A program made the position numbers and the translations under genes. The notes beneath the pieces were generated by a model, which saw only the letters and a list, made by a program, of their open reading frames with translations, had not been told where the DNA came from and did no database searches. From positions 576,001 through 640,000 of the forward strand of contig BK006943.2 in the NCBI GenBank assembly GCA_000146045.2: a DNA stretch of 64,000 bases, written 5' to 3'. Below are positions 1-64,000 of this stretch, piece by piece; the stretch's first letter is position 1; each line of letters begins with the position of its first letter. The stretch comes from TPA_inf: Saccharomyces. Taxonomy: Eukaryota.

Positions 1-601
1 TATAAATTGGCAAGTTCCATCTGTCGATATCCTCCATGATCAATTTTTTATTCAGTTTCAGTTCATCTCTTGTCAAGGAATCTGATTTGCTGATCACAGG
101 GATGATGTTAACTAAGGATCCCAACTGTCTGATGAATTCCACATCAATCTCTTTTAAACCGTGGCCAGTTGGGTTGATTAAGTAAAGACAACAATGAACT
201 CTGCCGTCCTTAAATCTTGGGTTTCTTCTCACACGACTTTCTTCCAATAAGATTTCATCATATTGGTGGCGAATGTAGTCGGAAATGATTTCGAAAGATG
301 GAGAATTGTCGAGAGAATCACCGAATCCCGGAGTATCGATGATATTAAGTTGAATCTTGACACCTTCATCATCTTCTAATTCGACCGTCTCCTCTCTCAA
401 TTGTAAGTCTATTTCTGTGGACGTATCTGTGGGTAACAAGATTGTCGTCGAAGTGTCTACAACTTGCTGACCGCACAAAGTATTTATAAAAGTCGATCTA
501 CCAGATCCGGACTGGCCCACGATCATCACAGTGAAGGTTATACCTCTTTTCAAATGCTTTCTTTTTCTTAATGCAGAAGATGCGTCAATTATTCCGGACA
601 T
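1..601 (-). CDS. CDC11: Septin Cdc11, N-terminal ~200 codons (partial: gene runs off left window edge; start ATG = revcomp of 599-601)
   Basis: Revcomp of 541-601 translates MSGIIDASSALRKRKHLKRGITFTVMIVGQSGSGRST... with septin P-loop GQSGSGRST. Revcomp of 1-60 continues in frame (LKLNKKLIMEDIDRWNLPIY). Recognised as S. cerevisiae Cdc11. Confidence 0.9.
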   Translation of the reverse strand, partial: MSGIIDASSALRKRKHLKRGITFTVMIVGQSGSGRSTFINTLCGQQVVDTSTTILLPTDTSTEIDLQLREETVELEDDEGVKIQLNIIDTPGFGDSLDNSPSFEIISDYIRHQYDEILLEESRVRRNPRFKDGRVHCCLYLINPTGHGLKEIDVEFIRQLGSLVNIIPVISKSDSLTRDELKLNKKLIMEDIDRWNLPIY

Positions 602-1025
602 GGCTGGTGGTTAGCAACTTTAGGCCTTGTGATGATTGACTTTCTAAACGGCTCCAGATCGGGTCGCCAATACGTGGTGTCTACCTATTTTACTTTTCGA
701 TCAAATACTTTTTTGTTTATTTTTCTTTATGTTAGAAGGCGGAAAAATAAAGAATACTGGCGATCCTGCATGGTCGGGTAACGACCCACGAGCATTGTGT
801 TGTGTAAATATAGCCATATTTAAGCTATATTTATCTGTATAACATATACGTGTCCGTATGTGCCCGACCAAATATGTTACTGCGATGAAATGGATTGAGA
901 ACGATGTTTAAATGTTATGTTCCATGTTGTGTTTTCCACCAAAAAACCGTGAAGGACAATTCAATGAGCAAAGGGTTTAACGGAGCTATAACCTGCTTTT
1001 GTAGATGAAAAAATAGAAAATTCAA

Positions 1026-1045
1026 ATATATATATATATATATAT
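1026..1045. repeat. (AT)10 dinucleotide microsatellite in the CDC11 upstream / MIR1 downstream intergenic region
   Basis: Direct reading: atatatatatatatatatat. Confidence 0.9.
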
Positions 1046-1254
1046 TTATAATAGCATGTTAATTTACAGATATTTGGACTTTTGCAAAGTCAGTAAATAC
1101 ATGGAATAAGAATACTAGTGATTGAATAGAGTACATTTAAACAGATTTATTTATTTCTTTCCTTTGTTGACTCTTTCTTAGAATATGAAAAAAAAAAGGG
1201 GCTCCGGTGGTGATGAGGAGAGAATATATATGCATGTATCAATCAAGACCATTT

Positions 1255-2190
1255 CTAATGACCACCACCACCAATTTCAATGGTTGGTGGGCAACCCAAA
1301 GTGCTCTTTAAAGAACCATAAATACCAAATTGCAAGGAGGTCAAGGTACCAACCATGACCAAACGAGTAGGCAACCCAGCAAAGGAACCGAAAAATCCTA
1401 ACTGTTTGGCCAACTGAGCCAACAAACCGACTGTGGATTGGCCAGGAGCCTTCTTAGTCTTGTTGACCTTGGACAACAGAGTGTCTGCTGGCTGGGAAAC
1501 AATGGCAGCGGCCAAACCAGCAGTCAAACCGGAAAGCAAATTCAACAAAGTAGTGGAAGTAGAGGACAATTTTTCTTTTGGACCGGCGAACCCGTAGTAG
1601 AACTCGGAGGCACGTTCAAAGACCAAGAATTTAGCAATGTTGTAAGGAATTTGCTTGAACAAAATTGGAGTGAACCCACTGTAGAAAGAGCCGATACCTT
1701 CTTCTTTCAAAATTCTGGAAAACCCTCCGACGAGTCCATTAGCGAACTGTGGTTGGGAGACCAATCTGATTCTAGTGGCTTCTAGGGGACACAAGGCAAT
1801 GTCTGCCAAGAATTCGGCCATGGCAGCAGAACCCATGTAAACAGAGTTCTTGTAGCGAGAGGCGGTATCGTAACCCAAGTTGTCAATGAAGAACTTCTTG
1901 AACACTTCGTAACCACCGAACTTGAAGGCACCTTGGATAGAGTAACCCAACAAAGTAGGACCAAACCCGGTCAACAACGCACCAGCACCTTCTCCGGCGA
2001 TGATTTGCTTGAAAGAGCCGACCATACCCTTGTTGTACACGGTAGGTTCCAGTTGGATTCTCGTCTTAACGACATCGATCGGGACCATACTGGAGTGAGT
2101 CGACCCGCACCCTATGGCGCCGGCTAGGGCGAATTTCATGTAGTCAGAGACAGAGTACTGTGGAATAGCAGGAGCAGCAGACACAGACAT
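1255..2190 (-). CDS. MIR1: Mitochondrial phosphate carrier (mitochondrial carrier family), 311 aa
   Basis: Complete ORF with ATG start. Sequence [49 protein letters not shown]... recognised as yeast Mir1. Confidence 0.95.
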
Positions 2191-2859
2191 GGTGAGATGA
2201 GACTTTTTGATCTTTGTAGTTCTTCTTCTTGCAGATCACTCTGTTCTTTGCGATGGTTCTTGTAGATAAAAAGATCGGGAGGATGGATCGCACTTAAAAA
2301 TCTTCTCGAAACGGGCCGCGGCCGGGCATGGGACCCGTTCTCGACGCTGATTGGCTAACGATGGTTGGGCAGAGTCTCAGCTGCTGCTTGCTCACATTCG
2401 ACAAAAGACTAGAGGAAAGCAGTACCATGCTGCGATACTGTTGCATCGCAGCATTCCGCTGTCCAAAAACAATACCTGTTGTATTGTTTGAGGCTGGCAG
2501 GCGCTTGGGTAGAAACAACACCCGATACTGGTGACAGGGCTATCTATAAATATTAAAACTTGACTCCGCAATTCGTCGTAAACTGCCTTAACCATCGTAA
2601 TGGACGCCGTGCAAATGCTTCGACTTTTCCCAGTAGTCAGGCATTGCGCCAGACACTTGTGCTGCTTAATTGTCGTAATGAAAACATATCGGTAGCGGCC
2701 TTTTTTTATTTTTTTTCTCTATGGGCTGACGCTGTCACTTTTCAACGTCGCTCCGAGGCAAAAAAGCCACCGTCAGAAATAATTACTGTCACACACACTA
2801 GATGTCCATGTATCTTTAGCATATATAAAGCGAAAATAAAAGAAAGAGTCAACGCCGAT

Positions 2860-4221
2860 ATGAACAACACTTCCATAACCGGACCACAAGTACTACATAG
2901 AACAAAAATGAGACCACTACCAGTGCTAGAAAAATACTGTATCTCGCCACATCATGGGTTTTTGGACGACCGGTTACCCTTGACCAGACTGAGCAGCAAG
3001 AAATATATGAAATGGGAAGAAATCGTTGCTGACCTGCCCTCTCTTTTGCAAGAGGATAACAAGGTGCGGAGCGTCATCGATGGGCTGGATGTCTTGGACT
3101 TGGATGAGACGATCTTGGGCGACGTCAGGGAGCTCAGAAGAGCATATTCCATTTTGGGGTTTATGGCGCACGCTTATATTTGGGCCAGCGGAACTCCCCG
3201 GGATGTATTACCGGAGTGTATTGCAAGGCCACTGTTGGAGACAGCACATATTTTGGGTGTGCCACCGTTAGCTACGTACTCCTCGTTGGTGTTATGGAAC
3301 TTCAAAGTGACCGACGAGTGCAAGAAAACGGAAACCGGGTGTTTGGACTTGGAAAATATTACAACGATAAACACATTTACGGGAACCGTTGACGAAAGTT
3401 GGTTTTATCTGGTCAGCGTGCGGTTTGAAAAAATCGGCAGCGCTTGTTTAAACCATGGGTTGCAGATATTGAGAGCCATTAGAAGCGGTGATAAAGGAGA
3501 CGCTAACGTGATAGACGGGTTGGAGGGCTTGGCTGCAACGATCGAAAGGTTATCGAAAGCCTTGATGGAAATGGAGCTTAAGTGTGAACCCAATGTATTT
3601 TATTTCAAGATAAGACCATTTTTGGCCGGGTGGACGAATATGTCGCATATGGGGTTACCACAGGGTGTTAGGTATGGAGCGGAAGGACAGTATCGGATCT
3701 TTTCTGGCGGGTCCAATGCGCAAAGCTCGTTGATACAGACACTGGACATCCTTTTGGGTGTGAAACACACTGCGAATGCTGCGCATTCTTCCCAAGGAGA
3801 CAGCAAGATCAATTATCTGGACGAAATGAAAAAATACATGCCAAGAGAACATCGTGAATTTCTTTACCATTTGGAATCGGTATGTAATATTCGCGAATAC
3901 GTTTCTCGTAACGCTTCTAACCGTGCATTGCAAGAGGCCTATGGACGTTGCATTTCCATGCTGAAAATATTTAGAGATAACCACATTCAAATTGTTACCA
4001 AGTACATTATTTTGCCCTCCAATTCAAAGCAACACGGCTCCAATAAGCCGAACGTACTAAGTCCAATCGAGCCCAATACCAAAGCAAGTGGTTGTTTAGG
4101 GCATAAAGTTGCCTCATCTAAGACTATCGGAACCGGTGGTACAAGATTAATGCCCTTCTTAAAGCAGTGCAGGGACGAGACTGTCGCCACTGCGGACATT
4201 AAAAATGAAGATAAAAATTGA
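2860..4221 (+). CDS. BNA2: Indoleamine 2,3-dioxygenase (kynurenine pathway / NAD biosynthesis), 453 aa
   Basis: ORF track 2560..4221 starts at TTG. First in-frame ATG at 2860 gives MNNTSITGPQVLHRT..., recognised as Bna2 (IDO family). Confidence 0.9.
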   Translation: MNNTSITGPQVLHRTKMRPLPVLEKYCISPHHGFLDDRLPLTRLSSKKYMKWEEIVADLPSLLQEDNKVRSVIDGLDVLDLDETILGDVRELRRAYSILGFMAHAYIWASGTPRDVLPECIARPLLETAHILGVPPLATYSSLVLWNFKVTDECKKTETGCLDLENITTINTFTGTVDESWFYLVSVRFEKIGSACLNHGLQILRAIRSGDKGDANVIDGLEGLAATIERLSKALMEMELKCEPNVFYFKIRPFLAGWTNMSHMGLPQGVRYGAEGQYRIFSGGSNAQSSLIQTLDILLGVKHTANAAHSSQGDSKINYLDEMKKYMPREHREFLYHLESVCNIREYVSRNASNRALQEAYGRCISMLKIFRDNHIQIVTKYIILPSNSKQHGSNKPNVLSPIEPNTKASGCLGHKVASSKTIGTGGTRLMPFLKQCRDETVATADIKNEDKN

Positions 4222-4431
4222 CATTATACATTTTATTAACGCCCCCCCTTTTTTTTTTTTTTTTGTTGATGCAGAAGCCTCGCAACTTAAAGCTTTTCAG
4301 TTGTTTCTTCTTGGTCATATTTTTTATACATATATACATACATATATGCATGTGCTGTGTACTACATGCTGCCTTTCTTCAATTTTTATGTATAGACAAG
4401 GAGGCCAGAAAGATATTATAAACAATGTTTT

Positions 4432-5616
4432 TTATGTGAACTTCGAAGTACTTTGAAAATCAACCCTCCCATCTTGCGAGACGGTCGCAATAAACAGTGA
4501 GGGTCTGTTGGCAAGCTCAATGATCTTTGAATTTACATCGTTAGCCACTTGTTTCTCTAAATTGACACCGTTATCATTCACGTTGCTCTTCTTAACGTGG
4601 CCCTTGGACGTTAGTTTAGTTAGAATATTATCTTTGGATGTTGTCATTTCATGCGTTTGAATCAATATTGTTCTTGGACCTTTAATCTTCATAAAGTACG
4701 AGTCGACACCATAAATGTATCTTTTTTCGTACTGGTTACGGATCCAACTGCGCATTCTTTTGAAAAATTGAACAGTATGTCCGTAAGCAGATTTTAGCGT
4801 TTGGTTCTTAATGAATTTAGGTGCCACCGTATCATTACTTGAATCTCCGACGTACGCGCCTTCCACGTGTAACTCTTGTCTCTCCACTGAATTTGCAATA
4901 TCCAATTGACTTTGGCCGTTGATGGCCAAAATGTTTCTGGAATTAACCAGAATTTTGTCGCTTTCATCAATTAACTCAATTGAATATACCAACCCACCTC
5001 CACATACTAACACATTTCCTCTCCCATTCAGAATTTGAAATTTCCGTGGTAGTTGTGATTTTGATGAGTTCGAGACTAAAGACCTTGCAGAGGGAAAGAT
5101 AGGCGATTTGATTTCCAGACTGGAGTTCTGTTCAAATGCGATAATTGAATCCTTGCCAAATACATTCCAATCCTTTGTCCCGGTCAAATTCAGTACGGAC
5201 AAGCTTCTTGAAGAATCGAAAGGTCTTCTCGATGTTTGAAAGTTTGGGGCAGCCAGAATTTCTAAAACGGAGGATCCAATAATTCTATGAAACAATGAAG
5301 ATTTGAATGAACGAAATTTAATCAGGTTTGACCAAAAATTCAGCCATTTATAGGAAAGGGATAAATGGTTCAAATTGTGAATGGAAACTAGGCAATCCTT
5401 TTTGATACAAATTGGAATATCTGGTTGAACAGTGATAGATGCAATTTTACCATTTTCGTCTACTAGCCTGAAACGGGAAGTCGCAATATCCTTGCTTAAG
5501 TTCTCGATATATGTCCTTTCTTTAGTTACGACATTACTCTCCGTCTTGGCCGCTTGTGGGCTCAAAAGAGAAATTGATCTCTGCCAAACTCGAGTATTCA
5601 CCCTTGGGCTTATCAT
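4432..5616 (-). CDS. AIM24: Mitochondrial inner-membrane protein Aim24/Fmp26, 394 aa
   Basis: Complete ATG-initiated ORF MISPRVNTRVWQRSISLLSPQAAK... with an N-terminal mitochondrial-presequence-like region. Position after BNA2 matches YJR080C. Confidence 0.85.
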   Translation of the reverse strand: MISPRVNTRVWQRSISLLSPQAAKTESNVVTKERTYIENLSKDIATSRFRLVDENGKIASITVQPDIPICIKKDCLVSIHNLNHLSLSYKWLNFWSNLIKFRSFKSSLFHRIIGSSVLEILAAPNFQTSRRPFDSSRSLSVLNLTGTKDWNVFGKDSIIAFEQNSSLEIKSPIFPSARSLVSNSSKSQLPRKFQILNGRGNVLVCGGGLVYSIELIDESDKILVNSRNILAINGQSQLDIANSVERQELHVEGAYVGDSSNDTVAPKFIKNQTLKSAYGHTVQFFKRMRSWIRNQYEKRYIYGVDSYFMKIKGPRTILIQTHEMTTSKDNILTKLTSKGHVKKSNVNDNGVNLEKQVANDVNSKIIELANRPSLFIATVSQDGRVDFQSTSKFT

Positions 5617-5913
5617 GATGGGTGGATATCCTTTTCTGTGCTTCTGTTTTGTTTATCTGTATCCGTTTATTCGCCAGCCAATAAAATGACTGGGAGCACG
5701 GGACCTTTGAAATTTTGCCCTTGTTAGTAAATCGTTATAAAAATACTTATATAGATATTTTATAGAAAATGAAAAATAAAAGAAATAGCCAATATGTAGG
5801 TATATCGAACTTAAAGGTCACCTGTCGAAATCATTTCCTTCTTCTCTCTTTTTCTTTTCAATCAGATGTTTTAGAGCGGTCAAGCAACGTAAATACCAAC
5901 GTGTGCTATCGCA

Positions 5914-6255
5914 TTAGTCGTTTTGTGATTGGCCATGCTGCTGCTTCACGTACGTAGCACTACTTAATGAAAAAATACGATCATTGTTATTGAATGCAGA
6001 ATCTGCATGGCTGTGGTGTGACTTGGAGAAGGTATCAAACCCTTTTATGATGTTACCAGAATAGTGTGATTTTGACCCATGGGCTCCCCCATGACCTGAA
6101 TGGTTGTTATTACTATTGTGTGAGAAATACTCGGTCTCTTTATCATATATCTCTTGTTGTAAGTTGTCAAAGGTATCTTCTTGCTCTCTTCTATCTTGGA
6201 GGGACTTTTTTAGTTCCGCTTTCAATGCTTCATAACTTTTCAGCTCATCAGTCAT
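5914..6255 (-). CDS. EAF6: NuA4/NuA3 histone acetyltransferase subunit Eaf6, 113 aa
   Basis: ATG ORF MTDELKSYEALKAELKKSLQDRREQEDTFDNLQQEIYDKETEYF... (coiled-coil Eaf6 family). Size and position match YJR082C. Confidence 0.8.
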   Translation of the reverse strand: MTDELKSYEALKAELKKSLQDRREQEDTFDNLQQEIYDKETEYFSHNSNNNHSGHGGAHGSKSHYSGNIIKGFDTFSKSHHSHADSAFNNNDRIFSLSSATYVKQQHGQSQND

Positions 6256-6607
6256 TTTCTTCTAGGCGTAGGTTGGTAACAAACGGAAAGATGATGGAAA
6301 ATGGCTGTTCTCTAAAGATGTTTATCTTACGTATATTCTTTGCTTTCGTTGTGGCTTTACACACCTTTAATCATTAATTTAATGGCATAGTCGGCAAGTT
6401 GTTGAAGGACCTGGGTTAATCGCCTACATGTGAGGTTTTTTTAAAAATATCAATTACATTTAAAAAAGGAAAGCAGTAGTACCAAAAATCGGGCAAAAAA
6501 AATTTACCTAAATAAAGGAATGCATAAATGAAGCCGTTTAATCTTTGTATTTAATGAGAATATTACATATGAAGGTCTCTTGAGAAAGCATCAATAGTGG
6601 ACATTAG

Positions 6608-7537
6608 CTACCTTTTAAATAAATGAACGGGTATGTCACCCATGGGTTCAAACTCTTCATCATCCTCGTCTTCACTGCGTACTTCATCGTATTCGTAACC
6701 CAAATTTTCTTTTATGTAATAGTGATCTTTCTTACTTTTCCTCTTTTCCAAAAGGTCATCGAATTCGTCCTCTTCCATATTCATTTGATTGAATTTGTTA
6801 AGTATTCTTTGTAAGAATGGTGTGTTCTCCCCAGCAGTTGCCGTGGTATTAGCATTCTTCATAGTATTCCTTGGGGGTAGCAAGGGAGGACCCGATGTTG
6901 GAGTTGATTCTGAACTACGGCTTGGAGCAATATTTTGCATACGTTGTGACCGATTAGGCGGAGGGTTCGGTTTACGATTGGGTAGAGTGTTATTTATGTT
7001 GCTATTAACATTATTATTGGGCTTACTAAAAAAATCGTTTATACTCTTTTTTCCCTTGAGCATATTTGGTGAATTATTTACGTCCACAAATGTCTGTTGA
7101 ATTCTTTTGGTAAAAGTAGAGAGGTATTCACTTGGGTTCTGGTTACCTAATTTCTGTTGTCCATTTCGGGGCAGTGTATCTTTGAACTGTAACTCTAATT
7201 GTTTTAATTCTTTTTGGGCGACCTCTAATTTGAAACTAAGTTCATTGATTTCTCTGTGTTTTGCAGCTAATTTATATATTAAATCTTGGTCTGTTGAAAT
7301 CGGACTTGCGTGGTCGCTCACGGGTGACTGATTTGTCGTAGATCTTTGCGGACTTGATATAGGTATAGCAAGTCTTTTGGGCTTTAAAGGTGTCGTAACC
7401 CTTGGTGATTTTGATTCAGGCTGCACTTCATGTTGTTTTTGATGCGGCTGTTGCTGCTGTCCTTGGGAGTGTTTATCGACAATCGACAGCTTATGTAATT
7501 CAATTGGTTGACTAATTACACGCTGGTCTTCTGACAT
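6608..7537 (-). CDS. ACF4: Actin cytoskeleton factor Acf4, 309 aa, low-complexity S/N/P-rich
   Basis: ATG ORF MSEDQRVISQPIELHKLSIVDKHSQGQQQQPHQKQHEV... Size and position match YJR083C. Confidence 0.8.
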   Translation of the reverse strand: MSEDQRVISQPIELHKLSIVDKHSQGQQQQPHQKQHEVQPESKSPRVTTPLKPKRLAIPISSPQRSTTNQSPVSDHASPISTDQDLIYKLAAKHREINELSFKLEVAQKELKQLELQFKDTLPRNGQQKLGNQNPSEYLSTFTKRIQQTFVDVNNSPNMLKGKKSINDFFSKPNNNVNSNINNTLPNRKPNPPPNRSQRMQNIAPSRSSESTPTSGPPLLPPRNTMKNANTTATAGENTPFLQRILNKFNQMNMEEDEFDDLLEKRKSKKDHYYIKENLGYEYDEVRSEDEDDEEFEPMGDIPVHLFKR

Positions 7538-7732
7538 TACTTTAGGGCGTATGTATGGATGTATTTTGTATTGCTTTTGGCTAGTTAGTAGTATTCCTCA
7601 ATCGTATTGTTTTTGATTTTGAAAAAGCTAACGATAAAGGTCAGGAAAAAAAAAGAAAATTGTATGTAAAGGAATGTCTGGAGAGAGTTACACAGGAACA
7701 GAAAGGTCCAGCAACGGTTTCTACAACCAATC

Positions 7733-9004
7733 ATGGATGTTGATATAGGATGTTATTTTGAAGAGAAACGCTATGACGACAAACTGTTAGACTTCATCAG
7801 ATATGACGTTAAAACACCTAAAAAGACTAAATATATACTACAAAGGCCTACGGCGACAGATGAAGAGAGTGTACGATTACAAAGGTTTTACCAATTAGGA
7901 GTAGATCTAAAATTGAAGTATTCCAAGCGGAGGTCATTGAAGAAGCAAGGGCGGATCAAGAATGCTACTGAGGAATTGCTGCGATTAGCCAATGAACAGT
8001 TGAAACTTTTCAACAGAATAGTAGAAAGAGAAACCAATTGGATAATTTATCCGCTGTGGGTAATGGCTAAACAATTAATTCGTCTGGCAAACGAATCTAG
8101 TGAACTTAATAAAGACTCAATTGAGGAATGTGGACGCACTATCCATAGAAGCTTTACTATATGCCTCAATGATAGGAACCCAAGATTGAATGAAAATAAA
8201 AAAATCGGGTGTTATATGTTTGCTAATCTAGAGTTTTCCATCTACCATCGGTTAAGTAATAAAGATATGATTAAAAATTTAGTGAAAGTCCTCGAGAGCA
8301 GAGTGAACGCCCGGGATATACCACCGTTGAATAAAAGCCTGGCAATGGAACATAAGTCTCAAGTGGTGTTGTATAATTATTATCTAGGTCAATACTACGG
8401 ATGTCTGGAAAACGATCACGAACGCGGGTTCTTCCATTTAAATGAAGCATTATTGCAATGTCCAATGCTATATGTGGAATCTACCGGCAAGTTCGTCTTA
8501 CAGGGCCAAATGGAAAAGATAATGATACTGCTGGTTCCGCTTGCTCTTTTAACTAAAAGGTTGTACCCTCACTGGGATCATCCAGTAATCGCCGGAGTAA
8601 TTACTAGGAGTAAGCGCTTAAGTCAAGTTTATCCGACATTAGTGCGTAGCGTAATCTCAGGGAACCTGTCACTGTACGAGGCTACCGCAGCAAGCCATGA
8701 AAGATTTTTCCTTTCGCAAGGATTGCATGTCGTCATCACATTACTTCGAGAGGTGGTCTTCACTCGGTTGGTACAACGATGTTGGCAATGGGGGAATGAT
8801 CGGAAAAGTATCATGCCCTTGAAAATTCTTCTGGCAACAAAACAACACGATAGTTCTGCCAATGAGGACGAAGAGGAGCAGTTGGATGCCCTAGAATGCC
8901 GTCTAGCAAGTGCTATAGCAAGTGGGCTTTTGCGTGCTTATCTTTCTCACTCCAACCGCTGCATCGTTTTCAGTAAGAAGGAGCCCTTTCCCCATAGCAA
9001 ATGA
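7733..9004 (+). CDS. CSN12: PCI-domain COP9-signalosome-like protein Csn12, 423 aa
   Basis: ATG ORF MDVDIGCYFEEKRYDDKLLDFIRYDVKTPKK... Size and position match YJR084W. Confidence 0.85.
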   Translation: MDVDIGCYFEEKRYDDKLLDFIRYDVKTPKKTKYILQRPTATDEESVRLQRFYQLGVDLKLKYSKRRSLKKQGRIKNATEELLRLANEQLKLFNRIVERETNWIIYPLWVMAKQLIRLANESSELNKDSIEECGRTIHRSFTICLNDRNPRLNENKKIGCYMFANLEFSIYHRLSNKDMIKNLVKVLESRVNARDIPPLNKSLAMEHKSQVVLYNYYLGQYYGCLENDHERGFFHLNEALLQCPMLYVESTGKFVLQGQMEKIMILLVPLALLTKRLYPHWDHPVIAGVITRSKRLSQVYPTLVRSVISGNLSLYEATAASHERFFLSQGLHVVITLLREVVFTRLVQRCWQWGNDRKSIMPLKILLATKQHDSSANEDEEEQLDALECRLASAIASGLLRAYLSHSNRCIVFSKKEPFPHSK

Positions 9005-9119
9005 TAGAAAAATAGTCAATAATTGAACGAAGAAAAAAAAAAGAAAGTTTGTTCATAAAAGAATATCATATTATATATATATATAGGGTCGTATATATAT
9101 CGTGCGTCTTCTTCCTTCT

Positions 9120-9437
9120 CTAAGGGTAAAATTCCTTGTATTTGTTATAATAGTAGTAACTGCCGAGCCCACCCAAAGCTGTCAAAACGACAGGGACAGG
9201 TTTAGTGAACCTGGAAGGCATGCCTCTTATGACACCAGCACCAAGTAGTAAGGTCGATGCACCCAATGCCATTTCGAGCCCACCATCTCTATTCATATGT
9301 AGCAAGTAACCGGCAATCCCATATACACTACCGAATACTAAGCCAGATACTAGAGATGGAATGGAGCCCTTACGGTAGTATCCCATAAGGCCACCGGCTG
9401 TAGTCAAAAGACTCAATGTATATGCTGGATGTTCCAT
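9120..9437 (-). CDS. TMH11: TMEM14-family small mitochondrial membrane protein, 105 aa
   Basis: ATG ORF MEHPAYTLSLLTTAGGLMGYYRKGSIPSLVSGLVFGSVYGIAGYLL... with glycine-zipper transmembrane helices typical of TMEM14. Matches YJR085C. Confidence 0.8.
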   Translation of the reverse strand: MEHPAYTLSLLTTAGGLMGYYRKGSIPSLVSGLVFGSVYGIAGYLLHMNRDGGLEMALGASTLLLGAGVIRGMPSRFTKPVPVVLTALGGLGSYYYYNKYKEFYP

Positions 9438-10067
9438 AGTGTGATCTGATGTTCCTTTCTCTCAAACTTCGTTTCTGTCTTGTCTCCCGCTGTTACCTAA
9501 TAACTTCATGTGATCTGCTCCCCCTTCTCGTTAAATACCACCTTTTCATCAACCCCGTAGGGCGCGACACGTCTAAAATATTAACCTCTGAATACTTATT
9601 GGGTCAAAATGAATGTTGATAACTTTCCTTTACAAAAAAAAAACTAATAGAGTATATGCATTTCGGTAGTGAAATATTCGTTAATGCTAATATGCTCAGT
9701 AGTGATCCTAGATTACCAGTTTTACTGCAGCCATCGTACAATTTTGGAACGAGTATAAAGAGAGAAATTAAAAACGACAAGAAATATTCGTACTAGCTTC
9801 TCTTCCGGCTTGATGACAGTCTTAATATCATCTGCAACTCTTGAAATCTTGCTTTATAGTCAAAATTTACGTACGCTTTTCACTATATAATATGATTTGT
9901 CAATGTGATGAGTGAATGTCTCCCTGTTACCCGGTTTTCATGTTGATTTTTGTTTCAGGCTCTAAATGTTTGATGCAATATTTAACAAGGAGAACAGAAA
10001 TGTTTTGTGACAGCACCTGTCAATTTTAGGATAGTAGCAATCGCAAACGTTCTCAATAATTCTAAGA

Positions 10068-10400
10068 ATGACATCAGTTCAAAACTCTCCACGCTTACAA
10101 CAACCTCAGGAACAGCAACAGCAACAGCAACAGCTTTCCTTAAAGATAAAACAATTGAAGTTAAAAAGAATCAACGAACTTAACAATAAACTGAGGAAAG
10201 AACTCAGCCGTGAAAGAATTACTGCTTCAAATGCATGTCTTACAATAATAAACTATACCTCGAATACAAAAGATTATACATTACCAGAACTATGGGGCTA
10301 CCCCGTAGCAGGATCAAATCATTTTATAGAGGGTTTGAAAAATGCTCAAAAAAATAGCCAAATGTCAAACTCAAATAGTGTTTGTTGTACGCTTATGTAA
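10068..10400 (+). CDS. STE18: Pheromone-response heterotrimeric G-protein gamma subunit, 110 aa, C-terminal CAAX box (CTLM)
   Basis: ATG ORF MTSVQNSPRLQQPQEQQQQQQQLSLKIKQLKLKRINELNNKLRKELSRERITASNACLTIINYT...SNSVCCTLM. Gamma-subunit coiled coil plus CCTLM prenylation/palmitoylation motif. Confidence 0.9.
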   Translation: MTSVQNSPRLQQPQEQQQQQQQLSLKIKQLKLKRINELNNKLRKELSRERITASNACLTIINYTSNTKDYTLPELWGYPVAGSNHFIEGLKNAQKNSQMSNSNSVCCTLM

Positions 10401-10494
10401 TGATAGTAATAGAATCCAAAAAAAAAAAAAATATACATGCTTTTTCATATCCTCTCTCACCCTATCTTTTTTTTTCTTCTAATTTTGGCTCCGT

Positions 10495-11373
10495 TCATAT
10501 CTTATTCAAAATTAATTCAGCGGTAATCTTATCTTTATTGTTAGACTTCGCAGAAATTTCCTTTAGCTTCGATGCAGATAGTTTGATCAAGTCATTTTGT
10601 TTATTACGTCCCAGTTCGCGAGAAATGATGTTAACCAATGCCCACCCTTTTAGGTATAGTTCGCTAAGTTCAACGCTCCTCAAAGCATTCTTTAATGCCT
10701 TTTCCAAGAGCTCGGTCTTGGTTTGTTTCTTGCTACGTAGAGCCTCATAATACAGAGTCTCACTTAGCCTACCAAAACAAGCGTAATTGAATGGTGTAAT
10801 ACATAGGACCTGTTCCAAACAATAACAGGCTTTTTCAAATTGGCCCATTTCGAAATAAATCTCGCTGGCATACCACCACAATTCTGCATCAAGCGGGAAT
10901 TTATCTGTAAGAGCTACCACTTCTTTAAGAACACTTTCTTGGCTCAAGTTCTTGGAAGTTGTCTTGATAGCTATCAATTTCTTTGCAATAGAGACATAAG
11001 TAACGAAGTCCGTTTCATACTCCAGATCATCATTCAACAAATTTTCCAGATATTCAATAGCGCCTTTATCATTTCCGTTTATCTGCAATAAAGTGGCTTT
11101 CATGATTACCATTTTATACGAATTTTCACCAAGACGATCTCTTAATGTATTATAAACAACTTGCGCATCAACGTCTTGGTTTCGGTACACCAAAACATAG
11201 AAAAGCATTTCCATCAAGAAGAAATAGTTTCCTTCTGTTAGTGCAGAGTCTCCGCTTTTCATGTAAATTTTCATTTCATTTTCTAGTTGCAGTAATTGTT
11301 CTGGATTAAATTGAGTATACGCTTTGGTATTCATAATTGTCAAAAGCTTTTCTCTAACCAAATCCTTCAACAT
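10495..11373 (-). CDS. EMC2: ER membrane protein complex subunit 2 (TPR repeats), 292 aa
   Basis: ATG ORF MLKDLVREKLLTIMNTKAYTQFNPEQLLQLENEMKIYMKSGD... Matches YJR088C. Confidence 0.85.
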   Translation of the reverse strand: MLKDLVREKLLTIMNTKAYTQFNPEQLLQLENEMKIYMKSGDSALTEGNYFFLMEMLFYVLVYRNQDVDAQVVYNTLRDRLGENSYKMVIMKATLLQINGNDKGAIEYLENLLNDDLEYETDFVTYVSIAKKLIAIKTTSKNLSQESVLKEVVALTDKFPLDAELWWYASEIYFEMGQFEKACYCLEQVLCITPFNYACFGRLSETLYYEALRSKKQTKTELLEKALKNALRSVELSELYLKGWALVNIISRELGRNKQNDLIKLSASKLKEISAKSNNKDKITAELILNKI

Positions 11374-11717
11374 TGTTTTATCTACTGCTTTCTATAATTT
11401 TCTCCGTTCCAATGCGATCCAATGCCTTTCATTCATACATAGTTATTTATTTCATTAACGATCCAAATCTCTTTACTTAACTTCACTAGTCAACGCTTCT
11501 AACACATCACGCGATACGAAGATTAACAGTTTAGTATAATATTGCAATACATACCCATTTCACACATCGGTCAAGGTCATCAAGCACTTTTAGTTATAGT
11601 GTGTCCTATAGTTCTTTCAGATTGATTGAGGTTTCATATTAGTGTTGAAAGCCTAGCTAAAGTTCTCTGGGCGTGCAACATTCGAGGACACATCGGTTGT
11701 TTATACCTCATGGGATT

Positions 11718-14582
11718 ATGGATGGTCAAATAGATAAAATGGAGAAGCGATATAGCATGACCAAACTGGAGAATAGGTTAAGGACTTTCCAAGATGGTGT
11801 TGCACTTGAAAAAAAAAAGTTAAAGTGGAGTTTTAAAGTTATTCCGTATCAGGCAATGGCCAAGCTTGGATTTTACTTTGATCCAGTGATCGATCCTAAG
11901 ACATCTAAACTGAAAAAAGACTCTGTAAGATGTTGCTATTGTCATCGTCAAACATACAATGTGAGAGACTGCAGATCCAAAAGAAAAGATGTTCTTGAGA
12001 CTCTAAGCAATATAATGAGGCAACATCTGACTGTTACTGATAACAAACAAGTTTGCCTCCTTATTTACTTGCGCAATAAGCTATTGACGGACTATAGCTT
12101 CCATATGGGGGTTTCGGACTGGAAAAATGACAAGTACTTCAGCAATCCAGATGATGAAAACGTGATAAACCTAAGAAAATTTACTTTTCAAGATAACTGG
12201 CCTCACAGTGGTTCTCAAAATGAACATCCGCTGGGTATAGAAAAGATGGTGAATGCAGGACTCATGCGATACGACTCCAGCATAGAAGGCTTAGGCGATC
12301 CAAGCATGGATAAAACACTTATGAACGATACCTGTTATTGTATTTATTGCAAACAGTTGTTACAAGGTTGGTCAATAAATGACGATCCGATGAGCCGACA
12401 TTATAAGGTTTCTCAAAATGGGAACTGTTATTTCTTTCAGACACGTAATCGATTTGAGAGAATAAAAAATGACAATGACAGTATCACGAAAAATTGCGAA
12501 GTCTCTCCAACTTTAGGCGAAAATGGGAAAAGAGAAGTGATCAACACGAAAACCGCTTCTCAAAGGCAGTGTCCTTTATTTGAGTCACCTCCATCTAGTA
12601 CTGGTCCTCAACTTGACGATTATAATGAGAAGACAGATATATCTGTTATTCAACATAATATAAGTGTGCTTGATGGAGCACAAGGCGAAAATGTAAAACG
12701 TAATAGTGTGGAAGAAAAAGAACAAATCAACATGGAAAATGGAAGCACTACATTAGAAGAGGGCAATATAAATCGTGATGTTTTAGCAGATAAGAAAGAA
12801 GTTATTTCGACACCAACTGCAAAAGAAATCAAACGTCCAAATGTCCAGCTAACCCAATCATCGTCACCTATAAAAAAGAAAAGAAAGTTTAAGAGAATAT
12901 CGCCTAGAAAAATCTTTGATGAGGAAGATAGCGAACACTCCCTTAATAATAATTCTGCCAACGGAGACAACAAAGATAAGGATTTGGTTATAGATTTTAC
13001 AAGCCATATCATAAAAAATAGAGATGTAGGGAGAAAGAATGCTATTTTAGATGACAGCACAGATGAATTCAGTTTCAGTAACCAAGGACATAACACATTT
13101 GACATACCTATACCAACCTCATCACATTTGCTCAAAGGTATAGATTCAGATAATGACAATGTTATACGAGAAGATGATACTGGCATAAATACAGACACAA
13201 AAGGAGCGTCTTCTAAACACGAAAAATTTTCTGTTAATTCTGAAGAAGATTTAAATTTCAGTGAAGTGAAACTCACAGGTAGAGACAGTAGTACTAATAT
13301 TCTTATAAGAACGCAAATTGTAGATCAGAATTTGGGTGATATCGACAGAGATAAGGTCCCCAATGGTGGATCCCCAGAAGTTCCAAAGACACATGAGTTA
13401 ATTAGAGATAACTCTGAAAAGAGGGAAGCACAAAACGGGGAATTTCGACATCAAAAAGATTCAACTGTACGGCAATCTCCAGATATATTACATTCTAATA
13501 AAAGTGGTGATAATTCCAGTAATATTACCGCAATACCCAAAGAGGAACAAAGGAGAGGCAATAGCAAAACATCCAGCATTCCCGCTGATATTCATCCTAA
13601 ACCAAGGAAAAACTTGCAAGAACCAAGAAGCCTATCAATAAGTGGAAAAGTTGTTCCAACAGAAAGAAAATTAGATAACATCAATATAGATCTAAATTTT
13701 TCGGCGTCCGATTTTTCACCATCATCACAATCTGAGCAATCATCAAAAAGCTCAAGCGTTATTTCAACGCCGGTAGCGAGCCCTAAAATTAATCTCACAC
13801 GCAGTTTGCATGCAGTCAAAGAGCTTTCTGGCCTCAAAAAAGAAACTGACGATGGTAAGTATTTTACTAATAAGCAGGAAACTATAAAAATACTGGAAGA
13901 TGTGTCTGTGAAGAATGAGACCCCAAATAATGAAATGTTACTTTTTGAGACTGGAACCCCGATCGCATCTCAAGAAAACAAGTCAAGAAAATTATTTGAT
14001 GAAGAGTTTTCTGGGAAGGAATTGGATATACCTATAGATTCATCAACTGTAGAAATAAAAAAGGTTATTAAACCCGAATTTGAGCCAGTCCCATCAGTTG
14101 CAAGGAATTTGGTGTCTGGAACCTCTTCATATCCACGGAATTCACGTTTAGAAGAACAAAGAAAGGAAACAAGCACAAGTTTGGCTGATAATTCTAAGAA
14201 AGGAAGTTCATTTAATGAGGGCAACAACGAAAAAGAACCGAATGCAGCAGAATGGTTTAAAATTGATGAAAATAGACACCTTGTAAAAAATTACTTCCAT
14301 GATTTGTTAAAATATATAAATAATAATGATGCTACGCTAGCTAATGACAAAGACGGTGATCTGGCTTTTTTGATTAAGCAAATGCCTGCAGAAGAGTTGG
14401 ACATGACATTCAACAATTGGGTGAACCTAAAAGTGCAATCTATTAAGCGCGAATTTATAGATGACTGTGATAAGAAATTGGACATATTGAGAAGGGATTA
14501 CTATACTGCCACAAATTTTATTGAAACTTTGGAAGATGACAATCAATTGATCGATATTGCTAAGAAAATGGGCATTTTATAG
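11718..14582 (+). CDS. BIR1: Chromosomal passenger complex subunit (survivin-like, two N-terminal BIR zinc fingers), 954 aa
   Basis: ORF track begins at GTG (11673). First ATG at 11718 gives MDGQIDKMEKRYSMTKLENRLRTFQDG... BIR signatures are present (CCYCHRQT...; CYCIYCKQL). Confidence 0.9.
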   Translation: MDGQIDKMEKRYSMTKLENRLRTFQDGVALEKKKLKWSFKVIPYQAMAKLGFYFDPVIDPKTSKLKKDSVRCCYCHRQTYNVRDCRSKRKDVLETLSNIMRQHLTVTDNKQVCLLIYLRNKLLTDYSFHMGVSDWKNDKYFSNPDDENVINLRKFTFQDNWPHSGSQNEHPLGIEKMVNAGLMRYDSSIEGLGDPSMDKTLMNDTCYCIYCKQLLQGWSINDDPMSRHYKVSQNGNCYFFQTRNRFERIKNDNDSITKNCEVSPTLGENGKREVINTKTASQRQCPLFESPPSSTGPQLDDYNEKTDISVIQHNISVLDGAQGENVKRNSVEEKEQINMENGSTTLEEGNINRDVLADKKEVISTPTAKEIKRPNVQLTQSSSPIKKKRKFKRISPRKIFDEEDSEHSLNNNSANGDNKDKDLVIDFTSHIIKNRDVGRKNAILDDSTDEFSFSNQGHNTFDIPIPTSSHLLKGIDSDNDNVIREDDTGINTDTKGASSKHEKFSVNSEEDLNFSEVKLTGRDSSTNILIRTQIVDQNLGDIDRDKVPNGGSPEVPKTHELIRDNSEKREAQNGEFRHQKDSTVRQSPDILHSNKSGDNSSNITAIPKEEQRRGNSKTSSIPADIHPKPRKNLQEPRSLSISGKVVPTERKLDNINIDLNFSASDFSPSSQSEQSSKSSSVISTPVASPKINLTRSLHAVKELSGLKKETDDGKYFTNKQETIKILEDVSVKNETPNNEMLLFETGTPIASQENKSRKLFDEEFSGKELDIPIDSSTVEIKKVIKPEFEPVPSVARNLVSGTSSYPRNSRLEEQRKETSTSLADNSKKGSSFNEGNNEKEPNAAEWFKIDENRHLVKNYFHDLLKYINNNDATLANDKDGDLAFLIKQMPAEELDMTFNNWVNLKVQSIKREFIDDCDKKLDILRRDYYTATNFIETLEDDNQLIDIAKKMGIL

Positions 14583-14871
14583 CTAACTAATTTGATAAAC
14601 AGGCTAAAGGTTTGTATTTTTTGTAGTTTTGAAACTGTGTATAGAATGTTTCGCCGCATCGCAGATATCTGCAGGGAACTGTTGACATAGCATCTTCTGT
14701 GGACGTGACAACGTTACGTATATTCGTTGATACCGCAAGTCTATAGCGTATACATGCTAAGGCAAAAAGTTTCAAAGTGAATGCATTATGTATTTATATG
14801 TAAATAAGTAAGAAAAGTGGGATTTTGAAAATAAAGGTGTAGTAGGACAGTAAGTATTCAATGAAATACAA

Positions 14872-17800
14872 TTATAACATATCTTCATCGGGCGTTCCTG
14901 ATGCTTCATCCATTTGAGAATCAATGGCAGTGTCAGGCATTGATTCGTCAATTGTGTTGTTGTTATTGTTCCTAACCATGTTCTGATTACGAAGTCCCAT
15001 TTGGAGATTCCTCATCTGGTCAGGTGATATTTGCATTCTATTGCCAAACTGACGCCAGAAATTTGGATTTTCTGTTTCATTGTCATCATTACCATTGTTA
15101 GTTTCATTGTTACTTGTATCGTTTGCCCCAGCATCCGATACAATATTCACTATGTTGTTGGCGTTCCGGTTGGCGTCATTGTCATTATTGTTATTCCATG
15201 CTGATCTTTGGTGGGCTATTAATAGTTCTCTTTGTCTGGTTAACAATGTTATGTTATCTTTTAAATATAGTCTCAAAACAACGGTGGAGAGCTTGTACTT
15301 CTGAACCACCATAATGAATTTGTCAATGAATAAAAGTCGCCATATTAAAAGCCCTTTTTGGTAATCTATGTTGCCCGATTCCTGAACCGTTTTTTGTACT
15401 AAACAAATTTGTCTGTTTAATTCAATCATTTGCATATAGGTTTGAGTCATTTCATGAAGTAAAAAACCAGTAAACTGAAACTGAACTCTTACCAAACTAG
15501 CAACATTCACCTCGAAATCATCAATATGATCATTTAACTCATGGAATTTTCTAACAATATGACACATTTCACTGTTAATTTCCCGGTTTACACCAGGTGC
15601 TACGACATAATCTTGATCATCGTCCACATCACTAAATGGATCTTCACAAAACGTCTTGTTTACTTGCAATAATAGTGAGTTAACTTCCTCCGAGCTCATC
15701 CTAATGCCATCAAAAGTATTGAGATACCAACTGAATACTTCATCTATTCGTTCAAAATTGATATTCTGGAAAAGAAAATCGTTATTTAGACCGTTGATTT
15801 GATTTAATCCTGTAGCAGCTATAATTGCAGCGGAATCTTGATTTAAATCAGTTATGATTCTCCTAAGAGCATCTTCAAGTGTTTCACCGTTAAATATCAA
15901 ATTCTTGGATCTAATATATTTTGTCAAAACATCATTTACATCGACATGTGGTCCAAAAGCGGGCGACGTTAAATTTACTAAATAATGGCGAAGTTTATGA
16001 ACACCTTTCCCTGAAAATACGCAGAATATTTGACGTTGATTTTCACTAAAGTCTGAGGGTGCAGGCCTGCAATACATCGTTATATCGGGGCGTAAAAATG
16101 ACGGAACAGCAGTCAAAGACAAATGTGAGAGCCTTGGGCAAGACATTAGAAGCTCATATATCGGATATATTGTTAAATTAGAACAGTAAGATAAATGTAC
16201 CCTTTCTAAAGTATCATTTCGGCCTCGCAAGGAAACCATATTCAACAAACCCTCGTCAGTCATTTGCGTACATTTGACAAGGCCAATTCTCTTTAATTTT
16301 GGTAAGTCTGCTAGTTCATAAAGAGTTCTATTGGTTAAATTCGTACAGCACGCAAAGTCCACATACTGTATTCTTGTACATGAATGAAAGAGTGCTCTTA
16401 CCCCGTTATCAGTTATATTGAAACAGTGCCCAAAATGCACTGTTTGCAAGTTTTTGCCCAGCTTCGATAATTGGAACAACGATGCATCTGTAATTCGGCT
16501 ACACTTGCCTAGAAAAACATTACGTAATTTAGGGGCTAAATTGACTATACTTTCTATAGTTTTATCTGTAATATTTTCACATCCAGAAAGATCAATCAAT
16601 CTTAAAGAGGGCATATCGTCAACTACTTTAGAAAGCTCCTGGAAAAGATTATCCGTAATATTCGTATTATGAGTTATTCTGAATTCCCTCAGCTGAACTA
16701 ACCTAGTGAGGAGTTTTAACAAACTAGAATCAGTGACATTTGGACTTAATGTTATATCGACCTCTACAAGCAAAGGGCATTTGTTGGCTAATAGTTCTAC
16801 TAATTCGTCATTCATGTTATTGTTTGCTGTGATTTTTATTCTTTTCAACATCGGGGAATGGACTATGAAATTCCGCAGTGAATCGAATGTTACATTCCTT
16901 GCCTGAGGAACATAAAAGCCCTGTACTCTGGGACAATATGTCGCTAAGGTATCAAATACGTCATCGGAAACGTCTCTTATTCCAGTGATATCCACACTTT
17001 GGAGAAATTTACATCCTCTCAAAACAGCCGATATTGGAACACTGGTTATATGCTTGCAAAATACTAAAGTTAGTCGCTCCAAATTCTTACATCCGACAAA
17101 ATAGTTAAGCTCTGTATCGTGCATGTAGTCACCAACAAATGAAAAATTTAATCTTTTGATCATTAAACGATAGTTGAATACAGTTTCTTCAGAAGTTAAC
17201 TTCATAGTCCTTAAAAACAAGTCTAATTGACTCTTTTTGTTGATGTGCGGTCTGTAATAAAGTATCTTCACAATTATTTCAGCCCAGAGTTTGGAAACGG
17301 TAAGGAATTTTACAATATCATATTTTTGGTTAAGTTTATCTAATATTAAGTGTAATATTTCCGAGGGTAGCATGTTTAGGGCAAACACAGGTGATCTTCG
17401 GGTGACACTCGTACATATGTTTTGATTTGATGGATTCGAAAGCACATTATTTATGAACTGCCTTGAATATCTCGAAAGATCTTGTAGCCCTTCTTTCAAG
17501 TCAGATGATTCAGTAGTATCTATGGAGTTTATCCAAATGATGAAATTATCTGTTGGATTTTCCACTTGTTGACCTCTTAGCTTGGAATGGCAGTATGCAT
17601 ATAATGACTTTTTGTACTCTTCTATAATTGTTAATATTTTTAGCCTTAAATTTCTAATTTCCATGTTTTCTGTCTCTAGCGCCCTAAGCCTCATTCTTTG
17701 TAATTTATGCAAATAACTAATTGCTTGTGGGGAGTTATCAATACGTAGCTCCTTTAGTTTAAGGTTGTCTAGCTCAATTTCGTTCAGTATTTTTTTTCTA

Positions 17801-18186
17801 CGTTTCTCTATAACAACCAGAAACTCTTGGATTTTTTTGCCCACTATTAGCTTGAATTCGTGGATTTGCTTCCGTTCTTCCTCTGGTAGGTTCGGTAACA
17901 ATCGATTAAGTTGATCTATTTGAACATTGACACCATTCATAAGGTTTGTGTTCACAGTGTTTATGTCAATCCCGTTCAGCGCATTTGTTTGCTGTTGTGG
18001 TTGAAATGTCAGCGAAAAGTTTTGATTTAGCGGTTGTCCGTTGTTGGTTGGCAAAAGCGTTTCCCGTTGAATACTATCGAACCTAAAGATATTATTTAGC
18101 GTTGCATCCCTAACCTCACTTGCATTTCTTTCCGAAGTTGCCGTTTCTCTAGTTCGTGATGGCATTTGTGGTCTTGTGCTATTATT

Positions 18187-18218
<32 letters not shown>

Positions 18219-18327
18219 CGTCAAAATCACCGCTACTATTCAGCCACAATTGAGGGCCCAAATTTGGATGTATATCAGGTGGGTGCAGCCTATTGCTGTC
18301 ATTGTGGTTGTTGTTATCCTGATCCAT
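14872..18327 (-). CDS. GRR1: SCF ubiquitin-ligase F-box / leucine-rich-repeat protein, 1151 aa
   Basis: ORF track begins at TTG (18381). First in-frame ATG (revcomp 18325-18327) gives MDQDNNNHNDSNRLHPPDIHPNLGP... F-box (LPSEILHLILDKL) followed by many LRRs; N-terminal poly-Asn. Confidence 0.9.
18181..18222. repeat. Perfect trinucleotide microsatellite (ATT)3(GTT)9(GTC)2 inside GRR1, encoding DD + ~12 Asn on the coding strand
   Basis: Direct reading of 18181-18222: attattattgttgttgttgttgttgttgttgttgttgtcgtc. Confidence 0.9.
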
Positions 18328-19060
18328 TATAGACCTTCTTAGTATAAAGGAAACCGCAAAACTGTTTAGCCTCACTACCAATGATAATTATTGTGCCGAA
18401 ATCAATGAGAAATTTCAAGATTTCACGCAGGTGTAAGCTTAAATGCAATGCCTTAATTTTTGGGCTTCCCTGCTAGTTGGACACAAGTACGATTTTGATA
18501 TTCAAAAACCGGGCTTCTAAGAGAACGATTAAATGAAAACGAATTATTGTGTAAAATCGAAAAACTGGTGAAGTATGGACAAAAGAAAGTAACACACAGG
18601 CACAGTTAAATTTGGTGTTATGTATTTTGCCACGCCTTTTTTGATAATCATATCACTAAATTTGTTAAAAGGCAAATTTTAAAACAAGTTCCTTTACCAA
18701 GGAAGGTCCATAGGCGGGTAACCTCAGTAGTAATGAAAGCCTAGTAATGATGACTATAAATGTTCATTAACACATCTGGGTAATAAATGATGATATTTTT
18801 AAAAACTGTATAAAACTTTATGGATTTATTTAATCATGATTAGGTGTAGAAAAAAAATTTGGCGATATGATGGCTTGAAAAAGACACGTCTTCCCAGTAA
18901 TGAAAATGCCCAAATTCTTCATTAGCTCGCTCATATTCTATTAGGATTTGAACCATAAAACCGTTGGGGGTAAATGAGATAGTTTTGAATGGATGCAGGT
19001 ATGAGAAGAAAACGGCGTGGTCTCCCAATGATGACGGAAATAAAAGAAAACATGGGGACG

Positions 19061-22000
19061 TCAGTTTGCAGAGTGTAAAGTCAGAGTTTCAAAAACGGTG
19101 TTATCGTCGTTATAGTTCGTGTTGTTATTATTGTTGTTGTTGTTCGTATGAGGTTGTGAGGAGCCAACATTGTTTACTAATTCCATAGTAGTGTTGTTAT
19201 GGTTAGTTAGGCTCAGTTGTGGCAACGATAAACGGGTTCCGTTATTAAAGTTTAGCATATCAAACTGGGAACTTAAGTCATCGTTGTTCATAGCATATCC
19301 ATTACTGGCGTTGCCTGAAAAGCCGCTGACAGGGAAGACGCCAGGATAACTAAAATAGCCCATTGAAGAATTAGAATTGGCATTCAATGGTTGGCCCGGG
19401 GATAATGTAGAGGCAGAAGAACCATTTGTAGTCGTGGTGTTCATTGTGGTATGTTTAGATCCACCACTTTTAACGCTAGAAACAGAAAGACCTCTCATGT
19501 GTTGTCCAGAAGTATCAGGAGTGGCGAACATGTGCGAAATGCTGCTGTTATGATGCTGCTGCTGTTGTTGTTTTGTCTTGTTATGAGTACTAGAGGGTGA
19601 TGCCAACCCGACTTCTTCCAATAAACGGCGGCTTGGTTGGATTTGAGTAGAATCCGTCAATACTTTTCTGACTTGTTTAATGATGTGGGCTCTTAAGTCA
19701 TCTTCTAATAATGGCATTGCTAAAACTTTATGGACAAAGGTTGGGCCATAATTTGTTTCACATAAAAGCTTTGTTAATTCCTTTGGTGGCGAAGAATCGT
19801 GTGCGTTCACGTTTCCAAATAGGGAATCTAGGATGATTTTTCTAGCGTTATCATCCCCTCTGTAATTCAAGACCTTCAAAATAGTCAAAGAAGCCAATCT
19901 GTGGCCACATAACTCTACAATTCTTTTCGTCAATCTTGGTGCCAAGATAGAATGTCTGTTGGGTAAAACACTAGTATCTAAAAACCACGTTACTAACAAC
20001 GCACCATTGCTATTAGTGCTTAGATATTCAGCATATGTAACGATCATTGCACTCAAAACTATTGATTGTTCAGGAGTTACAATGTCATGTGCCTCTAAAC
20101 AAGCTCTGACTGCCCTTGCACCATATCTATTCTGAACAATAACCCAAAAATTAGCTATTATACTTTCAAAAATAAACTGGTTCCAGGGGAATCCAAATTT
20201 CAAAACGCACTGTATGACATAATTTCCGAATTGGTCATTGATTAATGGAGTACAGTAGTCCTTGACCCCTTGCGTCACTTGCATGATTTGTCTCGGAGTA
20301 TGCGCCATAGTGATCATCTTCTGACAAGCCCATGTTCCGTTTTTGTGAACACCCATAGAGGTTAGGTATTTGCTTGTTTTCCTCAGCATGATGTCTTTAA
20401 TAATATCAGATGAATGTTCAAATAATTTTTGAACGATAGTGTTACCCAAGTAATCTGAACTCAATTCGGGCAATTCGTCAAGCATTGCAATAGCCAACTG
20501 TTCGATCTCTAAGTCGGAAAATGCGTTTGAATCGATTGATTTTCGCAATTCGCGTAATTTTGGTGGATCGAACTCCCTGCCAGACAATGGTTCTGGTAAA
20601 GGTCCAAAGTTTTGCGTATCGGAAGTGCCTTTGTGATTCAGCGATTTTTTTATCAACGAATTGATTTGGTATTCATCGGAATTTGCTTCAAAAAGTTCGA
20701 TGATCTCTCTTAACAAATCTTCCTTTTCGTTAACGTTAGGTGGTGGTAGAGGGAAAGGACATTGTTCTTTTTCATTTGCTGAGTTATTGTTGTTTCCGTG
20801 CATACTATTGTTATTATTATAACCATGGAGAACATTGCTAAAACCAGCAGAACCCGAACTATGGTTTTGGTGCTGCGATTGTTGTGATTGCTGGTTAAAT
20901 ACAGGTATAGAAACATTTCCTTGTTGTTGGAAAGTCACAGCTCCATTGAATAACTGCTCCTGTAATAAAGGCTGTGGTTGCAAATTGTTGTTTTCTAAAC
21001 CCAATGGCAAGCCTTGAGAATTGAGAAGAAATTGTGGGGGTTGTTGATGCATAGGTAAGATTTTGGCAAATGAAATTTTACTTGGTGCTCCAATCATAGA
21101 TACCTCCTTGCCCTGTAAACTATCTAAGGCTTTTACGGCACTTTCCACGGAAGAAAATTCAACTAAAGCCATGTTTAAATTCCTTAAAGTCCTAGCAGAT
21201 ATGACTTCACCATATTTGGAGCATAGGGTTGCCAAGGAAGTACTTGTTAAGTTTATCGCGTTATTTAATTGTGGCTGCTGGTGCTGTAGGGGAAAAACGT
21301 TGGAAATAGAAATGGTATTTGTGGGTAAAAGGTTCGATATTTGGTTTATTGATGGTACAGTGGGGTCCATTGTTACCCAATTGATGGATTGCGGATCTAT
21401 TTCATCAGCAATCAATGGAGATTCCTGTGTTGGAATAGTATAGTGCGATGAAATACTGGCACGAGCGGGCTGTTCGTACAGTGGAGCGTCGGTATATATG
21501 CTAGACGCGTTGGATTGAGATCTCTGTCTGGTATTTGACCAAACAGAGTTTGGGATAGCCAAGTTATTCGTATTCATCTTATTATCTGCCATTTGGCTTC
21601 CACTAGTAGATACCATGTTGTCAAAATATGCAGTTTTTGTCGAATAATCGTTGAGCGTGTTTGAATTAGTTGTATTATTGCTTGTCGTAGGTTGCAATTG
21701 TTGCAAAAGGTGCTGTTGCATGGGATCGTTCGCACTAGCATTTGAAGACCATATTCCGCTCGAAGTACGAGGCTTGGGGGCGATTGATGAAATGGAAGTT
21801 ATCTGAGAAGACATTGTGTTGTTTCTCGTCCTCGAGATCTGATGTGGCAAGTTAAACGAGTCGCTAGATCCTCGGGGGGCAGGAATTAAGAAGTTATTAC
21901 TCGAGTCAGGAAAATGCACCAATTTTTCCATGTCTTGAGGAGGGGTTAAACTGCCAGGTCTATCCATAGTTACACCGTCTATAGAACTTTCCATCATCTT

Positions 22001-22336
22001 ACTCCTGGAAGGGCTGGCCCTTGGTGTCTTGGACGCCACCGTAGATTGGGAACTGTTGTTGCTAGAGGAAAACTCAGCACCGTTCTTTCCGTGACTATTT
22101 TTCTTCGAATGGTGTAACTTGGCACTGATGGAGGGCAAAAGGTTACTCAATGTATTAGAAAATTTTCCTGCTCGCGACCTATATGATCCAAGCTTTTGGG
22201 GTTGTTGCTGCAGTTGGCTATTACTCTCTCCATTGTTCTCGTATTCTTCCTCGTATATTGGGATAGTGATGCCAGGGTCAATCACCTCGGGGATGTTGGA
22301 CAAGTTGTTGATGTTCATCTGCTTACTTTTATCCAT
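19061..22336 (-). CDS. JSN1: Pumilio/PUF-family RNA-binding protein, 1091 aa
   Basis: ORF track begins at TTG (22387). First ATG (revcomp 22334-22336) gives MDKSKQMNINNLSNIPEVIDPGITIPIYEEEYENNGES... C-terminal half carries PUF repeats (FGNYVIQ...). Confidence 0.9.
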   Translation of the reverse strand: MDKSKQMNINNLSNIPEVIDPGITIPIYEEEYENNGESNSQLQQQPQKLGSYRSRAGKFSNTLSNLLPSISAKLHHSKKNSHGKNGAEFSSSNNSSQSTVASKTPRASPSRSKMMESSIDGVTMDRPGSLTPPQDMEKLVHFPDSSNNFLIPAPRGSSDSFNLPHQISRTRNNTMSSQITSISSIAPKPRTSSGIWSSNASANDPMQQHLLQQLQPTTSNNTTNSNTLNDYSTKTAYFDNMVSTSGSQMADNKMNTNNLAIPNSVWSNTRQRSQSNASSIYTDAPLYEQPARASISSHYTIPTQESPLIADEIDPQSINWVTMDPTVPSINQISNLLPTNTISISNVFPLQHQQPQLNNAINLTSTSLATLCSKYGEVISARTLRNLNMALVEFSSVESAVKALDSLQGKEVSMIGAPSKISFAKILPMHQQPPQFLLNSQGLPLGLENNNLQPQPLLQEQLFNGAVTFQQQGNVSIPVFNQQSQQSQHQNHSSGSAGFSNVLHGYNNNNSMHGNNNNSANEKEQCPFPLPPPNVNEKEDLLREIIELFEANSDEYQINSLIKKSLNHKGTSDTQNFGPLPEPLSGREFDPPKLRELRKSIDSNAFSDLEIEQLAIAMLDELPELSSDYLGNTIVQKLFEHSSDIIKDIMLRKTSKYLTSMGVHKNGTWACQKMITMAHTPRQIMQVTQGVKDYCTPLINDQFGNYVIQCVLKFGFPWNQFIFESIIANFWVIVQNRYGARAVRACLEAHDIVTPEQSIVLSAMIVTYAEYLSTNSNGALLVTWFLDTSVLPNRHSILAPRLTKRIVELCGHRLASLTILKVLNYRGDDNARKIILDSLFGNVNAHDSSPPKELTKLLCETNYGPTFVHKVLAMPLLEDDLRAHIIKQVRKVLTDSTQIQPSRRLLEEVGLASPSSTHNKTKQQQQQHHNSSISHMFATPDTSGQHMRGLSVSSVKSGGSKHTTMNTTTTNGSSASTLSPGQPLNANSNSSMGYFSYPGVFPVSGFSGNASNGYAMNNDDLSSQFDMLNFNNGTRLSLPQLSLTNHNNTTMELVNNVGSSQPHTNNNNNNNNTNYNDDNTVFETLTLHSAN

Positions 22337-22734
22337 CTTAAGAAGGAATAAATAGACGTTCACGCTCTTTCTCACACATACACACAAATCTCTCGAAGTG
22401 CCTCTTATTGTTTTAACTATTCATCTCTATGCGCCATTGGTCATCCTACGAGAAACGCCCCCCTTTGTCCCAATAATTGTCGGCGGGTAATTTGTCCAAA
22501 TGAAAAAGAGACATTGTCGCGAGGAACGAATAGATGACCCGATTTGGAAAAAGGTAAACAACAATGAAATATTCCTCGAGAAAACAATAATGTTTATTTA
22601 TGCAAAGGAAACACTTAGAAGGGAACATCTCCATTCACTAAACTTCGTTGGTTTGGTGTATATTTCTTTGATTCAGTCTGTGCAAGAAGAATTTTTTAGT
22701 TCATTAAATTATATAAAAACAAAAGTACAGAAGC

Positions 22735-25700
22735 ATGCACGACGCAGAGAGTACCGTAGATTCTCTACTGAAGGAGATAGACAATGAAATGGAACAAACA
22801 AAGTCTAATATCACGCAAAATGGTTCCGAAGATACACCACACAACTGGAAGCTTCCGCTGCAGGAAATAGGCGATGATACCATGGAAATGTTGGTCAAAC
22901 ACAATACTAGGTCGAATGCTACAGAAAATAGTAGAGGTCGATCACCTTCTAAGATGTCTACCATCTCAAATGAAAGCCTTAATTTGGGTCTCTTACGTGT
23001 AAATTCGGAACTTGAAGAGTCTCCAGCCGCTGTGCATCAGGAACGGATTAAAAACTCTGTTGCCAACGGGGCACTTGGTCATGCCAATTCTCCCAAAGTG
23101 CTTAATAATCTGAAAAATATGGCACAAGATATAGATAAACTAGCCCGTGATGAGGAAAAGCCCGTAAAACTTAGCAGCTCTCCCCTTAAATTTACTTTGA
23201 AATCGACTCAACCACTGCTGTCGTATCCAGAATCGCCCATCCACAGAAGTTCTATTGAAATTGAAACGAATTACGATGACGAAGATGAAGAGGAAGAAGA
23301 TGCATACACATGTTTAACACAGTCACCTCAAATATTACACTCTCCATCAAGGATTCCAATAACTAACGCAGTGTCGATTAATAAGCTCAATCTTGATTTC
23401 ACATTGAATCCCAACGAATCAGACAAAAGTCTAGTATCTGACACCTCAGTTGATAGCACAGGACGAGAACTAGATACGAAAACAATCCCAGAATTACCAT
23501 TTTGTATGTCATCAACGCCCGAAATGACGCCAGTCGATGAGAAATGTAACCTTCCAAGTAAATTGTTGAACACTAGTAACAATTCACATTCTGATTCAAG
23601 ATCGCCAACAGCCTCTGTGGAGGATTTAAACATTTCAACGAATCTGCCGGGTGCTGATTCCAGCCAAAATAATCCAGTCACTACTGATGCGGATGCGCTT
23701 ATTGAAAACGATGTTGTGCGGGACCTTCAACAGAATATGGAACATATCGATGATGCTTTTGATGAGAAAAAAGTTCTTGACGAAGGTTGCAGCAATGAGC
23801 CCGTTACCTTTTTGGGTGAAAATGACACTAGGTCCATAGTATACTCTAATAAAGGGACCAATGCTAATGTTCAAGAATTTTCACAGGAAGATTCTCTAGC
23901 GCACAGTGAACCCAAATTCAAAGATCTTAATGCTACATCGGATGACGTATGGAATGAAGACAAAGAAACAGACGCAAATATTTCAACATCTACAAAGTCA
24001 GAGGAAAGCTACATTGCTGACTATAAAGTAACGAGACAAGAAGACTGGGATACCAAAAAGCTTCATCAAGAAAGTGAACATGCAAATGAACAACCGGCAA
24101 TAATTCCTCAAAAGGATTCTTCAGAAGAAACATTCACTGAACTAAATAATGAAAGTGAATTCCAAAGGAACTTTAAGGATGGAGAGGAATACCGAATCGT
24201 TCAACACGAGGAGAGCCTGTATGGACAAAGAACAAAGAGTCCAGAAGAAAATATAATAAATGGCAGTGAAATTGGTGTCGACCATGGAGAGGCCGCTGAA
24301 GTGAATGAACCATTGGCAAAAACTTCTGCAGAAGAACATGATCTTTCATCATCATGTGAAGATCAGTCGGTGAGCGAGGCTCGTAATAAAGACAGAATTG
24401 AAGAGAAGGAAGTTGAAACTAAGGATGAGAACATTGAAACCGAGAAAGATGAAAGTGAGTACCATAAAGTCGAAGAAAATGAAGAGCCGGAACACGTTCC
24501 CCTCTTACCACCCCTGCCAAGATGGGAAGAAATTCAATTCAACGAGCCATTTATAGATGAAAATGATACCTCCAATGATTCCATCGATTTAACCAGATCC
24601 ATGAAACCATCAGATTACATTTCTATATGGCATATCCAAGAAGAGGAAATCAAATCCAATTCACCAGAATCCATTGCCAACTCCCAATTTTCACAACAAT
24701 CCTCGATTACCACTGCATCTACGGTCGATTCTAAGAAGGATAATGGATCAACTTCGTTCAAATTCAAACCTAGAATAGTGAGCAGGAGTAGGATTTACAA
24801 TCCAAAAAGCAGAGTATCCTCATTGAATTACTACGATAATGAAGATTACATTTTAAGCAACAGTGAATGGAATGCACTCGACCCTATGAGAAGAAATACA
24901 CTCATCTCTAAAAGGATTCAAGATAACATAAGAACTCAAAAGGGTCACGCTCCACTTATTAGGCCAAGCATCATGAAACTTAATGGCGAAGATTCTGGTT
25001 TTCAGAATCATTTCTTGGAGGTAGAACAACCGCAAGAACACGAAAATATCCCATTAAGTACGCACCTAAGCGAACAAGATATCACAACAAATGTAGGCCT
25101 CGATGAACAGAAATTACCAACCAATACCCAGGACGAAGCTGAAATTTCCATTCGGGAAATAGAGAGTGCGGGTGATATCACTTTTAATAGGGGCGATTTA
25201 CTATCTTTATCCTTTGATGAGGAATTGGGTCAGGATTTTGCTAATTTTCTAGACGCTTTGGATCATGACTCCACATCTTTCAATCATGGGCCGGATGATT
25301 CATCCAGTTTTCAAAGAGACAGTTCAAAGAAAAGCTTCAATTCTCTTTGGGAAAGCAGTTACGAACTAAAACCGCCACCTTCCATAAGAAAGCAACCTAT
25401 TGCCCCCGACGTCCTGCAAAAATTATTAGAATCAGATACTAAAGATGACGCAGATTTGGAAAAAATTAGAGAAGAGCGTATAACTGAACCAAGGACTGGT
25501 TTGGGGATTGGAATGCTGAAAACACCAGTTAAGGATGTTTCAATTGCGCTAGCTGCAAGCATTAAAGGATATGAGGCAAGTTTCAGCGATACTGACTCTC
25601 GTCCAGAGGGCATGAATAATAGTGATGCCATCACTTTGAACATGTTCGACGATTTCGAAGAAGATAAAATGACCCCTTCCACTCCAGTTCGTAGTATAAG

Positions 25701-27078
25701 TCCAATAAAACGGCATGTTAGCAGTCCTTTCAAGGTCGTGAAAGCTGGAAACAAACAAGAGAATAATGAAATAAACATTAAGGCTGAAGAGGAAATAGAG
25801 CCAATGACGCAGCAAGAAACCGATGGTTTGAAACAAGATATTCCTCCACTGCTAGCGCAGACAAAAGATAACGTCGAAGCAAAAGAAGAAACGATAACTC
25901 AACTTGAAGAACCACAAGACGTTGAACAAGAATTTCCGGATATGGGAACACTTTATTTAAGTATAAAGGCTATTTCCACGCTTGCATTATATGGAACTAA
26001 GAGTCATAGAGCAACATATGCTATTGTTTTTGACAATGGGGAAAATGTCGTTCAGACACCCTGGGAGTCGCTTCCGTATGACGGTAACATCAGGATCAAT
26101 AAGGAATTTGAATTGCCCATAGATTTTAAAGGAAAAGCCGAAACATCCTCCGCTTCTTCTGAAAGAGATAGCTACAAAAAATGTGTTATCACATTAAAAT
26201 GTAAATATGAAAAACCTCGACATGAATTGGTCGAAATAGTAGACAAGGTGCCGGTGGGTAAGAGTTTTTTTGGAAAGACAAAGTATAAATTTGAAAAGAA
26301 GTATGTACAGAAAAAACCTAAACAAGATGAGTGGGATTATCTATTTGCACAAGACGGTTCATTTGCTCGTTGTGAAATTGAAATTAATGAAGAGTTTTTG
26401 AAAAACGTGGCATTTAATACCAGTCATATGCATTACAATATGATTAACAAGTGGAGTAGAATCGCAGACAAAATTCACGGCTCAAAAAGGCTGTACGAGT
26501 TACCACGCAAGGCGCCTCACAAAGTGGCTTCGTTGGATGTGGAAGCATGTTTCTTAGAAAGAACTTCTGCCTTTGAACAATTTCCCAAACAATTTTCATT
26601 GGTCAATAAGATTGTTTCCAAATACAAGTTGCAACAAAATATCTATAAAGAAGGGTATTTATTGCAGGATGGTGGTGATCTGAAAGGAAAGATAGAAAAC
26701 AGGTTTTTCAAACTGCACGGCTCGCAACTTTCTGGTTATCATGAAATCTCTAGAAAGGCTAAGATCGATATTAATCTGTTGAAAGTCACGAAAGTCCTAC
26801 GTAATGAAGACATCCAGGCGGATAATGGAGGGCAAAGGAATTTTACAGATTGGGTACTCTTTAATGAATGCTTCCAGCTAGTATTTGACGATGGTGAAAG
26901 AATTACTTTCAACGCGGAATGCTCTAATGAGGAAAAAAGTGATTGGTACAATAAGCTCCAGGAAGTTGTTGAGTTGAATGTTTTCCATCAACCCTGGGTG
27001 AAAAAGTATTGTGAAAAGTTAGCTGAGGAGGAAAAGACTCGAACAACCGGTCATAATTTGAAGCAAGATTTTAATTAG
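22735..27078 (+). CDS. BUD4: Anillin-like bud-site-selection protein (septin-ring landmark; C-terminal PH domain), 1447 aa
   Basis: ATG ORF MHDAESTVDSLLKEIDNEMEQTKSNITQNGSED... Size and order match YJR092W. Confidence 0.9.
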   Translation: MHDAESTVDSLLKEIDNEMEQTKSNITQNGSEDTPHNWKLPLQEIGDDTMEMLVKHNTRSNATENSRGRSPSKMSTISNESLNLGLLRVNSELEESPAAVHQERIKNSVANGALGHANSPKVLNNLKNMAQDIDKLARDEEKPVKLSSSPLKFTLKSTQPLLSYPESPIHRSSIEIETNYDDEDEEEEDAYTCLTQSPQILHSPSRIPITNAVSINKLNLDFTLNPNESDKSLVSDTSVDSTGRELDTKTIPELPFCMSSTPEMTPVDEKCNLPSKLLNTSNNSHSDSRSPTASVEDLNISTNLPGADSSQNNPVTTDADALIENDVVRDLQQNMEHIDDAFDEKKVLDEGCSNEPVTFLGENDTRSIVYSNKGTNANVQEFSQEDSLAHSEPKFKDLNATSDDVWNEDKETDANISTSTKSEESYIADYKVTRQEDWDTKKLHQESEHANEQPAIIPQKDSSEETFTELNNESEFQRNFKDGEEYRIVQHEESLYGQRTKSPEENIINGSEIGVDHGEAAEVNEPLAKTSAEEHDLSSSCEDQSVSEARNKDRIEEKEVETKDENIETEKDESEYHKVEENEEPEHVPLLPPLPRWEEIQFNEPFIDENDTSNDSIDLTRSMKPSDYISIWHIQEEEIKSNSPESIANSQFSQQSSITTASTVDSKKDNGSTSFKFKPRIVSRSRIYNPKSRVSSLNYYDNEDYILSNSEWNALDPMRRNTLISKRIQDNIRTQKGHAPLIRPSIMKLNGEDSGFQNHFLEVEQPQEHENIPLSTHLSEQDITTNVGLDEQKLPTNTQDEAEISIREIESAGDITFNRGDLLSLSFDEELGQDFANFLDALDHDSTSFNHGPDDSSSFQRDSSKKSFNSLWESSYELKPPPSIRKQPIAPDVLQKLLESDTKDDADLEKIREERITEPRTGLGIGMLKTPVKDVSIALAASIKGYEASFSDTDSRPEGMNNSDAITLNMFDDFEEDKMTPSTPVRSISPIKRHVSSPFKVVKAGNKQENNEINIKAEEEIEPMTQQETDGLKQDIPPLLAQTKDNVEAKEETITQLEEPQDVEQEFPDMGTLYLSIKAISTLALYGTKSHRATYAIVFDNGENVVQTPWESLPYDGNIRINKEFELPIDFKGKAETSSASSERDSYKKCVITLKCKYEKPRHELVEIVDKVPVGKSFFGKTKYKFEKKYVQKKPKQDEWDYLFAQDGSFARCEIEINEEFLKNVAFNTSHMHYNMINKWSRIADKIHGSKRLYELPRKAPHKVASLDVEACFLERTSAFEQFPKQFSLVNKIVSKYKLQQNIYKEGYLLQDGGDLKGKIENRFFKLHGSQLSGYHEISRKAKIDINLLKVTKVLRNEDIQADNGGQRNFTDWVLFNECFQLVFDDGERITFNAECSNEEKSDWYNKLQEVVELNVFHQPWVKKYCEKLAEEEKTRTTGHNLKQDFN

Positions 27079-27219
27079 AAGGTGATTAATGGAATGAAAA
27101 CAGCATATAATCTGATGACTGAGAGGTCTTTAGTTTAAAGATTAATTAAATACACATAATAAGAGTAAATACGTGAATCATGGACGATATATTTTTATTT
27201 CAATTTCACAGATCCCCAT

Positions 27220-28203
27220 TCATTTCGAATTTTGATTTTGATTTTGATTAGGCTGTTGGTTCATGGGTGGCATCATACCTGGCATGGGGAATGGTGGAAA
27301 GCTACCAAACATAGGTAAGGGTGGGAAGCTTGGATGCATTGGTGGAGCGGGAGGGTTTGGTGTTCCAGACATACTATTACCCATATTACTGTTCAGATTA
27401 GACATATTTGCATTGTTTACGTTGTTGTTGTTATCAATTATATTACCGAGGTTTGAGTCTGTATCATTCGCGGAATTCAACTTCCCTTGCTGTTGGAGGG
27501 ATAATAGGCCCATTAGGATCCTCCTAGGATTATAATCTTGTTGTAGTTTTTCCTGTCTATGTAAATACTCCATCCAGGTAAATTCGTTAAAACCGTAATT
27601 GAAATAATCACTTAAGTTGGCCCCCGGTTGCCTCCAGGGTTTCTCCTTTAATACTTCAGGATCTATTGTCGTTATGCCAACACTATCAAAGATTCCCTCT
27701 TTATCCAGGTCTATAGAACCAGTCATTGCTTTCGGTACATTTCCATCGCTCTCTGTAGCTTTTACGGTCGTTGCCGTTACACCTTGATTTGCTTCTCCTT
27801 CTGTTATTAGTCTTTCATCTGATGTCTTTGTGATGGTATTGGATACATCTGTAGCTACGCTAATTACGTCTTTGCTTGAAGATGTCGCTGCGGTAGAATA
27901 AGAATCGAGTAGTTTTGCATCTAACCTAGTAGGGTCAGGACCCAGACTTATGATAACCTCTAGGTCAGAATCACTATCGTCATCTGAGGAGTCAGAGTAG
28001 ATATCTTCATCAGAACGATCATCTCTGGCAGTAGCTGGAGTTTCTTCCACGGGAGAGTCGAATTTTTGCCTTTTAACTATATCAGGATTACTGGACGCAC
28101 CTGCGTCTGCTTCATCATCTCTTGATCGTTTAGATGAAGGTAGTGCTAATTCGGAGTCGGAACCATACAAGAACTTGTCGTCTTCGTCTTCACTGGAGCT
28201 CAT
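27220..28203 (-). CDS. FIP1: mRNA cleavage/polyadenylation factor (CPF) subunit, 327 aa, acidic N-terminus and Pro/Asn-rich C-terminus
   Basis: ATG ORF MSSSEDEDDKFLYGSDSELALPSSKRSRDDEADAGASSNPDIVKRQKFD... conserved Fip1 motif ...PWRQPGANLSDYFNYGFNEFTW... Confidence 0.9.
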   Translation of the reverse strand: MSSSEDEDDKFLYGSDSELALPSSKRSRDDEADAGASSNPDIVKRQKFDSPVEETPATARDDRSDEDIYSDSSDDDSDSDLEVIISLGPDPTRLDAKLLDSYSTAATSSSKDVISVATDVSNTITKTSDERLITEGEANQGVTATTVKATESDGNVPKAMTGSIDLDKEGIFDSVGITTIDPEVLKEKPWRQPGANLSDYFNYGFNEFTWMEYLHRQEKLQQDYNPRRILMGLLSLQQQGKLNSANDTDSNLGNIIDNNNNVNNANMSNLNSNMGNSMSGTPNPPAPPMHPSFPPLPMFGSFPPFPMPGMMPPMNQQPNQNQNQNSK

Positions 28204-28568
28204 TTAGAGAAATGCTAATAATTTTAGTGTAGGCAAAAGGAATAAGAATGCAAAGCACGATGGTGCGGTTTAACAAAGTGAATTTGGTGATGTACTCTCT
28301 CAAGATTTATGTCGCATTATTCGCTACGAAGGTTTTTCAAGATTAAAACGAATCTCCTTTCCCATCGCGACATACGATAAGGCTAATAACGCTACGGTAT
28401 TATGTCATGGAGCTTGAGACATTGAATACATATATATACCTATATATAATATATATATATGCAAATACACAAATTCTTAGCAATTTGAGTGAGACAATGG
28501 AAATAAAGAAATGAGTGTGAATGGATATATTTTGAGGGAAGGGGGAAGATTGTAGTACTTTTCGAGAA

Positions 28569-29651
28569 TTAAGAATAGGTTTTACTAAACTTGTAGGATA
28601 TTTCTTGAAACCTGACCTTGTCATAATAATCTTGATCATTAGAACTGCTGAAGGAGTAAGCCGCAGCATATCTTGACAGTTTGGAGTTCAACTTTTTTAG
28701 GAATTCTAACTCTTTTGAATTTAATTTTTGTAGTGATGGCGGTGGTGATTTTTCAACGTCGAAGGCAATTTCTAATGGGTAATAGTAGGAGGGCACCTGA
28801 GGTTCATCTATAAATGGATCTGCCTCATATACATTATCGGAGGCGTTGTTATTATTGCTGGTATTATTATAGTAATTACAATTAGTGCTTTTATGGTTGC
28901 TATAGTGACGATTATTAAAGGAATGTATGTTATCAGTATGTGGTGGAAACTGATCTTGATATTGGGAGTATGAATCCGTGTTTTTTGAATTTATTGATTC
29001 ATGAATATTTGTGGGTTTTGAATAGGTATAATTAGTGGTATATGGGTAGAAGTCTTGTGTGTATGGGAATTCATTGAATTCAAAATTTTCTTGGAATATT
29101 TTGATATCTTTTTGTGCATTTGTATTAGTTTCATATTTTATTGTGTCACTAATATCGATATCATCTCCATTTCTGTTGCTCTTTTGAAAGTTATCATGGT
29201 TATTGAATGATGAGTGGAACGTAGATGCGGATTCATCATTAGAAAAAAGAGATGATAATGAAGAGGATCTGGTACTTTCAGAGCTCTTTTTTCCTCTTTC
29301 AGGACCAGTTGCCATTGTGCAGTCCTTCGTAGTTTTCGTTTCCTTGGAAATAGGCTGAGAATCAATATTTTCCAAATTCAGAAACTCTTCATTGAACAAT
29401 ATTTGAGGATTAATTAAATGAATTGGTTGTGTATGAACCAAGTTCTGCAGCTGAGATGAGGCAATTTTGTCAGACTTTTCAAAATGCCAACTTCTAGGGG
29501 AAATTGTAGATCCAAAAGAAAAACAAGGACGGTCTTCTTGATCGGTGGTTGTGTCATAATAAATGTTAGGTTGTTGTTGCTGTTCAAAAGGAAAGAGGAA
29601 GAAACCATCTTCTAAGGCAGCGTGAAGTTTTCCATGCATATCCGCTTGCAT
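28569..29651 (-). CDS. IME1: Master transcriptional activator of meiosis, 360 aa
   Basis: ATG ORF MQADMHGKLHAALEDGFFLFPFEQQQQPNIYYDTTTDQEDRPCFSFG... followed upstream (29652-~32300) by an unusually long gene-free regulatory region. Confidence 0.9.
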   Translation of the reverse strand: MQADMHGKLHAALEDGFFLFPFEQQQQPNIYYDTTTDQEDRPCFSFGSTISPRSWHFEKSDKIASSQLQNLVHTQPIHLINPQILFNEEFLNLENIDSQPISKETKTTKDCTMATGPERGKKSSESTRSSSLSSLFSNDESASTFHSSFNNHDNFQKSNRNGDDIDISDTIKYETNTNAQKDIKIFQENFEFNEFPYTQDFYPYTTNYTYSKPTNIHESINSKNTDSYSQYQDQFPPHTDNIHSFNNRHYSNHKSTNCNYYNNTSNNNNASDNVYEADPFIDEPQVPSYYYPLEIAFDVEKSPPPSLQKLNSKELEFLKKLNSKLSRYAAAYSFSSSNDQDYYDKVRFQEISYKFSKTYS

Positions 29652-30407
29652 TTTGTTTGTGGGGAGAGGAATAGAAAAGCTTTTCTTTTATTATTTTTTT
29701 CCTTTTTCACCAGTAATGGGTGCCAGTAGGAATTTGTTTCTCTGTAGGTGACTAATGACAGTAGTATATTATGCTTTTAATCTTTAACAATACTACTGGT
29801 CGATTTATAATATGATAATGTAAAATAAATCGTAATAGGATAGTCGATGTTTGTATCTACTTCACGAAACAGTTATGGTATACGGTAGTTTAAATATCTG
29901 AAGAAGCAAAAATACCGAACTACAAGGGAAGCATTTTGAGAAAAATATTAAGATCAAAAGATAATTAATTTACCTTAAATACATAAAAGAGGAAAAGTAA
30001 TATACAAGGTAAACAACAGGCAAGGAACAAGATCAAAAACGTCCGACCCCAATTTAGTAGTAAATTACAGTAAGAGAAAAAGGTATTGGGGCTGATACAT
30101 ATTAATTGTGCGTTGTTGTTGTTGTTTAATTTTAGATTGGCTATTATGAGTACACACAAAACGTTGTAAACGCAATCACCCATGGATAAGCGCTCCCTTT
30201 AAAATGCACTACGAAATCATTGATCTACTAACTTTAAACCGGACTTAAACCATCAAAGGGTGCTCTAGATCTCATCGATGTATTCTGATGCAGCCAAAAT
30301 TGCGCAATCAATCACGTTTCCCGATATAGAAAACTAATTGGCTGTGTTACGTGGCTGGGGGTTCTGTAATTCCTTTCTTCCCCGGTGAATCATCAAGATT
30401 GGGCTAA

Positions 30408-30439
30408 GCGCCTTTGATCCTTTCCCTCGAAGACGGAAA
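30408..30439. promoter_or_regulatory. 32-bp IRE-type element, proximal copy (IREd-like), about -770 from the IME1 ATG
   Basis: gcgcctttgatcctttccctcgaagacggaaa is a 30/32 direct repeat of 30773-30804. Confidence 0.5.
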
Positions 30440-30772
30440 TGGGGCCGCAGGATAAAAAATGGTGTGTCTGTAATTCCGATTTTTTGCTTATGTAATCATG
30501 TAACTTTCTTCTAGTCCCTTTGCAGACATGCATGACACTTCCTTACCCGAATAGTGAGTTAGATCTGTGTTAGGATGCAGGATGGGCAGTTCAAAGGCTT
30601 TTCTTATCGTATCTTTACCTTTTCCTGTAACTAAGAAGGTTTTTGAGTGCATGTAAAGGCACATAAATGAAACTTTAATTCCCTGCGTATTTAAGACCCA
30701 AGAAGCCACCATGACGCTTCCTTGATGTTGTATCTACCCCCAATCCTGGCGCCCCCTCCTGCGGGCACGCAT

Positions 30773-30804
30773 GCGCCTTTGATCCTTCCCCTCGAAGACG
30801 AAAA
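30773..30804. promoter_or_regulatory. 32-bp IRE-type element, distal copy (IREu-like, contains STRE CCCCT), about -1137 from the IME1 ATG. A further CCCCCT lies at 30752-30757
   Basis: gcgcctttgatccttcccctcgaagacgaaaa. Position matches the published IREu (-1153..-1122) from memory. Confidence 0.5.
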
Positions 30805-31598
30805 GTAAACAAAGATACGCACTTTTTTTCTCCAACGCAGTATTGAAGGTACCATCACATGCTTACTCACTTTGCGGCTGCTATAACACCGTGGCAGTGT
30901 AACGTTTTACCGTTTGTCCTTTGCTACCGCATTTTAAAGTGGTACAAGATGTTGAGAGAAAAGATTTCCTGCAGCCATGATTAGGAGAGGTAATAGCGGA
31001 TGACATCAACGAATAAGCTTTATCCAGCGGCTTGTATAGTTCTGTGTACACAATTACTGCCGGGCTCTCTGAGCATTTGCGTTTCTCGGGCTAGCTTCAT
31101 TACTTAGTAACTTCAAATTAATGAAATATTTAATTATCATGATTCCAAACAAAACTACTTTAATTTCAATCACATTTTTGTTATCTGCCTGAAACGATAG
31201 CTGTACGGGTACGTTCTTGATAAATAAAACTCAGTGTTTAAAACTCTCTTTTTACATCTGTTCGCCGATGATTGCTTGCTCGGAGGTACTAGTCATCGGA
31301 ATTGAGGAAATTCCTTTTCTCCTTTGTTTTCTCTTTATCCCCGCGTAAATACGCGGAATGCCAATAATCAAGTACACATTCTTTCTCCAAGTTGGCCAAA
31401 AAATAGTTCAAATTCTTTAAACTAAGCGCTATTAATTATTATTAATTATATAAGTTTGAAAATATCAATGCAGGACCCTATTTCTTCACGAGGGTGTATC
31501 CAGAAACGGTTTCTTATATAGTGTTGGCGCTCACTTTTTTCCTACCCACGTCTATATATGCAACGCCTACTTGTTTTAATCAACATCACAATTTTATG

Positions 31599-31610
31599 CT
31601 TTTGAGGTAC
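31599..31610 (-). promoter_or_regulatory. Rme1 response element (minus-strand GTACCTCAAAAG), about -1950 from the IME1 ATG
   Basis: Plus strand cttttgaggtac. Matches the Rme1 consensus GWACCTCAARA. Confidence 0.55.
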
Positions 31611-31680
31611 AGCAGTTAGCCGTACGTTTTCGGCAGTCGCTAAAAATGTAAGCGCGGCATTTACTGCCATTTAGTGGACT

Positions 31681-31691
31681 TCTTGAGGTTC
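31681..31691 (-). promoter_or_regulatory. Second Rme1 response element (minus-strand GAACCTCAAGA), about -2035 from the IME1 ATG
   Basis: Plus strand tcttgaggttc. Lies 70 bp from the first site, the same spacing as the known paired RREs. Confidence 0.55.
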
Positions 31692-31995
31692 TTTTGACAT
31701 CCGCATTCTTGCAGCAAATACACCCCCACCCTTCTTTTATTGAGAATATCTACTGAACCTCCGTGAGGGAATACATTAATCAAATTACTCCAACACCATA
31801 CGGGCCGTGGCGGAAAGAACAGCATGATATAGATAATATATGATATGAATTGATTTTTTTTTCTTTTTTTCTTGCGGCTGGTATGGTATTGTAAGGATGA
31901 TAGTGCATTCTATGAGTGATTTTTGTGACGGTGACGTACGATCTCTATACCTTTTTAGCCGCCCATCTTCTGCCTTTCATTTTTATGCCAACCCT

Positions 31996-32028
31996 CCATC
32001 CATACATCCTTTTTAACCCATACATATC
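31996..32028 (+). promoter_or_regulatory. Two tandem Rap1-like sites (ccatccatacatcc; aacccatacatatc) about 280-310 bp upstream of RPL43B
   Basis: Resemble the ribosomal-protein-gene Rap1 consensus ACACCCATACATTT, each with 2-3 mismatches. Confidence 0.4.
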
Positions 32029-32304
32029 ATTTAGATTATTGTTTTTTAATTTTTTTTTTATCAGATGTTGTTCATCGCGAAATTTATAATCTTTCGATTG
32101 AATCGCACTTGTCGTGCATAATGATAAATACCTTCCGGAGAGAAAACTCAGACCCACTGGGAAGTTCCTACCTGCCGAGTAAGACCAGCTTGAAAAATTT
32201 GAAATTTCAACTGAGAATCAGAATATATTACTGCCCTTCGTGTTGTAGGGTTATTCATTAACTATATACGATATTATAAACAGCATAGATAATCAAACAA
32301 AAAA

Positions 32305-32858
32305 ATGTATGCATATAATAGAGGAATTGGATGACTAAATGTTCTTATATTGGAGTTAGTGGAGATGCGTGGTAGATTTGAATTAAATAGAAAGTGCTGG
32401 GGTTGATAAACCACGAAATATCGCAGTTGAGGAGAATGATAAGCCAGGATAGATGGTAGCGCATTTTTGGGGCAATCTCACTGTAGGTCCACCACAACTC
32501 AATATGACTACATCGAATCAGTTATAAGGCAAGTTTTTAGTTTACTAACAAATATTTCCATCTTATTTTTTTTTTTTGCAGGGCTAAGAGAACAAAGAAG
32601 GTCGGTATCACAGGTAAATACGGTGTCCGTTATGGTTCATCATTGAGAAGACAAGTTAAGAAGCTTGAAATTCAACAACATGCCAGATATGACTGTTCCT
32701 TCTGTGGTAAGAAGACTGTTAAGAGAGGTGCAGCTGGTATTTGGACTTGTTCCTGTTGTAAGAAGACCGTTGCCGGTGGTGCTTATACTGTTTCTACTGC
32801 AGCTGCCGCTACTGTTAGATCTACCATCAGAAGATTAAGAGAAATGGTTGAAGCTTAA
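32305..32858 (+). CDS. RPL43B: Ribosomal protein L43 (eL43), 92 aa, two exons: 32305-32306 (AT) and 32582-32858. Intron 32307-32581 with GTATGC 5'SS, TACTAAC branch point at 32544-32550 and CAG 3'SS
   Basis: Exon 2 encodes (M)[69 protein letters not shown]...REMVEA. The only way to restore ATG-GCT-AAG is AT + G|GCTAAG across a 275-nt intron. The intron has a consensus branch point 31 nt before the 3'SS. Confidence 0.85.
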
Positions 32859-33772
32859 ACTTCTTTCATTCATTTTCTCTTGGCTTTCACTAGGTATATC
32901 TATTCCATAACGACTATGTTTTGTATTTGTTAATTTACATAAAACCATATCAGTACATCAACGAACTGTAAAAAAGAAACTTTAGCATAATTATTGCGGA
33001 TATTTAAACTCACTTGCAGGTAAGAGCAAAAGGCGATTGATTTCCAGTCCGCCTCTTGTCACGTGATTTAGTAAGAAATTTTGACAGCACCCTCGGTTTA
33101 ATGGAAAAGAGGGGCGTTTTTCGATGAACCCGAGGGGAGACTAGAGAATCATCTCGGTTGAATGGAGCATTATTTTTTTAGTAGCGCCCGCCCGGAGAAA
33201 TGGACGTTGGCGAATGAGCCATGAATTATTAACCGCCCATGTCTACCAGATACCACATCGTATGACAGTACCAGCCTAGTCCCGGTAAACCGCAAACGGA
33301 CCTTAATTGTGACGAAGGGCCCAAATTTGATGGGTCGGTGTTAATGATTAGTCCTCATTGTCATAATAAAGTGTGATGATGGAGGCAATGATGATATACG
33401 GTAGTACTACTGCTCGAGGTGCTATCTTTTAACCAATCCTTTGAGATTCTTGTCGCCACGGAGTTACTACCTTTTACAAACCGTAATGTCACATTTTGCA
33501 TATATCTTATGTATAAATATATAGTTCACTTACTACTTGTTCTCGTTTTGTTAACTTTCTTGTTGTAGTTCTTCTTGTTCTTGGCGTTTCCCCCTTTGTT
33601 TTCTATCTGCTTCATAAGTAAAGTGCAAAGCATTTTGGAAGATATTATCAATTGAGTCATTGAAAGAAACTTGGCATCTTCCCTATTACTAAAACTAAGA
33701 ATACTTGATTCAAGAAAGAAGTTTATATTAGTTTTAGCCGTAAGATAACATAACAAAGAAGAAGAAAGAAAA

Positions 33773-34741
33773 ATGTCTCAAAAAAAGAAGGCTTCCCATC
33801 CAGCCATCAATCTCATGGCTGGCGGCACAGCAGGTTTATTTGAAGCATTGTGTTGTCATCCTTTAGATACAATTAAGGTGAGAATGCAAATATACAGACG
33901 GGTAGCTGGTATTGAACATGTTAAACCCCCAGGATTTATTAAAACTGGGCGTACCATTTATCAAAAAGAAGGTTTCTTGGCTCTGTATAAAGGTCTAGGT
34001 GCTGTGGTCATCGGTATTATACCTAAGATGGCAATCCGTTTCTCGTCTTATGAATTCTATAGAACCTTATTGGTTAACAAGGAATCAGGAATTGTGTCTA
34101 CCGGTAATACTTTTGTTGCTGGTGTTGGGGCTGGTATCACCGAAGCTGTTCTTGTCGTGAACCCGATGGAAGTTGTAAAGATTAGGTTACAAGCTCAGCA
34201 TTTAACTCCGAGTGAGCCAAATGCTGGTCCTAAATATAACAACGCCATTCATGCAGCCTACACTATTGTCAAAGAAGAAGGTGTTTCTGCCTTATATAGA
34301 GGCGTTTCCTTAACTGCGGCAAGGCAAGCAACTAATCAGGGTGCTAACTTCACAGTTTATTCTAAACTGAAGGAGTTTTTGCAGAATTACCATCAGATGG
34401 ATGTCCTACCTTCATGGGAAACTTCTTGCATAGGTTTGATTTCGGGTGCTATTGGGCCGTTTTCCAACGCTCCATTGGATACTATAAAGACAAGGCTGCA
34501 AAAGGATAAGTCCATCTCATTGGAAAAACAGTCCGGTATGAAGAAAATCATAACCATTGGTGCTCAACTACTGAAAGAAGAAGGTTTTAGAGCTTTGTAC
34601 AAGGGTATTACCCCAAGAGTGATGAGGGTGGCTCCAGGTCAGGCTGTCACCTTTACCGTTTATGAATATGTAAGGGAGCATTTAGAAAATTTGGGTATAT
34701 TCAAGAAGAATGACACACCAAAGCCAAAGCCATTAAAGTAG
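33773..34741 (+). CDS. SFC1: Mitochondrial succinate-fumarate carrier (mitochondrial carrier family), 322 aa
   Basis: ATG ORF MSQKKKASHPAINLMAGGTAGLFEALCCHPLDTIKVRMQ... with three MCF repeats (PxD/ExxK/R). Confidence 0.9.
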   Translation: MSQKKKASHPAINLMAGGTAGLFEALCCHPLDTIKVRMQIYRRVAGIEHVKPPGFIKTGRTIYQKEGFLALYKGLGAVVIGIIPKMAIRFSSYEFYRTLLVNKESGIVSTGNTFVAGVGAGITEAVLVVNPMEVVKIRLQAQHLTPSEPNAGPKYNNAIHAAYTIVKEEGVSALYRGVSLTAARQATNQGANFTVYSKLKEFLQNYHQMDVLPSWETSCIGLISGAIGPFSNAPLDTIKTRLQKDKSISLEKQSGMKKIITIGAQLLKEEGFRALYKGITPRVMRVAPGQAVTFTVYEYVREHLENLGIFKKNDTPKPKPLK

Positions 34742-35194
34742 ATGATGAACAATGGGACTACAAAATGAAATAAAGAAAAAATAGAAATAGGCTAGAAGAT
34801 CAATTATTAATCGCCCTATTCTTCCTTATTACCTACACAAAATAAAGCAGCAACATAAGAAACAAAAACAAAATGAAAACAAACCAAATAAATCTATGTA
34901 AGCATACTCATTTCAATTTGATATTCATTACTTGACTTTTTTGTCCTTATTTGAGGCTCCATAAGCGCGCCATTTTTCCCTACTCCCTTTTTTCGTAAAT
35001 AGTAATAATGTGCTGAAAAGAACAATGAAGTAGTTATCATACATATTCCGTCGTGTCGATATGAGGGGAGGTGTCTCTTTCTTTCATCCCTTGTCGCAAC
35101 CTCCAATATATAAGAGCATAAGCAACTGATCTTACTTTAGTAATTAACTTAGCATACCTAGCCCGAAGGAAGAAAAAAAATTCACCTCAACAAC

Positions 35195-36043
35195 ATGGTT
35201 CCTAAGTTTTACAAACTTTCAAACGGCTTCAAAATCCCAAGCATTGCTTTGGGAACCTACGATATTCCAAGATCGCAAACAGCCGAAATTGTGTATGAAG
35301 GTGTCAAGTGCGGCTACCGTCATTTCGATACTGCTGTTCTTTATGGTAATGAGAAGGAAGTTGGCGATGGTATCATTAAATGGTTGAACGAAGATCCAGG
35401 GAACCATAAACGTGAGGAAATCTTCTACACTACTAAATTATGGAATTCGCAAAACGGATATAAAAGAGCTAAAGCTGCCATTCGGCAATGTTTGAATGAA
35501 GTCTCGGGCTTGCAATACATCGATCTTCTTTTGATTCATTCGCCACTGGAAGGTTCTAAATTAAGGTTGGAAACTTGGCGCGCCATGCAAGAAGCGGTTG
35601 ATGAAGGATTGGTTAAGTCTATAGGGGTTTCCAACTATGGGAAAAAGCACATTGATGAACTTTTGAACTGGCCAGAACTGAAGCACAAGCCAGTGGTCAA
35701 CCAAATCGAGATATCACCTTGGATTATGAGACAAGAATTAGCAGATTACTGTAAATCTAAAGGTCTCGTCGTCGAAGCCTTTGCCCCATTGTGTCACGGC
35801 TACAAAATGACTAATCCAGATTTATTAAAAGTTTGCAAAGAGGTGGACCGTAATCCAGGTCAAGTTTTGATTCGTTGGTCTTTACAACACGGTTATTTAC
35901 CACTACCGAAGACTAAAACTGTGAAGAGGTTAGAAGGTAACCTTGCAGCCTACAACTTTGAACTGTCAGACGAACAGATGAAATTTCTTGATCATCCTGA
36001 TGCTTATGAGCCTACCGATTGGGAATGCACAGACGCGCCATAA
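35195..36043 (+). CDS. Aldo-keto reductase (NADPH-dependent xylose/arabinose-type reductase), 282 aa; ORF YJR096W
   Basis: ATG ORF MVPKFYKLSNGFKIPSIALGTYDIPRSQTAEIVYEGVKCGYRHFDTAVLYGNEKEVG... AKR catalytic tetrad context (D..Y..K..H). Confidence 0.9.
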   Translation: MVPKFYKLSNGFKIPSIALGTYDIPRSQTAEIVYEGVKCGYRHFDTAVLYGNEKEVGDGIIKWLNEDPGNHKREEIFYTTKLWNSQNGYKRAKAAIRQCLNEVSGLQYIDLLLIHSPLEGSKLRLETWRAMQEAVDEGLVKSIGVSNYGKKHIDELLNWPELKHKPVVNQIEISPWIMRQELADYCKSKGLVVEAFAPLCHGYKMTNPDLLKVCKEVDRNPGQVLIRWSLQHGYLPLPKTKTVKRLEGNLAAYNFELSDEQMKFLDHPDAYEPTDWECTDAP

Positions 36044-36412
36044 AAAGAAAATGCGAACCGTAGAATAACGTATATAGAACATATAATTAGTTTACGTTTC
36101 ACAAAGTATTAATATTACATGTAGCTTTTTCAGGACTTTCGATCTAAATCAAAGATTAAAGGAGCTGCTAGAGGTAGAAAAGGAAATCATTGACTTTTCT
36201 TGAAGATTTATGAGCGGGTAACTGGAGATGGAAATTTTCAGAAAAATTGTAAATGGATGCGATGACTTCGATGTGACGTTACTAGTCTTACCATTGTAAA
36301 AACCACTATCGGTGCCAAAAGATAAGCGCAATCAACTAAGAAATTTACCACGCTCTTTGTATTGTATTTATCTCCAATTTAATCTTTCTTTTGGTGTGAA
36401 AATTTAGCGAAA

Positions 36413-36931
36413 ATGTCATTGGTGAATTCGTTAACACACTACGAAATTTTAAGAATTCCATCGGATGCAACACAAGATGAAATCAAAAAGGCATATAGGA
36501 ATCGGTTACTAAATACGCACCCCGATAAACTTTCTAAAAGCATACATGATACGGTTAGCAACGTCACAATCAATAAGATTCAAGATGCTTATAAAATACT
36601 ATCGAATATAAAAACTCGTCGCGAATATGATAGGTTGATCCTTGAAAACTATAAACGCCAAGGATTTCATAATTGTGGTGATGGGCTGGATGAATTTTCC
36701 TTAGACGATTTCTCATTTGATGAAGATAAGCTGGAGTTTATGATGAATTGTCCTCGCTGTCAATTTGTTGGTGGTTTTCATTTTAGTGAGAGTTTGTTAG
36801 ATGAATGCATTGATAATGTAGACGCTATGGAACGGAGTCATTCTGGTTATCAATTATTAACCCAATGTAGCGCATGCAGCTTATGGCTGAAGGTTAATTT
36901 TGACATCGAGGAAGAGCAAGAAGGACAATAA
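36413..36931 (+). CDS. JJJ3: J-domain + CSL zinc-finger protein (diphthamide biosynthesis Dph4), 172 aa
   Basis: [46 protein letters not shown]... (HPD motif) and C-terminal CxxC...CxxC CSL finger. Confidence 0.85.
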
Positions 36932-37185
36932 TGAAAATGGGAGGGGAAATTGAGCATATCAGATAAATCTGTTTATAGAATTATTATTTTACTTCGTGGG
37001 AAATCGAATGGTGTATATAAAAGAGGTTGTAAAATTGACGAAATAAATAGTATTTAGGCAACTAAAGATAAAAAAATATTATTTATTTTTATTCGCGGTG
37101 CGTTGCCAGATTTTTTTTGACATGCGGAATTTTGGTAAAAAGAAAAATGCAGATATGAATAGTAAACAAAGGAATAAAAAGCCTT

Positions 37186-39156
37186 TCATGAAGAAGTTCG
37201 TGTTCGAGATCTTCTTCCTTCTTTTTCGCTGTCGACGATAGATATGAATGCTTTTGCCATTGATTTCAAATCCGTCATTAAGCTAACATGACCTGAAGAA
37301 CTGGCGATTTTACAAACAACTGGAAAGCCTCTCTGTTCAGGCAATAACCATTTATGGTGAACAACACCGTCGCCCGGACCATAGTAAAAATCTTCATAAT
37401 TCCCATCTTTTATATCTTGTATACCGTTCACTTTAGCACCTCTAACAGTGGGAACCTTGTTACCGTAAACCATGGCCAATGGAGGATATTCTTTGTTCGG
37501 GTCGTAATCTAAGCTATCCAAATAATTCTTTGTACGTTTTAAAGTTCTCGCTAAATATTCACAGCTATCTTCATAAGATGTATGGAAGACTTCATCGAAA
37601 GGCACATCCCTTGGTACCTGTTTATTATTGCCGGCTACATTCCTAACAACAGGTGCATTTAGGACAAACTTGGTAGTTGCGTTTAGGGTAGCTTTAAGCG
37701 AAAGCGCTGATTTCGTTTTCCTTGGTAATAATTTTGATTTTTCGTGAGCTGATTCCTCTCTTTTCTCATTGACGAGAGGTGACAAGCCAAGGGTTTTCCA
37801 AACATCTGTATCAAAAAAATCGAAATCATACCTCTCTAAGGTAATTTTGTCAACAAAACATCTACCATCTAACGGTAGAAAATAGAAACTACTTCTCATA
37901 AAAAAGTTGGTTTCTTTAGTGAAAATAGTTTTATTCCACATCACATCATCTCCAAACCTAATAGGACCTAAAATATTTGGACATTGGCTTGGGGAACCCA
38001 CGTAAATAATACCTCTTATCAAATGAGTACAGTCTTGCAACACTTTATGTGCGACCAATCCGCCCATTGAATGGGCAATGATGTATATTCCCTTCTTATT
38101 TTTTTGCTTATTGTAAATTTCCTCTAGTTTAGTCGTTAAATGCTTGGCAGATATGTCCAAGGATAATCTCCAATCATAGCCAAACTGCTGAACATTTAAA
38201 TTAGGATTTGCGTCTAGCCTCTTTATCAACCTCTTAGAGATATCAACAGGCCCTATATGTGTTAGCATTCCATCAGGGACAATCTCCTTCTGAGTTTTAA
38301 GTTCATCTTCGTCATTAGGTCCGATCAATAAATCGACTTTCGTCATATTCAAACCTGCCTTTAATGGGATCCAAATTCGCTTATGAGTAGTAGCATCCCT
38401 TAGCACACTACCTCGATATCCACCCATTATAACGACATCTCCTTCCAATTCATTCCATATAGATTCTAAACGCGAACGGTAATATCCGTCATGAGTTTTG
38501 TCGAATGGGTCTGCTGTTATTTGCTTAATGGAGTTCTTCAAGGCATCCATTTCCAAAGATTCTTTAACAGCCCTTAACCTTGAATTATCAATGCCCCTTT
38601 CGTATTTAAATAATTCTATCTCTTCCAAGGAAGAAATGGAGGTTGATTTTTTCAGTTTTTGCTTGATCTCATTCTTTCTTAGATTCTTTTTGATGAACTC
38701 ATCTGGAGTCTTGGGAAGCACAGTTTTAATTATGGCTAATGGTGAACTTGATCGGAAATTTGTATTACCAAATGGTAAGGAAAAGGAGAAAGTTTTATGA
38801 GAGCTGTCATAGTTCCCGTCATGCGAATAAGAAATAATTTCATCGAGATCTTCATCATCAGCGTCAAGAGAAATGGCACTCGCTTGCTTCTCTTCTAAAT
38901 TATGATAGTTATTGGGCCCAGTTGTTTCCTTCTTTCTTCCCCTTTGTTCACTATCGCTGTCTTTTTCTACTTTATTGCTTATAACTCTTGCACCTCCAAT
39001 CAAGGTATCCACTTTCTCCATTGTATCCAATTCACCTTCGCTTTCATTTACGGAAAAAAAGCTTACATCACTACCACTATCACTTGAATCAGAAAGACAT
39101 TGCTTGTTATATTTATCATTATCGGAAATAAGATCAGTAGCCGGAGTTGCCATCAT
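37186..39156 (-). CDS. Uncharacterised alpha/beta-hydrolase, LCAT/PGAP1-like putative lipase with GxSxG (AHSMG) nucleophile elbow, 656 aa; ORF YJR098C
   Basis: ATG ORF MMATPATDLISDNDKYNKQCLSDSSDSGSD... AHSMG encoded at 38062-38076 (minus strand). Confidence 0.85.
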   Translation of the reverse strand: MMATPATDLISDNDKYNKQCLSDSSDSGSDVSFFSVNESEGELDTMEKVDTLIGGARVISNKVEKDSDSEQRGRKKETTGPNNYHNLEEKQASAISLDADDEDLDEIISYSHDGNYDSSHKTFSFSLPFGNTNFRSSSPLAIIKTVLPKTPDEFIKKNLRKNEIKQKLKKSTSISSLEEIELFKYERGIDNSRLRAVKESLEMDALKNSIKQITADPFDKTHDGYYRSRLESIWNELEGDVVIMGGYRGSVLRDATTHKRIWIPLKAGLNMTKVDLLIGPNDEDELKTQKEIVPDGMLTHIGPVDISKRLIKRLDANPNLNVQQFGYDWRLSLDISAKHLTTKLEEIYNKQKNKKGIYIIAHSMGGLVAHKVLQDCTHLIRGIIYVGSPSQCPNILGPIRFGDDVMWNKTIFTKETNFFMRSSFYFLPLDGRCFVDKITLERYDFDFFDTDVWKTLGLSPLVNEKREESAHEKSKLLPRKTKSALSLKATLNATTKFVLNAPVVRNVAGNNKQVPRDVPFDEVFHTSYEDSCEYLARTLKRTKNYLDSLDYDPNKEYPPLAMVYGNKVPTVRGAKVNGIQDIKDGNYEDFYYGPGDGVVHHKWLLPEQRGFPVVCKIASSSGHVSLMTDLKSMAKAFISIVDSEKEGRRSRTRTSS

Positions 39157-39575
39157 TGTAATACTCCCCAGTTAACCTCTACAAGTTGATTCTTTTACGT
39201 ATCACCAAAATAGGCAGGCTATTCTTACCCAGTCCTTTCTTTTTAAGGGCGTCATAGAGTTGTAAGCATTTTTTGAGAATGCAGTGATGAGCTATTAACT
39301 TCTCAAAACTTCCTGACGTTTTATTACCCGGATTGAAGTACCTTGTATTCTTGGAGATGTCTGTGGTCGAGTTAGGAAGTGTGAACATGCCTATCAACGC
39401 CCCAAAAACCAGTGCAGATAATGATCTGGAACAATTTTTCCGTGTTTTAAACTTCCTCAGTAGAAGTATTTTTATTTAGTCGACTATAAAGGTGGAAGTC
39501 CATACTTAAGAGATATTAAGGGTATTTTGATCAACAAGTAAGTAACAATCGTTATAAAAATACAATAGCAAAAGT

Positions 39576-40286
39576 ATGAGCGGAGAAAATCGTGCTGTGG
39601 TGCCGATTGAATCAAACCCTGAAGTTTTTACAAATTTTGCACATAAATTAGGTTTAAAAAATGAATGGGCGTATTTCGATATCTATAGCTTAACAGAGCC
39701 AGAGTTACTAGCATTCTTACCAAGGCCAGTGAAGGCCATTGTGCTGCTATTTCCGATAAACGAGGATAGAAAATCGAGTACCAGTCAACAAATTACAAGT
39801 TCTTATGATGTTATATGGTTTAAGCAATCAGTCAAAAATGCGTGCGGATTGTATGCAATTCTTCATTCTTTGAGCAATAACCAGTCATTGTTGGAGCCCG
39901 GCTCCGACTTGGACAATTTTTTAAAATCTCAAAGTGATACTTCAAGCTCGAAGAATAGGTTTGATGATGTTACTACCGACCAATTCGTCTTGAATGTAAT
40001 AAAAGAGAATGTACAAACATTTTCTACTGGCCAGTCAGAAGCACCAGAAGCAACTGCAGATACTAATCTACACTATATCACATATGTGGAAGAGAACGGA
40101 GGGATATTTGAACTGGATGGAAGGAATTTGAGCGGACCCCTCTATTTGGGAAAGAGTGACCCAACTGCCACCGATTTGATTGAACAGGAATTAGTTAGAG
40201 TGAGAGTCGCCTCATATATGGAAAATGCAAATGAAGAAGATGTATTAAACTTTGCTATGCTAGGATTGGGCCCTAATTGGGAATAA
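39576..40286 (+). CDS. YUH1: Ubiquitin C-terminal hydrolase (UCH family, Rub1/Ub hydrolase), 236 aa
   Basis: ATG ORF MSGENRAVVPIESNPEVFTNFAHKLGLKNEWAYFDIYSL... with UCH catalytic Cys context (QSVKNACGLYAILHS). Confidence 0.9.
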   Translation: MSGENRAVVPIESNPEVFTNFAHKLGLKNEWAYFDIYSLTEPELLAFLPRPVKAIVLLFPINEDRKSSTSQQITSSYDVIWFKQSVKNACGLYAILHSLSNNQSLLEPGSDLDNFLKSQSDTSSSKNRFDDVTTDQFVLNVIKENVQTFSTGQSEAPEATADTNLHYITYVEENGGIFELDGRNLSGPLYLGKSDPTATDLIEQELVRVRVASYMENANEEDVLNFAMLGLGPNWE

Positions 40287-40350
40287 TAATTGTTTTATTA
40301 CTGCGTAGTCAAATATGTATTTACAGAATTCTTTTAAATATATAATTCAC

Positions 40351-41334
40351 CTACTCATCATAGCCACCGCCAAAAGAAAGGAAACCTCCAGTTTGTCTGG
40401 AATGTCTCGAAAAATAATCGAAATCGATGGACACAGCGTTTGCTAATAACACGGCCCTTTGATCCAAAGTTAGTACTTGAGAACTTAGCATCTCAGTAGG
40501 ATAAATATTATCAAAGCATCTCTGCGAATCAAATCTAACAACATAAACACCAGTATCGGTAAACATTTCTCTTCCTAAACCAACCCAATTTCTGTCTACA
40601 CTCGCCATTATCTTACCATCAGCATCTGTTACAGGAAAATCAAATGATAAGAAAGGTGCATCTATCTTACCAAATTGGTCAAAAGTGGATCCTTCTACTC
40701 CATCTTTCTGGAATAATTCGTAACGACGCCTCCAGAGATGCCAGTTCTGAATGGTCTCTCCTACTGTCGTTCCTTCTTTACCGTCGTGATAGTGAGTGGA
40801 GTCACTGCCATTATCAACATACGCGGAAGGAGGTATGATAGTCTTTATATGAGAATTGATGAACGAAAAGGGCCTTTTAATCGTCATTATTACATTTCCC
40901 CAATTATCAAAGACATCTACCAAAAAAGGACGATGTAGACGATAAAACTGCCGCATTATGGCCTTTGTTATAGAAAAATCTCTTTCCATCATTGATGCTA
41001 TTTTGTTTCCGTTCACATCCATTATGGCATACCTATTAGCCTGCTCGAAACCTAGAAAAACGTTCATAAATTCTATTTGCCTTTCGATAATAACTGTCGG
41101 TTCATTAAGTATCGTAGTAGCTATAGGATCATGTACTTTTATTATCCCGCTATTGCTATTTTCTTTAAATGCTTTTACTGATGGCGCCTTCGTTATTTGG
41201 TTCTTTTCACGAATTACTCTCCTAAATGGACCGTTTCTGATTACTTTACCAGAAGAAACCGTTAATGTTTTACTCAGTGTACTGAAATTTCTCATACATG
41301 ATCGGTAAGTTAGAAATATTGCCGTTCTATGCAT
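40351..41334 (-). CDS. AIM25: Phospholipid-scramblase-family mitochondrial protein, 327 aa
   Basis: ATG ORF MHRTAIFLTYRSCMRNFSTLSKTLTVSSGKVIRNGPFRR... Matches YJR100C. Confidence 0.85.
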   Translation of the reverse strand: MHRTAIFLTYRSCMRNFSTLSKTLTVSSGKVIRNGPFRRVIREKNQITKAPSVKAFKENSNSGIIKVHDPIATTILNEPTVIIERQIEFMNVFLGFEQANRYAIMDVNGNKIASMMERDFSITKAIMRQFYRLHRPFLVDVFDNWGNVIMTIKRPFSFINSHIKTIIPPSAYVDNGSDSTHYHDGKEGTTVGETIQNWHLWRRRYELFQKDGVEGSTFDQFGKIDAPFLSFDFPVTDADGKIMASVDRNWVGLGREMFTDTGVYVVRFDSQRCFDNIYPTEMLSSQVLTLDQRAVLLANAVSIDFDYFSRHSRQTGGFLSFGGGYDE

Positions 41335-41919
41335 GTCGGTGTTATCCTTTATGTTTGACCTTTAATCTTCTTTTGTTTTGTCTTTTTTCATTTCGTACTT
41401 TTCAAATCCTTATTGCCGGTAGGCTTACAAACTTGAATGAAGTATATAACGAAGTCAATGAAACCTCTCCCATACTAGGTTCGGAACCTGTTAAGGGGAA
41501 CAAGACCGCGCACTTGTTATGAAAATTCTTCCTATAACTATATTGAAAGCTATTTTTCCACATCGGCAGACAAACGACTGTCCAGACTTAGTAAAGCTCT
41601 TGGTCGATTTTGTACATTGCCTTTCCTTTACAGCTCCAAGATATTATATATATTTTTGACAAGGTAATCAATTGCCCCACAAATCTTCCATATAAAAACC
41701 TATATATGCTATTAACCGAATGGCAATTCCCTCTATCTCATATCTCACCTCTACAGTAATCCTTCCGTGGTATCTGGTCTATAGAAATGGGTACTGTTTC
41801 ATTTAAACGTGTTATCACTTGATCCAATGGTTACCATCTGACTTTGGCATCAATCCCTTCTTAAAAAGTAACCAATCAATGATATGCGATTGTTTATGAA
41901 GTCCATTCAACAAACAATG

Positions 41920-42019
41920 GGAGTTTGGCCGAGTGGTTTAAGGCGTCAGATTTAGGTGGATTTAACCTCTAAAATCTCTGATATCTTCGGATGCAAGGGT
42001 TCGAATCCCTTAGCTCTCA
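41920..42019 (+). tRNA. tL(UAG)J: tRNA-Leu (anticodon UAG) with a 19-nt intron (41957-41975) immediately 3' of anticodon position 37; mature length 81 nt
   Basis: GGAGTTTGGCCGAGTGGTTTAAGGCGTCAGATTTAGG[tggatttaacctctaaaat]CTCTGATATCTTCGGATGCAAGGGTTCGAATCCCTTAGCTCTCA. Anticodon stem TCAGA/TCTGA forms only after intron removal. Long variable arm. B-box GGTTCGAATCC. Followed by a T-run. Confidence 0.9.
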
Positions 42020-42042
42020 TTATTTTTTGTATTTTTTTTTTT
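42020..42042 (+). terminator. RNA polymerase III terminator (T6 then T11) directly after the tRNA-Leu
   Basis: ttattttttgtattttttttttt immediately 3' of the discriminator base. Confidence 0.6.
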
Positions 42043-42188
42043 CACTTCCCATCTTTCCAAGAATCTTAGGAGAGGTGCCGCAGTACTTTTTTGGACTGAG
42101 CAAGAAGTATCGCAAAGCATGGAAAAGTAAGAAGGGTATAGCAAAAGTCTTTTCACAATAAGAGGATATTTTGCAGGCAAATTTCTGA

Positions 42189-43034
<846 letters not shown>

Positions 43035-43156
43035 TGAAAAGAAAGGAAGCGATAGCCTCTTACCCTCATATGTAATTATAAAGGTATCGGGTAGAAGGGG
43101 ATCTACCAAAATCTTATATACTGTAAATAGTTTTATTTTATCCTCTCGCTCGTGTT

Positions 43157-43765
43157 TTAAACAACCTTAATGGCAATTACTTTATCATTTTCATCTTTCA
43201 GCATTGTGGCCCTATTTCTATCGCATAGGGGCTTCAAACAATAATAGAGCAAGCTTTCGGGCATTCTATGGAACTCCCAATTGACTGTTTCATCACCTTC
43301 ACTCAATTCGTATAACGTAATGACTTGATTCAGTTTTCCAGAGTCTTCGAACCACTGTAGTATCAAAGAAGCCCAACTGTCTAAGCTCTTCCATAATATA
43401 AAATATCTCGTAGTGGTGGTATTGCTGCTTCTCCTACCACTTTGGTCAATCGGTAAGCATTTGCCTTCTTTGGTCATTTGCGACCAAATTTCATCAATAA
43501 ATACCTGTGATACAGATCTTTGGATGTCCTCATTATTAAAAAGATTTTTCGAGATTTTTTTTGAATCGTCATTATCTGTACTTCCACTATCTAGTTCGTT
43601 GTCATTGATTACAGTCCCGTCAACAGACATGTACCAAATTTTCTTGGTCTTGCAATATTGTGATATGATGTCTATCCACGTACTTATCTGTTGTCTCCTT
43701 GTTAAAGAATTGGGTTGACGGGTATATAGTGGAGGGAATGAGTATACTGGAGGTAATGCAGACAT
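43157..43765 (-). CDS. VPS25: ESCRT-II subunit Vps25, 202 aa
   Basis: ATG ORF MSALPPVYSFPPLYTRQPNSLTRRQQISTWIDIISQYCKTKKIWYMSVDG... Confidence 0.85.
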   Translation of the reverse strand: MSALPPVYSFPPLYTRQPNSLTRRQQISTWIDIISQYCKTKKIWYMSVDGTVINDNELDSGSTDNDDSKKISKNLFNNEDIQRSVSQVFIDEIWSQMTKEGKCLPIDQSGRRSSNTTTTRYFILWKSLDSWASLILQWFEDSGKLNQVITLYELSEGDETVNWEFHRMPESLLYYCLKPLCDRNRATMLKDENDKVIAIKVV

Positions 43766-44753
43766 AATACACTTGCTATATTAGCGCAACAAGAATAATT
43801 CTGAGTGATGCTTTGAATTCAAATGGTTTAGTTGAGAAAATGTTAAAGAAATAACTGGACAAGCGAACTGCCTGCAAAAATTTTTGACAACCTTTCTGAT
43901 ATGCTTAACTTTTATGAATTAGGTATTTTTCTTAAGGGACAACAAATCCAGAAGAACGAAATTATTTGAGGAACCAGTTAAAAAGGTTATTTAACGAACA
44001 CTATTAATGCAAAAAAATCTCTTGTACATGTTCATTACTCTATTCATGGGGTGTAATCATTTGTAGGCACAAAATGCAGACTCTTCAGTAGAAAGGAGCA
44101 AGTTCGATGAACAGTCCTTAGCTAACGCAAATATCTAAAAAAATATTCATATGAAGACTCTTTCTATCTACTATAGTTTACAAATATAATACTGTATATA
44201 AGACCATTTATTGGCTTAAAAGATTTTAACCAAGAGCAATCCTATGGAACGTTCTGTCCCACTTCACTCAAGTTTTTGAAAGGGTAAAAATTAAAAAAAT
44301 TATAGAATTAACAGTAAAATGTGCTACGTTCCAAAAAAAAAAAATATGCACTATAGTATATTACTACATGTAATACTTCGGTCAAATACACTGGGAGTAA
44401 GTGAAAATAGAGATTGTTATCTCCATTAGTTTCTTCACATTCAATAACTACTTTTTCCGTATGAGGCGCTTACCTCATCAAAATGAAGAAAAAAAAAAGT
44501 ATATAAGCAGCGTGATTGTCCGATCGAAATCTTTCATTTCTCACCCTCTCTCTCTTTAAACAGTCGCCCACACGTTCCCTCTTTTTTTTTTTCGATTGTT
44601 TTAGTTCCCCCCCTGCCTTTTCTTCTTTATCTTGTCCTTTTTAGTTTATCACATTTTTTTTGTTTTTGAGTATTTATCTTGTATCTAACTGTCTATCTGA
44701 CTAGGAATCAATTTGTAAAGTTCTAAAAAAAAATTTAAAGGCGGCTATTGAAA

Positions 44754-46490
44754 ATGAAATACGTTGTTGTTTCTGGTGGTGTTATCTCAGGTATTGGTAA
44801 GGGTGTTTTAGCGTCCTCTACAGGGATGCTACTGAAAACCCTCGGCCTAAAGGTTACTTCCATCAAGATTGACCCATATATGAATATTGACGCCGGGACG
44901 ATGTCTCCCTTGGAACATGGTGAGTGTTTTGTACTTGATGATGGTGGGGAAACGGACTTGGATCTCGGTAATTACGAGCGGTACCTCGGTATTACCTTAA
45001 GCAGGGACCACAACATCACCACCGGTAAGATATACTCCCACGTAATTTCCAGAGAAAGGAGAGGTGATTATTTAGGTAAGACAGTTCAAATTGTTCCTCA
45101 TTTGACTAACGCAATTCAGGATTGGATTCAACGTGTTTCAAAAATTCCAGTGGATGACACAGGATTAGAACCAGACGTCTGTATCATCGAGTTAGGTGGT
45201 ACGGTCGGTGACATTGAGAGTGCGCCCTTCGTGGAAGCATTACGACAATTTCAGTTCGAAGTTGGAAGAGAGAATTTCGCCCTGATCCATGTTTCACTTG
45301 TGCCCGTCATTCATGGTGAACAGAAGACGAAACCCACCCAAGCAGCAATCAAAGATTTAAGGTCATTAGGGCTTATTCCCGATATGATTGCCTGCAGATG
45401 CAGCGAAGAACTTAACAGGAGCACTATTGACAAGATTGCCATGTTTTGCCATGTGGGGCCGGAGCAAGTGGTCAACGTTCATGATGTTAACTCCACGTAC
45501 CACGTTCCCTTATTGCTGCTAAAGCAACATATGATCGACTACCTCCATTCAAGGTTGAAATTAGGTGAAGTGCCTCTAACCTTGGAAGACAAGGAAAGAG
45601 GGTCTCAATTATTGACTAACTGGGAAAACATGACCAAAAACCTAGATGATTCTGATGATGTTGTCAAGATTGCTCTTGTGGGAAAATACACTAATTTGAA
45701 GGATTCCTACCTATCTGTGACCAAATCCTTAGAACACGCAAGCATGAAGTGCCGTCGTCAGCTAGAAATCCTCTGGGTAGAGGCAAGTAACCTAGAGCCC
45801 GAAACTCAAGAGGTGGACAAGAACAAGTTCCACGATTCATGGAATAAGCTCAGTTCCGCCGACGGAATTTTGGTTCCTGGTGGATTTGGCACGAGAGGTA
45901 TTGAAGGTATGATTCTTGCTGCCAAATGGGCCCGTGAATCCGGTGTTCCCTTTCTTGGTGTCTGTCTTGGATTACAAGTTGCCGCTATCGAGTTCGCCCG
46001 CAATGTGATAGGCCGCCCAAACAGCAGTTCTACAGAATTTTTGGACGAGACACTACTAGCTCCTGAAGACCAAGTAGTCATATACATGCCCGAGATCGAC
46101 AAGGAACACATGGGTGGCACGATGAGATTGGGTTTGAGGCCTACCATTTTCCAACCGAACTCAGAATGGAGCAACATAAGGAAGCTTTATGGTGAAGTTA
46201 ATGAGGTGCATGAGAGACATCGTCATCGCTATGAGATAAACCCGAAAATAGTGAATGATATGGAGTCTCGTGGCTTTATTTTTGTTGGTAAGGACGAGAC
46301 GGGCCAGCGTTGCGAAATATTCGAATTGAAAGGCCATCCATACTACGTGGGCACTCAATACCATCCAGAGTATACATCGAAGGTGCTGGAACCATCAAGA
46401 CCGTTTTGGGGGCTTGTGGCCGCAGCCTCCGGCACACTTGGTGAAGTGATCAAGGACATAAATCTAAGCGAGGGAAATGAAAATGAATGA
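44754..46490 (+). CDS. URA8: CTP synthase isozyme 2 (amidoligase + class-I glutamine amidotransferase), 578 aa
   Basis: ORF track begins at TTG (44748). ATG at 44754 gives [52 protein letters not shown]... GATase catalytic region ...GVCLGLQ... present. Confidence 0.9.
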
Positions 46491-46549
46491 ATTGATGCGC
46501 TTACTACTTACTTACATACGGTTTTTATTCAAGTATATTATCATTAACA

Positions 46550-47014
46550 TTAGTTGGTTAGACCAATGACACCACAGGCTGGTCTTGGACCGGCATTACC
46601 AGTCTTCAAAGATTCTTCAGTGTCACCCTTACCTAAGTCATCTTGGCCGGCGTGGATAACGACGCTTCTGCCTACAACGGAGGTAGGACCGATAAGCTTG
46701 ATCAAAGAGTCCTTGAAGGAGCCCTTGGCCACACCATTTTCGTCCGTCTTTACGTTACCCATGTCACCGACATGTCTGACTTCGTCAGTTGGAGCACCAT
46801 GTGTCTTCTTGAAAGGATTGAAGTGAGGACCAGCAGAGACACAACCATTGGTGGCATCTCCAAACTCATGAATGTGGAACCCACGTTCTGCGTTAGGACT
46901 GTTACCAGCGATCTCGTAAGAGACAGTGGTTGGCTCGGATTCGGAAGCCTGTTCGAACTTGACAACACCAGAGACACCGGCATCACCCTTTAACACTGCG
47001 ACTGCTTGAACCAT
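46550..47014 (-). CDS. SOD1: Cu,Zn superoxide dismutase, 154 aa
   Basis: [73 protein letters not shown]... with Cu/Zn-ligand histidines. High-GC biased codon usage of a highly expressed gene. Confidence 0.95.
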
Positions 47015-47580
47015 TATAAATTAATTATGTTTTATTTGTTTGCGCGATTGCTTTCTTGCCTGTTTTTCCGCAACATAGTTACAGCTAAACATTTGCCCAA
47101 AACCATCTTCTTATATATATATCTGCGATGGCGAGCCCAGCGGAAGGGATGTCCGCTTACTAATTCCGACACACCGGTTTAACCCCCCGGCGTGCTGGGG
47201 TGGGTGCCCCTAAGGGAGCGGGTTCTGTACTTCCAGTAAGCGGCATTTGCGCTGTCATCGCCTTATCGAACCCGCTACTGAGATCATGTCCTGAGTGGGT
47301 GAGTCGCACGCCCAATCGGCTGCACTTCAGAGATACTTACGTCCAATTTCGCATCATGCCAATATTACCTGTGGAAGTTGAAACTTTTTTTGCAGATGCC
47401 GATAATTTTCACATGGATGAGTCGCAGTGTCGTCGTACGTGATGAGGGCAGGCTTGAAAATTATTCTTCGAGCCCAATTCTCTTTACTTATAGGCATGCC
47501 ATGTCTAATTAGGTAGTCATCTCAGTTTATCTTGTGCAGGGTAGAACCAAAGATAACAGCAAAAGAAAGAGCAAGCAATT

Positions 47581-48603
47581 ATGACCGCACCATTGGTAGT
47601 ATTGGGTAACCCACTTTTAGATTTCCAAGCCGACGTCACGGCTGAATACCTGGCCAAGTATTCTCTAAAGGAAAACGACGCAATTTTGGTCGATGCCAAA
47701 TCAGGCGATGCTAAGATGGCTATTTTTGACGAGCTCTTACAGATGCCAGAAACAAAGCTTGTTGCAGGTGGTGCTGCTCAAAACACTGCTAGAGGGGCAG
47801 CATACGTTTTGGGCGCCGGCCAGGTGGTGTACTTCGGTTCCGTCGGTAAGGACAAGTTCAGCGAGAGATTGCTTAACGAAAACGAAAAAGCTGGTGTCAA
47901 GTCTATGTACCAAGTTCAAAATGATATTGGTACCGGTAAGTGTGCCGCATTAATCACTGGCCATAACCGGTCCTTGGTCACTGACTTGGGTGCTGCCAAT
48001 TTCTTTACTCCAGACCACTTGGACAAGCATTGGGACTTGGTCGAAGCAGCTAAGCTCTTCTACATCGGTGGTTTCCACTTGACCGTGTCTCCAGACGCTA
48101 TCGTTAAGTTGGGCCAACATGCTAAAGAGAACAGCAAACCTTTCGTGTTGAACTTTAGTGCTCCTTTCATTCCTCATGTCTTCAAAGACGCATTGGCCAG
48201 AGTTTTGCCTTATGCTACCGTCATCATCGCTAACGAATCGGAGGCCGAAGCCTTTTGCGACGCCTTCCAATTAGACTGTGCCAACACTGATTTGGAAGCT
48301 ATTGCTCAAAGAATTGTCAAGGACTCTCCAGTTGAAAAGACTGTCATCTTCACCCACGGTGTCGAACCAACAGTGGTCGTGTCCTCCAAGGGTACCAGCA
48401 CATATCCAGTCAAACCTTTGGACTCTTCTAAGATCGTCGACACCAACGGTGCTGGTGACGCCTTCGCTGGTGGCTTTATGGCTGGGTTGACTAAAGGTGA
48501 AGATTTGGAAACCTCTATTGACATGGGTCAATGGCTAGCTGCTTTGTCTATTCAAGAAGTTGGTCCCTCTTACCCTTCCGAAAAAATATCTTACTCTAAA
48601 TAG
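47581..48603 (+). CDS. ADO1: Adenosine kinase (PfkB/ribokinase family), 340 aa
   Basis: ATG ORF MTAPLVVLGNPLLDFQADVTAEYLAKYSLKENDAILVD... PfkB signature ...DTNGAGDAFAGGF... Confidence 0.9.
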   Translation: MTAPLVVLGNPLLDFQADVTAEYLAKYSLKENDAILVDAKSGDAKMAIFDELLQMPETKLVAGGAAQNTARGAAYVLGAGQVVYFGSVGKDKFSERLLNENEKAGVKSMYQVQNDIGTGKCAALITGHNRSLVTDLGAANFFTPDHLDKHWDLVEAAKLFYIGGFHLTVSPDAIVKLGQHAKENSKPFVLNFSAPFIPHVFKDALARVLPYATVIIANESEAEAFCDAFQLDCANTDLEAIAQRIVKDSPVEKTVIFTHGVEPTVVVSSKGTSTYPVKPLDSSKIVDTNGAGDAFAGGFMAGLTKGEDLETSIDMGQWLAALSIQEVGPSYPSEKISYSK

Positions 48604-48837
48604 ATTCTTCTTACAATATAATAGAAATAAAATATACTCTACGTGTTCCCTCTAGCTTTTCATTCGTAGACATGTTTACCGCTTGTTCTTAAACCAAATA
48701 AGCCACCGTTACCACAATAAGGAAAAGAGGCGCTATAAAGTACAGCTTCAAGAAAAAAGGACAAGCAGCGCTAAGAACAAAATACTCGTTCATCCTCTCC
48801 ACATACGGCCGTACACAAGCAACAATAACACAATAAT

Positions 48838-51015
48838 ATGGACTGGGCAATCAATGTCGCCCATCCACGATTACTTTACAAGGATCCTAAACTTTCAGTA
48901 ACGTTTATTGTGCCGAGCTTATTTCATATCATTATTGCTTTCGTGTTATTAGGAATATGTGCATCCGATTTTCTTTGCCCCAACGTGGCCCATATATCAG
49001 ATCCCAACAGCCTTCGATCGAATGGTTCTTTAGTCTCAAAAACGGCGTCCCATGCATCTCATACTGGGGCATTAATGGCAGTTCTACTATCTTGGTGTAA
49101 CTCTTCGCCTGACCTATTTTCCAACTTAATGAGCTGGGCAACCTCTACGAGAGAAACAAGGTCAACCTCAGTATCGCTATCAATTGGTGAGGTGCTTGGC
49201 GCTTGCGGCATTATCCTGTGCATTGTAGAGGGCTCCATTTTTATTATTATGTCAAGAACTCACATTGAAATCTCGCAAATTCAAAAACTATCCATCATGA
49301 GAGACTTGTTATTTTCTTTAGCTGCCATGTGCGTAATGAGTTACGTTTCCCTTATGAATCAGGTCACTGTGCTGAATTGCCTTTTGATGGCGTTCCTTTA
49401 TGCCTTTTATCTAGTCGTTAAGTTAACTTTCAAGCTTAATCATTCTGCAGAAACCCCAGATGAAACTGCTGCGGATACGAGCCTCAGAGAAAACTCCGTT
49501 TCTCCTTTTTTGGATGACTCTCTGATGGCTTCTGGTTTACTACCACCAATACAACCTGGCTTTGACATATCCAATTCTATAACACACGGCATTAAGCCTA
49601 GTTTGCTATCTGCTATGGATTTCAATAGTTTCTTATCAATGCTTGAAAACTCATCTTTGGAGGAGGATGACTCAAGGAATGAAATGGCAGAATTGAACAC
49701 TCTACGTAGCATGACGCCGGGACAACATTGGTCCGCCTCTGCAACAGTTGCAGGAGAGGCAACGAGTGCTGGAAGACCTTTCAGTGAGCCAACGAATGCG
49801 TTTACGGAATATAGAGATTCTGAAAGAGCAATAAATAGTTCCCCAGCGGTGTTCGCCCCCTACCGTGACAACCCTGATGATGAAGAGTCTCAAGAGCAAG
49901 TATTATTGGAGACAACAACGCATGGTCATTTTGGTGCGCAAGAAATGCGAAGGTTCTCCAAAAGGTCTCTGGGCTGGATTATAAAAATTTTCATACCACA
50001 TCTCTCAAATTTTTCCCAGAAATCCATCTCAGATGCGATCTTTTCCATAATAACTGTTCCGTTTTTCATTATTTTCAAACTATCATGTCCTCAACCGCCT
50101 TCAGATATTTTGAGTTATGATCCCACTTTGAACAGATACTCTTTAACAACGTTACCCATAATTTTATTATTTATCCAATCAATTACTGCACCCTTCCTCC
50201 TTTGCAGTATACTTTCTGTGCTTTTGACATATCATCTAGGCTATCTCGTTTACCTTTTCCCTCTTATATTAGCTATGGCCTTAATTTTACTATTGACGGC
50301 TTTTATTACAAAGGTAAATCTGCATAACAAGTTTACTCTGTCATTAGACAGCTCTAACATTTTACAGGAAAAGCTACAAAAAAGAAAACTCCTCGAAAGG
50401 CTTAACACAAGCATCCAAATAATTTTTCTAGCTATCGGCATAATAAATATCATAATTTGGATATCACTTTTAGCCAATTCTCTTATTGAGATGATGGAAA
50501 TTTACCAAAAAATATTAGGATTATCGAAAGCTATTTTGGGCCTTACCATTTTCGCATGGGGCAACTCAGTAGGAGACTTGATCTCCAACATATCTATGTG
50601 CAGGCTCTACAAAACCCAAACTCACTACCAAGACAGAGTTCGTTTAGCCACAAAATTTTTTATGATATCATGCGCATCTTGCTTAGGAGGCGTAATGCTG
50701 AATTCTATGGGTGGAATAGGCTTTAGTGGGCTAGTATCAATGCTTTTTATTGGCGCTTTTAATGATAACGAATGGTGGTTCCTAAGAAAGGTTAAATTAC
50801 AAGAAACAAGTCAATTGGATAATACATTAAATTACAAATTCATAGTTTCTTGCGTCTTCATTATCCTACAGATTATTCTCTTGCTGTTATTCTTCGGAGG
50901 GCCTAACAATATTAAACGGCGCCTCACAAAGGAGATGAAGTTAGTCGGAATCTCTATGTGCGGACTATGGGCACTAGCCACGTTGATTAATATACTTCTA
51001 GAACTGTTTAGCTAA
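48838..51015 (+). CDS. ECM27: Na+/Ca2+-exchanger (CaCA) superfamily polytopic membrane protein, 725 aa
   Basis: ATG ORF MDWAINVAHPRLLYKDPKLSVTFIVPSLFHIIIAFVLLGICASDFLCPNVAHISD... Two blocks of TM helices with alpha-repeat-like GNS(V)GD motif (GNSVGDLISN). Confidence 0.85.
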   Translation: MDWAINVAHPRLLYKDPKLSVTFIVPSLFHIIIAFVLLGICASDFLCPNVAHISDPNSLRSNGSLVSKTASHASHTGALMAVLLSWCNSSPDLFSNLMSWATSTRETRSTSVSLSIGEVLGACGIILCIVEGSIFIIMSRTHIEISQIQKLSIMRDLLFSLAAMCVMSYVSLMNQVTVLNCLLMAFLYAFYLVVKLTFKLNHSAETPDETAADTSLRENSVSPFLDDSLMASGLLPPIQPGFDISNSITHGIKPSLLSAMDFNSFLSMLENSSLEEDDSRNEMAELNTLRSMTPGQHWSASATVAGEATSAGRPFSEPTNAFTEYRDSERAINSSPAVFAPYRDNPDDEESQEQVLLETTTHGHFGAQEMRRFSKRSLGWIIKIFIPHLSNFSQKSISDAIFSIITVPFFIIFKLSCPQPPSDILSYDPTLNRYSLTTLPIILLFIQSITAPFLLCSILSVLLTYHLGYLVYLFPLILAMALILLLTAFITKVNLHNKFTLSLDSSNILQEKLQKRKLLERLNTSIQIIFLAIGIINIIIWISLLANSLIEMMEIYQKILGLSKAILGLTIFAWGNSVGDLISNISMCRLYKTQTHYQDRVRLATKFFMISCASCLGGVMLNSMGGIGFSGLVSMLFIGAFNDNEWWFLRKVKLQETSQLDNTLNYKFIVSCVFIILQIILLLLFFGGPNNIKRRLTKEMKLVGISMCGLWALATLINILLELFS

Positions 51016-51294
51016 AGCTTGCAAGAGTGCCTCCCGAAAAATTTGTTTTTGTGACATTTATCTGGCGCCGTAACAGATCCGCGCAGAACACAGAACACCA
51101 AGAAAAGAAGTACTATTTAATTTCAAGATTACTTAGACTCCGTCATTCAAATCGCCCTTTTATTCAAACAAAAATGGGCCATATATTCTTTCTGTCTCAA
51201 CCTTCGTTTCCTTGGATGAATTATTTTGATTGAGCTCCAAAAAAAAAGTTGTAGCCAGGAACTATCCAAAACTTCGATTGAGAAACCCATAACA

Positions 51295-52326
51295 ATGATG
51301 CCTGCCAGACTTTTCATACTATATCTTTTTGTAGTACTCATGCCTGTTGTTCATTGTTCGTCCAACCTGCCCATCACTCCATATATCTATGAGCGTCTAG
51401 TATATTTTATTAAGGCAAGCTCTATATCAAGCTGCATATCTGACAACTTACTTCTTGTTAATAAAACCTTCAACGACGGAGGTTGTCCACCACATATTAA
51501 CTTCTGCAATGATGAGATAATTAACCCAACAGCGGGTCAAACAGTGGTTGAATTAGTTCTTAATGCAAAAAAAGGTGAATTAGGCTCGGGTTATCTGGCT
51601 GTTGACCACGGAAAAAAGGTTGTTATTTTAGCATTTAGAGGATCCACAACAAGACAAGATTGGTTTAGTGATTTTGAAATATATCCTGTTAACTATTCTC
51701 CCCTTTGCGTTAAGGAATATCGTAAGCTTATAGAGGAAGGAAAAATCAGAGAATGTGAAGGTTGTAAAATGCATAGAGGATTTCTAAGGTTCACAGAAAC
51801 TCTCGGGATGGACGTCTTTAAAAAAATGGAGTCGATTCTGGAAAGCTTTCCGGAATATAGGATCGTTGTCACTGGGCACTCCTTGGGGGCAGCATTAGCA
51901 AGTTTGGCTGGGATTGAATTAAAGATAAGAGGCTTTGATCCGTTAGTGCTGACATTCGCAACACCAAAGATATTTAACAGTGAAATGAAACAATGGGTAG
52001 ACGAGTTATTTGAAACAGATGCTATAGAAAAGGAGTCAATTCTTAAAGATGAAATTCAATTTCGTAAGGGCTATTTTAGGGTTGTGCATACAGGTGATTA
52101 TATTCCTATGGTTCCACCATTCTATCATCCGGCTGGTTTAGAGATGTTTATTAACAAAGTTGGTCTACCTCAGAATGCGGAAGATATTGAATACCGTGGT
52201 AAAAATAACAGGTTAACTTTAAAGGATGGATTTCGAGAGGGTATGAGCGGTTTGGTTGAAGACTGGTTACATGTCTATGAACATCGAGCCTACTTCATTG
52301 ACGTAGTGGGATGTTCTGGACTTTAA
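51295..52326 (+). CDS. LIH1: Class-3 (fungal) lipase-like secreted alpha/beta-hydrolase, GHSLG nucleophile at 51874-51888. Called from the first in-frame ATG (343 aa). The commonly quoted 328-aa form would start at the third ATG (51340)
   Basis: ORF track starts at TTG (51226). First ATGs at 51295/51298 give MMPARLFILYLFVVLMPVVHCSSNLPITPYIYE..., a classical signal peptide. Lipase_3 features (GHSLGAALASLAG; D...H). Confidence 0.8.
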   Translation: MMPARLFILYLFVVLMPVVHCSSNLPITPYIYERLVYFIKASSISSCISDNLLLVNKTFNDGGCPPHINFCNDEIINPTAGQTVVELVLNAKKGELGSGYLAVDHGKKVVILAFRGSTTRQDWFSDFEIYPVNYSPLCVKEYRKLIEEGKIRECEGCKMHRGFLRFTETLGMDVFKKMESILESFPEYRIVVTGHSLGAALASLAGIELKIRGFDPLVLTFATPKIFNSEMKQWVDELFETDAIEKESILKDEIQFRKGYFRVVHTGDYIPMVPPFYHPAGLEMFINKVGLPQNAEDIEYRGKNNRLTLKDGFREGMSGLVEDWLHVYEHRAYFIDVVGCSGL

Positions 52327-52456
52327 CATTCACCCACTTTTACGTTTTTGTCTATAACTAGCATATATAATACCGCTCTAGAGTTACTCTAAACTAAATG
52401 CGACCACTATTCTTAACTAATAATTGTTCTTTTTACAAATAACTCTTTCAAAACTT

Positions 52457-52693
52457 CTAATCTTTTCTCTTACGTTTTCCATTTATCTGCTCTTCTTCTG
52501 AAACTCTTTTTCCTGCATTGGCCCTCTCTTTGTTACATGAAAGAGGTTTTAGGGTTGGTAATATTTCTGGTTGTAAACTTCTTGAATACACTTGGGTAGC
52601 TAACTGCTTATTCCAGTTCTCCTGGCCACTAATCCCGGCTACGCTTTTGTTGAAATAGTATTCTTCTACAGCATCATAGCTATCATCACACAT
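52457..52693 (-). CDS. Small 78-aa ORF (possibly YJR107C-A, recalled as a proteomics/expression-supported small ORF). Lys/Arg-rich C-terminus
   Basis: ATG-initiated ORF MCDDSYDAVEEYYFNKSVAGISGQENWNKQLATQVYSRSLQPEILPTLKPLSCNKERANAGKRVSEEEQINGKRKRKD. Its ATG is only 18 bp from the divergent ABM1 ATG. No other support from sequence. Confidence 0.35.
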   Translation of the reverse strand: MCDDSYDAVEEYYFNKSVAGISGQENWNKQLATQVYSRSLQPEILPTLKPLSCNKERANAGKRVSEEEQINGKRKRKD

Positions 52694-52711
52694 GTCTACT
52701 AGTTTCCACGT

Positions 52712-53083
52712 ATGTCTTGGAGGTACTCTATCTTGACCGTAGATGGAAGCTTTAAAATTTTCATCCCTTGGGAAATATTCCTCACGTGGAATTTTTTGAG
52801 CGCTGCATGGCTAAATTCTACCGAATCCAATACGTATATCCACTACTCAACATGTTGGGGCACAAGTGATTACACACTTAATATCTCTGTCATAGAAGCT
52901 ACTACAGAGAAATTGGTTGACACTAGATTATTAACAACACTCGAGAATGCAACCGCTTGGATTAACTCAAACTCTATTGATGAAGACGAAGATGATATGC
53001 CTCATGCCACTAACGTAGCAGACCGGCTTGATGGGTTATCCCTTAGCAAGCGCGTATATAGCATCTGTCACTACGAATTTTAG
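52712..53083 (+). CDS. ABM1: Aberrant-microtubules protein 1, 123 aa
   Basis: ATG ORF MSWRYSILTVDGSFKIFIPWEIFLTWNFLSAAWLNSTESNTYIHYSTCWG... Size and position match YJR108W. Confidence 0.7.
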   Translation: MSWRYSILTVDGSFKIFIPWEIFLTWNFLSAAWLNSTESNTYIHYSTCWGTSDYTLNISVIEATTEKLVDTRLLTTLENATAWINSNSIDEDEDDMPHATNVADRLDGLSLSKRVYSICHYEF

Positions 53084-53584
53084 TGCGGATTCTCTCCGTA
53101 GCGTAAACGTTCTCTATACATCATCTACCCATGTTGCTCCACCTAGCAGAACATTTCAGAAAGAAAGAAGTCCAAGTAATGGCCAACAACCAGAAGGACA
53201 GCTTTTTTTATGAAGGCCCCCTACTGCATATTCATTAAGCTTAAGCTTGATCGGTGAAAAATGCTATAATCTACGTGTACTGGTCACATTGTTGCACATC
53301 TCAATTAATCAACGCTCTATTATTATACGGAAGATATAAAGGCATAGTAAATACACTTGCCTGAGGTATTGATTGATGAATTATTTTCCACGGCCCATGC
53401 GTTACTCACTTCGAAAATACATTTGAATTTTAGTGATAAGTTTTGCGATCTACTTTTGTTCAAGATAATAATACTGGGGTAGAATATACACTAAGAAGTC
53501 TCTTTGAAATTAAAAATATCTCTAAAAAAATCCATTATATAATATACAGTAATACAATTAGAGGCAGGTTTTTCTTTTGCACAA

Positions 53585-56500
53585 TCAATATGCTTTGAAA
53601 CCAATAAATTCATCCCAGGAACGGACTTCTGGTGGAACTATAACGTCATGAGATTCCAAAATTTTGATCTTTTCTGCAATTTTTGCCTTCAAACACTTTG
53701 CAAATAACAAAGCCGTTTGAGGTTCATTGAACAATGGGATAGCAAAATCAATAGCATTCCTTCTCATAATATAGTCAACATCGTCAGTGCTCTCAGCTCT
53801 CTTGGAGGCTAAATTGAAAACAGCTTTTATGTCATATTCTTGAAATAGTTCACGCAATTTTCTCTTATCATTCTTTGGAAATTTAATCAAAGAAACCTTT
53901 GCGTTCTTTTCTTTGATGTGTTCCTGTAGATACGTTTTAGTGGTCTCATTAGTTGTGTATATTCTGTAACCAATAGTGGCCACTATGGAAGCCACTTGGC
54001 CCAAGTATTCTCGAGATGTATCACCTCCAAATAATATACCACTTGGAGGTAGTGGTACATGGAAGTTCATGGTACTTTGAATAGCAGTCCAATAGCTTTC
54101 AATTAAATCTCTACCAAATGAAGCAACTTCACCAGTTGATGCCATTTCAACCCCTAAGAAAGGATCTGCACCAGCCAACCTTGTAAAGGAAAATTGAGGA
54201 ACTTTAGTAGCAACATAGTCGTACTTTTTGTTGAGCATCAAATCAACAGGTTTTGGTACAATGTCACCGCCCAAAAATGCCTTGACAGCAATTTCAATAA
54301 AATTAACGCCTAAAACTTTTGAAACGAATGGAAATGATCTAGAAGCTCTAATGTTACATTCAATCACTTTCAATGTATGCTCCCCATCCTTGATGATTTG
54401 CATATTGAAGGGGCCAGTGATCTTCCAAGCTTTTGCGACCTTATCAGCAATGTCTTTTAGGGCAATCTTCACATCGTCAGAAAGATGTTGTGGCGGTAAG
54501 ACTAAAGAAGCATCACCGGAGTGCACACCCGCATTTTCAACATGCTCGGAAATGGCATGTACCAAGACATTACCATTATAAGCAACGGCGTCCACATCAA
54601 TTTCTTGAGCACCTTCAATAAATTTAGACATGACGACTGGGTGGTCTGGAGAAACGTCAGATGCCAAAGTTAATTTAGCCTTCAGTTCCTCCTCATTATT
54701 AACAACACTCATTGCCGCACCGGAAAGAACATATGAGGGACGAATCAACACAGGGTAGTTAACTTTAGAAGCAAATAATTTTGCTTCTTCTACTGATGTT
54801 AATTCACTCCATTCAGGTTGGTCAACATCAATAGAATCCAAAATAGATGAGAATTTGTGTCTGTTCTCAGCTCTATCAATATCGTTTGGATTGGTACCCA
54901 TTATATTACAGCCGTTATCGTAAAGTTTCAAGGCAATGTTTTGAGGTAATTGACCACCGACAGAAATAATGCAACCCTCAGATTGCTCCAACTCATAAAT
55001 GTCCATCACTCTTTCATACGATAATTCTTCAAAGTATAATCTATCAACTTCATCGAAATCTGTGGAAACTGTTTCTGGGTTATAATTTATCATGATAGTT
55101 TTCTTGCCTTGATCTCTTAATGTCTTCGCGGTGTTCACGGCACACCAATCAAATTCTACAGATGAACCAATACGATAGACACCAGAGCCTAAAACCAGCA
55201 TACCATTTTCGTTGAACTCCACATCGTTCTTTGTAGCATTGTAAGTGGTATACAAATAATTGGTTTGTGCTGGAAATTCTGCGGCCAAAGTATCGATTCT
55301 CTTGACAAAAGGGATTATACCTAACGTTTTTCTTAAACTTCTGATTTCCAGTTCGTTAATGTTTGTGGAGGCGTGTTTATTTATAGTAACCGCAATCTGC
55401 TTATCTGAAAACCCTAATTTCTTGGCTCTCTGCAAGAGATCTTTACTCAAGTCACTTAAAGATTTAACTGATTCAAGCTCTTTATAGATATTAACAATGT
55501 TCATGCACTTGTAAAGAAACCATTTATCAATTTTACTCAATTCATTAACTCTCTCAACAGTATAGTTTTCATGGATTAAGGCCTGACCAATGGCAAGGAC
55601 TCTTCTATCAGTTGGAGTTCTCAAGGCTTCATCAAGTTGATCGCCGAATTCAGTAGAACCTTGGAATCCCAATAATGATGGATCCACCTGTCTTAATGCT
55701 TTTTGAAAGGCTTCTTCATAGTTTCTACCAATAGCCATAACTTCTCCAACTGATTTCATAGAGGAACCAATGGATCTGTCCACGTATTGGAACTTAGAAA
55801 GATCCCACTTAGGTATTTTTGCCACAATATAATCCAAAGATGGCTCAAAGTTAGCCACTGTAGTTTTTGTGATTGGGTTTGGCAATTCTGGCAAAGTATA
55901 GCCTAGCCCAATTTTGGCGGCAGTGTATGCTAAGGGATAACCAGTGGCCTTAGACGCCAATGCAGAGGAACGAGATAAACGTGCGTTCACTTCAATAACT
56001 CTATAGTCTAGCCCATCAGGTTGCAAAGCGTATTGGACATTACATTCACCAATAACACCAAGGTGTCTAATGATTTTAATTGCGGCGGATCTTAACATAT
56101 GAAACTCTTCATCTGATAGGGTCTGCGAAGGAGCAAAAACCATAGAATCACCAGTATGAACACCAAGTGGGTCGAAATTTTCCATATTACATACTGTAAT
56201 ACAGTTACCAACCCTATCTCTGACCACTTCATATTCAACTTCTTTCCAACCTTTCAAAGATTTTTCAACAAGAATTTGTGGGGCCAACGACAAGGACTGT
56301 GCGGCAAGTTCCTTCATTTCACTTGCATTGTTAGCGAAACCTGAGCCTAACCCACCCAAAGCGTATGCAGATCTGACAATAACTGGGTATTTGACCCTTT
56401 CAGCAGCCTCCAAAGCTTCATCCACGGTTTCACAAGCAAATGATTCTGCGATGGGAATGTTGATATCCTTTAACGCAGATGCGAAAAGATCCCTATCTTC

Positions 56501-64000: not shown

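What the first reader, a model, noticed from the sequence alone, without database searches (positions are those of the whole stretch)
29652..31700. IME1 upstream control region: paired Rme1 sites, two 32-bp IRE repeats with STREs, and the expected path of lncRNA IRT1
IME1 is preceded by >2 kb without protein-coding genes. Within it I can read two Rme1-consensus elements 70 bp apart on the IME1 strand (GTACCTCAAAAG at -1950; GAACCTCAAGA at -2035). There is a 30/32-bp direct repeat (30408-30439 and 30773-30804). The distal copy and its flank carry STRE motifs (CCCCT). These match the recalled positions of RRE1/2 and IREd/IREu. The interval between the Rme1 sites and roughly -600 is where the haploid-specific lncRNA IRT1 is transcribed to repress IME1 in cis. 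The repeats would then lie inside IRT1, so transcription would run through the factor-binding sites.
Basis: partly seen in the sequence, partly recalled or inferred. Interest (0 to 1): 0.5.

Follow-up and report, generated by a model that had tools for sequence, protein, structure and literature searches.

The report
Known IME1 meiosis promoter control region

Summary
The ORF at 28569-29651(-) is exactly S288C Ime1. Two Rme1-consensus sites sit at -1959/-1949 and -2040/-2030. A 30/32 direct repeat lies at -788/-757 and -1153/-1122. The only two CCCCT motifs of the intergenic region lie in and beside the distal copy. The motifs are not chance, and both Rme1 cores are conserved in seven Saccharomyces lineages.

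One correction: the SUT643/IRT1 annotation runs from -1769 to -281, not to about -600. Verdict: already known, low interest.

Comparison with 6 other lineages and 30 other S. cerevisiae assemblies added one point. IREd is the ancestral element. IREu is a derived patch copied from it over a genus-conserved motif, and it is still polymorphic: 20 repeat alleles, 10 ancestral, and one 365-bp deletion exactly between the repeats. The lack of an STRE in this window's IREd is a G-to-A allele at -772. I found no report of this, but the key older papers were not readable.

The parts
28569..29651 (-). IME1 coding sequence (360 aa)
   Evidence: Translation is identical to IME1_YEAST / S288C Ime1. Synteny RPL43B-IME1-FIP1-BUD4 holds in 6 other Saccharomyces lineages.
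29973..29981 (-). TATTTAAGG (-330..-322), likely the IME1 TATA element (inferred)
   Evidence: TATTTAA is invariant in 7 lineages. The sporulation GWAS promoter variant A-325C falls inside it (bioRxiv 2020.02.08.939314). The SUT643 3' end at -281 lies just downstream.
29932..31420 (-). IRT1 lncRNA as annotated (SUT643), -281..-1769, same direction as IME1
   Evidence: Coordinates chrX 605932-607420(-) and deletion-primer arms from the PMC5864082 supplement map to window 29887-29932 and 31421-31465. SUT643 = IRT1 per PMC5142380 and PMC9680404.
30408..30439 (-). Proximal 32-bp repeat (IREd, -788..-757), the ancestral element
   Evidence: Its core TTCGAGGGGAA..CAAAGGC is recognisable in six of the seven lineages, clearly in S. 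cerevisiae, both S. paradoxus lineages and S. kudriavzevii, more diverged in S. uvarum and S. eubayanus, and not in S. arboricola. It lies at the edge of the Tup1 peak at -800..-1000.
30423..30423 (-). Polymorphic base -772 in IREd: A here (no STRE), G in most strains and in four of the six other lineages (STRE AGGGG)
   Evidence: A in 9 and G in 21 of the 30 S. cerevisiae promoters that keep a separate IREd. S. paradoxus L001, S. kudriavzevii, S. uvarum and S. eubayanus have G.
30773..30804 (-). Distal 32-bp repeat (IREu, -1153..-1122), a derived copy of IREd carrying an STRE
   Evidence: All six other lineages have CTCGGAGTTTAAGAAAAC-type sequence here. Ten of 31 S. cerevisiae promoters keep that ancestral form.
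30788..30792 (-). STRE (AGGGG on the IME1 strand) inside IREu
   Evidence: IREu recruits Msn2/4 and, through them, Ime1 (PMC3866184).
30753..30757 (-). Second STRE, 16 bp promoter-proximal of IREu (-1106..-1102)
   Evidence: Conserved in both S. paradoxus lineages only.
30451..30651 (.). Tup1-Cyc8 binding peak (-800..-1000), between the two repeats
   Evidence: ChIP positions reported in PMC4894626 and PMC7210989 (-600..-1200). Not tested here.
30849..31021 (.). UASru (-1198..-1370)
   Evidence: Coordinates stated in PMC3827324.
31513..31521 (-). CTATATAAG (-1870..-1862), likely the IRT1 TATA box (inferred)
   Evidence: TATATA is invariant in 7 lineages. It lies about 80 bp downstream of the proximal Rme1 site and about 95 bp upstream of the SUT643 5' end.
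31600..31610 (-). Proximal Rme1 site GTACCTCAAAA (-1959..-1949)
   Evidence: The ACCTCAA core is conserved in 7 lineages.
31681..31691 (-). Distal Rme1 site GAACCTCAAGA (-2040..-2030)
   Evidence: The core is conserved in 7 lineages at about 80-bp spacing. Primer FW1087 of PMC7816125 covers it.
31450..31875 (-). IRT2 lncRNA (approximate: about 400 nt, starting about 90 bp downstream of the Ume6 site and running over the Rme1 sites)
   Evidence: Description in PMC5823921 and PMC7816125. The ends are my estimate, not measured.
31956..31965 (-). Ume6 site / URS1 TGGGCGGCTA (-2314..-2305) in the IRT2 promoter
   Evidence: The position equals the published -2314. GGCGGCTA is conserved in 6 of 7 lineages.

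Best explanation
This is the upstream regulatory region of Saccharomyces cerevisiae IME1 (chrX, S288C-type sequence). It works as published. In cells with one mating type, the zinc-finger protein Rme1 binds the two sites at about -1950 and -2035. It activates a co-directional promoter (conserved TATA at -1870..-1862) that makes the lncRNA IRT1. IRT1 transcription runs from about -1770 to about -280. It crosses UASru, both 32-bp IRE copies, the STREs and the Tup1-Cyc8 zone, and ends near the IME1 TATA-like element. That transcription displaces activators such as Pog1 and deposits Set2/Set3-dependent repressive chromatin, so IME1 stays off. In a/alpha diploids RME1 is repressed. Ime1 tethered by Ume6 at the URS1 at -2314 drives IRT2 across the Rme1 sites and blocks residual IRT1. 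Nutrient signals act on the region between and around the repeats: Msn2/4 and Sok2 at IREu, and several factors that recruit Tup1-Cyc8 at -600..-1200. What is shown here: the identity of the locus, the positions, non-randomness and conservation of the motifs, and their agreement with published coordinates. What is taken from the literature: binding, transcription and chromatin effects. What is inferred: the two TATA assignments.
For: Exact Ime1 protein. Rme1 motifs unique in the window and fitting the consensus. Both cores, their spacing, the URS1 and two TATA-like elements conserved across the genus. Repeat far above chance. SUT643/IRT1 coordinates enclose both repeats. The Ume6 site at exactly -2314. 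UASru and Tup1 coordinates fit around the repeats. The mechanism is stated in PMC5383673, PMC5823921, PMC7816125, PMC7210989, PMC3857879, PMC7470944 and PMC9680404.
Against: No binding or transcription was measured here. The original mapping papers for the RRE and IRE elements, and van Werven 2012, could not be read. The element names and coordinates for IREu/IREd and RRE1/2 therefore rest on my memory plus indirect support. SUT643 ends come from tiling arrays, and TES-seq shows several IRT1 3' ends. Most mechanistic work used strain SK1, whose IRE alleles I could not check.
Confidence: 0.93

Rival explanations
1. Rme1 bound at about -2 kb represses IME1 directly at a distance by excluding activators, without needing IRT1 transcription. 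This is the pre-2012 model.
For: Reviews note that Rme1 binds the IME1 promoter and that its mode of action was unresolved for two decades (PMC3857879; PMC9680404). Sequence alone cannot tell the two models apart.
Against: Published work summarised attributes repression to IRT1 transcription acting in cis. Terminator insertions in IRT1 and IRT2 change the outcome. A genus-conserved TATA box sits about 80 bp downstream of the Rme1 sites in the IME1 direction, as expected if Rme1 acts as an activator of a local promoter.
Confidence: 0.04
2. The duplicated state of the 32-bp element has no function of its own. IREd is the ancestral functional element, and IREu is a neutral, recent templated patch that happens to carry a working STRE.
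For: All six other lineages lack the repeat. Ten of 31 S. cerevisiae promoters lack it, including all the early-branching haplotypes. Those strains still keep a conserved sequence at the site, so the repeat is dispensable for a working IME1 promoter.
Against: IREu is reported to have Msn2/4- and Sok2-dependent activity and to recruit Ime1, Rpd3 and Sin3 (PMC3866184; PMC3827324). The patch overwrote a motif conserved across the genus, so it is unlikely to be without any effect. The derived allele is common in the sample.
Confidence: 0.3
3. The motifs and the repeat are chance matches in an AT-rich intergenic region.
For: CCCCT is not enriched in the window, with 49 found against 71 expected. 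A third GWACCWCAADA match lies inside the 22735-27078 ORF.
Against: Shuffle controls. Conservation of both Rme1 cores in seven lineages, within a region where only 28% of columns are invariant overall.
Confidence: 0.01

Closest known systems
S. cerevisiae IME1 promoter with the IRT1/IRT2 lncRNA circuit (van Werven 2012; Moretto 2018, 2021)
   Same: It is this locus: the same gene, the same coordinates for SUT643/IRT1, the Ume6 site at -2314, Rme1 sites upstream of the IRT1 start, and the Tup1 zone at -600..-1200.
   Different: Nothing in kind. The window carries the S288C-type alleles (repeat allele at IREu, A at -772 in IREd), whereas most mechanistic work used SK1.
IREu/IREd, UASru and the UCS elements of the Kassir laboratory map (Sagee 1998; Shenhar and Kassir 2001; Kahana 2010)
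   Same: A 32-bp element in two copies with two mismatches. The distal copy holds an STRE. UASru lies immediately upstream.
   Different: Element coordinates were compared from memory only. The comparison here adds that IREu is a derived, polymorphic copy of IREd, and that the missing STRE in IREd is an allele rather than a fixed feature.
SRG1-SER3 type tandem transcriptional interference
   Same: An upstream co-directional noncoding transcript runs across the promoter of a protein-coding gene and keeps it off through nucleosome occupancy (PMC7470944).
   Different: IME1 repression needs Set2 and Set3, whereas SRG1-SER3 does not. The IME1 promoter is much longer and has a second lncRNA layer, IRT2.

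Membership tests
IME1 upstream control region of S. cerevisiae | The downstream ORF is IME1, in the syntenic context RPL43B / IME1 / FIP1 | tested here: met
   Exact match to IME1_YEAST. RPL43B at 32305. Fip1 and L37ae Pfam families flank IME1 in the orthologous loci.
IME1 upstream control region of S. cerevisiae | Two Rme1 sites fitting GWACCWCAADA about 2 kb upstream, on the IME1 strand | tested here: met
   31600-31610 and 31681-31691. Consensus from PMC7718266. Conserved in 7 lineages.
IME1 upstream control region of S. cerevisiae | A 32-bp IRE in two copies at -1153..-1122 and -788..-757, with the distal copy carrying an STRE | tested here: met
   Sequence features confirmed. The published coordinates are recalled, not read, because the papers were not held.
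IME1 upstream control region of S. cerevisiae | Ume6 site at -2314 upstream of IRT2 | tested here: met
   TGGGCGGCTA at 31956-31965, or -2314..-2305.
IME1 upstream control region of S. cerevisiae | Rme1, Msn2/4, Sok2, Tup1 and Ume6 actually occupy these sites | not testable with these tools
   Taken from published ChIP.
lncRNA transcriptional interference (IRT1) | An annotated sense transcript that covers the regulatory elements of the downstream gene | tested here: met
   SUT643 maps to window 29932-31420 and encloses both IRE copies, the STREs, UASru and the Tup1 zone.
lncRNA transcriptional interference (IRT1) | The transcript is haploid-specific, Rme1-dependent and acts in cis | not testable with these tools
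   Literature only.
lncRNA transcriptional interference (IRT1) | A core promoter between the activator sites and the transcript 5' end | tested here: met
   CTATATAAG at -1870..-1862, with TATATA invariant in 7 lineages. Its assignment to IRT1 is inferred.

The most novel reading that the evidence does not exclude
IREu is not an ancient paired element. It is a short templated patch of about 16-20 changed bases, bounded by 8-nt and 4-nt microhomologies and copied from IREd by ectopic gene conversion or replication template switching within the S. cerevisiae lineage. It overwrote a motif conserved across the genus and placed an Msn2/4 STRE 365 bp further upstream, inside the IRT1-transcribed and Tup1-controlled zone. 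It still segregates alongside the ancestral allele. It has also created a recombination substrate that has already produced a natural 365-bp deletion, which removes the Tup1-Cyc8 and activation zone. Together with the -772 G/A STRE polymorphism in IREd, these alleles would contribute to natural variation in IME1 induction and sporulation. They would also mean that the textbook IREu properties describe one allele class only.
Probability: 0.35. Interest if true: 0.45.

Novelty: already known. Interest (0 to 1): 0.15.

Why it matters
The finding itself adds nothing new: it re-identifies one of the best-studied yeast promoters. It is useful as a positive control, showing that a reader can recover real regulatory architecture from raw sequence. 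The by-product may matter to people who study IME1 regulation or natural variation in sporulation. IME1 is the top GWAS locus for sporulation, and complex multi-base variants inside repeats are easily missed by SNP callers. Three structural alleles affect experimentally defined elements: the repeat versus the ancestral IREu site, STRE presence in IREd, and a 365-bp inter-repeat deletion. They could be tested directly by allele swaps.

Tried and rejected
(1) I tried to read the primary mapping papers: van Werven 2012 (PMC3472370), Sagee 1998 (PMC121428), Shimizu 1998 (PMC147578), Kahana 2010 (PMC2975282), Shenhar and Kassir 2001 (PMC86706) and Rubinstein 2007 (PMC1851052). None is held.
(2) A full-text search for the Rme1 site sequences returned only unrelated primer lists. 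A search on IREu/IREd/RRE1 was swamped by unrelated terms. Only two held papers contain the word IREu, and neither discusses variation.
(3) Several reviews and papers give no numeric IRT1 ends. The ends came from a deletion-collection supplement instead.
(4) I considered a hidden small gene in the 2.65-kb gap and rejected it, because there is no ORF of 80 aa or more.
(5) I considered S. paradoxus introgression as the source of the ancestral-type IREu allele in some S. cerevisiae strains and rejected it. Their flanks are S. cerevisiae-type and lack the 10-bp S. paradoxus insertion next to the site.
(6) Rfam found nothing in the region.
(7) No S. mikatae or S. jurei orthologue was recovered. Locus L002 turned out to be a second S. 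paradoxus lineage, with 94% promoter identity to L001.

Full report
**Observation.** The minus-strand ORF at 28569-29651 encodes a 360-aa protein identical to S288C Ime1 (IME1_YEAST). With the A of its ATG at 29651, position -N is window 29651+N. The next gene upstream is the divergent, intron-containing RPL43B. Its exon 1 is 'AT' at 32305-32306, the intron runs from 32307 to 32581, and exon 2 starts at 32582. The gap is 2,653 bp and holds no ORF of 80 aa or more.

On the IME1 strand, GTACCTCAAAA lies at 31600-31610 and GAACCTCAAGA at 31681-31691. These are the only two matches to GWACCTCAARA in 64 kb, against 0.06 expected. Both fit the S. cerevisiae Rme1 consensus GWACCWCAADA as quoted in PMC7718266.

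The direct repeat at 30408-30439 and 30773-30804 is 30/32 identical. In 300 dinucleotide-preserving shuffles of the intergenic region, the best 32-mer pair reached 24/32. The only two CCCCT motifs between IME1 and RPL43B are at 30788-30792, inside the distal copy, and at 30753-30757, in its flank. The motif count is not enriched, so only the placement is informative.

**Anchoring to published maps.** The window is offset from chrX by 576,000. A deletion-collection supplement lists SUT643 as chrX 605932-607420, minus strand. Its two homology arms map to window 29887-29932 and 31421-31465, and the RPL43B ATG falls at 608305. SUT643 is IRT1, so annotated IRT1 is window 29932-31420, or -281..-1769.

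Both repeats lie inside it, at -788..-757 and -1153..-1122. So do both STREs, UASru at -1198..-1370 and the Tup1-Cyc8 peak, given as -800..-1000 and -600..-1200.

Moretto 2018 places a Ume6 site at -2314, about 90 bp upstream of IRT2. The window has TGGGCGGCTA at exactly -2314..-2305. The MNase qPCR scanning primers listed for the IRT2 region in Moretto 2021 overlap both motifs, and that study's figure legend marks the Rme1 binding sites within the scanned region.

- The annotated IRT1 3' end is near -281 rather than -600. [quoted passage not shown]
- IRT2, its Ume6 site and Tup1-Cyc8 were left out.
- I could compare the IRE and RRE element coordinates only with my own memory of Sagee 1998 and Shimizu 1998, because those papers are not held.

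**Mechanism (from the literature, not measured here).**
- In single-mating-type cells, Rme1 activates IRT1.
- IRT1 transcription through the promoter evicts Pog1, raises nucleosome occupancy and sets Set2/Set3-dependent repressive chromatin.
- In diploids, Ime1 acting through Ume6 drives IRT2 over the Rme1 sites and shuts off residual IRT1. Low-level IRT2 in haploids instead helps Rme1 to bind.
- Nutrient control acts through Msn2/4 and Sok2 at IREu and through several factors that recruit Tup1-Cyc8.

**Comparative test.** I fetched the orthologous promoters of two S. paradoxus lineages and of S. kudriavzevii, S. arboricola, S. uvarum and S. eubayanus. Only 28% of S. cerevisiae columns are invariant across the seven sequences. 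Even so, several elements are conserved:
- both Rme1 cores (ACCTCAA), about 80 bp apart on the same strand, in all seven;
- the URS1 GGCGGCTA in six of seven;
- CTATATAAG at -1870..-1862, with TATATA invariant. It lies between the Rme1 sites and the IRT1 5' end and is most simply read as the IRT1 TATA box;
- TATTTAA at -330..-324, which is invariant. The sporulation GWAS promoter variant A-325C falls within it, which fits an IME1 TATA element.

Both TATA assignments are inferences.

**What the comparison adds.** The proximal repeat (IREd) is recognisable in six of the seven lineages; S. arboricola has diverged at the site. It carries an intact STRE (AGGGG) in one S. paradoxus lineage, S. kudriavzevii, S. 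uvarum and S. eubayanus.

At the IREu position, all six other lineages share a different conserved sequence, CTCGGAGTTTAAGAAAAC. Within each of those lineages the two sites align at only 16-21 identical positions, against 30/32 in this window. The repeat is therefore derived on the S. cerevisiae branch. A stretch of about 16-20 bases was overwritten with IREd sequence, between the microhomologies CGTCTTCG and GCGC.

The repeat is also not fixed. I scored 31 S. cerevisiae promoters: this window plus 30 public assemblies reached through five Ime1 protein variants. This is a non-random sample and includes some duplicate assemblies. The IREu-site alleles were as follows:

| IREu-site allele | Promoters |
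|---|---|
| Exact 32-bp repeat | 17 |
| Repeat with a longer copied tract | 2 |
| Repeat with a 1-bp deletion | 1 |
| Ancestral non-repeat sequence on S. cerevisiae-type flanks | 10 |
| 365-bp deletion exactly between the repeats, leaving one fused copy (GCA_949125895.1) | 1 |

In a neighbour-joining tree rooted on S. paradoxus, the earliest-branching S. cerevisiae haplotypes are all ancestral and the repeat alleles are nested among later ones.

Position -772 in IREd is A in this window and in 8 other promoters. It is G, which gives an intact STRE, in 21 promoters and in four of the six other lineages. In those strains the repeat is 31/32 identical.

The 365-bp deletion removes the Tup1 peak and the -800..-850 segment that is needed for IME1 activation. 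I predict, but have not shown, an IME1 regulation defect in that strain.

Only two papers in the held library contain the word IREu, and neither discusses variation. I cannot exclude that these observations are already reported in papers I could not read.

**Verdict.** The system is already known in detail, so interest is low. The derived and polymorphic status of IREu is a modest, testable by-product.

Noticed in passing
window 30773-30804; loci L001-L006 and L007-L038: The IREu copy of the 32-bp repeat is derived and polymorphic. Six other Saccharomyces lineages and 10 of 31 S. cerevisiae promoters have CTCGGAGTTTA(A/G)GAAAAC-type sequence at this site instead. Two assemblies (L018, L020) have a longer copied tract and one (L021) has a 1-bp deletion in IREu.
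   Followed up: yes
L013 (GCA_949125895.1), equivalent to window 30436-30800: A natural 365-bp deletion lies exactly between the two repeats (-1149..-785) and leaves one fused 32-mer. It removes the Tup1-Cyc8 peak and moves the Rme1 sites to -1675/-1594.
   Followed up: partly
window 30423 (-772): A G/A polymorphism in IREd. The window has A, which destroys the STRE that four of the six other lineages and 21 of the 30 S. cerevisiae promoters with a separate IREd carry.
   Followed up: partly
L015 (GCA_000978015.2), equivalent to window 31602: The proximal Rme1 site reads GTACCTCAGAA, an A-to-G change at consensus position 9. This is a natural variant that may weaken Rme1 binding. L014 and L015 also lack an exact GGCGGCTA URS1.
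   Followed up: no
window 31513-31521 and 29973-29981: Two TATA-like elements have cores invariant across seven lineages. CTATATAAG at -1870..-1862 is the likely IRT1 TATA. TATTTAAGG at -330..-322 is the likely IME1 TATA, and the published sporulation GWAS variant A-325C falls inside it.
   Followed up: partly
window 31798-31811 (-2160..-2147): GCCACGGCCCGTAT is a largely conserved block inside IRT2, between the Ume6 site and the Rme1 sites. It is intact in five of the seven lineages and diverged in S. uvarum and S. eubayanus. It has a CGG/CCG-type inverted core, and no factor has been assigned to it.
   Followed up: no
window 25909-25919 (+): A third match to the loose Rme1 consensus (GAACCACAAGA) lies inside the 1,447-aa ORF at 22735-27078, which I take to be BUD4 from memory. 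It is probably chance.
   Followed up: no
window 41918-42020 (+): A tRNA-Leu(UAG) gene with a 19-nt intron. Rfam and ARAGORN in intron mode find it, but the default ARAGORN run misses it.
   Followed up: partly
window 32305-32860 (+): RPL43B has a 2-nt first exon (AT) followed by a 275-nt intron with the unusual 5' splice site GTATGC and the branch point TACTAAC.
   Followed up: partly
window 30300-30900: G+C rises to 0.44-0.51 over the segment that holds both repeats and the Tup1 zone, against about 0.30-0.37 in the flanks.
   Followed up: no
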